64,000 nt of DNA. It comes from Macrostomum lignano (Eukaryota). The notes beneath the pieces were generated by a model. It was given only the letters and a program-made list of their open reading frames with translations, did no database searches and was not told the origin of the DNA. The stretch is taken from NCBI GenBank assembly GCA_002269645.1, contig NIVC01000280.1, forward strand, positions 620,001-684,000, written 5' to 3'. Of the stretch, positions 1-64,000 are shown piece after piece; position 1 is the first letter of the stretch, and each line of letters starts with the position of its first letter. The position numbers and the translations under genes were made by a program.

Positions 1-1
1 G

Positions 2-145
2 CTGAACTTCCTACAGATCCTCAGCCTGGAGCAGCAGCAGCACGAGCGGAATATTCGTAAAAAATTTCACGACTTGCGCTGCGCACTCGCCAGCAGGCAG
101 CTCGAAATTGAGCAGGGCATGCTCAGAGAGGAGTCTGAAGCCTGA
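2..145 (+). CDS. RASSF: 3' terminal exon (partial) of a RASSF-family protein, SARAH domain
   Basis: The frame from nt 2 reads LNFLQILSLEQQQHERNIRKKFHDLRCALASRQLEIEQGMLREESEA*, with TGA at 143-145. It resembles the RASSF SARAH helix (ELxNFLxILxxEExxxxxxIxxKY). The gene is truncated by the window edge and the paralogue cannot be assigned. Confidence 0.75.
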   Translation: MNFLQILSLEQQQHERNIRKKFHDLRCALASRQLEIEQGMLREESEA

Positions 146-847
146 CCTCATCTCCTCTGTCTCTCCTAAGTCAAAACATTTTTGTGTTTTTTTTATTTAA
201 AGTGCTATTGTGTACTTTAATTTTTCATCTATCGAGGGGCATGGGCTTTGGTTTTTTACTTGATTGTTCAGAGATTGCCATTATATTTTTATAGTAATAT
301 GCTTTGTAAATGAATTAATTTATTAACTGTGCATATCTAATTTTTATCTCCAATAAAAATGCAATGCAATTCATTGTCTGTATAAAGGCGGTTTTTCCTG
401 TTTTTTTGTTTAACCTCACTAACTTGGCTCTCTTCCCGTAAGTGCATATTGTACTTTCATGATTTTTGGAGCCATTTTTCCTTTTCATGTCTGTCATAGT
501 TATACCTGCGCTTTTTAGTGAAGGAGTCATATCAAGCTTAATATTTTTTCAGGTACTGCTTGTTGGCTATTTTTGTATCCAATATTTTTACTTCCCAGCA
601 GATCTAATTGGCTGTTCTATTCCTTCTTGTCGATTTTATAACCCATTTCCTCTCCACATGACGCTTGACGCTTTATCCAGAAAGCTCAATGCGTCTGTTT
701 GCTAAAGTTTCATTAGTTCGATTATATGCTGCCAAATTGTTGTTCATATTCATAATTTTCGAATTATTTTGTTCATACTCGTTTGGGAGTTCACTATTGT
801 ATACCTTCTTTTTAATAATAAAATGATTATAATTGATTACACCGGCC

Positions 848-1086
848 CCAATAGGACCAGTTGTGCAACCGACAGCTCAGCCGCAGCTATTGCGCGGCGC
901 ATCTGAAGGCTGTTCAGTCCATGGACGGGGGGTCACAACACGCACCCATATTAGAGCTGGGTGAACTGAAGCAATGCACAGAGTTAAGCGTCTTGCTCAA
1001 GGACACAAATAGTGTCCAGTGGGATCGGGAATCGAACCGGGACCTTCAAGTCGTGAGTCCGACACTAACCACTAGGCTACAACCCT
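848..1086 (-). mobile_element. tRNA-derived SINE, family 1, copy A
   Basis: The minus strand reads agggttgtagcctagtggttagtgtcggactcacgacttgaaggtcccggttcgattccc (A box, B box, tRNA-like head). It continues into ccttgagcaagacgcttaactct...gttcacccagct and a tail shared with the copy at 15821-16093. Confidence 0.85.
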
Positions 1087-2139
1087 TATACTAGGGGGTG
1101 CTCCTATATTTTATTCCTTTTTAAGACGATCATTAAGTAAAAATAGGCGTGCAATCTAAAAATAGCAACAGCATTTTCTCTCCCCAGTGTACATGTACAC
1201 TAATCTAAAAATAGCAACAGCAACATCCTCTCCCAATGTACATGTTGCATTGTACACTTAATCTAAAAATAGTAACCATGTCTTCCTATCCAGATGTACA
1301 CCCAATCTAAAAATAGCCACAGCATTATTTAAATCCTTCATGATTCGCCGCTTATAAATGCAATTACGAGTACAATAGTAAAAATATGGCTAATTGGCTT
1401 AGTTACGAGTATATAGATTTGTACTCCAGTAATATTTTAGTAACTATCGAGTATCAAATGACACAATCTGTAAATGATATACTGTATTTTTAGTTAGTCT
1501 TCCATTAACTTTTTTTATTAATTAATAAGCATTGAGTTTTGTGCTCATCAACGAGGATGGTTGGTTGAAATTATATTTTCAGTACTGCTAATAAGTAGTA
1601 GTAAAAAAAATATTTTCGGTCTATTTAAATTTCAGCTATTTCCTTAATCGAGAATTAGTACTCACTTAATTTTCTTTTTCTTGGATTTTCGTATTACTAT
1701 TAATTAAATAAATGAAGCACTGAGGGTGCTTGCTTACCTGAACTTTTTGACCCAGCAATTGTCACAAAAATTATTTTTGAAATATCAAGTCAATTGATTT
1801 GCTTCTTTGTTGATTGTTATTTCTGTTAAACTGAATGGAGTTTCATCGGGTTGCCTAATTTAGTTCAGGCTGTATCTGAGCTAGGTAGCAATGGAGTGCT
1901 TATTGTGTAGTAGAAGGCAGGTAGGGGGGTGTTTACATTCGCTCAGAGCATCCTTCAATGCATTCTGTTTCAGCTTAGGTCTCAGAGCATCGTTGCATCA
2001 GCATTAGCTAAACTGCTCACTGTTGCTTCAGCTGGTCGTTGTGAACTTGCTTTGGAATTCGAAGGTAAGTGTGCACCTGCGTGCTTCAGTACCAGTGGAA
2101 CCTGGGTTCTGGGTAGTGAATTCAGCCCTGAACACTGAC

Positions 2140-5100
2140 AGAACCTGTCACTGAACACAGGCAGAATCTGTCACTGAACACAGAATCTGTCACTGAACAC
2201 AGAATCTGTCACTGAACACAGAATCTGTCACTGAACACAGAATCTGTCACTGAACACAGAATCTGTCACTGAACACAGGCAGAATCTGTCACTGAACACA
2301 GGCAGAATCTGTCACTGAACACAGACAGAATCTGTCACTGAACACAGGCAGAATCTGTCACTGAACACAGACAGAATCTGTCACTGAACACAGACAGAAT
2401 CTGTCACTGAACACAGACAGAATCTGTCACTGAACACAGGCAGAATCTGTCACTGAACACAGAATCTGTCACTGAACACAGAATCTGTCACTGAACACAG
2501 GCAGAATCTGTCACTGAACACAGAATCTGTCACTGAACACAGACAGAATCTGTCACTTAACACTGACAGAATCTGTCACTGAACACAAAATCTGTCACTG
2601 AACACAGAATCTGTCACTGAACACAGAATCTGTCACTGAACACAAAATCTGTCACTGAACACAGAATCTGTCACTGAACACAGAATCTGTCACTGAACAC
2701 AGAATCTGTCACTGAACACAGAATCTGTCACGGAACACAAAATCTGTCACTGAACACAGACAGAATCTGTCACTGAACACAGACAGAATCTATCACTGAA
2801 CACATAATCTGTCACTGAGCACAGGCAGAATCTGTCACTGAACACAGAATCTGTCACTGAACACAGACAGAATCTGTCACTGAGCACAGGCAGAATCTGT
2901 CACTGAACACAGGCAGAATCTGTCACTGAACACAGACAGAATCTGTCACTGAACACAAAATCTGTCACTGAACACAGAATCTGTCACTGAACACAGAATC
3001 TGTCACTGAACACAGAATCTGTCACTGAACACAGAATCTGTCACTGAACACAAAATCTGTCACTGAACACAGACAGAATCTGTCACTGAACACAGAATCT
3101 GTCACTGAACACAAAATCTGTCACTGAACACAGACAGAATCTGTCACTGAACACAGAATCTGTCACTGAACACAAAATCTGTCACTGAACACAGACAGAA
3201 TCTGTCACTGAACACAGAATCTGTCACTGAACACAAAATCTGTCACTGAACACAGACAGAATCTGTCACTGAACACAGAATCTGTCACTGAACACAGGCA
3301 GAATCTGTCACTGAACACAGGCAGAATCTATCACTGAACACAGAATCTGTCACTGAACACAAAATCTGTCACTGAACACAGACAGAATCTGTCACTGAAC
3401 ACAGAATCTGTCACTGAACACAGAATCTATCACTGAACACAAAATTTGTCACTGAACACAGACAGAATCTGTCACTGAACACAGAATCTATCACTGAACA
3501 CAAAATCTGTCACTGAACACTGACAGAATCTGTCACTGAACACAGGCAGAATCTGTCACTGAACACAGACAGAATCTGTCACTGAACACAGGCAGAATCT
3601 GTCACTGAACACAGAATCTGTCACTGAACACAGACAGAATCTATCACTGAACACAGAATCTGTCACTGAACACAGGCAGAATCTATCACTGAACACAGAA
3701 TCTGTCAGTCACTGAACACAGACAGAATCTGTCACTGAACACAGACAGAATCTGTCACTGAACACAGACAGAATCTGTCACTGAACACAGAATCTGTCAC
3801 TGAACACAGAATCTGTCACTGAACACAGGCAGAATCTGTCACTGAACACAGAATCTGTCACTGAACACAGAATCTGTCACTGAACACAGGCAGAATCTAT
3901 CACTGAACACAGAATCTGTCACTGAACACAGGCAGAATCTATCACTGAACACAGACTCTGTCACTGAACACAGAATCTGTCACTGAACACAGAATCTGTC
4001 ACTGAACACAGACAGAATCTGTCACTGAACACAGACAGAATCTGTCACTGAACACAGACTCTGTCACTGAACACAGAATCTGTCACTGAACACAGAATCT
4101 GTCACTGAACACAGACAGAATCTGTCACTGAACACAGACAGAATCTGTCACTGAACACAGAATCTGTCACTGAACACAGAATCTGTCACTGAACACAGAC
4201 AGAATCTGTCACTGAACACAGAATCTGTCACTGAACACAGGCAGAATCTATCACTGAACACAGAATCTGTCACTGAACACAGACAGAATCTGTCACTGAA
4301 CACAGAATCTGTCACTGAACACAGGCAGAATCTGTCACTGAACACAGGCAGAATCTATCACTGAACACATAATCTGTCACTGAGCACAGGCAGAATCTGT
4401 CACTGAACACAGAATCTGTCACTGAACACAGACAGAATCTGTCACTGAGCACAGGCAGAATCTGTCACTGAACACACAATCTGTCACTGAACAGACAGGA
4501 TCTGTCACTGAACACAAACAGAATCTGTCACTGAACACAGGCAGAATCTGTCACTGAACACAGGCAGAATCTATCACTGAACACAGAATCTGTCACTGAA
4601 CACAGACAGAATCTGTCACTGAACACAGGCAGAATCTGTCACTGAACACAGAATCTGTCACTGAACACAGGCAGAATCTATCACTGAACACAGACTCTGT
4701 CACTGAACACAGAATCTGTCACTGAACACAGAATCTGTCACTGAACACAGACAGAATCTGTCACTGAACACAGACAGAATCTGTCACTGAACACAGAATC
4801 TGTCACTGAACACAGAATCTGTCACTGAACACAGACAGAATCTGTCACTGAACACAGAATCTGTCACTGAACACAGACAGAATCTGTCACTGAACACAGA
4901 ATCTGTCACTGAACACAGGCAGAATCTGTCACTGAACACAGGCAGAATCTATCACTGAACACATAATCTGTCACTGAGCACAGGCAGAATCTGTCACTGA
5001 ACACAGAATCTGTCACTGAACACAGACAGAATCTGTCACTGAGCACAGGCAGAATCTGTCACTGAACACACAATCTGTCACTGAACAGACAGGATCTGTC

Positions 5101-5370
5101 ACTGAACACAAACAGAATCTGTCACTGAACACAGAATCTGTCACTGAACACAGGCAGAATCTGTCACTGAACACAGGCAGAATCTATCACTGAACACATA
5201 ATCTGTCACTGAGCACAGGCAGAATCTGTCACTGAACACAGAATCTGTCACTGAACACAGACAGAATCTGTCACTGAGCACAGGCAGAATCTGTCACTGA
5301 ACACACAATCTGTCACTGAACAGACAGGATCTGTCACTGAACACAAACAGAATCTGTCACTGAACACACA
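2140..5370. repeat. 3.2-kb minisatellite, 19/23-bp units AGAATCTGTCACTGAACAC(+AGAC/AGGC)
   Basis: Direct tandem array. It lies between a perfect donor (GAAG|GTAAGT, 2064/2065) and an acceptor CACAG one base before the TATDN1 ATG, so it probably fills a 5'UTR intron. Confidence 0.95.
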
Positions 5371-5407
5371 CTTCATTCCCTGCTCGGCTTACACAGCTCT
5401 GCACAGC

Positions 5408-7513
5408 ATGGCTTCGGGGCCGCGGCCGCAGTACCGCTTCATCGACATCGGCGCGAACCTGACTGACCCGGTGTTCCGCGGCGTCTATCGCGGCCGCCAG
5501 CTTCACCAGGACGACTTCGACGCTGTACTGCGTCGGGCGGCCGAAGTCGGCGTCGAGCGAATCATCGTCACCGGCGGCAGCTTGTCGGAGAGTAAAGCGG
5601 CGCTGCACCTCTGCCGCGACCAGCTGACAGCCGGCGGGGACCGTCAGGTGCGACTGACCTGCACAGTCGGCTGTCACCCCACCAGGTCCGTGTCGGGCCA
5701 ACTGTTGCTTAGCAACTAGAGTGAGCCTTAGGTACAACTATAAAAGTCCCTTAGCAACTTCTTGAAATCGCCTTAGCAATGGCCACAGCCGTTGCTTAGC
5801 AACCCAGACTGGCAGTAGCTACGGTCGTAACCGTTGCTTAGCAACCCAGACTAGCAGTAGCTATGGTCGTAACCGTTGCTTAGCAACCCAGACTGGCAGT
5901 AGCTACGGTCGTAACCGTTGCTTAGCAACCCAGACTGGCAGTAGCTACGGTCGTAACCGTTGCTTAGCAACCCAGACTAGCAGTAGCTATGGTCGTAACC
6001 GTTGCTTAGCAACCCAGACTGGCAGTAGCTACGGTCGTAACCGTTGCTTAGCAACCCAGACTAGCAGTAGCTATGGTCGTAACCGTTGCTTAGCAACCCA
6101 AACTGGCAGTAAGCTACGGTCGTAACCGTTGCTTAGCAACCAAAAAATTACCTAGTTACGAAATTAAAAGACGTTCATATACAGATTTTCTTATACCTGT
6201 TGCTAAGCAACCAGCTAAAGTCATCCTGCTTGCTTAGCAATCTATAAATTAGCTTGACGATCATGATTTTAGCGTACCAACAAATTGTTAATTTTTTGTT
6301 GAATTTCCTGCAACAACAGGTCATCAGAGATGGAGTCGGACCCGGCCGGCTACCTGAACTCACTGCGGCAGCTGGTGGAGGCCAACAGGGATCTGGTGTC
6401 GGCCGTGGGAGAGACCGGGCTGGACTACGATAGGGAGCACTTTGCACCCAGGGAGGTGCAGATGCGACACTTCCGGTTGGTTTGGCCAGCTGGGTGATTT
6501 TGGTGTATTTAGAGACTGTTTAGTGGGCTCCCAGGTTGCCTTCCCTGGGTCTTCAGGTTGGGCTACTCAGAGTCTTCAGGTTGGGCTGCTCAGAGTCTTC
6601 AGGTTGGGCTACTCAGAGTCTTCAGGTTGGGCTGCTCAGAGTCTTCAGGTTGAGCTGCTCAGAGTCTTCAGGTTGGGCTGCTCAGAGTCTTCAGGTTGGG
6701 CTGCTCAGAGTCTTCAGGTTGGGCTGCTCAGAGTCTTCAGGTTGAGCTGCTCAGAGTCTTCAGGTTGAGCTGCTCAGAGTCTTCGGATTGGGCTGCTCAG
6801 GTTGTTCAGGTTCGGCTACTTAGATTGTTCTGGTTGGGCTACTCAGGTTGTTCTGGTTGGGCTACTCAGGTTGTTCAGGTTGGGCTACTCAGGGTCTCCA
6901 AGTTGAAACCCCACGAGAGAAGCATCAGGCTCGCGTTTCTCACGTCGCTAGCCACTCCCCCGCCAGCTCCCAGGTGTCCCTGGCCTGCCAGCTGCGCCTG
7001 CCGCTGTTCCTGCACTGCCGCGCCAGCCACGCTGAATTCCGAGCCGTGCTGTCCGAATTCGCCAGCCAGCTGCCCTCGCCGCCAGGCGTTGTGCACACCT
7101 TCGACGGCTCGGCGGAGGACGCGGCCGAGCTGCTGGCCATGGGGTTCTATCTCGGCCTGAACGGGTGCAGCCTGAAGACCGCCGACAATCTCCGCGTGGT
7201 GTCCGGCCTGCCGCTGGATCGTCTGCTACTGGAGACGGACGCGCCCTGGTGCGAGGTGAAGCCCAGCCACGCCGGTCATAGTCACGTGACTCCCAGTTCG
7301 AGGTTCGAGTCGCGCAAAGCGGAGCGCTGGTCGCCCGGCTGCATGGTGAAGGGCCGAAACGAGCCGGCTTGCATTCTGCAGGTGCTGCAGGTGGTGGCGG
7401 CCACCTTGGGCCAGCCAGCCGAGAAGGTGGCATCGGCGGCTTTTGCCAACACCTGCCGGCTGTTTGGCTTGGCAGAAGCTGCTGCTCCTTCAACTGTCGA
7501 AGGCGACAACTAG
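5408..7513 (+). CDS. TATDN1: TatD-family deoxyribonuclease, TATDN1-like; exons 5408-5685, 6320-6475, 6967-7513 (326 aa)
   Basis: Motifs [67 protein letters not shown] and RNEP are present. Introns are GT-AG with matching phase 2/2, and the exon sum of 981 nt is divisible by 3. Confidence 0.95.
5790..6140. repeat. 42-bp minisatellite (9 copies) carrying the palindrome GTTGCTTAGCAAC, TATDN1 intron
   Basis: Unit CCGTTGCTTAGCAACCCAGACTGGCAGTAGCTACGGTCGTAA, with palindrome starts at 5791, 5833, 5875 ... 6128. Confidence 0.95.
6548..6900. repeat. 23-bp minisatellite CTTCAGGTTGGGCTGCTCAGAGT, TATDN1 intron
   Basis: Direct tandem array that degenerates toward 6900. Confidence 0.9.
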
Positions 7514-8569
7514 CGATAGTCATGAGGAAAGTCATGATTGAAAACATTGTTTCCTTTCCTTCGGTTATTTCTTGGCACTGCGTTTGTCTACTATTGCACC
7601 ATAGCAGTATAATTTTTTTGACAATAAAAATCCTGCACAAACGATCATAGTTGAACGCACTATGTTTGTTATCTCTTTAAACCAAATTAACGTGCCCACC
7701 TTTGGTGCCTTTTATTGAGTTTTTATTTCTGAGTCAAACTTCTATCTCGCCTGTACATACTGTAGCTCGACAATCAGTAGAAAAAGAAACAAAAAATGAA
7801 AGATGAAAATTGAAAAGCAAACCTTATCACAACAATTTTTTCCCGTTTTACGAAAAGAACCTACTAATATAAATGAATGGAAACGAAATTGACCATTAAT
7901 TGTATGCGTTTAGTCAAAGGGCTTTTAACAGCTCGGCTTTTTGACACCTTTGATGGATATACATTAGTCTAAAAACTTTCTCGCTTTTATTTGCTTAGCA
8001 CTTCTAAAGTCACATGATTCAAAGACTAGACTTTTGGTCCTTGGTTTGATTAAAAAAACAATCTTTTTGCCAGCATATATACTCTTATACAAAGCATCAA
8101 AGATCAGATGAAATTGAAGTCTTGGCGTTCTTTGTAACAAATATATATTAAATCGGTTACCATTCACGGAGTTAAACGAGCTTCAAGTGGACCCTGACTA
8201 ATTACGGCTATTAAATGAGCTATTAATTTTAGCAGTACAGTTTTCCGGTGTTATGTTACAATAAAAGTATTCAAATTATAACAAGCTATATCTGTTTACT
8301 GACAAAAGCTTTCTTAAGTTCATATAAAGTTGCTGAATTGAATATAAAAATATACTTTTTGCGGCTTCAGTGTTTTGATCAGAAATATATTATGCAGTAA
8401 GACGAGTCAATAGTTCTTCGTAACTTTTAAATACATCTTTTTATGATATTATCTAAGTTTAACCCTAACAACGTTGTGAACTGGTATATTTAATTTAAGA
8501 CGTGGGCCGTACTGGTACCAAAATAATAATATATTATAATACCACGTCTGTTACGAGGAAAACTAAAAT

Positions 8570-11500
8570 ATGAGTTCAGAAAAAGATAAAAAGGGGTATA
8601 GCGGCGCTCCTTTCGGTTTTCAGTCAACACGGTAAGTAAAAAAACTCATTCTAAAAATAACCAAAAACATAATTTTGCATTGTCTTCACGACTTCAGTCT
8701 GTTATCTTCGCATTTATAATGCTAAAAATTCCTTTTAAAAGGGAAATTAGGGAATGTTGTGTTATTACATTTTATGTTTTTAAGCCAGTTAATGAGTTTT
8801 TATTCTCATGAATGTGTACTTTTACTAAATTTAAGTGCATCAAAATGTTACTTACAAGTTCGTAGATGTTTTTTTAATATAGTGAAGGTGAAAACAGGAT
8901 TTTTTGTGAAAAATATTTTACTTCAAAGCACACTGCAATGTTTTTTTACTTTTTCAAAACAATTGTTTAAATATACTTTTTTGATTAAAATTATTCTGAT
9001 TGGTTGCAGTTTTTCTCCTGTAAGTTCAGTGAATGCGAAAAATCTGTGAATAATTTGTTCATAATATCATACATAAGACAGATGTGAGATTTTTGTCTTA
9101 AGTAAAAACTTATTTTTAATGCTAATATCTGCACTTTTACTTTCAGGTGTCTGGAGTGTCTCTTTTTATCTATGCAAACACAAATGATAGTAGCTACATT
9201 TCTCATTACACCTTTCAAGCAAATATCTTTATTTCTTCAGTGAAAGACCCATGAGAAATAAAAAATTGGAATTAGTAGTTTAACTAATTCGATGGGTTTC
9301 TTGTTGAAATGAGAGTTTCGTGACATTCAAATTTATTTGAATTGATAAGGTGATATCATTTTAAAATTCCAGTCATACAGCCGCGCACTCTACACACATG
9401 AGTATAGTAAATCAGTCTGAAAAAATCTGCTTTAGCTGATGAGCTCTATTATCATTTGATACTTGATTAACATTGCATGAGAATTAATAGGCTAGTACTA
9501 GTAATAAAAGTAGCAAAACACTTTTTAAATGCTGAATGTTGCAACCGATTGATTTTTTGCACCCCTCCCTTAGAACTATAGTCATACTACGTTTATATTA
9601 CCGCTGAATTAGCTACCGATTTTTAGTTATAGTTGCTATAATTCAATTTGTTTTTTATTATTTACTCGTCAAATAAATCCGGAATTAACGAATCGGTAAA
9701 ATAAACAGATTCGACGTGTCCGGAATTCATCCCAAGCGGAAACTGCCGGGAACTCTGACTCAAGTGCCCGGCGGAATCAGCGCCGTGAGTTTTGTTATAA
9801 TACGAGCGTATTTACGCCTTTTTATTTTTAATTTAAAACAAAACAACACTCGCTCGGACTAATTTAACAGGACCTCGGCCCAGGCAGCTACGATGTGCTT
9901 CAATACAACGAGTTCAGCGACAAAAGAGTCGCCTCACGAGCCCAGGGTCCCAACTGGAAGCGGGCCTACGATGTGCACAGACAAAGCCAGATTCCGCATC
10001 TGCTGTACAAAGAGCAGCACGCCGAGAAAGAGGAACAGAAGCGGAAGCTGGGACCCGGATACTATGATGTAGCTGGATCGCAGGACTACCGGCTAGAGGT
10101 GCCTGAAGCTGTTATTTGGATAGAATCTATTAAGAAAATGCCAGAAACATTTTTTAAGTTTAATTTCTGATCTAACTTCAGCTCAAGTGCTCAATATACA
10201 TGTATAAACAGCAAATTAATGACTTTTTCACCTCTCCTGATGTTGAGCTGTGTAGTAATCTAGCTTTATTTGGTATTTTAAAGTTTTTAGCAACAACTAA
10301 AAAGTCAGTAAAACAAAAGTGCAGGCCGATGATTAGAGAGAGATAGAGAAGAGTTGGGGATGCAGCAGATATGAAAATCGATAAAAATTCACCCATCGCT
10401 TGTGCGGGGGTTAGGGGGCAGAAAATCAGAGGGACATGTACATTGATAATAAAATCGATAAAAATTCACCCACCTCAAAGCGACAGGCGCTTGCGCCGGG
10501 GTTAGGGGGCCGGGGGGCAGAAAATGAGAGAGACACGTACACTGATAAGAAAATCGATAAAACCCCGACAGGAGCCCGGAAAATGTTGGTAGAAATGAGG
10601 TCAGCCAGAGAATCGTTCGCTCTCACGAACACCAAATGAGCGGAGATCTGTCTGTCTGTCTCGTAGCAAAGGACTTTAGCGATTTCAGGAAATTGATATT
10701 TACAAAGACTGATGAAACAAAGAGTTCGGTCAGAAAATCAATATAAAAGAACTATCGAATCGAATGAACCAATAAAACTCCCCCAGGTATCAAAACGCGG
10801 CCTCCTGGAAGCCCGGGAGCCCCGGTTCCGCGGCCACACCGGGCAGGAGGGCAACCCGGGTCCCGGCAGCTACGGCAAAAGCGGCGTGCCACATCTGCAC
10901 AAGGAGGAGATGGACGAGAAACGGCGCCACTGCGGCCGGGTCGGCATGCTCGACTGCGGCGGCAGCCGCGCCCCGCCCCAGCAGGGAACCGACCTCGGGC
11001 CGGGCACCTACCAGATCCCCAGCTTCACGGACCTGTTAGCGGCTAAGAAGGCTGGAAAGAATTCCCGAGGCCCATACGAAGTTTTCTCATTGGATCGGTG
11101 AGGCTTGCGTTCTGTTGGGGTACGGGACTGGTGTCTGAAATGACTAGTAGTCGCCTTATTATTTTTCATTCCATTCAGTGAGGCAGAGATGGTGTACATT
11201 CAGTCGGACAGGGGTGGTGTACATTCAGTCGGACAGGGGTGGTGTACATTCAGTCGGACAAGGGTGGTGTACATCAGTGGGGCAGGGATGTTGTACATTC
11301 AGTGAGACAGGGATGAACGATGGTGTACATTCAGTGGGGCAGCGATGATGTACATTCAATGGGACAGGGGTGGTGTACATTCAGAGACGGATCGCGTAGC
11401 TTAACTGGTCCAGAGTCACGTGACTATGAAAACCGTATATAAAACTTCATCGCCTTACTCATCCACAACGACTCAGGGACCAGCCGGTAAAAACCGGACA

Positions 11501-13343
11501 CTACGCTCGCATGTCAACCGGCAACCTGGGCCCAGGCCAGTACAACTTTAAAGACGGCGTGGCCGATCTCAATAGGCCGGAGAAGCGCAACCACGGCAAA
11601 TTCCTCAAGATGGTGCAGTACCCGGCCAAGCCGTGCGACCGAATCTACTGGATGACGCCTGCCACTGTGCCACCTGATCCCACGGTAACATTCCCCAGCC
11701 TCCTGTGATACTCTCTGGGATTCCCCAGCCTCCTGTGATACTTTCTAGGATTCCCCAGCCTCCCGGAATACTCTCTGGGATTCCCCAGGCTCCTGTGATA
11801 CTCTCTGGGATTCCTTAGCCTCCTGTGATGCTCTCTGGATTCCCCAGCCTCCCGAAATACTCTCTGGGATTCCCCAGCCTCCTATGATACTCTCTGGTAT
11901 TCCCCAGCCTCTCGAAATACTCTCTGGGATTCCCCAGCCTCCTATGATACTCTCTGGTATTCCCCAGCCTCCCGAAATACTCTCTGGGATTCCCCAGCCT
12001 CCTATGATACTCTCTGGTATTCCCCAGCCTCCTATGATACTCTCTGGTATTCCCCAGCCTCCCGAAATACTCTCTGGGATTCCCCAGCCTCCCGAAATAT
12101 TATCTGCATTCCCCAGCCTCCTGTGATACTCTTTGAGATTCCCCAGCCTCCTGTGATACTCTCTGGGATTCCCCAGCCTCCTGTGATACTTTCCGGGATT
12201 CCCCAACCTCCTGTGATTCTCTCTGTATTCCCCAACCTCCTGTGATTCTTTCTGTATTCTTCAGCCTCCTGTGATTCTCTCGGGGATTCCCCAGCCTCCC
12301 GGAATACTCTCTGGGATTCCCCAGCCTCCTGTGATACTCTCTGGGATTCCCCAACCTCCTGTGATTCTCTCTGTATTCTTCAGCCTCCTGTGATTCTCTC
12401 TGGGATTCCCCAGCCTCCCGAAATACTATCTGGGATTCCCCTAATCTCTAAAAATCTTCTATCTAATGATAATTATATCTTAACTCCTTCCTTTAAAATG
12501 CTACATACGCTACTCATAGTAAACTTTATTTTTTAAGTTAATCTCATGTTTATATTGAAAATTTCAGAACAAGGTCTCCGCTGCCTCCTACCACCCGACC
12601 GATCCAAACTTCAAGAAGGAGTCTTTCTCCAAGAGCGAAGCCGGCTTCTTGAGCACTTCAAACAGGCAGGACAAGCGTTCGCTAATGTTCTTTACAAAGA
12701 ACTTCGTAAGTTTCGACGGGAAATCCGTGGAATTTCCGTGGAAACAAACCCCGGGGCTAGATTCTGATTGTATCCTTCGAAAATATGAGGAAAACCCGCT
12801 TTCAGTGATTTGGAAGGTTGGCCTTGGTTTAAGAACAATTGAAAACAAATTTCAAACTCAACCACGATAGTCCACCTAATATCTGACCCACTGACCCACT
12901 GACCTACCTGTCCCACCTGACTCACTGACCTATCTGACCCACTGACCCACCTGTCTCACTTGACCAACTTGACTCACTGACTCAACCTTGACCCGTAGAA
13001 CCAAGTCGGGCCGGGCCGCTACGACATCCAGCGCCAGGAGGACACGGCTCACGTGAACGCTCACACCAACGACTTCGTGTCCAAGACTGAGGCTCGCCTA
13101 TCGCACGGCCAGCAGCAGGTGTACAGGTGAGTTTATCGTTTCTCGTTTCTATCATACGATAAATATAATCTTCATCAGCCTGACACTGTCTTCCATTATC
13201 TCCCCCGCCGCAGGGAGCGACTCCGCGACAAGGACATCCCACCGGGCCGCAGGTTCCGGGTCGACCACGTGGCCACCGAGAAGGAGCCATTCGTTAATAT
13301 TCAGCCCCTGTTCGCAGCCAGGGACCCTCTGGTCATCCAGTGA
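8570..13343 (+). CDS. CIMAP2: Ciliary microtubule-associated protein 2 (LEXM/C1orf177)-like; exons 8570-8631, 9709-9784, 9871-10098, 10787-11097, 11477-11684, 12568-12705, 12999-13126, 13214-13343 (426 aa)
   Basis: Motifs GAPFGFQSTRFDVS, repeated (L/P)GPGxY, RGLLEAREPRFRG, RGPYEVFSLDR, HGKFLK...DRIYW and VGPGRY follow the order I recall for human LEXM. All 7 introns are GT-AG and phase-consistent (1281 nt). The end of exon 3 is the least certain boundary. Confidence 0.9.
11185..11385. repeat. ~24-bp minisatellite GGTGTACATTCAGTCGGACAGGGG, CIMAP2 intron 4
   Basis: About 7 degenerate tandem copies. Confidence 0.8.
11690..12445. repeat. 30-bp minisatellite TTCCCCAGCCTCCTGTGATACTCTCTGGGA, CIMAP2 intron 5
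   Basis: Begins about 5 nt after the donor at 11685. It generates the artefactual GIPQPP/GGWGIP ORFs. Confidence 0.95.
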
Positions 13344-13927
13344 TCCTTGGCCGCTCTAACTAGATTGGAAACCAAACAGAAAATTGCAAGGAGAGAATAG
13401 AATGGTTTTTTGAATCATTGCATTAAAATAAGGAATTTTTGCCATTGCAAAATAATCGGCCTTCAAAACAGCGGTGTTCTAAGAATATAGAAAACTTTTT
13501 GTACTTGAACTTTTAACGCAGATTTTTTATCTGCGCTGCGGTAAACTAGAATTAATAGCTTATTTTCTTATCAGAAGATATTAATTTTATTACTTTTACT
13601 TCACTACGCTTTCTAAGTTGTCCCGATTATCAGCCTATCATGCCCCGTAATTGCCTCTCCGTTGATTATTATTTTTATTTTCTATTGTTGATTAATTACA
13701 AGTTTATACGAGTATCGATTTTCTATCCTCTCTAAGCCGCCTGCATCGAAAATTGCTCACCTGATCCATTTTTATCTGGGAAACTATAAATAATGTACCA
13801 TCAGTTATAAACTGCATGCCGGAAGATTCCTTTTCTAATTATAAACTAATATTTGTTACTTTGGAGGAGAACGTGTGTGCTGTTTCGAAAAAAGGAGAAA
13901 TTTGAATTTGAACTTGGAACTTTGACT

Positions 13928-14380
13928 TTACACCAGCCCCACTTTACACCAGCCCCACTTTACACCAACCCCACTCTACACCAACCCCACTCTACACCAA
14001 CCCCACTCTACACCAACCCCACTCTACACCAACCCCACTCTACACCAACCCCACTCTACACCAACCCCACTCTACACCAACCTCACTCTACACCAGCCCC
14101 ACTCTACACCAGCCCCACTCTACACCAACCTCACTCTACACCAGCCCCACTCTACACCAGCCCCACTTTCCACCAGCCCCACTCTACATCAACCCCACTC
14201 TACACCAACCCCACTACATCAACACCACTCTACACCAACCCCACTCTACACCAACCCCACTCTACACCAGCCCCACTCTACACCAACCCCACTACATCAA
14301 CACCACTCTACACCAACCCCACTCTACACCAACCCCACTCTACACCAGCCCCACTCTACACCTGGTGATACTGGACACTC
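13928..14380. repeat. ~16-bp C-rich minisatellite CCCCACTCTACACCA(A/G)
   Basis: Direct tandem array that abuts SINE copy B. Confidence 0.9.
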
Positions 14381-14384
14381 TACA

Positions 14385-14477
14385 CCACTGGACACAAATA
14401 ATTCCAGTGGGATCGGGAATCGAACCCCCGACCTTCAAGTTGTGAGTCCAATGCTTTAACCACTAGGCTACAACCCT
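14385..14477 (-). mobile_element. tRNA-derived SINE family 1, copy B (head only)
   Basis: ccagtgggatcgggaatcgaaccc...gaccttcaagt.gtgagtcc...aaccactaggctacaaccct matches the head of copy A. Confidence 0.8.
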
Positions 14478-15309
14478 AGTCTACAGATCCCCCAATACCC
14501 TCTCTATAGAACCCCCAATATCCGGTCTATAGAACTCTCAATACCCTGTCTACAGAATACATAATACCCTGTCTATAGAACCCCCAATACCCTGAATATA
14601 ATAGATTAGGAATACCCTGTTTATACATGCAGAACCTCAAATACCCTGTCTATAGACCTGTCTATGAAACCCCAATACCCTGTCTACAGAATTTTTATGT
14701 CAAAATGAAGGAACCGTTTAAACAAATATTTGAAAATCTCTGAAGGTTTTGCTGCATCAATTTAGTTAAGTGTATCATTCTTCGTTAAAAATTCGCAGCT
14801 GCCTACTCATTCTCAGTAACAATTATGCGTTTTTCTTCGCAAATATCTCTCAAGCCGGAGGCGAAGACTAAATATTTTGAGTCGCGACAAGCACCTGTCA
14901 ATCAGTGCTTTTAGCATTTCTTAGATCGCAAGCAGGCCACACAGCTCGGGCGCTGAGGAGAAGCAGGGCCAGCAAGATTTAATACCTGATTGATTCATAT
15001 CGATTCTCTCCGTCCAGCATCTCAGCTTGAAATCTATACCGCTGGAGCCGCATCATCAAGATTTGCTCAATATGGCTTTTGCATTGGCCAGCCAAGTCGC
15101 CGCCTTGTCGCGACGGAGCCTCCACAGCCTGAGCGAATCGCTCTGTCAATCAAACCTCCCTGGACATGGAGGCTTCAAGCCAAACCTCTGGACATGAAAC
15201 GGAGCTCTGACTCGACAGGAGCTTGTGAGGTTTGATCGCTTAATTTAACTGTCAGTCTTATAAGTCCCTCGTAATTTATTGAGAATTAATCAATGTAGTT
15301 GGGTTGAGC

Positions 15310-15820
15310 CTAGTGAGGGGTTGTAGCCTAGTTGTAGGGGTTGTAGCCTAGTGGTATGGGTTGTAGCCTATTGGTAGGGGTTTTAGTCTAGTAGGGGTTG
15401 TAGCCTAGTGGTAGGGGTTGTAGCCTATTGGTAGGGGTTTTAGTCTAGTAGGGGTTGTAGCCTAGTGGTAGGGGTTGTAGCCTATTGGTAGGGGTTTTAG
15501 TCTAGTAGGGGTTGTAGCCTAGTGGTAGGGGTTGTAGCCTAGTGGTAGGGGTTTTAGCCTAGTGGTAGGGGTTGTAGCCTAGTGGTAGGGGTTGTAGCCT
15601 AGTGGTAGGGGTTGTAGCCTAGTGGTAGGGGTTGTAGCCTAGTGGTAGGGGTTGTAGCCTAGTGGTAGGGGTTGTAGCCTAGTGGTAGGGGTTGTAGCCT
15701 AGTGGTAGGGGTTTTAGTCTAGTAGGGGTTGTAGCCTAGTGGTAGGGGTTTTAGTCTAGTAGGGGTTGTAGCCTAGTGGTAGGGGTTGTAGCCTAGTGGT
15801 AGGGGTTGTAGCCTAGTGGT
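15310..15820 (+). repeat. 20-bp minisatellite GTAGGGGTTGTAGCCTAGTG derived from the SINE 5' end
   Basis: The unit equals the first bases of SINE copy C, which continues directly from the last unit. Confidence 0.9.
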
Positions 15821-16093
15821 AGGGGTTGTAGCCTAGTGGTTAGAGCGTCGGACTCACGATTTGAGGGTCGGGGGTTCGATTCCTCATTCCACTGGATCAA
15901 TTTGAGCAAGACACTTAACTCTGCATTGCTTTAGTTCACCCAGCTGTAAAATGGGTGCCAGCATTAGCTGGGGTAATTGGGGGTGTGTGTGGCGACCCCC
16001 CCCAGTCCTTGGACTGAACAGCCGTATGCAGCCTTCAGATGCGCCGCGCAATAGCTGCGGCTGAGCTGTCGGTTGCACATCTGGCCCAATTGG
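15821..16093 (+). mobile_element. tRNA-derived SINE family 1, copy C (full length)
   Basis: The head GGGGTTGTAGCCTAGTGGTTAGAGCGTCGGACTCACGATTTGAGGGTCGGGGGTTCGATTCC folds as a tRNA with a CAC anticodon-loop centre. The body is ttgagcaagacacttaactct...cccagctgtaaaatggg, and the tail is shared with copy A. Confidence 0.85.
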
Positions 16094-16538
16094 GTCAGGT
16101 ATAATCAATTATTATTATTTTTATTATTGAGAAGTTTTGTGGCTGATAGTTTGCAAAAACATGCGATAAAAAACACCGGAAAAAAGCAAAAAGAGGTATA
16201 AACTCGAAGTTGTATTTAGAAATGCCGAAAACTTTTAAAAGATTAAAAGATTTTGGCCTCCTAAAATAGAAATTACAACTTGCGAAGCCTCCCGGTTGTT
16301 GCTACAGGAACCGCCTTCCTTCCCGTCATCATTTTCTTCCTTTTGCTAAATCCCAATCCTTTCTCCCATTCGCTGCCTACCAATATCGGAGACCAATGAG
16401 AGGCGATCAGCCATCAACTCTGCTTTAATAGAGTCGAAGCTGTGCAAACGAGCCGTTTCTGCATGGATTAGAATTTCCTGCTGAAGTTTGCACTGAACTG
16501 AACAGCTTTAATATCCGGATGGCTACTCGCTTGGTGAA

Positions 16539-19453
16539 TCACTGGGCCTTGTTGCTGGCGCTGAGCGTGTCTGCGATGGCCGAGATGTGCGATGTGGTGA
16601 GTTGGGTAACCTGCTGTGAGGCTGGGTGCCGAATCAAGGATGACCAGCAAGAAACCATGTTCTGATTCTGATTCTTTCTAGACTCTGTAGACCTTCTGTA
16701 GACTCTCTATAGACTCTCTGTAGTCTGTAGATGCTCTGTAGACTACCTGTAGTCTGTAGATTCTCTGTAGACTGCCTGTAATCTGTATAGATGTTCTATA
16801 GACTCCATGTATTCTGTAGATTCTCTGTAGACTGCCATGTATTCTGTAGATTCTCTGTAGACTCCATGTAGTCTATAGATTCTCTGTAAACTTTCTGTAG
16901 ACTTTCTGTAGACTTTCTGTAGACTTTCTGTAGGCTCTGTAGACCCTCTGTAGAGTTTTTGTAGACTGTTTGCCTGTCTATAGACTCTGTAAGCTCTATA
17001 TAGACTGACTTTTTGATAGAATCTTTGTAGAATTTCTATCGAATCTGCAGATTCTCTGTAGACTTGTTCCTCTGTAGACTCTCTGTAGACTCTCTGTAGA
17101 CTCTCTGTAGACTTTCTGTAGACTTTCTGTAGACTCTTTATAGACTCTCTGTAGACTCTTTATAGACTCTCTATAGACTCTCTGTAGACTCTCTATAGAC
17201 TCTCTGTAGACTCTCTATAGACTCTCTGTAGACTCTCTGTAGACTCTCTATAGACTCTCTGTAGACTCTTTATAGACTCTCTATAGACTCTCTGTAGACT
17301 CTTTATAGACTCTCTGTAGACTCTCTATAGACTCTCTGTAGACTCTTTATAGACTCTCTGTAGACTCTCTATAGACTCTCTGTAGACTCTCTATAGACTC
17401 TCTGTAGACTCTTTATAGACTCTCTATAGACTCTCTGTAGACTCTTTATAGACTCTCTGTAGACTCTCTATAGGCTCTCTGTAGACTCTCTGTAGACGCT
17501 CTGTAGACTTTCTGTAAACTCTCTGTAGACTCTCTGTAGACGCTCTGTAGAATCTCTAAAAACTCTTTATGCAGACCCTATTTGAAGCGGCTAAGCTCTT
17601 TAACTTGCATTTGAGGCGAATACTTTTTCTAATCTCCAATATTCTTTGCACTAGAGAATCGATTTCACGACAAAGCAGAAGACAGCATAGAAAAACAAAA
17701 GAATAGTTGATAAAAAGGCCAAATGAACTAAGCTAGGTGAGCCGCAGACACGACATTTACCTTATCATCTACGCAGATTAGAGACTTACTTTATTCCCCA
17801 ATTCTCGACAAAATTAGTAATCCTTGACGATCAGCTGATTCTGGATTGGAAAGCCAGTTTAACAATAATCCCCAAGCCAATTCGGCTGAAAATTTCGAGT
17901 TTAACTCCCCCCAGAGCGCACCAAGCCATAAAACACTTGAGCCAGGGGGCAGTAGAGGATTCTTCATGCCTCTCCCATTTCGGTAAAAAAATCCCCTTTG
18001 GAATTGCGGTAGGGCGGCGGGGATTTCCTAAAATGGGAGCAAATTATGTTTATTGAACTCGTCGAATTCTGTTAAGCTGAAGAGCTTTGCAACAAACTAA
18101 AATTCCGATTCTAAAAGCTAACAGACGAGTCTAGGGGAAAATAAGCAAATAATGATACCCATCACCATGGCAACCAAGCTTTTCTTTAGACCCGATACGC
18201 TCGAGGCAAAAGAATGCTTTTAGTGGAAAAATGCGGCAGAGCGTTCGGGTTTGAATCGACAGTCTTTTTGACTCGGCTTTCTGGTCTGCCTCGGGTTGGA
18301 GCTGGCGGCAGCCATCAATCACTCACTGTACTACCGTCCAACCGCTCACCCAAGCCACTTACAGTGAGGAGTATTTGGCAGGAATTAACTTCTTGCGTCA
18401 CTGTCACGACCTTCGGCTCGTCATCATGCACTCCTGCAGTCCGGGATATGATCCTCATCCCCTATTTTTGACTCCGGTATGATCTCGCCCTCACTTTTAT
18501 GACCTCTCCCTCACTGTTATGATCTCTCCCTCACTGTTATGACCTCTCCCTCACTGTTATAACCTCTCCCTCACTGTTATGACCTCTCCCTCACTGTTAT
18601 GACCTCTCCCTCACTGTTATGACCTCTCCCTCACTGTTATGACCTCTCCCTCACTGTTATGATCTCTCCCTCACTGTTATGACCTCTCCCTCACTGTTAT
18701 GACCTCTCCCTCACTGTTATGACCTCTCCCTCACTTTTATGACCTCTCCCTCACTGTTATGACCTCTCCCTCACTGTTATGACCTCTCCCTCACTGTTAT
18801 GACCTCTCCCTCACTGTTATGATCCCGCCCTCACTTTTATGACCTCTCCCTCACTGTTATGATCCCGCCCTCACTTTTATGACCTCTCCCTCACTGTTAT
18901 GATCCCGCCCTCACTTTTATGACCTCTCCCTCACTGTTATGACCTCTCCCTCACTGTTATGACCTCTCCCTCACTGTTATGACCTCTCCCTCACTTTTAT
19001 GACCTCTCCCTCACTGTTATGATCTCTCCCTCACTTTTATGACCTCTCCCTCACTGTTATGACCTCTCCCTCACTGTTATGACCTCTCCCTCACTGTTAT
19101 GACCTCTCCCTCACTGTTATAACCTCTCCCTCACTGTTATGACCTCTCCCTCACTGTTATGACCTATCCCTCACTGTTATGACCTCTCCCTCACTGTTAT
19201 GACCTCTCCCTCACTGTTATGACCTCTCCCTCACTGTTATGACCTCTCCCTCACTGTTATGACCTCTCCCTCACTGTTATGACCTCTCCCTCACTGTTAT
19301 GATCTCTCCCTCACTGTTATGATCTCTCCCTCACTGTTATGACCTCTCCCTCACTGTTATGACCCACCATTCACGGTCATGACCCTTCACTCGCTGCTTT
19401 GTCCATTTCACATACAATTCAAGCACAGCTCTTAACCGGACATTGCCTACGTT
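16539..19453 (-). CDS. Unidentified protein, 3' exons only: 19453-19384, 18433-18363, 16613-16539
   Basis: Three GT-AG exons with phases 0/1/0 splice to NVGNVRLRAVLELYVKWTKQRVKGVHDDEPKVVTVTQEVNSCQILLTQVTQLTTSHISAIADTLSASNKAQ*. There is a perfect GTAAGT donor at 18362, and a satellite fills the 18434-19383 intron. No family recognised; upstream exons may lie at 19520-20900. Confidence 0.45.
16675..17555. repeat. 10-11-bp satellite AGACTCTCTGT / AGACTCTCTAT
   Basis: Direct tandem array with degenerate flanks. Confidence 0.9.
18484..19368. repeat. 20-bp minisatellite GACCTCTCCCTCACTGTTAT (~44 copies)
   Basis: Highly homogeneous direct tandem array. Confidence 0.95.
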
Positions 19454-21179
19454 CTGTGAAAAGTTAAAGCTTTTTGGGATATGCTTTGAAACTGCAGACA
19501 CTGACAGATGTTGGCGCTGACCAAATGCAATATGAAGTTAATGGCCTATGCTATCAGGCTCAGCAGTCTCGATAATTCATTCCAGCCCTCCACCCCGGGA
19601 CAACTAAGCATTGAATAGCTGAATAGCCATTTTCCCTTTTAATGGGCGCCGCGAATCGTACGCGCCGGGGCCACCACCACTGCAGGCGGTCCTCGAGTGG
19701 CGGCCCTGACGATTGGCCACCTGCTGAGTTTGTTGATGCCCGGCTGTCCGAGGCCCGCCTTGCGAATAAGCGAAACGCAGTCTTGATAAAGAATTCTGAG
19801 AGGTAGGTAGGGGGGATAGAGAGACAAAATGGAACTGCATTGGAATGATTGTGGAGTTCTAAAATAAGATAACTGGGATGTACCTCATAAACCGCAATTA
19901 TCGCTGCCAACATAAGCCGCAAATAAACGAACTATTCCTCTGATTGTAGAAATAGTTTTTTTCAGACCAAGCTTAAGAACCTGAGTAGAAAAACAAAATA
20001 AAACCAGTTTTTATAACCATTATTCAAATTACATAGTCATTCATTATTGTTGATTCAAATTATTGTTAAACATTAATGGAGATATTATTAAAACAAAATT
20101 TTACTTTTATATAATTATCTTTTGCAAGTAAGGTAAGTAAGTCAATGTTTTTATGTAAGCATTTTATCTTTTAAACAAAATCAATAGTTTTGTGTCTATT
20201 GTGACAATAATTTCTTATGAACACTCAGATAATTGTCGGATAAAGCTTAGCAAGAACTGTTTTAACCGGACATTAAATAACACTAAAAGGAATGCTAATT
20301 AATTAATTAATTAATGTTATTAAAGGTTATTGATTGAGAAAATAGTACACTGACAATGATGATCCAACTAGAAATTTAAACTAAATAACAATTACTTTAA
20401 ACAATGCACGCCAGCACAATTTACTGTATTTAAACCTAAACAAATGTTGAAGATACAGCACCAACTTTTTCACCCCACAGGTTTCCTTCAAAGTCACCAT
20501 TTTTAACAAAAACTATTTTGGACTTATTTTTTTAAAATCGGCGAAATAACGGCTGCCTTAGACAGTGATTTTCAAAAATAGCAGCAAGTTAACGAATACG
20601 AAATGTAAAAATAACGAATAAATTCACAGTTTCCAATTTTGCGTTTAGCTAGTTAGCCCGCACTCCAGACACCAGATATTCTAGAACTCCACGGACTGAC
20701 GGATTTCACGATGCCGGCCCGGCCCGCTTTGTTGCGTCTTAATTGCGCGCCGGCGTCAATCAGTGACGCGAACGCGCACAGGAAAAATCCCCATAGCATC
20801 GCTCTGTGTCTCCCTGTCTGTCTTTCATCGCATTTAAATCCCACTGGAGTCGCGCCGTCTGTGTTTGATCCTGCATGTCCACCCCGCAGACGGCCACCCA
20901 TCTGTGCAGAACTCTGCAGCGATGCTGCGAAGCCAGTGGATAAAACTGTTTGACCGCGGTCTTTCCTGTGCGGCTAAAATTTCCCCTCTGATGTTTTTTG
21001 GGCGGCCCTTTCATCCTGGTGGTTGTTTTTTGTTTGCGGAGGGGAGAATGGCCGCGCCAGGAACAATTATTGCGTGACTCCGCGTCGCATTATTCTTTTT
21101 ATTGCCTTGAGTTTCCTCTGCTTTCATCTTGCCGCCTGCTCTGCTTTCACTACCTTGTGTCTAGGCGGCTGCTCAGCCT

Positions 21180-21915
21180 CCCCATCACCCTCCTTCTCTC
21201 CCTCCCTCTCCCTCTCCCTCTCCCTCTCCCTCTCCCTCTCCATCTCCCTCTTTCTCTCTCCCTCTCCCTCTCCCCTCCCCTCCCTTTATCTCTCCTTCTC
21301 CATCTCCCTCTCTCTCCCTCTCCATCTCCCCCTCTCTCTCCCTCTCCCTCTCCCCTCCCTCAACCTCTCCCTCCCTCTCCATCTTCCTCTACCTCTCCAT
21401 CTCCATCTCCATCTCCATCTACATCTCCCTCTCCATCTCCATCTCCATCTCCATCTCCCTCTCTCTCCCTCTCCATCTCCCCCTCTCTCTCCCTCTCCCT
21501 CTCCCCTCCCTCAACCTCTCCCTCTCCATCTTCCTCTACCTCTCCCTCTCCATCTCCATCTCCATCTACATCTACATCTCCCTCTCCATCTCCATCTCCA
21601 TCTACATCTCCCTCTCCATCTCCATCTCCATCTCCATCTATTTCTCCCTCTCCATCTCCCTCTCTCTCCCTCTCCAGCTACCTCTCACTCTCCCTCTCCC
21701 TCCCTCTCCTTCTCCCCTCCCCTCCCTCTACCTCTCCCTCTCCAGCTACCTCTCTCTCTCCCTCTCCCCTCCCTCTACTTCTCCATCTCCCTCTCCATCT
21801 CCATCTCTATCTCCATCTCTATCTCCCTTTCCCTCTCCATCTCCCTCTCCATCTCGATATCGATCTCCCTCTCCATCTCCCTCACTATCTACGTCTTCCT
21901 CTCCTTCTCCCCGTT
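21180..21915. repeat. Polypyrimidine/polypurine low-complexity tract (CCTCT/CCATCT)
   Basis: Almost purely C/T on the + strand. It is the source of the SPSPS/LHLHL ORFs. Confidence 0.9.
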
Positions 21916-22469
21916 TGACCCGTCTTCACCTCGTTTATTTTTTTCTTCCAATTCCCACCCAGCTAGCGCGAGACCCCCATATCCAATCATCAAATTTAAA
22001 CAGGGAATTCCGTATCTGTTTATTTTCCCAAGTGAAAGAGCCGCATGACACGATGTGACCTGATATTGTTTCTCAACATTCCGCCATCCCATTCACCTCA
22101 AAAAGCCACTCCACTCCGTTTCCTCTCTCTTCTCTCGCTCCCATTGTTCTCGCGCGCATCAGGCTCAGAGCTTCTCAGATATTATTGGTCCCAGATGATA
22201 TCCCCGAATCGATAAGAATACCAGGTACTCAAGTTGAGAACATATAGCATAACATGCGGCGACACTTCTCTGCTGAGTACACACATTTAATTGACAGCTG
22301 GAATTACCATATCACCCTTTACAGCTCTTGTACGAGCGTATAGCATAGGGTACTCTAGGATAATATGCATTTTATTTACATAGTTGACACTTTGCTTGAG
22401 TCCAATCTATATCTCACCAGATGAACAAGAGCACAGTTCCAAATCATCTGCTTCAAATACTGCGGTTGA

Positions 22470-23250
22470 CCTAAACACTGATCCAAACACTGACATGAGA
22501 ACTGAACCAAACACTGAACCAAGCACTGACCCAAGCACTGACCCAAGCACTGACCCAAACACTGACATGAGAACTGAACCAAACACTGAACCAAACACTG
22601 ACCCAAACACTGACCCAAACACTGACCCAAGCACTGACCCAAGCACTGACCCAAGCACTGACCCAAACACTGACCCAAACACTGACCCAAACACTGACCC
22701 AAGCACTGACCCAAACACTGACCCAAACACTAACCCAAACACTGACCCAAACACTGACCCAAACACTGACCCAAGCACTGACCCAAACACTGACCCAAAC
22801 ACTGACCCAAACACTGACCCAAACACTAACCCAAACACTGACCCAAACACTGACCCAAACAATGACCCAAGCACTGACCCAAACACTGACCCAAACACTG
22901 ACCCAAACACTGACCCAAACACTGACCCAAGCACTGACCCAAACACTGACCCAAACACTGACCCAAGCACTGACCCAAACACTGACCCAAACACTGACCC
23001 AAACACTAACCCAAACACTGACCCAAACACTGGCCCAAACACTGACCCAAACACTGGCCCAAACACTGACCCAAGCACTGACCCAAGCACTGACCCAAGC
23101 ACTGACCCAAGCACTGACCTAAGCACTGACCCAAACACTGACCCAAGCACTGGCCCAAACACTGACCCAAGCACTGACCCAAGCACTGACCCAAGCACTG
23201 GCCCAAACACTGACCCAAGCACTGACCCAAGCACTGACCCAAACACTGAC
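22470..23250. repeat. 12-bp minisatellite ACTGACCCAA(A/G)C
   Basis: Direct tandem array upstream of the first confident TIKI exon. Confidence 0.95.
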
Positions 23251-23293
23251 CAGGCGGCCTCCCAACTGACTTCGCCAGCCTTATCCCCAACAG

Positions 23294-27491
<4,198 letters not shown>

Positions 27492-27519
27492 CTGAAGCGA
27501 GAAATACTGCGATAATGCG

Positions 27520-27910
27520 GCTCCCTACTATGTTAATGGGGCTCCGTACTGTGTTAATGGGGTTCCCTACTGTCTTAATGGGGTTCCCTACTGTGTCAAT
27601 TGGACTCCCTACTGTGTTAATGGGGCTCCCTACTGTGTCAATGGGGCTCCCTACTGTGTTAATGGGGCTCCCTACTGTGTCAATGGGGCTCCCTACTGTG
27701 TTAATGGGGCTCCCTACTGTGTTAATGGGGTTCCCTACTGTGTTAATGGGGCTCCCTACTGTGTTAATGGGGCTCCCTACTGTGTTAATGGGGCTCCCTA
27801 CTGTGTTAATGGGGCTCCCTACTGTGTTAATGGGGCTCCGTACTGTGTTAATGGGGCTCCGTACTGTGTTAATGGGGTTCCCTACTGTCTTAATGGGGTT
27901 CCCTACTGTG
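27520..27910. repeat. 21-bp minisatellite GGGGCTCCCTACTGTGTTAAT, just 3' of the TIKI stop
   Basis: About 18 direct copies. Confidence 0.9.
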
Positions 27911-28358
27911 TCGATATGGAGACGCCTACAGAATTTACATGTATGGCGCCTAAAATTTTGACGGCACCAAATGACTTTCTTTACAGGCATATAAAATTCA
28001 TGTACAGTTTCCAATCAAACAATCATTCTTTATCACATTTTCCATGAGAAAACATTAACTGCTGTATATAAATAAAGCAAACTTGCTGTAGATAAAGTTT
28101 TCCAAGTGTTGGATTTTTCATTGTCTCTTTTCTGCGCTTGCTACTTAAAGTAGCTAAAATATGCGCACAAGTTCTTGTAGTTTAAATCTGTACACTGCAC
28201 TGTACACCTGGCTCTGGCCTTATCTGCGAGTCAATTTTACAGCCGGCCTGCGCTATCTTACGGCGAGTAGGCAGGTGAAAAGCCTGCAGTTCAGTTTAAG
28301 CAGAGCTCCTACAGTTGCTCAGCTCGGGTGAGTTTTATGCCGAATACCAGAACAGAAG

Positions 28359-31300
28359 ATGCTGCCGCAGCACAGCTACTACAGCGACTACCGCTACGCT
28401 CCGGACGAAATCCCGCTGGAGGAGTTCGTCCTACCGGCCTCGCCTTCAGAGCTGGCCGGCGCGCTGGCCGACTGCGGAATTCCCACGCCGGACAGGCTGC
28501 AGCAGCTTCAGCGAAGCCGCGGCCAGCCGCCTCTGACGTCGCCGACCTCCGCCCAGCAGAAGCCGCAGCCGTTCCCGCCCAGCCGGCTGAAGTCCGAACT
28601 GCTGGAGCCGGCCAGGTACGAGGCCGGCCTGGCCAGGATTCGAACTCTCGACCTTCAATCCGGTTCGGACTTGGCCGGCCTCTGCCGTCGCCTCTTTGCT
28701 GATTGTCCGGAAGATCTGGACCGGACAGTGGCCGCTTTCGGACTCGTCTGCCGTCTGGCCGAGCGGCCCCGAGAGCTGCATCGGCTGCCCTGCCTGGCCG
28801 ATCGGGCGGCCGGCCGGCCAGACTGGCAGTCCGAGGTGTTCGAGGCGGTCATGAGGTGAGGAGCGTCTGTTCTGTTGTGGCGCCAAAATCCCTTACTGAA
28901 GTTGTTGTGGCGCCGAAATCTTCATTTACTGAAGTTGTTGTGGCACCGAAATCTTCATTTACTGAAGTTGTTGTGGCGCCGAAATCTTCATTTACTGTAG
29001 TTGTTGTGATGCCAAACTGTAGTTGTTATGGCACCGAAATCTTCATTTACTGTAGTTGTTGTGGCGCCGAAATCTTCATTTACTGTAGTTGTTGTGATGC
29101 CAAACTGTAGTTGTTGTGGCACCGAAATCTTCATTTACTGTAGTTGTTGTGGCGCCGAAATCTTCATTTACTGTAGTTGTTGTGACGCCAAACTGTAGTT
29201 GTTATGGCACCGAAATCTTCATTTACTGTAGTTGTTGTGACGCCAAACTGTAGTTGTTATGGCGCCGAAATAACTTACTGTAGTTGTTGTGACGCCAAAC
29301 TGTAGTTGTTATGGCGCCGAAATAACTTACTGTAGTTGTTGTGGCGGCAAACTGTAGTTGTTGTGGCGCCGAAATAACTTACCGTAGTTGTTGTGGCGCC
29401 GAAATAACTTACTTGTAGTTGTTGTGGCGCGAAAATCATTCACTGTAGTTGCTGTGGCGCTAAAATGATTTGTTCTCAGAAGAGTTCTCAATTCTTTATC
29501 ACATTCCTACTCAGCCTCAGCGGAGTTCCCTGCCAGCGCCTGGAGGGCCTCAAAAAGGGCGCCAACTATGCCACCGGCCATCGGTCGCACGTCGGCGGCG
29601 CCTGGTTTGCCTGCTTCGTCGACGGCGAGTGGCGCCACGTCGATGCCATCTGGGGCTCGGCGGGCCTCCCGCTGGCGGCCGACGCTGAGGCCTCGGAGGC
29701 CGCCGTGGCCGCCGCGGCGGTGCCCCAGCGGAACGACTTCTTCTTCCTGACTGACCCGGCCCGGCTGGCCTTCTCACACCATCCGCTGCTGCCGGAGGGC
29801 GCCGGACCTGACTGGCAGCTGCTGGCCCGGCCGCTCAGCCTCGACGAGTTTCACCGGCTGCCGGCCTTCTTCGATGGCAACCGGGCCGCCATGGGGGTCT
29901 GCGGACTGCGGCCGGTCAACTGCCCGCTGTGCGTCATCCCCTGCCAGGGAGGAGTGGCCGACCTGCTGCTGCAGGAGACCGGCGCGGGGCGGTATCGGTA
30001 CATTATGCAGGTACCTGCTCACTCACTCACTCACTCACTCACTCACTCACTCACTCACTCACTCACTCATTCACTCACTCACTCACTCACTAACTCACTC
30101 ACTCACTCACTCACTCACTCACTCACTCACTCACTCACTCACTCACTCACTCACTCACTCTCTCACTCACTCTCTCACTCACTCACTCACTCACTCACTC
30201 ACTCACTCACTCACTCACTCACTCACTCACTCACTCACTCACTCACTCACTCACTCACTCACTCATGAACTCACTCACTCATGAACTCACTCACTCATGA
30301 ACTCACTCACTCATGAACTCATGAACTCACTCATGAACTCACTCACTCACTCACTCACTTACTTACTCTCTCACTCATGAACTCACTCATGAACTCACTC
30401 ATGAACTCACTCACTTACTTACTCTCTCACTCATGAACTCACTCATGAACTCACTCACTTACTTACTCTCTCACTCATGAACTCACTCATGAACTCACTC
30501 ATGAACTCACTCACTTACTTACTCTCTCACTCATGAACTCACTCATGAACTCACTCACTTACTTACTCTCTCACTCATGAACTCACTCATGAACTCACTC
30601 ATGAACTCACTCACGCACCCAAGGCCAAGCAGTTGGGCAGCAGAAACTCCGGCAGCACTCCGGTAGCCGGCGCCGCAGTCAGCAAGCCGATCCGACTGGC
30701 CAGCGGTCGAGTCTGTCTGAAATTCCTCGCCCCCCAAGCCGGCCGCTTCGAACTTCGAGTTGGAATTCAACGCGGACCGGACTGGCTCACTGAGCACTTC
30801 GCAGCCTACGTGGTTCACTGCCCGGCCGCGGCACCGGAGCCGGCCAATTTTCCGGCCGGCCAGCTGGCCGAGTTTGGCCTGACGGAGGAGGCCGAGCTCG
30901 AGGGAGTTCAGCTGATGGGCTGTCAACCGGAAGAGGCGGAAGCGGCGACCCTGGAGGCTGAGGATGGCGAGGCAGCTTGGCTATTGACCTCTACGAATCC
31001 GCTGGGTGCGACTTGTGACTCATCAGTTCTAGATTGTACATTCGATGACTCATCAGTTCTAGATTGTACATTCGATGACTCATCAGTTCTAGATTGTACA
31101 TTCGATGACTCATCAGTTCTAGATTGTACATTCGATGACTTATCAGTTCTAGATTGTACATTCGATGACTCATCAGTTATAGATTGTACATTCGATGACT
31201 CACCAGTTCTAGATTGTACATTCGTTGACTCATCAGTTTTAGATTGTACATTCTATGACTCATTAGTTCTGGGGTGTGCATTATATGACTCATTAGTTCT

Positions 31301-34300
31301 GGGGTGTGCATTCTATGACTCATTAACTCTGAAGTGTACATTTTACAGATGAGACTCATCAGTTATAAAGTGTAAATTTCTATGACTCATCGACTCATCC
31401 GCCATGCTCTCACTTAAACTACACAGGAGACAATCCCGACGCTCCCCTACCCTGCTGCGTCACATTCGGCGGCGACGTCGACAGTCCGACTGACACCGGC
31501 GACGGCCTCAAGCGGCATGTTCTACAGTGGTCGGAGCGCGCTGGCCGAGACCGCCGCTTTCGATTTCTGGCCCCTCGCAGCGGCTGGTTCGCCGTGACCA
31601 TCTGGCGTGACGCCGCCAGGCTGCGACCGCTCTGCGAGCTGCTGCTGGTCGCCGACACGGCCGCCTCCGGTGCTCACCTCGGCCTGCCCGGCTGCGACTC
31701 GCTGCTCGGCTGGCCCACCAACGTCGACAACCAGCGGCAGCGACGCCTCGGAAGGAGACGCCTGACCGACGAAATCCAGCTGAAGTCGCCGACGCTTCCC
31801 GGAGGCGGTGGGGAGCCGTGCCTGAGCCTGCGGCACGAGGCCGAGCTGACGCTGCTGTTCAGAACGCAGGGCCGCTACGTGGCTCGGGCGATCCTACAGC
31901 GACTGCGGCCTGGCGACCTGCTGGCAGAGCCGCTGAGCAGCTTCGTCATGGTCAACGGCGCGCCCGAAGGATTTCAGGTTCGGCAAATCAAGTACACGAT
32001 TTCATAAGACTCGCTTTGCAAGATCCCCCTGCCAACTACAATGACTTGTCTCCGCCTGCCTCTCCAGGTGCACATCCGTTTCCCCCAGCCGGGCAACTAC
32101 CTGCTCGACATCCGGGTTCTGCGACGACGCGACGAAGTCGACGCCAGCGCGGATGTGGCGGCGCAGACGGAGACGGAGGTGCAACAACCGCTGTGCCTGC
32201 TCCTGCTGCGCTCACTGTGCACCACCTTGGCCTCTACAGCCGCCTTCCCGCGAGTCCTCGATTCGGCCGCGGCCAGCGACTTCCAGCTGCTTGAGCCGCT
32301 GAATCGTCGAGTGTCGAGCTCGGAGCGGCCCACCGTCATCCGTCTGGCGTCGCTGGAGCCGTCGTCAGAGCGTCGGAGCCTCCTGGCGCTAGTCGTGGAG
32401 GACAGGGGCGGGCCGGCATGGCGACTGCCGTTCGAAGCGGCGGATCCGGCCGGTCTGAGCAGCCTGCGACTGGATCAGGAGGCCAGCAACTCGGCCAGCA
32501 GGCGACGGAGTCTGAAGGTGGTGACACGAACCGCTGGCGACACCGACCGGGAGGTGCCGCTGCTGGCCTTCGAGCTGCTGCCCGAAGCCGGCGCCGAAGC
32601 TGTCGTGGAGGGTGAAGGCGCGGCGGCGCGTCGGGCGAGCTTGGAACTGGCGCGCAGCGAGTCGCGGCGCCGTTGGCAGCGCGAGAATTGGCGCCGAGCG
32701 GCCGTCGACGGACTTGAGCCGCTGGCGTGGGATGCCGAACAGTGGGAGCGACGGACGGCCGAGGCGCTGGCCGAGCAGCGGGCGAATCGGGCGGCCGAAC
32801 TCGAACAGAGAAATCGGGAGCTCGGTGAGACCTCGACAGATTCCGAATTCCCCATTCCGAATTCAGGGTTTAATAGCCCATTTTGTCCCACTAGCAATTT
32901 GTTAGAATTCATCATTTAAATTTCAGAAGCGAAGCGCCTCCAGGACCAGTTGGTCAGCCTAGTGGAGGCGGCGTTCCCGAATGTGCTCAATCGGAACGAA
33001 CTTGTCGGGTGAGATTCGCAGCTGTATCAGCCTTAGAAACGTGTGGGGGGCATTTTCTCTCTTTCTGTTATTGACAAAAACTGGAGGCCCTCACTAAGTT
33101 TATGTACCGGAAGCATATGGCCTGGAAACTTGAAAGCTATTTTTATTAGGACGAATCATCGGAAACCGGAAGTCAATAATCCTGGATCAAGTAAAACAGA
33201 AGTCAGTGATCCCAGATCTGCTAAACCGGAAGTTAGTGATTCGGATCTGCAAAACCGGAAGTTAGTGATCCCGGATCTGCTAAACCGGAAGTTAGTGATC
33301 CCGGTTCTGCTAAACCGGAAGTTAGTGATCCTGGTTCTGCTAAACTGGAAGTTAGTGATCCCGGTTCTGCTAAACCGGAAGTTAGTGATCCTGGTTCTGC
33401 TAAACTGGAAGTTAGTGATCCCGGATCTGCTAAACCGGAAGTTAGTGATCCCGGTTCTGCTAAACCGAAACTCAGTGATCCCACATAAAGTGAATTGGAA
33501 GTTAATAGTACCAGATCAAGTGAACCGGAAGTTAGTGATCCCGGATTGCTTAACCGACAGTCAGTGTGATCCTGGATCACGCGAACTCGAATCATGAAGA
33601 AAAGCTATTGAGCAAACAAAAGCAACAACGATTGCTCCAACCGACAGAGCCATCGAGTCGGCCGACTCGAGCTCGGATCGGGGCGCCACAGAATCGGCGC
33701 TGGACGAGCTGGTGGCGCAGCGCCGGCTGTTCATGCGGCCGGTGCCCGGCGGCACAGCCTACCTGCTGCAGGAGGAGCAGCCGGAAGGTAGCGAAATTTC
33801 TAGAAGCAGCAAAATCGGCAACAAGAAGCTGCAACAGCCGTCGCAGTCAGAGAGCGGCGCGGACCGCTGGAGCATGGGCCGGGTTGTCAGCTTCAACCGG
33901 GCCAACTTCGCCGACCTGCAGCTGCTGCGGCGGGCCCGACCAACCGTTGCCATGGTAACCAGGCTGATGTGCGAGAAGCGGGCGCTGGACGCGGTGACGC
34001 TGGACAAGGAGTCCTTCGTACAGTACGAGACCCGCGGCGGCGGCCGGGACTCGCACGTGTACACCCTGGGCCGCATTGGGAGGCGTCGTGTGGTCAGCAC
34101 CAAGCTGCCGGCGGTTGTTGGCTCGCCCGACGGCCTCCAGGCTCGGGTCGCCTGTGGAAACGTCGTCACCCGCCTGCTGGGCGTCTTCCAGGACGTCGAG
34201 CATCTCCTGTTGGTTGGCGTCGGCGGTTCCCCGTCCGGCGCCTGCCGACTCGGCGACGTCTTTATCGGCGATGGGGACGCTGGCGACGTCGGTGGAGACT

Positions 34301-34773
34301 ACTTGGACGTCGCCAGAGGGCGCAGCTGGCGGTCTGTGGATCGGCGCCTCCTGACCGCCGCGCGAGCAGCCGCTGAACCCGTCGAGGACAAAGCAGAGGA
34401 GGCCATCAACTGGACGTCCATCTTGGAGTCACTGGCCGCGGAGGCGCCAGCGTTCGCTCGGCCGCCGAGGACCACCGTCGCTGCGCCGAATGTCGCTTTC
34501 GGCGCCGTGTCCTGCGGCGCGCTGTCCGGCGCCGCCGACCGGCTGGCCTCGACCACAACCTCGAAGGTGATCGGAGCGGACGCCGGATTCGACGAAGTGC
34601 TGGAGTCGGCGTTAGGCAGCCGCTGCGACTCCTTCCTGCTGATCCGGGGCTGCGCGGACTCGCACACAGGAGAGCAGGGCCTGCACTGGCAGCCGTTTGC
34701 CGCCCTGGCCGCCGCCTGCTTTGCCGAGGCTGCGGTGCGGCGGCTGCACGGGACTACTGACTACGTAGTATAG
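28359..34773 (+). CDS. KY/hillarin-like transglutaminase-fold protein with Ig-like repeats, coiled coil, winged-helix-like segment and C-terminal nucleoside-phosphorylase (PNP_UDP-like) domain; exons 28359-28855, 29515-30010, 30624-31005, 31427-31977, 32068-32824, 32927-33008, 33648-34773 (~1296 aa)
   Basis: KY/hillarin motifs: GVPCQRLEGLKKG, AWFACFVDGEWRHVDAIWG, NDFFFLTDP, DWQLLARPLSLDEF, and repeated F.AP..GRF.L / FPQPGNYLLDI units. PNP-like motifs: PTVAMVT..CEKRALD, NVYTLG-like HVYTLGRIG, LVGVGG, RLGDV, LIRGCAD. The 3891-nt exon sum is in frame. The last acceptor (33647) is the weakest link. Confidence 0.72.
28876..29462. repeat. Degenerate 20-33-bp minisatellite (TGTAGTTGTTGTGGCGCCGAAATC...), KY-like intron 1
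   Basis: Tandem units start about 20 nt after the donor. Confidence 0.9.
30017..30615. repeat. (CTCA)n microsatellite with ATGAA variants, KY-like intron 2
   Basis: Fills almost the whole intron 30011-30623. Confidence 0.95.
31014..31392. repeat. 30-bp minisatellite GATGACTCATCAGTTCTAGATTGTACATTC, KY-like intron 3
   Basis: About 12 copies, 11 of which retain TGACTCA. Confidence 0.9.
33160..33545. repeat. 30-bp minisatellite GATCCCGGATCTGCTAAACCGGAAGTTAGT, KY-like intron 6
   Basis: About 12 copies, 8 of which contain ACCGGAAGT. Confidence 0.9.
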
Positions 34774-35004
34774 TGTAGTTTTAAGTGCAGATTTTTTAAA
34801 TTTGTTTAGAAAATTCGCGGATCAGGCGAGAAATCCTGGGTAGATGGGAAATCCGAAGAGCTGTTATGAATCTTCAGGTGAGCTTCATTCGTCGCTTGGT
34901 TTTGTGCGGCCTCTTTATTACTATTCTATTTAAAAATTCTATAACAAGCTGTGATCATTTTTGACTCTGTACTTGAAAAGTCCCCCCACTAATTTTGTTG
35001 GGGC

Positions 35005-35158
35005 CCATCACAAGCTCGAAGAATCACATCGTCGAGAACTGATTTGGCAACCATCATCAAAGTTCGAAAAGGCACAAGCCTAACCCTACCCCTTTCGAGC
35101 TTGTGATGGTGGTTGCTAAATCAGTTTTCGACGATGTGATTTTTCGAGCTTATGATGG
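35005..35158. mobile_element. Palindromic MITE-like element (~65-bp inverted arms around a CCTAACCCTA core)
   Basis: ccatcacaagctcgaa.aatcacatcgtcga.aactgattt.gcaacca is mirrored by tggttgctaaatcagttttcgacgatgtgatttttcgagcttatgatgg. Confidence 0.75.
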
Positions 35159-36288
35159 CGACCCGTTCAACATTTTGTTGAGCTAATGGTGAATTTAGGC
35201 ATTTTTCTACTTATTTTCTTTTAGGGTTGTTGGACTTTGCCAAACATAGTTTTGTTCTTCACTATATATTCATTTTCTTATAAACACTATAGTGAGTAGT
35301 ATAACCAGCGTTTCTTTGCTATTTCCAGTTATTTTTATTACCTCATTTAAACAAAGTAAGAAAATTGATCCACCTTCCTACTGTACAGAAGCGCTTTACT
35401 TGTGTTGTTAAATATTTAGGGCTAGCCTTTGTGTTTTTCTGAGTAGATAAAATTATCATTAATAATGCACGGCCACTATATAGCGTTTCAATTGATTTTA
35501 AATGATTTATTTTCACGTTTTAACCAACTCACAAAAGGTATTCTGGATTGAAGTCCGGATCGAAAAAAACATTTAAAAAGTAAAAAAATGTTTTTCTCTC
35601 CTAGAAGTAAATAATTTGATAATTTATAATGTATCTCACCTGGAGACAGAAAAAAATCTTAGTTACATTTGAAGTGAAATATTTTGGCATCCAGCCGCAG
35701 TAGTCTAACGATTAGAAAATAAATTATTGTTGATTCAAAATATTTTACTTTTATACGTATAATGAAACGCTCGAATACAAAAATAGTTTTATCTTTAAAT
35801 ATACTTTTTTCCAGACTCACTTATTAGTTGTGAATTTTTTGTAAGATAAATTCAATGTAAGAATACACTTATCTTGATTGCATCAATGGGGTGATCATAA
35901 AAATTAAAAAATACCACATGGAAAGTTTTCAATATTTAACTTGACTATAGTTCTTTGTTTTATTTCTACTCTAGATCTGACGATATTAACAAAGGCGATA
36001 ATTTTTTTTATTTTGAACCTTAACAAACCTTAACCTTAAGGCCCTTAACAAATTAAGGCTAAGATTTCAAAAACGTAAAATATAAAAGTGACGCTTTTAT
36101 CAAAATTTTTAGCTAGTCTTATGAAAAATCCTTTTGTTAAAATTGATTACCGTAAATACTGCCGTTAATTTTTTTAACATAATGTAAAATTTTCATTTCA
36201 TCAATTACGAAATACGTAATTGAAATAATTAATAATTAAAATGGGCTACAATTTAAAAATTAGGGTGATCTAACATAAATATATCTGC

Positions 36289-37922
36289 TCAGGTTTTCGC
36301 TGGCGCCGCCGGGCCCGGAGTCCTGCACCGACAGGCCGGCAGCTGCGGGTACGAACCCGCCGCCATCCCTAAAGCCCTCCGGATGGTGCCCTTCCTCGGT
36401 CGGGCCAGCAGGTGCGTCGCATCCGACGAGTACTGATGAAGCGCGTGCAGCTTCCAGGCCTCGGCAAACATTTCAATCTTTATGATTTGCAGGGAAAATT
36501 AAGGGTCGGAACAAAAAGTGCTTGTTGACTTTAAAATCGATGTAAAAATTAGATCAGAAGCTAAAAAAGTGTTGAAACGCCAATCTACTTTAAACTGATG
36601 CTTTGTTCATCGTTCTACATGTATCTCCATTCCCTACCCCTCTCAAACACCCACCTCACTCCATTCCCTACCCCTCACGAACACCAACCTCACTCCATTC
36701 CCTACCCCTCTCAAAAACCCACCTCACTCCATTCCCTACCCCTCACGAACACCAACCTCACTCCATTCCCTACCCCTCTCGAACACCCAACTCGCCGCAT
36801 TCCAGCTCCATCTGACAAGGCCAGACTTCATTCAGTTTCTCTCACTGGAATCAGCCGAAACTCCCGATCATTTTCGGCTTCAACTTCTGCCAATTCCTGC
36901 GGACTCAGCAGCCCCAGTCTCAGCTGCCTGACGGGTGCCCGGGTCTCCTCGGGCGTCCGCGGTGAGCCGTTGCCTCCACCAGCCGCAGCCCAGTCCCTGA
37001 CCGCGGCGACAACTTCTAGCTCATCGAGCATCAGCTGGTCGGAGGCCAGCACTCCCGCCAGCGTATCGGCGGACAAGCCGGCAAAGCCGCGGCTTTTAAC
37101 CACCGCGGCAGCGTTTCGCTCGATGAAGTCGCCGGCCCGCTGGCGAAGCTCCGGCAAGCCGAAGCTGCTGCCAGCCTGAAGCAGCTCGCAGGCGTTCTGT
37201 GAGCTCAGACTGTCCGTGAGGTACTCGCAGCACAGCTGGAGAGATCAGAGAGGGCGCCGGTTAACGTCTAGGACACAATCAAGCAAGCTTAGAATTCAGT
37301 GAGACGTATTGGACACAAATATTCTCTTCATCCTGTACTATATGGCAGGTTTTCGTACGCAGGCACACACACACACCAGGTGTACATGTACAGCGGGGTC
37401 CTGAATTTTTCAGTGGCAAGCAGTTGCGCCTTGAAGGGTGGTCTCCTTCGGGCGTCAACTGCACGAGTAACTGCAAGTTGTAATATTGAAATGTGCAAAA
37501 TGGAATCGAACCCGTTTGAGGTCCTCCAGTCGGTACTCCACAGCACAGGCCAGCACAGACAGGGCCGTCTGCGGTCGCAGCGTCACGCAGTTGGTGTACA
37601 CAAACTCCAGCACGGCTGCGAACGCTTCCGGGTTCGTCTCAGCCAAGACGAGCTGCTGCGGCTGCTCAGCGACCATCGAAGCTGAAGACGCCGACTCTGA
37701 CGTTGATTGTCGCCTGCCCGCGCGAGCCTCGGCCAGCATAGAGCGAAACGCATCGCAACGGACGCTGAGGATGCAGCGGTGCGCGGCGAACGGCCGGCGA
37801 CTGGCGCCAACGAGGAATTTCACGTCGCTAATAAATGGACATGAGTGCTGACGGTTAGCGGGACGTCAATAGTCTGTCTGTCCGTCTGTCCGTCTGTCTG
37901 TCTATCTGTCTGTCTGTCTTAG

Positions 37923-37959
<37 letters not shown>

Positions 37960-37962
37960 TAG

Positions 37963-37998
<36 letters not shown>

Positions 37999-37999
37999 A

Positions 38000-38063
<64 letters not shown>

Positions 38064-38112
38064 GACTGTCTGTCTGTCTGTCTGTCTGTCTGTCAGTCTG
38101 TCTGTCTGTCTT

Positions 38113-38209
<97 letters not shown>

Positions 38210-38335
38210 AATTTTGCAAGACACGGGAGTCAAAGAGAGTCCTCACCTGGACTCTCGATCGGCCATGAGCTTCTTCATTTCAACCGCAAAGTAGGACGAG
38301 CTGCCCCTGAGCAGAGTCTCGCCTCCGACCGCCAT
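36289..38335 (-). CDS. BTBD19: BTB/POZ-BACK domain protein, BTBD19-like; exons 38335-38247, 37827-37512, 37235-36846, 36477-36289 (327 aa)
   Basis: Motifs SDVKFLVG...[39 protein letters not shown]...[20 protein letters not shown] and EAWKLHAL...RPRKGT parallel BTBD19. Exon phases are consistent (984 nt). Confidence 0.88.
36620..36790. repeat. 34-bp minisatellite CCATTCCCTACCCCTCACGAACACCAACCTCACT, BTBD19 intron 3
   Basis: About 5 copies. Confidence 0.85.
37872..38206. repeat. (GTCT)n microsatellite, BTBD19 intron 1
   Basis: Near-perfect tetranucleotide run. Confidence 0.95.
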
Positions 38336-39264
38336 CTCCAGCTTCCGCCTCCCCGCTAAGCGGCCCCACTAGAGCTTTATTTAATCCCCTTCAGCCGGAC
38401 GCGCCTACCCCTCGTACAAATCAATTAATTATTCAAAAGGCCGAGGAAGGTCCAACACATGGAGAGGCCTTCATCCCGTCTCTCTCGGGGAGCTTCCTAA
38501 TCTCCCAGTCCAAGACATTGACAGGCAGAAACCAAAACTATTGCTTTGGTTGAGGTTGAGTTCGTCAAAAATTGAGGTGCTCCATAGTAAGTGGCAAAAA
38601 GCTTGGATTTTTCTAAACTTTTAAGATTTTTAAGAGACAAAGACAGTAGAAAAACGGAGCTGTCGAAGTTCTCCATCTTTTCAGAGTTGTTAAGTTGTGT
38701 AACATAAAAAATTTCGAAAAATGCCTTACTTGCTACTTAAAGTATCTGCGTCTCTACTATGGACATGAAATGTATTTTGATTTTAATACAAAAAGGCGTA
38801 TGCTATTAAGCTACTTTTGATTCAGTAGTATCGTCTACCGTTACTTCGACACTCAGAATTGGAAATTGTGACCCCAATCGGGAGTTAGGGAGGCAGCTAA
38901 GAAAGGGATCTAAACGCATTTGAATAAGCTACACATAGGTTAAGACTTTCAATCGACAGTCACTATTTTTAGGCTCCAAAGGAAAATGATGTTTAGCTAC
39001 TGTCTTTTTGGGATTTTGTACTTTTTAGATAGGAATCTTCTTTAGAAATGCTGAATTCATTTGACCTTTATAGCTCCAAATATGAGACCACTTGAATATA
39101 GATTTGAGTTGTTTGTTTTCTCAGTCAAATGGGAATTGAATTACCTAATAAATATTTAATAAAAAGTCCAAAATAAATCAGAAATGACTAATTATTACAA
39201 ATTAGTCAGCACTGATCGTGATTATTAAAAGCTAACTCTCTACTCCTTTTTATTATGGGCTGGG

Positions 39265-39480
39265 GGCTGTGTGCACCCTGGCGCACTTTAAGCGACATTG
39301 TCACACAACCAGCGAGAGGCATTGCTGCCCATTCCGCCGACTCCCCTGAGCAGGCACACAAGCGCGCGGATACGTACGCAGGCACACACTCACACAGGAG
39401 TGTACAGCGGCTGCATTTGGAATCGAGCCTGGGCCGCTGGCACGTAAGAGCACCGCGCCAGACCACTGGGCTACGGCCCA
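39265..39480 (-). mobile_element. tRNA-derived SINE, family 2
   Basis: The minus strand reads GGGCCGTAGCCCAGTGGTCTGGCGCGGTGCTCTTACGTGCCAGCGGCCCAGGCTCGATTCC (A and B boxes). Body motifs (gtgtacag, cgtacgcaggc, caagcgcgc, gcccatt.cgc.gactcc) recur at 37350-37410 and 45670-45800. Confidence 0.65.
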
Positions 39481-40733
39481 GCCCACTCTCTACCCCTTAG
39501 ACTCGCTTATTTGGCGCCTATGGAAAGTTCCACGTGATTGTGAATTGCAGCACTGATTAAACAAATTTCGCAGGCTGTCTACGCCCGAATCTACCCAGTC
39601 CTTCCTCATTAAAAAGTTATAAAGTCTTCTCTACATGCGTGGAATGAGCCACCGAATTAAACTTATTTTTCCGCTACAAAGTCGAACTGGTAGAACTAGA
39701 ATCAGACCTAAATTAAGCTAGATTGAGCCTTTATGCTTGCAATTAGTCTTTAAATTCGGTCAATTAAGTGAAAGAAAACGGAATTTTCCTGTCAAAATGG
39801 CTAGACGCGCAGCATGAGGGTTCACAAGCGTGAAATCCAATAAACTCGAAAATTTTCACATCATCACAATCGTTAAGTTTTGAAATCGAGGGGATGCCAA
39901 AAGGGTCAATTGGGAGTTGTTGGTAGGCTAAGCATCAAAGAGAGAGCTAGGGTCAAGCCATGGCTTAAAAGGAGGCTTTGATGTCGAAGCTCGAAGAAGA
40001 TGCTGATATCTCATGCTAGACAACTGACTTTTACGGCTGATAATTTGTTGATTTAAACATCATTTTTCCTAAGAAACTAGCAATAGTGACTGTACAAGGT
40101 CAAAAGCTATATAGAGTTTATCAATTTTTCCCTTTATTTGTTGACTGCCCAACGGGGTGCCAAGGTTGCTAGTCCACTACACTAAAATGAGTCGTTTAGT
40201 TTAAAAAGACAGTAGCGCCGATCATGGTCAACTTCAACACACGACCGAGGCAGGTCTAGAATAAATTTTGACAATAAGATTGGCTATTGTTTTCAGATTT
40301 ACGAGTAAAATATATCTTCTACGAGTTACTTCGTTTTAGCACCTATTAGTTTTGTTGTATTCTGAACGGTTACTAGCATCAGTTAATGACTGATGATGGG
40401 TGGATGCGGCACTGGAATGCGGCACGGGAAAAATGTTTGTTTCTTAGCGAGCATCCTATTACCTATCTGTACTAAACACCAAGATGGGTAATTGAATTTT
40501 TGGCACAGAAACGGGCAAAAGGTCAAACTGTCATCCGAACCTCTTGGCTCGAATCTCGACTGATCTGCCCAGTATTTTCCCAGACATTGGGCATTTTAAT
40601 GCACCATAGAACAGTTTTGCCCCAGTAGTTTCCCAAATTGCATTTAGCAATCCGTGAAACTAGAATCAGTGCCTTGGACACTTAGTATTGATCGGGCTAC
40701 TATCAATAAGAAAAAGTGGCAATGAAAGGTTTG

Positions 40734-42815
40734 TCACTTTTGATCTACGGAAATATCCAGGGTAGGGTTCAAGTTCAGCCGCCGTCGCTGTCGTCGCTGC
40801 GTCATCAGCGCGACGTCCAGCGCGCACAGACAGACGAAGCCGACGAAGGTGGACGCGCCGAGCACGCAGAATGACAGCTGGTAAGTGTCCGTGACGTCCT
40901 TCAGCGCGCCCGCTGTCGGCGGTCCGACGGCCACGCCGAAGCCGAAGCAGAGGATCAGCAGGCCGATGCCGGAGCGGGACCGCTCCCTGCCGATCAGGTC
41001 AATCAGCATGCAGTACAACTGGCTCATGAACAGCCCGGAGGTCAGGCCGAACGCTCCCGAGATCAGGATGAACGGTATTAAATTTTGCATGAAGGCGAAG
41101 GCTGTGATGCTGGAGGCGGTGAGCAGCATGCCGAGTGTCCAGATGCGCCTTCGATGCGGCACCAGGTGGGGGATGTCGAAGAACAGCCCCACTGAGAATC
41201 TGGACACAGTGTCGCAGGCGCCTGGGCAGAAAATGTGCGTAATTTTTAATTTAATAATATGATGGTAAATTTGCAGAAATAGAAAGAAATAAAAAGAAAT
41301 AGTTATTTCTGCACTAAAAAACGGCACCCAAAACAGTAAATTTTCACCGCAACGTCCTACTGCAGAAAGAATCCTGCTTACTAAACCATAAGTCCCGCAT
41401 GGACTTTCGAATCTTCGATCGCCTTTGGGTTATAGGAATTAAGTACATTTACATCAAGTACACCAATACATTTGGACGAGCATCGAATGTTCACCGAATC
41501 TATAATACGAGCATAATATCGAAGGCAAGTCGGACATAGATCATACATCGCGCATTTTACAGCTTGTCAGTGCAGAACTGCGCGTCTAGTGCAGTTAATT
41601 AGAACTCTCCTATTTCCGTAGTGTGTTTTGGCGAAACCCGTCTTCAAAACGAAGTATGCATAGTTAATAAGTACTTGATGCGAACCTACCGGATATGGAT
41701 ATGAGCAGAACAGATGTCATGTCGTCCAGACCGCGAAGCTGCGCATGGTGCGGCAGGATCACCGCCACGGACTTGAAGCCCGACGAGATGAACAGAGTGG
41801 CGGCGGCCAGCAAGCAGAAGTACGGATTGAGGAACAGCTTCAGATCGAAGTTGGCCCACAGCTCCATGCAGAAGCCCCGACCGCTTCGCTCCAGGGACGT
41901 CCTTGACTTGATCGTTGTCATGGATTGGCCCAGGACTTTCTCACCGGTGGAATCCTTGGAGTTTTTGTTTTCAGCGGTTTCACTCTGACCTGCTGTATCG
42001 ATGAGTGCCTCAGAAGTCGCGTCTGCAGCCTCCGCCTCGAGCGCTCCATTTGCTGACTTCTTCCCAGCAGGCAGCGGGTAAAGCAGAGCGCCGCACACCA
42101 CCAGATTGAGCGACAGGCCGCTCAGAATGAGCATACAGCCGCGGAATGAGTACACCTGGATGAGGTACTGGGTGAGCAGAGGCAGCACGAAGCTGCCCAC
42201 TCCGGTGCCCGCGGTCGCCAAGCCGAGGGCGGTCGCCTTGCGTCGGCTGAAGTAGTCGTTGACAGCCAAGAGGCCAGAAGTGTAGGCGAGGCCGTTGCCG
42301 ACTCCCGTCATGCAGCCGAGGGTCAGGTAGATGAGCGACAGACTGCGGCAGAACGAGCTCAGCAGCATGCCGAGGAAGGAGGTGACGCCACCAGCCATCA
42401 TGACCCTGCGGCAGCCAAAATACTTGCAGAGAACGCCGGTAATGGGGCCTGAAAGTCATCGGTGTAAACATTTTTGCTGCTGGGTGACTCAGAAACTGAA
42501 TAACTCACGTTGTGTGCCAGACAAATGCAATACAAGCTCTAGATCAGTCTTCTCTGAAGTCTCTTAAAATCTGTAATCTGATCATTTTCGCGGAAACGCA
42601 ACTTGAACCTTGCACTCACCGCTCATGAACCTGGAAGCGAACAGCAAAGCGCTGAAGCCGGCAGTGGAGGCAGAAGACTGCTGCAGCTCTTTGAGGATCT
42701 CCCTGTAGAACACCCCAGACGCCCTGTCGAGCCCGCCGGCCAGAATGTGCATGCAGTGACCCGCCAGCAGCACCATCCAGCCCCAGCCACCGTCCGGTGC
42801 TGCACTTTGAGACAT
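40734..42815 (-). CDS. Monocarboxylate transporter (SLC16/MFS), paralogue 1; exons 42815-42620, 42448-41690, 41221-40734 (480 aa)
   Basis: Carries the SLC16 signature [39 protein letters not shown] and GPPTAGAL.D, with about 12 hydrophobic segments. Introns are phase 1/1 GT-AG. Confidence 0.92.
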
Positions 42816-43537
42816 GCGTGTTGCACTTTATCGCTCAGTTGAAGCTTGTAATTCTCAGCAAATATTGCCGCTACTCAACTTTATGGTAGCTATCCGAGGT
42901 TTTTTTCAAGCCGCTCGCTAACTTTATCATTTCTGCTTTTCTGTTAACTTTTAACCATTTTTATCAGCAAAGAAAACTTTAAACGATACCAGTTGATATA
43001 GAAGGCCTAGTTGAAACAAACCGCTACTCTTCAGTCACGAGTCTTTGGCGTGAAATTGTGCGGCTCAACGCCGCCAATTCTCTGTATAACAAAACCAGTC
43101 CGTTGACTTATCTGCATTTGTTTCTGGCAGTCTGGAGCTCTTTTAGATTGTCAAATGCCGACGGTTCCTTAATTTCCCAATTAAAGTACACTAGGATGTT
43201 TTGTTTCAATTCAAATATTCAAGCGATATATGTTGAAACATGATTGCAATTGACATTCAGACTATCTGGGTCTAGCTGTAAGACTTGATGAATCAATTCA
43301 GAACGGATTTCTGAGGGTTTGATCATGACCGAAATTTAACAGATACGATTTCATGCAGGGCAAGCGCCTATCAAATAATGTACAAGTAAAATGCTTTTTG
43401 TATACAAATATCCTCTGCGACACTGCGGAGGAGCGCCGGAATGGTCTCGGCAAGTTAACTGTGTCAGAGAACCCCAACTTGAGCTAGAAAGTCAGTACCG
43501 CTGTACATCATGTGTGAGCGTTTGAGTGTGTGTGTGT

Positions 43538-43825
<288 letters not shown>

Positions 43826-44975
43826 CACTTGAGCATGCGAGACAGAATACACACCGCAGCCGTAATTACATTTACATGTAGCTCTACAACAATTAAAGCA
43901 AATGTAGTCAGTCCTACCCAGAATCCTAACACTGCTGACGATAGCCCAGACAGCAAGTACAAACTACTCTGAAAGTAGGAGATTATTACGACAGAGACAA
44001 AAAACCAGACAGCGAAGGTTTATCTGCCCTGTTGCAGTGACCTTTGCTAATGCAGTAAGAATGGCAAGTAATCAAAGGACATTTAGTTCTTTACTCTTGC
44101 AAAATTTTGTTTCTTTGAAACATGCTCGCTCCAAAAGTTATCGATTGTTTGAAATCGACTGCCTGATATAAAATTTTATTTGTAAATCAACTACGCAAAA
44201 GTATGGTTTTAGTTTATACTATTGAAATTTGCATACAGAAAAGCCTGTTATTGAGATAAAATCTTGGAAAACAATAAACAATATATGCATGGTGCATGGT
44301 GTCGAAAAATTGACAAAGCACAAATAAATTTGTTGCCAAAATGGACAGTTTGCTTTAAAATGTTGAGGGGCTAGCTGTTTGAAAAGCATCTAGAATGCTG
44401 GTTATAGCAAAAAAGCTCGTCAAGCAAAATTTGAATTTAAATATTGGCTACACTAAAACAAAAAATAGAAACAAAAAATAAGAAAGGTACAAAAATTGAC
44501 ATTTCTGTTTTTTTCAAAGCATTCATTTATTTTTAATATTTATTCATTTCTTTACTACTTCATCAACCGTGTTATTTTAACTAAGTTCTATTAGAAACAG
44601 TTTACGGCTAAATACTTGCAAACGGGCGATTTTGCAGATGGATTGGGAAATCCGGTTCCCAACTCTGTTCCACTGAGATCCAGTCCTCACACGAGAGCCA
44701 ATCATACAATTAACTACCCTCTGTGTGAATGCAAACGCAAAATTAATGTTTATTACAACCAAGCTATTTAAACTCTCAAGTGCTACTTATAGTTGATCCA
44801 AAAATTAGCAATACGAGTAGGAAATCAAAACTCAAACTCGAACATGCGGCTCTTTTGCGTAAAGAGCTATGCATAAAGCTATGTAGAAAGCTCTGCAGAA
44901 ATTGTCTTATAAAATTAACTACAATATTTGGTAGAACTAAATCGTGCCAACAAGGCAAACCTTGCCAGGCGTCAC

Positions 44976-47900
44976 TCAGGTAGCGATCTCAACAGTCGTG
45001 GCTTCTGGATTCGACAATCGTTGACGCCGACCCCGCAGCAGCAGTACGACGTCCAGCACGCACAGGCAGACGAAGCCAGCGAAAGTGGCCGCGCCGAGGG
45101 CACAGAACGACAGCTTATAGGAGCCGCTGATGTCCTTGATTGCCCCAGCCAGAGGCGGCCCGATCGCCACGCCGACACCGCGGCAGAGGATCAGCAGGCC
45201 GATGCCGGTTCGGCAGCGCTCCCGGCCGATCAGGTCGCCAAGCACGCAGTACAGCTGGCTGACGAACAGCCCGGAGGTCAGGCCGAACGCAACCGACACG
45301 AGCACAAACGGAGCCAGGCTGTGCATGAAGGCGAAGGCTGCGATGCTGGAGGCGGTGAGCAGCATGCCGAGTGTCCAGATGCGCCTGCGGTGCGGCACCA
45401 GGCGGGACGTGTCGAACAGCAGGCCGAGGGAGAACCGCGACACCGTGTCGCAGGCGCCTGCGGATCGGTGCGTGAGAGGAGCTATCCGTCCTTTCCTGGA
45501 CACTGCATGATCACTAACAGCTACTAGAACAACTCCAGTCTCTTTGGACACACCGCCGTAATCCTATAGGCACCTCATTGCTTATGCAGACATCCACTGT
45601 AATTTAAACATCGCAAATAGTTTCAACATTAATAATTAATTTTTGCAGGAAATTTTTGGGTGCTCTCCTTCAGCGACACCGTCCCGAAACCAGCGCTGAG
45701 GCAATTCTGCCCATTTCGCTGACTCCAAAGCACATACAAGCGCGCCAGTGCTGTACGCAGGCTCACAAAGGGTGTACAGAGGCCCTGAATTTCTAGATTC
45801 GTCAGGCATGTGCAAACCGTGTCTCGGGGCCTGGCCCTGGTGGCTGTGAATCGCACGACAACCCGCCAAGGACTACGATCAAGTAAAAGGACGGGAAACC
45901 CCTGGCCTTGGTGGCTGTGAGTCGCACGACAACCCGCCAAGGACTACGATCAATTAAAAGGACGGGAAACCTCGTTTCTTAGAAAATTTTAGGAGCAGGA
46001 GGCAGACCCAATGTTCATCTTTTGATATGTTTTGCCTTTCGTATAGCTCCATTGATATTCATAGAGCTTTTCGTTTAGAAAATTAGGATTCTGTGTCAAT
46101 TTTTTATTCTACGTACAATTGTACATGTCCTGTGCATAAGAACCATTAACATGACACGGCTCGGCTCGTCGGTTTTATGAATCTATTTTATCATTCTTAG
46201 CTGACTGTGTAACAATATGTGTAACAGAGATTATAAAATAGATTTAAAAAATCAACGAGTCGAGCTGTGCCATGCATTTACATCGCCGTTGTCAGCACTC
46301 GGATCAACCAGTGGGTGGCTTCAAAGCCCAGGGAGAGGTGGGCAATCGCCCCAGACTGCCGGCAATCCCGCGCGGCTGTCCCCTGTCCTTCCTCCGCCCT
46401 GCGCAGGGCCCTGCTTGGACTCAACCGCAGGGACATCAGGGCGGTGACCATGGCCCTCTCGGGTCATGGCTGTTTTGCCAGGCATCGTCACCTCCATGGA
46501 AAAATCCGCAGTGAGGGATGCCCATTCTGCCTATCCGGTGTCGAGAATGCGAGCACTTTATCTGTGAATGCCCCGCCTTTACTCAGGACAGGCTCACCTA
46601 CCTCGGCCCAAACCCGGACCTCTCCGAGGTTTTCAGGCCCGAGAACCTCTGCTAGCTCGTCCGCTACCTAAGGACTACCGGGCGAGCGACAATCCACCTC
46701 CTGGACTCTCCGGAGGGGGACCGCACTGCGGACACCGGCACCACCGGAACTCCCTGCGCGACACCGCAGCACTAGCTGCCCGTGGTTGCCAGGGGTTAGC
46801 AAAATGGGCGGCAACGCCTCCTCGCTGCTTCCGGACGCACGGAGCCCCCTGCAGCTCAGTCAAGTAAGTGCCATGCATTTTTATGATTTTTAGGTACAGG
46901 GAATGTACGTAGTATAAAAGATGAAAGAGTATCGGAACCCACCTAAGGAACCCTAACTCTGTACACTATCTCTGTCTTGGAAGTTGGCTCTCCAAGCAGG
47001 CGTGAATCGCACGAACTCAGGGGGGTCGTGGATCGAGAGCGAGACGGCTGAGCTACCCTGCCCCCATTGCACCAGTTCAGGAAATGATTGCTTTATCCGC
47101 AGATTGCCTGCAAACAGCTCACCAGCAATGGAGATCAGCAGCACGGAGGTGGTTCTGGTCAGGCCCTTGAGCTGGCCGTGGTGCGGCAAAATCACCGCGA
47201 CAGGCTTGAAGCCGGCAGAGATGAACAAAGCCGCCAGCGCGTACACGCTGAACTGCCAGTTGAGGAACAGTTTCAGGTCGAAATTCTCCCACAACTGGAT
47301 GAAGAACCGACGACAGGGGCTCACAGGTGCAGGGTCAGCTGTTTGCAACGGCTGTGCATCAGCTGACACTGGTTGCTTGGCAGAATGTTCCTCATCGGGT
47401 TTCATTCCGTCTCCATTCTTCTCTGCGCCTTCCACTGCCCGCAGTGCCACTGACTCGGCGGGCTTTTCCTCACCGACTGCAGCCTGCGGCAGCGGGTAAA
47501 GCAGAGCGCCGCACACCACCAGATTGAGCGACAGACCGCTCAGAATGAGCATACAGCCGCGGAATGAGTACACCTGGATGAGGTACTGGGTGAGCAGAGG
47601 CAGCACGAAGCTGCCCACTCCAGTGCCCGCGGTCGCCAAGCCGAGGGCGGTCGCCTTGCGTCGGCTGAAGTAGTCGTTGACAGCCAAGAGGCCAGAAGTG
47701 TAGGCGAGGCCGTTGCCGACTCCCGTCATGAAACCAAGGGTCAGGTAGATGAGCGACAGACTGCGACAGAACGAGCTCAGCAGCACGCCGACGAAGGATA
47801 TGAGGCCTCCAGCCATCATTACTTTTCGACAGCAGAAGAACTTGCATAGTACCCCCGCTACTGGGCCTTGATAAAAATATTTTGCACGAAATACATGTAA

Positions 47901-48167
47901 AAGCATTCATACATGTACATCCCTGTCTGAGAAACGTTCACAGAGTAATAACACAGGGATTCAGATCTTTAACCCACCGCTAAGAAACCTGGAGGAAAAA
48001 AGCAGTGCAGTAAATCCAGCTGTCGATGCGGAAGACTCTTGCATGTCATAGAGAATTTCACGGTAGAAAACTCCTGTTGCTCTGTCAAGTCCGCCAGTTA
48101 AAAAGTGCATGAAGTGGACGGCTAGGACAATCATCCAGCCCCAGCCACCGTCGAGTGCTTTATCCAT
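44976..48167 (-). CDS. Monocarboxylate transporter (SLC16/MFS), paralogue 2; exons 48167-47978, 47866-47123, 45457-44976 (471 aa)
   Basis: DGGWGWMIV; same intron positions and phases as paralogue 1. Confidence 0.92.
46280..46865 (+). mobile_element. 5'-truncated, degenerate non-LTR retrotransposon (LINE) ORF2 C-terminus in MCT2 intron 2
   Basis: [25 protein letters not shown]...CPFCLSGVE is followed, after a frameshift, by [19 protein letters not shown]. This is the typical CCHC C-terminal knuckle of LINE ORF2. There is an in-frame TAG near 46650, followed by a GC-rich 3'UTR-like stretch. Confidence 0.8.
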
Positions 48168-49190
48168 GTCTATTTAAACTACAATGTTTCTTCTGAATAG
48201 AAGTTGCGGCTGAAAAGGATATTTGAGAATTTTTAACACTACAGTAAGAAACATACTTCAGAAGATTTTCAATTAATCATTGCTAATTGGAGACCCAAAG
48301 AACATAACTAACTACACTTGAACTTAGAAAAATACAAAACTAGCGTACAGGCTAGTTATTTTAATTGTTTCAGGCTATCCAATATAACAAAGAGAAAGCT
48401 GCCAAAAAGAAATTTACTTAAATTTTGAGCTAGCTATTACTATTATATTACTCTGTCTCTGAGTCTCAATTTCTGGGCAAGTGTATGACATAGAAAAAGA
48501 AAGAGAAATATTTTATTAAAAAAGGAAAATCCTTACATCACTATGAAAAAAATAGACAAAAATGTATGAACACATAGAGCTAAAAATAAAAAAATAACCG
48601 CTTTTAATCGGATATTCGGATACTTATATTTCGAAATTCAGTGTATTCTTCTATGCATAAAATAATAATACTGTAACGGCGCAATTCTAAGGAAATTCTG
48701 TAGTCATTTTTGCGCGAATTTCTTAGTATTAAATCAAATTATCTAACTAATTTATAGCGTTCTTCTATTTAAATTATCAAAAACTTTCATAGACCTAGCC
48801 TTAATTTATTTTACTTTTTTGTTGCTTTAAAAAATAAAACAACATAGTCTTGTCGAATTGAAAACACTTCGTTTCTTGGAAAATTTAATAAATTTAATAA
48901 ATGGCAGTTCCCCCCCTTAGGCAAAGACCCCAAAAAAATAGATAGGCCAAGCAAATTTTTGCCAAAAACAAAGCCACCTTTTTGCCTCCCCTCCTGGGAC
49001 TTTACCCTCCAGAATTTGCCCCCTCAAAAAATTTATGGTTGCGCTACTGATAGTAAGCATCTTATATGTATGCTTCCAGTTCCATGTTATATCAATTTGA
49101 TTGTTCCTTATATTCTTTATGTACTTTCTATTTTTCTTTTTTATTGATGTTCTCTTGATTAGGCCTTAGCTTAGGCCTATATTTGCCTTT

Positions 49191-49675
49191 GGGATTGCAA
49201 AATACCAGTTTTTTGTGATCCTAGGATCTGAAAAATACAGATTTTTAAGCTTTAGGGTTGAAATTACAAGGCAAAATTCACTAAATATATTTTTGCTTCC
49301 ATTTTTGATTGTACTAGAGATAATGATCTTTTTGTAAATGAAAAACAGCATTATCTTGTGATGTATTTAAGTAAGTAAAAGTACTAAATAGTAGTAAAGA
49401 AGCAAATCATATATCAAAATTTATATAGGAATAAATTTCACATTTAAATCTATAATGCGGGGTTTAAAAAAGGTGCTATGCGACATAAGGCAATTAATGG
49501 AAATTAGTGCAGTATAATAAACTAGTTGTGGGCCCAATTATGTTTATATTATAGCACTTTTTATAAAAACAATAACAAAAATTAGTCCTGGGATTTGGTA
49601 CCCCAAATCCTAGGACTGGAAATCCTGGGATTTGGGCCCAATCCTAGGATTTTGGAATCCCAGGATTGCAATCCC
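49191..49675. mobile_element. MITE with GGGATTGCAA/TTGCAATCCC termini
   Basis: 10-bp perfect terminal inverted repeats, both flanked by the direct repeat TATTTGCCTTT, with internal CC(T/C)AGGAT/ATCCT palindromes. Confidence 0.7.
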
Positions 49676-50059
49676 TATTTGCCTTTGCCTTACTATCAAA
49701 ATGCTTTTATATCTTGGAGACTATTTGATGAGTGCTAAGCCTACTTTAAATGATCAAGTCTTTATTATCAACTTAGCTAGAATGATCTTTGCTTTTCTCA
49801 GCAATTTCCTTTATCTTTACGCCTTTATAAGCTAATAATAATATATGTTGAAAAAAAACTAGCAATATATTACTTAGCAACTATTCATTCACTACCTAGG
49901 CAGGTGGGGCTCTTCTTAACTGAGAATGTAGCCAAGTGAATATACTCAATAATATTAAAAAGTTGCTATCCTTTGCCCTAATATCTTTCAACTAGAGTCT
50001 AACTAACACCTAGTCATTCTTTTTTTATATTAATGATTAAAAAATAAAAACTAGGCCTA

Positions 50060-51000
50060 GAAAGAATCTTTAATCCATATATCTAATCTTTGCTATCTAC
50101 TCTTCAATTTTTTCTTATTTAGCCCAACTCTGTCATGTGGTACAAGTTTTATCATTCAAAGTCAATGCTAAGCTAGAAATAATTAGACATACAAAGGTAA
50201 AGTGACAACCTTTTATGCTATTGAGTATATATTCTTGTTAATGCTTTCTTTATATGCCATGCTATTAGCAAAATGCTAGGGCCTACTCTAGTGGCTAAGC
50301 AATTTGAGCCAAACTAGCTATTTAAAAGGGTATAATAGCCTAAGTTGAGCAAGTTTTGAGATAGCTCAATAATAACCTCATTGCAATTGAGGTTGATACC
50401 AATCTTCTAAGTTTTCTTTTGACAACTAATATACAAAATACATAGCTAGGTTCTATAGATAGCCACTATTGCATTTACAAAAGCAGTAAAGCTTAATACC
50501 TTAATATCTACTCCATTTTAAGATATATTACTTAAAATCTGACTGCCTTTATATAGTATTAGGCTTTTGCCAATGTTGATACTTGATAGCAAAGTATGTA
50601 GTTGGTTTGACAAAGGTTTTAAGCCTCAAGCACAAGCAAAAAGGTTAATTTTTATAAATTGCATTATCTAGGTTCTTGGCATTGCAATTATAGAATCATA
50701 TAAAGCCTATGATATTTTTAAACTAATTATAAAAAAGGCAGGAAGGTTGGCTTAAATATGAGAAGTGATTGAAAAAAATTGACTAGTAAATATTCAATTT
50801 AGGCTTCTTATTTAGCCTTATATATTGTGCAGGCACAAAAACCCACAGATTTTCAAATTTAATTTGGGCTACAGTCCTTCTATTAAACTATCTTGGGTAA
50901 CATATCTGGCTCTTAAACATTCATAAGCTCTTTCCAAGCTCTCGCATTTTTTAGTCCAAAATACGCTAAAAATTGTTGCCTGTCAAGAACTTCTCAATAA
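50060..51000 (-). pseudogene. piggyBac-like (PGBD-type) transposase fossil
   Basis: Fragments in family order, across frameshifts: KKPKLNIY*S, IAMPRT, KSLILYKG, FK*YI.K.SRY, GIKLYCFCKCNSGYL*NLAMY, VIIELSQNLLNLGYYTLLNS*FGS, VDSKD*. They correspond to the remembered YWS / DESL.LYKGR / FKQYIP.K.SRYGIK / SGY.WN / LL.xGY...DNWF.S / GVD..DQ motifs. Confidence 0.75.
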
Positions 51001-51865
51001 AAGATGCATTTTTATTAGCTTGATCTGGTAGATTCCAGGATGAATTGCAACCATTTGTTCCTAGAAATTTAATACATGGATGTAGTTGATTGTTATCATA
51101 TTCAAATATAATATTCTAGGCTTCTTATTGTTCTATAATTTAATTTTTTCTTCTTCGAAATTGGCCTTATCCTTGGAGTCCAAGTTAGACTTGTTTAGAC
51201 TTAACAGTTTGGAATCAAGACCATATCTGAATCTTGCAATGAATAAAGTTTATTTAGATAAGGTCTTCTGAAACCCATGACATTTAGAAAACTTAGGAAT
51301 TTTGCAGATTATTTCATAGAGAGAAAAGTGTTTTTTTTGTCTGTCACCAACACTTCTAAACTAATAGAGGACATTGACATACATGTATGTATAAAATCTT
51401 TCACTCTATAGTCTTTATAACTAGAATAGCGATATAGGGTTGAATAGAAAGAAAGTGTCTATTGACCTAAATTTGACCTATCCAACTGAAACAAAGTGAC
51501 AAATATCTTCACTGCCTTGAAGAGGTTAAGGTCAATTGCATATACAATATCCTGAATCTGTGTAATAGACAAGTAAATATCATCTTTACCTAAATGCTTT
51601 GCAAGTTTCAAAGCTTTTTATGAGATGAACTCTTCTCTTGTCCTAAAAGTTGAGGACTTAGGCAACAGATTTTCAATGCCACATGTGAATTGTGTGGTTG
51701 GGGTGGTTGGTGACTCAAGTTAAGATAAATGCAGTTCCAGCCATTTTTGTACAATAAATAATTAATTAGCTATGGATAAATTATGGGAAATTTTTGGTTA
51801 CAGTGGAACTCTACTTTCAATTGTTGATCACTCAGTCAGAGCTCTTCCAGACGCCAACTCTGGCC

Positions 51866-53055
51866 ATGCTAGCTGACGCATCAGCGCCTAGTCCACGCCA
51901 AGCCAGTCTGGGCAGTGCTGCCAAGAGCTGGGGCGCCACACTTTACTGTCTGGGCCGGCGGGCCACCAGCGCTGTGGCTTCTACTGCGGCTGCCGCTGCC
52001 GCTGCTGCCATGGCCGTCACCGACTCTGGGCAGCAGCAGCAGCAGCAGCAACAGCAAGCTTCTCTGGCCTCCTCGGCCGCTGCAGAGCCGCCCTGGTCTG
52101 GCCTGGAGCCGGGTCCGCGCAATCAGATTTTATCGCTGGCTGAGGATCCTCGCAATTTTCTCCGCCCACCGCCTGCCAGCTGCGGCTTCGAGTTCTGCTT
52201 GGAGCCGGTACTGCCATCGGCTATGGCCGCGCTGGAGGCCGACCCGGCGCTCAGGCAGATGCGATTCAGGCTGGTGCCGAGGCGGCTGGCCGAGGAGCAG
52301 TTCTGGAGGAACTATTTCTATAGGGTATGGAGCTGAGTCTTGGCTGCTGGCTGGCTGTGCCTCTTTCATGCCTGTTAAGTGATGCTGTAGCTACCCACTA
52401 CCCATGTCTCCTGCTAGCCCCCAGTGTCCCCTGCTAGCCCCCAGTGTCCCCTGCTAGCCCCCAGAGTCCCTTGCTAGCCCCCAGAGTCCCTTGCTAGCCC
52501 CCAGAGTCCCTTGCTAGCCCCCAGTGTCCCCTGCTAGCCCCCAGAGTCCCTTGCTAGCCCCCAGTGTCCCCTGCTAGCCCCCAGTGTCCCCTGCTAGCCC
52601 CCAGTGTCCCCTGCTAGCCCCCAGTGTCCCCTGCTAGCCCCCAGTGTCCCCTGCTAGCCCCCAGAGTCCCCTGCTAGCCCCCAGAGTCCCTTGCTAGCCC
52701 CCAGTTCCCCTGCTAGCCCCCAGTGTCCCCTGCTAGGCCAGCCTTATTTGGATACAATGTTGACATTTCCCAACCTCAGGTTAGCGTGATCCGCCGCTCC
52801 GCGCAGCTCTCAGTATCCACTCCAGCCCTAGCAACTGTTGCTAGGGACGCGAGAGCGCATTCGCCGGCCGAGGCCTCTGAATGCTCGTCAGCCTGCAGCA
52901 GCGATAGCTTTGAGCGAGTGCCGTCCAGAGAGGCTCTTGAGGCCGAGGTCGGTGATGATGTCGTTGAAATTGTTTACAATGATTGGGAGCGGGAACTGCA
53001 GCGGGAGCTGGCCGGACTCGAACCTATAACCTCGGGCAGCCAGCCGAAGGACTAG
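51866..53055 (+). CDS. SYAP1: Synapse-associated protein 1 (BSD domain); exons 51866-52324, 52780-53055; an additional 5' exon is possible (acceptor at 51850)
   Basis: PPW...QILSLAEDPRNFLRPPPA, MRFRLVP....EEQFWRNYFYRVSVIRRSAQL and the C-terminal DWERELQREL match SYAP1/Sap47. Confidence 0.9.
52410..52735. repeat. 20-bp minisatellite CTGCTAGCCCCCAGTGTCCC, SYAP1 intron
   Basis: About 16 copies. Confidence 0.92.
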
Positions 53056-53499
53056 TTCAGTCTGTGCCTGTGCTTCTGCTAAAACTCGATCTAATCCTGT
53101 CTTTGCCAATCAAAGACACTAATCGTATATAGCGTATATTCGTATATAGCTCAATAATAAATAGCGAAAGCCCCAATGAGATTCTCTCCCGACTGAATTA
53201 TTAAATTAACTTGTTAATGTTAATTCGTGCTGTTAATTTTAGCGAGCTTGGTTTTGATAGCTGAAGCCACATATCAGGCCTTTGTTGGCCAAACCGAATT
53301 GCACTAAACTTTTATTGCGTAATCCTTGTATGTCTTAATTGTTTACCTCTTTGGCGTCGCTAACTTTAATTCTTGACTGCGTTAAAAAATTCCTGCACTT
53401 GACAAAATTCTGGGTGTATTCGCATTGGATTCTAACCCAAAAATGGCGTGGGACGCTTGTCATGTCTAACAGTCACCTCCATGCCCTTCCCCTATTGTA

Positions 53500-53905
53500 C
53501 AGGCACACGTCCAACCAGGCGCCTCAAACCTCTTCCCCCAATGTACATACACACGCCCAACCAACTGACTCCAACCTCTTCCCCCAATGTACATACACAC
53601 GCCCAACCAACTGCCTCCAACCTCTTCCCCCAATGTACATACACACGCCCAACCAACTTCCTCCAATCTCTTCCTCCAATTTACATACGCATGTCCAATC
53701 AGGCGCCTCCAACCTCTTCCCCAATGTACATACACACGCCCAACCAACTGCCTCCAACCTCTTCCCCCAATGTACATACACACGCCCAACCAACTTCCTC
53801 CAATGTACATACGCATGTCCAACCAGGCGCCTCCAACCTCTTCCCCAATGTACATACACACGCCCAACCAACTGCCTTTAACCCACCCTTTCCCTAATGT
53901 ACACA
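53500..53905. repeat. ~45-bp degenerate minisatellite CCAATGTACATACACACGCCCAACCAACTGCCTCCAACCTCTTCC
   Basis: About 9 copies downstream of SYAP1. Confidence 0.85.
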
Positions 53906-54579
53906 TGGACAGTAAAAAACGAATCCTGACTAGAATCCAACCATATTAAATCCATATCCATATCCACATCCATATCAAATCAATTTATTAACTGGAATCA
54001 AAGCAGGCAGGACGCGGACAAGTAAGTACTTTTTCTTGGGTATTTTTACTATCATTTCATTGCTATCATGTTCATAATCATTCCATTAATAAGCGTAGTC
54101 ACTATGTTTATTAAGTATCGAAAATGCGTGTTACATTAATAATTTAACACATTGACAAGTTGCTGCCAACAAGTTCATTAGTCATTTCGCATTTGGTGTG
54201 AATGCGTATTATTACATTATGTATTAGAATTGTATCGATCTTATACCTACTGCTATGAATTCCTTTCTTCCTCTATTTTCTATCGTAATAAAAATTGTGT
54301 AAACTATCTGACAATAATTGTGCAAATTTAAGCTTTTTAAATATAATTGAAAAAAGTTGATTTTATCATCAATAATGCATTCATTATTATGCCTCAACAG
54401 TTCACTGCCCTAAAGTACAGCATTATTACTTTTCTGTGATTTTTTGTGCCAGAAGTTTGTCAGAATTACAACACTGACGTATTGATTTGCTCTTCTAAAC
54501 CTAAGCCAAATAATACAGAGATTCCCGTTTCGATTTCAATCAGATGTACTAATCCTGTTTTTGTCTCACCACGCTGCTG

Positions 54580-55380
54580 CTCAAAGATCCTCATGCAAAG
54601 TGAGTCAGGAGCTACTTACTCTCAAAGATCCTCATGCAAAGTGAGTCAGGAGCTACTTACTCTCAAAGATCCTCATGCAAAGTGAGTCAGGAGCTACTTA
54701 CTCTCAAAGATCCTCATGCAAAGTGAGTCAGGAGCTACTTACTCTCAAAGATCCTCATGCAAAGTGAGTCAGGAGCTACTTACTCTCAAAGATCCTCATG
54801 CAAAGTGAGTCAGGAGCTACTTACTCTCAAAGATCCTCATGCAAAGTGAGTAAGGAGCTACTCTCAAAGATCCTCATGCAAAGTGAGTCAGGAGCTACTT
54901 ACTCTCAAATATCCTCATGCAAACTGAGTCAGGAGCTACTTACTCTCAAAGATCCTCATGCAAAGTGAGTCAGGAGCTACTTACTCTCAAATATCCTCAT
55001 GCAAACTGAGTCAGGAGCTACTTACTCTCAAAGATCCTCATGCAAAGTGAGTCAGGAGCTACTTACTCTCAAAGATCCTCATGCAAAGTGAGTCAGGAGC
55101 TACTTACTCTCAAAGATCCTCATGCAAAGTGAGTCAGGAGCTACTTACTCTCAAAGATCCTCATGCAAAGTGAGTCAGGAGCTACTTACTCTCAAATATC
55201 CTCATGCAAACTGAGTCAGTAGCTACTTACTCTCAAAGATCCTCATGCAAACTGAGTCAGGAGCTACTTACTCTCAAAGATCCTCATGCAAACTGAGTCA
55301 GGAGCTACCCTCAAAGATCCCCATGCAAACTGAGTCAGGAGCTACTGTCAAAGATCCCCAAACTGATTCAGGAGCTACTA
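54580..55380. repeat. 41-bp minisatellite CAAAGTGAGTCAGGAGCTACTTACTCTCAAAGATCCTCATG
   Basis: About 19 copies with 18 TGAGTCA, between the convergent SYAP1 and TMEM120 3' ends. Confidence 0.95.
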
Positions 55381-56035
55381 ACAAAGGTCCTCAAATTTCC
55401 CTAGACAGTGAAAGCAGAAACGCACAAGAGTGCAAAGAACGAACAGCTCATTCGAATAAGTGGCTACAGCCTTGAAAATCAGAGAACGATTTGCTGCTAT
55501 CGCCCACATGATCGCGTGTATTATGCGTCTTGGGAAATTTATCGATTTACAATTATGGGTGTCGAGGAAGGAGCCGATTGATTCGCGTCAACAACAGGTA
55601 ATTAATGATTCGATTTTAAATTTGAAACTATCAAGCAATTATCTTTTATTCGTGCAGAAAAAACTGACTACTCGTTACTGTAAGTAATAGAGCTGGCGTT
55701 TAAAGGTTGTTGAGTTGAACTGCTATAAAGTCTAGATATTCAGAAAGTCTCGTATCTAGATTAAGCCATCTAATCTCTAGCCTACAAAGAGACTACATGA
55801 AAGCAGGAAATAAGTGGTCAAGCAGTTATTTCAGAAAATTGGACCAATACGGACACAAAGCACTAGAGAGCTACATGTACTACTAAAATAAAAGTAAATT
55901 TAATTTTTATGTAAAAATGATTTCTTCACCAATTGGAATGGGAGCTACGCACAAATTGTTAGCTAGATCCTAATACAATATGATAGTTAATAATGCCATT
56001 AATAATTATTTTAAGCATTACTAATTTCAGTCTAC

Positions 56036-59000
56036 TCAATTCGTCTTATCGTGCTCATCGGACGATGCCAGATTGTCGGTGTCAGAGGCGGCAGTGGCGG
56101 CGGCGTTGCTGGCGGTTCCACTGGGCGAGTCGGACGAGGTGGAGCTCCGGCCGTAGGCGGACATGACGCTGAATCGGTACTTGCGCTTGAGCTTCTCCCG
56201 CAGCGAGTAGCCCTCAGACTTCATCTTCTGCTTCACCACGCCAAGGGTGGTGGTGGTGTTGCCCAGGAACAGCAGCAGGAACAGGCCGGAGAGGGCGATC
56301 ACCTGGCGGCGGCGCGGGGCCAGCGGTGTCAGGTGGGGGTCATTATGGAGAGAAACTGTCAGATGGGGGGTCATTATGAAGAGAAACTGTCAGATGGGGG
56401 TCATTATGGAGAGAAACTCTCAGGTGGGGGTCATTATGGAGAGAAACTGTCAGGTGGGGGTCATTATGAAGAGAAACTGTCAGGTGGGGGTCATTATGAA
56501 GAGAAACTGTCAGGTGGGGGTCATTATGAAAAGAAACTGTCAGGTGGGGGTCATTATGGAGAGAAACTCTCAGGTGGGGGTCATTATGGAGAGAAATTGT
56601 CAGATGTGGGTCATTATGGAGAGAAACTGTCAGGTGTTGGTCATTATGGAGAGAAACTGTCAGGTGGGGGTCATTATGGAGAGAAACTGTCAGGTGGGGG
56701 TCATTATGGAGAGAAACTGTCAGGTGGTGGTCATTATGGAGAGAAACTGTCAGGTGGGGGGTCATTATGACAAGAAAATGTCAGATGGGGGTCATTATGG
56801 AGAGAAACTTTCAGATGGGTTGGGGGGTCATTATGAAGAGAAACTGTCAGATGAGTGTCATTATGGAGAATCTGTCAGATGGGGGTCATTATGGAGAGAA
56901 TCTGTCACTTCGAGGTCATCACTGAGTGAAACTGTCAGGTGAGGGCAACCTGCAGCAAGGCCAACACTCACCTGCCACTCCTGACAGTCGGGTTCGTAGA
57001 ACAGTTTGAAGAGCACAAAGGAATTGTAGAGCTGGAAGCCGTAGCCGAGAAACAGAAACGGCAGCACGAAGCCGAGGCGACGCCACATCCACGACATGAA
57101 GCCGTCTGGCGGGGGTGGATGGGGTTTGGTCACGTGACGTTATCAATGTTGCCTCGCCGAACTGACAACAGAAGCGCAGATTTTATGACAAGATAAAAAT
57201 TGACTTTTTTATGACAAACCCTCGAATTTGGGTTGGTTTTAAAAGCTCGAAACTTCTCAAGCTCGAAACTTCTCAAGCTCGAAACTTCTCAAGCTCGAAA
57301 CTTCTCAAGCTCGAAGCTTCACAAGCTTGAAGCTTCACAAGCTGGAAACTTTATAAGCTCGAAACTTCAAAAGCTCGAAAATTCTCAAGCTCGAAACTTC
57401 TCAAGCTCGAAGCTTCACAAGCTCGAAGCTTCACAAGCTCGAAGCTTCACAAGCTGGAAACTTTATAAGCTCGAAAATTTATAAGCTCGAAACTTCAAAA
57501 GCTCGAAAATTCTCAAGCTCGAAATTTCTCAAGCTCGAAGCTTCACAAGCTCGAAGCTTCACAAGCTGGAAACTTTATAAGCTCGAAAATTTATAAGCTC
57601 GAAACTTCAAAAGCTCGAAACTTCTCAAGCTCGCAACTTCATGAACTCGAAACTTCTTAAGCTCGAAACTTCTTAAGCTCGAAACTTCTCAAGCTCGAAA
57701 CTTCTCAAGCTCGAAACTTCGTAAGCCCTAAACTTAACTTGACTTTTTGACGATGCACAATTTCGAGCTTGTAGAACGCTTCACCCCCCAGAGTCCACAC
57801 TGCCTTACCAACGGTTATGTCCATGGAGTGCCGCTCGCCCAATGCCCTCAGCTTGTACAGGCAGCCGCGCTGGTAATAGTACTGCACCACCTGCACTATG
57901 CCAACGTACACGCAGAACAGGTTGAACTGATTGCGGAACCGGTAGTAGCTGACCTCTCTAGGCCAGGTTAGCACGATGCCGGAGCACACAACGCTAACAA
58001 AATGGTGGGCCACCCACCAGCCCTTGATGCGGGACCCGTTCACGATGAGTATGCTCTCCCGGATCGTGAGGGTGCAGTAGTACCACACCAGCAGGAACTG
58101 GAACGCGGCGTCGAACACGCGGTGCTCGAGGAACAGAAAGAGAAAGATGGCAGCCACCAGGATGATGAGGGTGAGCACCAGCTTGAAGGCCTCGTAGTCC
58201 TGCTTGTAGGCGAACCTGCGAGGGATGAAAGGGCTTGTCTGTTGTTTTTGTGTCCGCTACTGTCTGTTTGTGTTCCCCACTGTCTGTGTCCGCTACTGTC
58301 TGCTGTGTCTGCTACTGTCTGTTTGTGTCCGCTACTGTCTGTTTGTGTCTCCTACTGTCTGTTTGTGTCCGCTACTTTCTGCTGCGTCTGCTACTGTCTG
58401 TTTGTGTCCGCTACTGTCTGTTTGTGTCCCCTACTGTCTGTTTGTGTCCGCTACTTTCTGCTGCGTCTGCTACTGTCTGTTTGTGTCCCCTACTATCTGT
58501 TTGTGTCCGCTACTGTCTGTTTGTGTCCCCTACTGTCTTTTTGTGTCCGCTACTGTTTGTGTCCGCTACTGTCTGCTGCGTCTGCTACTGTCTGTTTGTG
58601 TCCGCTACAGTTTGTGTCCGCTACTGTCTGTTTGTGTCCGTTACTGTCTGTGTCCGCTACTATGTGTTTGTGTCCGCCACTGTCTGTTTGTGTCCGCTAC
58701 TGTCTGTTTGTGTCCGCTACTGTCTGTTTGTGTCTGCTACTGTCTGTTTGTGTCTGCTACTGTCTGTTTGTGTCCGCTAATGTCTGTTTGTGTCTGCTAC
58801 TGTCTGTTTGTATCCGCTACTGTCTGTTTGTGTCTGCTACTGTCTGTTTGTGTCCGCTACTGTCTGTGTCCGCTACTGTCTGTGTCCGTTACTGTTTGTG
58901 TCCGCTACTATGTGTTTGTGTCCGCCACTGTCTGTTTGTGTCCGCTACTGTCTGTTTGTGTCCGCTACTGTTTGTGTCTGCTACTGTCTGTTTGTGTCTG

Positions 59001-61617
59001 CTACTGTCTGTTTGTGTCCGCTAATGTCTGTTTGTGTCCCCTACTGTCTGTTTGTATCCGCTACTGTCTGTTTGTGTCCGCTACTGTCTGTGTCCGTTAC
59101 TGTCTGTGTCCGCTACTATGTGTTTGTGTCCGCCACTGTCTGTTTGTGTCCGCTACTGTCTGTTTGTGTCCGCTACTGTCTGTTTGTGTCCGCTACTACT
59201 TATTTGTCTGTGTCCGCCTCTGTATTTCTGCAGCTGTTTATCTGTATGTCAGCGACTTGTCTGTTTAGGTGTCCTCGACTGCCTGTCAATAATTTCTACA
59301 TTGCCGGCAAACTCACTTGTCAACTTTGCTGAGCAGTGACACGTTGACCTGGCCCAGCACAATATTCAAGTACAGCCCATTCTTATGCGGCAGAGTGTCC
59401 TCAAGATCGGCGAACAGAGCCTTTCGCTGAGCCAATCGCTTCATCAGCTTCTCAACTTTATCCTTCTCATCGCCTTGGGCCACGCGCTCCAGACTGAATA
59501 AGGGGATTCATGTTAGAGGTGCTGGCAGCAGAGTGTGGAACAATTGCGCTAGACAAAGCTGTCAGTCAGTAAGAATCAAGACACTTACGATGTTAATGAG
59601 TTTAGAATCTGCTTAGCCCTGTAGCGCTGATGCTTGATGCCATCAAGACATTTTGTCTGCATCTTTTTCATTTCATCCACCTTTTCTGTGTACAACTCAT
59701 GATCTTTCTAAAATTTTGTAACAAGGGAGTATAATGCTTGTAAAAATTAGTAAGTTATTCTAGATACAATATTGAATCAATTTTTTGGCAAAAAAGTGGC
59801 ACTTATTTTAAAGTTAAAATTTATCAATACAATTTTAATATAATTTCATAAGAAATACACAAGCAAAAATTTGTGCTTTTTATATAGACTTCTTTGTTTT
59901 AAGTCAAATAGCCAAGAAAGTTTAATTGCCAAGCTGTTACTGAGTTAATAAAAAAGATATGCTTAAAATCTTGATCCTAACTATGAAGTCTATGTAGAAG
60001 ATAGACCTAGTCAAGACTTTGCTATAGACTATAAATTAATTAGACAATATTAATGAGTAATAAGTTACACTATTACTATTATCCTTTATTTCTTAATTAG
60101 GCCTAAATTAATTATAGTAAATGATAAAAATGTTAGCATTAGTTTTAGGCTTAGCATCATTAAAATTTAAAGGAAAATTTAAGTAATTAGCTATAGCTTT
60201 AGTCTAGATAAGGCAATAGGAAAATAGATATTTAATATAAATATCAAAAAATTAAGTATAATAAAACTCTATTAATTTATCAATCATATATATTGAAGCA
60301 TTAATAAGTATCTAAAAGCCTAGATTTCCTTTGATTAGGCCTATGTTAGAGATCTTTAGCCTTAACCTATGTATAAAAGTATAGAGAGCTTGTGTGCATG
60401 GCAGCTATATCTTAAATTATAGCCTATAGTATATCATATAGGCCTATTATTCAAATTATTGGAAATAAATATTTGAATTAACAAAAATAGCTATGAATTG
60501 AGATTAAATTGTATATAGGATAAAACAAGTAATAAATTATTAAATAAGTTCAGTGAGTAGGCCTAGCAATATGCAGATTTGAGGGAAAGGGTCCAATTTA
60601 CAATTCACTATTTTGCCTATCTGCTGGCTACAAATACTAGATAATTTGCCAAAAACTTGATTGGCAATGTGCTAAAGGTCCTGAGTTTGATTTGTTAGTT
60701 GCAATTGCTAATAATTATTTTAATTCATGAAAAATTATAGAACACTTATTTTTTCTGGTGCCATTTTAAATTGTAGGCATATACTATAAAAATGGAAACA
60801 ATACATGCATTTTTTGCAACAACCTAGGCTTACCATGTATATAGTATTATAGACTATATAGCAGGTGAGCCTTATATGTATTGAAAGACACTTTTGCAAA
60901 AAAACTTAAAAACATTGAAAACTTAAAATTCAATGATCCTAAAATAGATAGAATGTTTAGGATTGTCTGTTGCTAGATTGATTGAATACCAGCTGCATAC
61001 AAGGCTGTCTAGACTAGTAAGCAGCAATTTAAAATAAAAAATAAATATACACTAGATAAATATATACTGCTTGCTGTTTGATTGCTTATTTACATTTTTA
61101 TTGTTTTTTTGTTTAACAAAACAACTTTTGGCAAAACAACCTGCTTTCAGTGAATCAACATTTGGCAAATCAATTTTTGGCAAATTGACTTATTATACTG
61201 TGCATGCAACTAAAATACTAGGTGGATAGCTGCCATGCATGCAATTTAAACACTGGGTGGATAGCTGCCATGCACGCAAGCTGTCTGATAAAAGTATGTC
61301 TATTTATTAATAATATAGGCCTATATTAGGCTATACAAGTTATTCATAACTAACAATTGGAAATTACTAGCAATTTTTCTTATCTCTACCACAAATATTC
61401 AAATACAAAAATCTTCAAGGACTATAAAGTTGTTAAATATATAATATTAATACTATATAAAGAAAGGTCAATCTTAAATATAGAGCTAGCAGAGGCCTAT
61501 TTAATTATAAGTAAAGCAGATAACAAAGTTCCAAACCTTGAGTGTTTGAAATTCTTCATTCAATTTGTCCAGTGCAGCTTCACAGGACTGATAGTCATTG
61601 TAAGCTAGAAATGACAT
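56036..61617 (-). CDS. TMEM120: TMEM120 (TACAN/NET29)-family membrane protein; exons 61617-61537, 59707-59589, 59493-59317, 58215-57809, 57105-56972, 56302-56036 (394 aa)
   Basis: N-terminal coiled coil, then [96 protein letters not shown] and CQEWQV..LFLGN. All introns are GT-AG and in phase (1185 nt). Confidence 0.95.
56335..56940. repeat. 30-bp minisatellite GGTCATTATGGAGAGAAACTGTCAGGTGGG, TMEM120 intron 5
   Basis: About 20 copies spanning nearly the whole intron. Confidence 0.95.
57240..57780. repeat. 16-bp satellite AAGCTCGAAACTTCTC embedded in a MITE-like element, TMEM120 intron 4
   Basis: The array is followed by gccctaaac and an inverted aatttcgagcttgt, as in the 35005-35158 element. 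Confidence 0.85.
58232..59215. repeat. ~20-bp degenerate satellite GTGTCCGCTACTGTCTGTTT, TMEM120 intron 3
   Basis: Fills most of intron 58216-59316 and produces the Cys/Val-rich ORF artefacts. Confidence 0.93.
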
Positions 61618-62260
61618 TTTTAAGCGTTAAAAGAGCTCTTGTCTGGGTCTTCGCATACAAAAAAATATTCAGATGCAGATCTATTCTAAGTTAGAAAAAA
61701 ATATAAGTTGATTCCTAAGCCAAGGACTGGGTGCAAGAGTCAAATGTACTATATTATTATACCTCATCCACTAACATCACATAGGAGGCGTCGACTCTAA
61801 AGAAAGGATGTCAAAGTCAGACAACTCCGAACTGCAAAGTCTGCGAACCCCTGCTGCATGTAGGCTCGTGGCACTCCAAAAAACCAGTTTCGAAGAGTTC
61901 CTAGAAAAAAACTGGTTTGGTTCCTATGCGAATAAACAAACATTTAAGTATAAAAAAGCTAGAACGTATTTTGATTCATTAACTAAGTTGTTTTACGTTC
62001 TTTTTAATAAGGAGAAGCAATTAACTAGAGCCTAAAATTTTATTGCAATTTGGTTGATTAGCAATCGACAGGTGTGTCAATCTGGTTGATTAGCAATGGG
62101 CAGGTGTGTTGCGCGCTACACCAACTCTAAAAACGCCCAGTTTTGGGATTTAAAAAATCTAGTCTTAAAGTTTTTGGATCTGCCAAGAATTTTAAACTTT
62201 TGTTTGATTTTGTGAATTGTTTTTTACATTGTAAGCGCAATTTATGATTATAATTTATTG

Positions 62261-62855
62261 CAGGGTCGGTAAACTCCGACATGCGAGAGCCGCCAAGCCT
62301 CTAGATCCGGCCCTCAGGAAACTTCACAATAGCAATCCGGCCCTTTTAATGTGTGGCTCTTCTCTGCTTCCTTCTCATTCCTCTTCTCTCCCTCTTCTCT
62401 CTCCTTTCTCCCCTCTTCTCTCTCCAGCTCTCTCCTTTTCCCTCGATCTCTCTCCCCTCTCCACTCTCCCTTCTCTCTGATCTCATCTCTCCTCTCTCCC
62501 CTATTCTGTCGACCCTTCTTACCCCCTCCCCTCTCTCTCCATCTTCTCTCTCCTCTCTCCCCTCTTATCTCTCCTCTCTCCTTTTTTCTCTATCTCTCCA
62601 CTCTGTACTCTCCTCCGTTCTCTTCTCTCATCTCTCCTCTCTCCCCTATTCTGTCAACTCTCCTCGCCCCCTCCCCTCTCTCTCCCTCCTCTTCTCTTTG
62701 ATCTCTTCTATCTTTTCTCTTATCCCATCTCTTGCCTTTCCTTTCTTCTCTCATATTTTACTATTTTCTCTACTTTCCATGCACTCTCATCTGGCCCGCG
62801 GTCATGAGCTGGATTTTTTATCTGGCCCTTAAGATAAAAATTTCGCCGACCCCTG
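62261..62855. mobile_element. hAT/Charlie-like MITE with internal pyrimidine tract (62360-62750)
   Basis: Termini CAGGGTCGGTAAA and TTTCGCCGACCCCTG are imperfect inverted repeats, with subterminal TCCGGCCC/CTGGCCC motifs. No clear target-site duplication. Confidence 0.6.
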
Positions 62856-62928
62856 ATATCTATGGTATACAATTTCTGTGCAAAGCGAACGCGAGCGTAG
62901 ACACAAGGACAAAATGCTGGCGCCTCTG

Positions 62929-63298
62929 GTGCTGGCGCCTCTGGTGCTGGCGCCTCTGGTGCTGGCGCCTCTGGTGCTGGCGCCTCTGGTGCTGGCGCCT
63001 CTGGTGCTGGCGCCTCTGGTGCTGGCGCCTCTGGTGCTGGCGCCTCTGGTGCTGGCGCCTCTGGTGCTGGCGCCTCTGGTGCTGGCGCCTCTGGTGCTGG
63101 CGCCTCTGGTGCTGGCGCCTCTGGTGCTGGCGCCTCTGGTGCTGGCGCCTCTGGTGCTGGCGCCTCTGGTGCTGGCGCCTCTGGTGCTGGCGCCTCTGGT
63201 GCTGGCGCCTCTGGTGCTGGCGCCTCTGGTGCTGGCGCCTCTGGTGCTGGCGCCTCTGGTGCTGGCGCCTCTGGTGCTGGCGCCTCTGGTGCTGGCGC
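62929..63298. repeat. 15-bp perfect minisatellite TGGCGCCTCTGGTGC (~25 copies)
   Basis: Direct tandem array with no variants. Confidence 0.97.
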
Positions 63299-63877
63299 TA
63301 GCAGACGAGAAATACGAGCTAAAAAGGTGAAAAGGAATTGAGAGCTTCGGGTTAACCGACGAATAGAGGTAAAAAGAGCAAAGGCTCGCACTAAGTGTCC
63401 ACGATTGAGACTGAGTCGATTCGTTAAAGCAACAAAAGTATTGTACTTGAGCAGCACGTGACAGTATTTTTGTGAGACAATATATCGTTTCATTAAATTG
63501 ACTCTTGTTTTGCTCTTCTTGTCTGACTTCTTGTCAGGGAGAAACGTCAATGTCTATATCGAGACCTGCGCAAGGCCTAGCACATATGAAGTGTCATTGC
63601 GAAATTCTTGTTTTACTCTGTGTCAAATGAAAATGTCAATGCTGCTGCAACAACGCGTGGGAGCGCGTGAGAGGAAAGTTTTTTTGATACAGCCGTCTGT
63701 ATGAACTGCACATGTACATTACATGTGTATTTATATAGTCAACAATTTAAATAGGCATTGACAACATCCAGGTGCTCATGGTTAAATGAGGGTAGCGATT
63801 AATGATTATCAATCTTCGAGTCTTCTGGCTGGAGCTTGAAAATTTTAACGAACTCAAATTGCTCTCTGCAGTCTTAA

Positions 63878-64000
63878 TTAAAACACAGACTGGCACTCGC
63901 AGATGTAGGAGGTGTTCTTATTGCAGAAATAATCATCGAGTCCAGAAGGAAAGTGTCTGTAGAGAGCAGTGCAGCTGGCTACAGGGAATTTACCGTCGGG
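63878..64000 (-). CDS. C-type lectin-domain protein, 3' end (partial)
   Basis: PDGKFPVASCTALYRHFPSGLDDYFCNKNTSYICECQSVF* fits the C-terminal C...(W)xD..C.....(F/Y)ICE pattern of C-type lectin domains. Truncated by the window edge. Confidence 0.65.
   Translation of the reverse strand, partial: PDGKFPVASCTALYRHFPSGLDDYFCNKNTSYICECQSVF

Follow-up and report, generated by a model that had tools for sequence, protein, structure and literature searches.

A KY-like module joined to a winged-helix and PNP/MTAN-fold half in a seven-exon gene model of Macrostomum lignano

Nucleosidases of the Cap17 type, which carry a PNP fold, have recently been proposed as immune effectors from bacteria to animals. 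ATP/dATP cleavage is documented for Cap17-like PNP domains from bacteria, one fungus and one sponge (bioRxiv 10.1101/2023.01.24.525353), and arthropod and nematode proteins described as Z-alpha-like + PNP were placed in the same clade, with D. melanogaster CG12065 and C. elegans H14E04.2 named (Rousset et al. 2023, bioRxiv 10.1101/2023.01.24.525353). That preprint is the only place in the literature where we found a functional mention of CG12065 and H14E04.2, and the accessions we searched for are absent from its supplement.

We here describe a gene of Macrostomum lignano, a species amenable to transgenesis, in which the C-terminal half of a winged-helix + PNP protein follows a KY-like module. 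Animal proteins of this winged-helix + PNP kind have, to our knowledge, never been characterised. The gene lies in a 64,000-nucleotide stretch of DNA (the window), to which all coordinates refer. Our reading, to which we assign a probability of roughly 0.6, is that it is one M. lignano gene, formed by exon-level fusion in the Macrostomum lineage, and that its KY-like scaffold places or gates a putative nucleosidase.

Gene model, homeologs and transcription

The first-pass annotation had proposed seven exons spliced in frame into about 1296 aa, and this model held. The gene runs on the + strand from 28359 to 34773, with GT-AG junctions throughout, and the spliced length of 3891 nt corresponds to 1296 codons plus a stop (TAG, 34771-34773, + strand), with no internal stop codon. 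Exons have a GC content of 0.60-0.71, versus 0.37-0.50 in the introns. The residues previously quoted on the two sides of the exon 5/6 junction, ELEQRNREL and EAKRLQDQL, match the spliced model. Upstream, an 841-codon open reading frame (24057-26582, - strand) was considered as a neighbouring gene and rejected, as it proved to be a satellite array.

The gene model as such is already on record: GenBank lists a 1296-aa product under the name of hypothetical protein. More specifically, PAA65175.1 (BOX15_Mlig026044g1, Mlig026044.g1) is collinear with our model over all 1296 residues, with 25 substitutions and zero gaps. It has the same length and junctions and represents a homeologous copy in M. 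lignano. Two further loci of the same genome contain all seven exons at 97-100% identity, and the Mlig026044 locus family comprises three homeologous copies. The UniProt fragments P0185 and P0006, which come from another annotation, continue across the exon 5/6 and exon 6/7 junctions alike, and the first residue of fragment P0004 is exactly the start of exon 3. Transcription of the full model is supported second-hand, through the method of the source annotation, which was built from RNA-seq with StringTie/TACO and whose units were delimited by means of spliced-leader and poly(A) sites (PMC5730564). A literature search for 'Mlig026044' returned no paper. The architecture goes beyond chance, because both halves have database homologs with E-values of 1e-20 to 1e-57.

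The KY-like N-terminal module

Residues ~98-894 form a divergent KY-family module made up of a transglutaminase-like core, four Ig-like beta-sandwiches and a helical tail. Exon 1 (28359-28855, + strand; aa 1-165 plus 2 nt) starts with a disordered N-terminus and goes on into the KY-type core, of which it holds the first half, including Pro154, and exon 2 (29515-30010, + strand; aa 166-331) provides the second half, with Gly194 and Asp209, and the start of Ig-like domain 1. Exon 3 (30624-31005, + strand; aa 332-458) covers an Ig-like (KY-type) beta-sandwich region, which continues in exon 4 (31427-31977, + strand; aa 459-642), as seen by AF2 and Pfam Ig-like_KY. The last Ig-like domains and a helical, coiled-coil-like tail are encoded by exon 5 (32068-32824, + strand; aa 643-894), which ends in phase 1.

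The KY-like core noticed earlier is borne out by homology, and the Ig-like repeats are probable from homology and structure prediction. The N-terminal half matches M. lignano KY-like paralogs with phmmer E-values of 1e-37 to 1e-58, two of which (P0009, P0160) align from residue 5, and animal proteins with Transglut_core + Ig-like_KY (P0039, P0092, P0124) at ~1e-13 to 1e-20. The AF2 model of this half consists of the core and four beta-sandwiches (aa ~306-397, ~415-534, ~590-691 and ~714-813), followed from aa ~823 by the helical tail, which is common to the KY-like paralog P0164. Pfam Ig-like_KY (PF23265) reaches 25.7 bits at aa 625-661, with a cut-off of 27 that paralog P0164 exceeds, and matches aa 359-408 partially (E 0.012). 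Pfam Transglut_core gives no match on the protein. Foldseek of the N-terminal module returned Ig arrays (titin, filamin, Dscam).

At the active site of the core, Pro154 occupies the column of the catalytic Cys and Gly194 that of the His, while Asp209 is retained. The M. lignano KY-like paralogs are likewise devoid of the Cys and carry Gly at the His column. Since several further KY-family members in the core alignment also lack the Cys, its loss speaks against activity and not against homology. Judged from these substitutions, the KY part is probably a catalytically dead pseudoenzyme, which fits a role as scaffold.

The winged-helix and PNP/MTAN-fold half

A single helix, predicted by AF2 at high pLDDT over aa 865-910, runs without interruption across the exon 5/6 junction, in line with the coiled coil that had been read through it. 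Exon 6 (32927-33008, + strand; 82 nt, aa 895-921) encodes the end of this long helix and the first helices of a winged helix; the 5' part of exon 7 (33648-33768, + strand; aa 922-962) adds the recognition helix and a beta-hairpin wing of the HTH_69 type. The winged helix claimed in the first-pass annotation is confirmed in its topology, helix-helix-helix-beta hairpin over aa ~897-962 in AF2, in which the elements H91-103, E107-112 and E115-120 (numbering of a 454-aa segment) correspond to the recognition helix and hairpin. It is likewise confirmed by homology: the stretch lines up with HTH_69 regions in other members of the family, which bear the Pfam HTH_69 domain at this position and whose E..AYPN motif reads EAAFPN here. 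Pfam HTH_69 does not match the protein taken alone. Assignment to canonical Z-alpha was not adopted, as a profile search matched BirA- and RPC6-type wHTH structures and Z-alpha structures were absent from the list.

Following a disordered linker (33769-33855, + strand; aa 963-991, pLDDT <50), the remainder of exon 7 encodes a PNP/MTAN-fold domain (33856-34755, + strand; aa 992-1291). The fold had been recognised from short motifs, and it is upheld by Foldseek matches of the C-terminal domain to MTAN structures (E 5e-10, target TM 0.65-0.76). All four motifs quoted at the time fall on family-conserved columns, namely CEKRALD (E1031, K1032, D1036), GVGG (G1112-G1115), RLGDV (R1122-D1125) and IRGCAD (R1255-D1259), and D1233 is conserved as well. 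Among 75 family columns that are each at least 80% conserved, the domain keeps 57, including all 14 invariant ones. D1259 (codon 34657-34659) is invariant in the family alignment, and a profile alignment of the family pairs the RGIADY Asp, which is D1259 in the model, with that of the 'ISD' motif of MTAN. D1259 is thus the predicted catalytic Asp and, given the common fold, probably equivalent to D353 of DtcC. The residue aligned with the Glu of the N-terminal motif and the Gly-rich loop are also retained.

The other 18 of the 75 columns are changed or deleted. A hairpin of ~25 aa found in most members is missing from the domain, as it also is in the Lingula and Orchesella members, the near-invariant Tyr after the catalytic Asp is replaced by Ser, and DVVVS reads DVFIG. 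Given the hairpin loss and these two replacements, the activity of the PNP domain may be altered or lost. The phmmer matches to family members reach E 1e-22 to 1e-27 over the first part of the PNP domain and 1e-9 to 1e-15 over the second, Pfam PNP_UDP_1 stays at a non-significant E of 0.015-0.14, and the protein as sole query found nothing by sequence in the PDB. Because Pfam, PADLOC and NCBIfam yield no significant wHTH or PNP match for the protein alone, the assignment to the family is based on the phmmer matches, the alignment and the fold. For family members the NCBIfam MTAN models stay far under their cut-offs, and this protein is not matched by them at all. The PADLOC 'PN-superfamily effector' model, which does not match it either, detects two other members of the family (P0017 and P0018, E 7e-7 and 4e-6) that the NCBIfam MTAN models match equally weakly. 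A bacterial comparator, sought by tblastn of a family member against plasmids, was dropped, as it yielded only a split Sinorhizobium hypothetical ORF with no defence context.

Judged by sequence and fold, aa ~897-1291 belong to a protostome family of winged-helix (HTH_69) + PNP/MTAN-fold proteins. Stand-alone invertebrate winged-helix + PNP proteins do exist, as the first-pass annotation had stated, and the family is large. Among the relatives of the C-terminal half, the stand-alone M. lignano paralog Mlig017830 is the closest; it matches aa 892-1287 at E 3e-53, with homology beginning at aa ~887-898. The protein has diverged from its closest paralog to ~35-47% identity (35% by BLASTP, 47% by phmmer); the fusion is therefore not recent. 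In a neighbour-joining tree, the C-terminal half and Mlig017830 group together in 176 of 200 bootstraps, beside cestodes, and the branch of the fusion protein is long. Compared by eye at the winged-helix intron only, this intron interrupts the same residue in both genes, in phase 2 each time (Mlig017830 at locus L003). The translation of the Mlig017830 locus is not exactly identical to the deposited protein.

Everything upstream of aa ~887-898 is KY-like. The family's own N-terminal domain of ~170 aa (MTP...HVAGG.H.GIVIN...FWF...FPRDY.GFIKK) is absent from the protein and from the locus, and the protein is for this reason not an ordinary wHTH-PNP member. In mollusc members the N-terminus is of yet another, third type (Methyltransf_FA). 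The HTH_69 + PNP_UDP_1 pair occurs in Drosophila species, in Apis mellifera LOC551214 and in a Caenorhabditis tropicalis protein. From this common Pfam pair, we infer that the family corresponds to the CG12065 / H14E04.2 proteins of the literature.

The combination of the two halves had been proposed as lineage-specific, and this stands. Exhaustive HMMER searching of 1.84 billion representative proteins gave 625 matches, and among the best 150 of these no second protein matched both halves. A word-indexed protein search with the full model or the family alignment (A1) returned almost only self matches, its 8000 candidates being flooded by low-complexity words. The protein is a lineage-specific exon-level fusion, that is, a new architecture of known modules.

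Proposed origin, competing explanations and known systems

In the origin that we propose, the five 5' exons derive from a KY-like gene and the two 3' exons from a duplicate of a flatworm wHTH (HTH_69) + PNP-fold family member, the KY-like module having replaced the family's ~170-aa N-terminal domain. The analysis shows how the gene is built, which domains it encodes, where each half comes from and how rare their combination is; its functional side is predicted. The C-terminal domain would still act as an N-glycosidase on an adenine nucleoside or nucleotide, with ATP/dATP as the precedent from the Cap17-like clade, and would in this way be linked to nucleoside or nucleotide turnover. The inactive KY/Ig-like part may be a protein-binding scaffold or sensor, the long helix may serve self-association, and the two together would place or gate the enzyme. 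The protein may have an immune or a cytoskeletal role. Across insects, orthologs of the wHTH-PNP proteins show strong conservation, compatible with a housekeeping function no less than with an immune one. A bolder and rather doubtful extension is that the dead transglutaminase and Ig-like array sense, for example, a damaged or pathogen-modified cytoskeletal partner and switch on an ATP/dATP-degrading nucleosidase via the coiled coil. If true, this would constitute a new animal architecture for cell-autonomous defence or stress suicide, with a KY-type pseudoenzyme in place of the known NLR, Death and Z-alpha-type input modules.

The explanation to which we give the least credence is that the locus holds two adjacent genes, a KY-like one ending with exon 5 and a wHTH-PNP one beginning with exon 6 or exon 7, joined solely by read-through or in an operon pre-mRNA, with the 1296-aa product being an annotation chimera. 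Multi-gene precursor RNAs make up ~7% of the assembled transcripts of M. lignano, a trans-splicing species (PMC5730564), the homology breakpoint coincides with an exon boundary, and a frame match over two junctions would arise by chance in about 1 of 9 cases. However, although the annotation was cut at spliced-leader and poly(A) sites that had been mapped by experiment, it retains a single 1296-aa gene, and the junctions, together with the 82-nt exon 6, are preserved in all three copies. A poly(A) site before 32900 or an independent start near 32930 had been named as signs of two genes; neither AATAAA nor ATTAAA, the canonical signals, occurs in introns 5 and 6, and no in-frame Met falls within aa 800-951, so that a separate product would be left without most of the winged helix. 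The predicted helix is unbroken over the junction, and the N-terminal domain expected of a separate family member is missing from the locus.

A more serious competitor, unlikely though well within reach, accepts the fusion and takes the PNP fold as a non-catalytic ligand-binding or oligomerisation module in a purely structural or regulatory protein. The altered or deleted conserved columns, which include the Tyr by the catalytic Asp, DVVVS and the hairpin, point in this direction, as do the long tree branch and the N-terminal domain that is already a pseudoenzyme. Against it, the positions of the MTAN catalytic Asp and N-terminal-motif Glu, the Gly-rich loop and R1122, D1125 and D1233 are kept, the hairpin is also missing from the Lingula and Orchesella proteins, and dN/dS relative to the intact homeolog is 0.12 for aa 895-1296. 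The same comparison bears on a further reading, improbable in our judgement, of a young chimeric gene under relaxed constraint that is heading for loss and has no specific function. Such a gene would be consistent with a dN/dS of ~0.7 in aa 1-331 and aa 643-894, segments with few substitutions, with the occurrence of the gene in a single species, and with homeolog L001, in which two frameshifting 1-bp deletions, near window-equivalent positions 32082 and 33716, accompany an annotated product truncated to 719 aa. Yet the 3.9-kb reading frame is open in two copies, dN/dS is 0.36 for the whole protein and 0.12-0.21 for its Ig-like and PNP segments, and one of the L001 deletions falls in a run of C and could reflect an error of long-read assembly.

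On the reading that we prefer, a fusion with a putative nucleosidase, exon shuffling can swap the input end of the wHTH-PNP family for a KY-type scaffold. The gene would then be a natural experiment on the role of the N-terminal module in localisation, sensing or gating, and would offer a second, divergent putative enzyme to set against the stand-alone paralog of the same animal. Should the domain be inactive, the gene would be one more lineage-specific chimera of a duplicated, repeat-rich genome.

Compared with KY and hillarin, the protein shares the core motifs GxxKG, WxAVxVDGxWRxxD and FFLTDP...WQLL, followed by a beta-sandwich array, but differs in Pro154/Gly194 for Cys/His, in its sub-cut-off Pfam Ig-like_KY match and in the added wHTH and PNP domains, neither of which occurs in the other KY relatives that we found. 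Among solved structures, the N-terminal module comes closest to FAP246 of the Chlamydomonas central pair (PDB 7n6g, 7sqc; Foldseek E 1e-13, KY-family profile E 1e-20), an algal ciliary protein that, in contrast, has no PNP domain and aligns only over the transglutaminase-like part and some beta domains at 16% identity. MTAN (e.g. PDB 3dp9, 1nc1) is the best structural match of the C-terminal domain, with the RGIADY and 'ISD' Asp residues aligned, but identity is 12-18% and the domain here has large insertions. With the wHTH + PNP family (PF22979 HTH_69 + PNP_UDP_1), the protein shares the order of wHTH, linker and PNP fold, whereas a KY-like module and helical tail of ~895 aa stand in place of the family N-terminal domain, the ~25-aa hairpin is lacking, Ser replaces the Tyr after the catalytic Asp, and Pfam remains below significance. 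Finally, Cap17 (CBASS), DtcC (Detocs), sponge DDAN and fungal NLRN have in common with it a PNP/MTAN fold with a catalytic Asp and its position as terminal effector of a multidomain protein otherwise made of sensor- or scaffold-like modules; among animals, the sponge domain is the one with activity data.

Gene structure and copies

The gene lies on the + strand and, rebuilt from the raw sequence, comprises seven exons (28359-28855, 29515-30010, 30624-31005, 31427-31977, 32068-32824, 32927-33008 and 33648-34773) joined throughout by GT donors and AG acceptors, the last ending with TAG. The exon phases match, and splicing yields 3891 nt with an uninterrupted reading frame of 1296 codons closed by the TAG, confirming the in-frame splicing to about 1296 aa proposed in the first-pass annotation. 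The reading across the exon 5/6 junction proposed there, ELEQRNREL|EAKRLQDQL, is reproduced as well. GC content ranges from 0.60 to 0.71 in the exons versus 0.37 to 0.50 in the introns.

The product is already in GenBank as a hypothetical protein, labeled in UniProt only as "Transglutaminase-like domain-containing", and a literature search for its locus, Mlig026044, returned no paper that mentions it. PAA65175.1 (BOX15_Mlig026044g1), from the 90% cluster of the best match, is also 1296 aa long and collinear with our model, with 25 substitutions and no gaps. All seven exons recur at 97-100% identity in two further loci of GCA_002269645.1. One of these homeologs, L001 (Mlig026044.g2), has 1-bp deletions at two sites, one in a C-run of exon 5 (within L001 13529-14284, corresponding to window position ~32082) and one in exon 7 (within L001 15150-16274, window ~33716), which explains its annotation as a truncated 719-aa product; the deletions reflect either long-read assembly error or a decaying copy. 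The M. lignano genome is described as partly duplicated in two reports (PMC5730564; PMC10468722), with which the three copies agree.

Introns 1, 2, 3 and 6 are almost filled by minisatellite arrays (28873-29474, periods 33/55/88; 30018-30618, (CTCA)n; 31016-31323, period 30; and 33163-33556, period 30). Their lengths vary strongly between homeologs (659 vs 343 nt, 613 vs 501 nt, 421 vs 232 nt and 639 vs 669 nt, respectively), while introns 4 and 5 are stable. Just upstream, about 19 copies of a 21-bp tandem repeat (27505-27911) keep reading frames open for more than 200 codons on either strand, but these are not genes. An 841-codon, ATG-started ORF (24057-26582, - strand) was rejected as a neighboring gene: it reads a 24-nt satellite as (HRETGTND)n, then (SIYL)n, and has no Pfam match. 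Downstream on the opposite strand, two ORFs matching the Major Facilitator Superfamily (41667-42401, E 9e-21; 46956-47906, E 7e-25; both - strand) probably belong, as exons, to one MFS transporter gene or to two in tandem.

One gene or two

Because about 7% of assembled M. lignano transcripts are multi-gene precursor RNAs, the GenBank annotation of GCA_002269645.1, built from RNA-seq with StringTie/TACO, divided transcription units into genes where spliced-leader and poly(A) sites had been mapped experimentally (PMC5730564). This pipeline left Mlig026044.g1 as a single 1296-aa gene. The exon 5/6 and exon 6/7 junctions are both crossed by two UniProt fragments that stem from another annotation, P0006 and P0185, the latter 100% identical to the window protein. 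Two separate genes would place a transcript end or an independent start near these junctions. Neither AATAAA nor ATTAAA occurs in introns 5 and 6, and retention of either intron ends translation after 1 to about 31 codons. Nor does an in-frame methionine occur from aa 800 to 951: a downstream product translated on its own would be without most of the winged helix. The coiled coil proposed to run through the exon 5/6 junction appears in the AlphaFold2 (AF2) model as one continuous helix of high pLDDT (aa 865-910). Comparison with the intact homeolog L002 gives a dN/dS of 0.36 for the whole protein and 0.12 for aa 895-1296; the counts behind these values are small, totaling 25 synonymous and 25 non-synonymous changes. 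The evidence leans clearly toward one gene rather than two, with RNA-seq support entering via the annotation method.

The two halves and their junction

An exhaustive HMMER scan of aa 98-1296 against 1.84 billion representative proteins gave 625 matches at E up to 0.001. The best 150, re-aligned to the window model, fell into two clean groups. The N-terminal group covers aa ~5-890 and includes the M. lignano paralogs Mlig026182/Mlig018178 and, from an older annotation, P0010/P0164, P0011 and P0032 (all E 1e-37 to 1e-58), together with animal proteins that carry Pfam Transglut_core and three to five Ig-like_KY domains, i.e., the KY family. This homology bears out the proposed KY/hillarin-like domain, for which Pfam itself detects only Ig-like_KY in this half, scoring 25.7 bits where the cut-off is 27. 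When 78 core domains are aligned, Pro154 and Gly194 occupy the columns of the catalytic Cys and His, leaving only Asp209; in the other M. lignano KY-like paralogs the Cys is likewise absent and Gly fills the His column. By these residues, the KY-type core is predicted to be inactive.

AF2 modeling of this half (25 sequences, pLDDT 73.6) yielded an alpha/beta core followed by four beta-sandwiches at aa ~306-397, 415-534, 590-691 and 714-813 and, beginning at aa ~823, two long helices. The top Foldseek match was FAP246, a central-pair protein of Chlamydomonas; Ig arrays of titin, filamin and Dscam came next, in line with the suggested Ig-like repeats. FAP246 (PDB 7n6g chain 6E / 7sqc) is also matched by the KY-family profile (E 1e-20), which together indicates a KY-like module in the ciliary central apparatus. 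The helical tail is common to the window protein (GLEPLAW) and P0164 (GLESLPVW) and thus derives from the KY-like parent.

The C-terminal group covers aa ~1013-1130 and ~1190-1290, and its best member, Mlig017830 (589 aa), matches aa 892-1287 (E 3e-53). In its proteins, the Pfam winged-helix domain HTH_69 precedes PNP_UDP_1 (wHTH-PNP). Stand-alone invertebrate proteins of this kind, mentioned in the first-pass annotation, do exist: named members come from flea, mite, springtail, tardigrade, Priapulus, Caenorhabditis tropicalis, Echinococcus, Schistocephalus, Lingula, chiton, clam and Seison. The flea protein, used as a query, matched more than 1000 others. HTH_69 is present in each of the best 120 and PNP_UDP_1 in most of them; Apis mellifera LOC551214 and proteins of several Drosophila species are among the 120. 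Flea and bee, beetle and fly proteins (P0193-P0311) are 55-60% identical over >90% of their length.

The AF2 model of aa 843-1296 (32 sequences, pLDDT 81.7, pTM 0.81) contains the long helix, the expected winged helix (helix-helix-helix-hairpin, aa ~897-962), a disordered linker (aa 963-991) and an alpha/beta domain (aa 992-1291). The last matches MTA/SAH nucleosidases in Foldseek (E 5e-10, target TM 0.65-0.76), as anticipated from PNP/MTAN-fold motifs in the last exon. In the family profile, the Asp of the MTAN "ISD" motif aligns with that of the family RGIADY motif, D1259. The window protein keeps 57 of the 75 columns conserved in at least 80% of the family (other members, 61-75), including E1031, K1032, D1036, R1097, G1112, G1115, R1122, D1125, D1233 and D1259. 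It differs in lacking a hairpin of ~25 aa, also missing from the Lingula and Orchesella members, in having Ser for the Tyr after D1259, and in reading DVFIG for DVVVS.

Homology to the KY-like paralogs runs to aa ~890-899 and that to the wHTH-PNP family starts at aa ~887-898, both coinciding with the exon 5/6 boundary. In a neighbor-joining tree of the wHTH-PNP region, the window protein, on a long branch, groups with Mlig017830 in 176 of 200 bootstraps, and the pair adjoins two cestodes. Both genes have a phase-2 intron at the same alignment column of the winged helix (after ...NELVG in window intron 6, after ...EELSK at the Mlig017830 locus), and the preceding exon ends in phase 1 in each; in the PNP region Mlig017830 has three more introns, whereas the window has a single 1126-nt exon. 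In the simplest reading, the 3' exons of a wHTH-PNP gene would have been duplicated at the DNA level behind a KY-like gene in the Macrostomum lineage and joined to it through compatible phase-1 introns, and the conserved ~170-aa N-terminal domain seen in the wHTH-PNP family alignment would have been lost. The Mlig017830 locus (L003 6001-17172) does not translate to the Mlig017830 protein, whose residues DVNGVG (around aa 170-175) were not found there in the expected frame; this may reflect a micro-exon, or an annotation or assembly difference.

Among the best 150 of the 625 matches, none besides the M. lignano copies matches both halves, in keeping with the lineage-specific protein proposed in the first-pass annotation; a true fusion would rank near the top because the scores of its halves add. 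One representative stands in for all relatives above 50% identity, so other Macrostomum species may have orthologs, which are expected if the fusion is old.

Putative function and known systems

Taken together, the analysis shows a single long protein with a predicted-inactive KY-type core, four Ig-like domains, a long helix, a winged helix and a PNP/MTAN-fold domain with its predicted catalytic residues kept; we assign this architecture and origin a probability of roughly 0.9. KY proteins are cytoskeleton-associated, and the KY/Ig-like part, whose nearest solved relative found is a ciliary central-pair protein, could bind protein partners. PNP-fold enzymes generally need self-association, which the long helix might mediate. 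The C-terminal domain would act as an N-glycosidase of an adenine nucleoside or nucleotide. That this activity is retained and that the N-terminal module targets or gates it is a tentative proposal, somewhat below even odds.

Rousset et al. described "Z-alpha-like" plus Cap17-like PNP proteins in arthropods and nematodes (D. melanogaster CG12065, A. mellifera, C. elegans H14E04.2) and cleavage of ATP and dATP by same-clade PNP domains from bacteria, a fungus and a sponge (bioRxiv 10.1101/2023.01.24.525353). We infer that the HTH_69 + PNP_UDP_1 family is the same, with CG12065 and H14E04.2 matched by description, not by sequence. An immune role of the window protein is conceivable. The strong insect conservation, which a presumed immune effector would not usually show, hints at a conserved function in the cell; a housekeeping role would fit it equally well.

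Substrate precedents are ATP/dATP for the Cap17-like clade and MTA/SAH for the nearest solved fold. Three wHTH-PNP proteins (P0020, P0022 and P0025, two of them from chiton and clam) bear an N-terminal Methyltransf_FA domain (PF12248) replacing the usual one, a second case in which this family has exchanged its N-terminal module. The window protein can be viewed as a wHTH-PNP family member with a new N-terminal module or, equally, as a KY-like protein with a new C-terminal effector.
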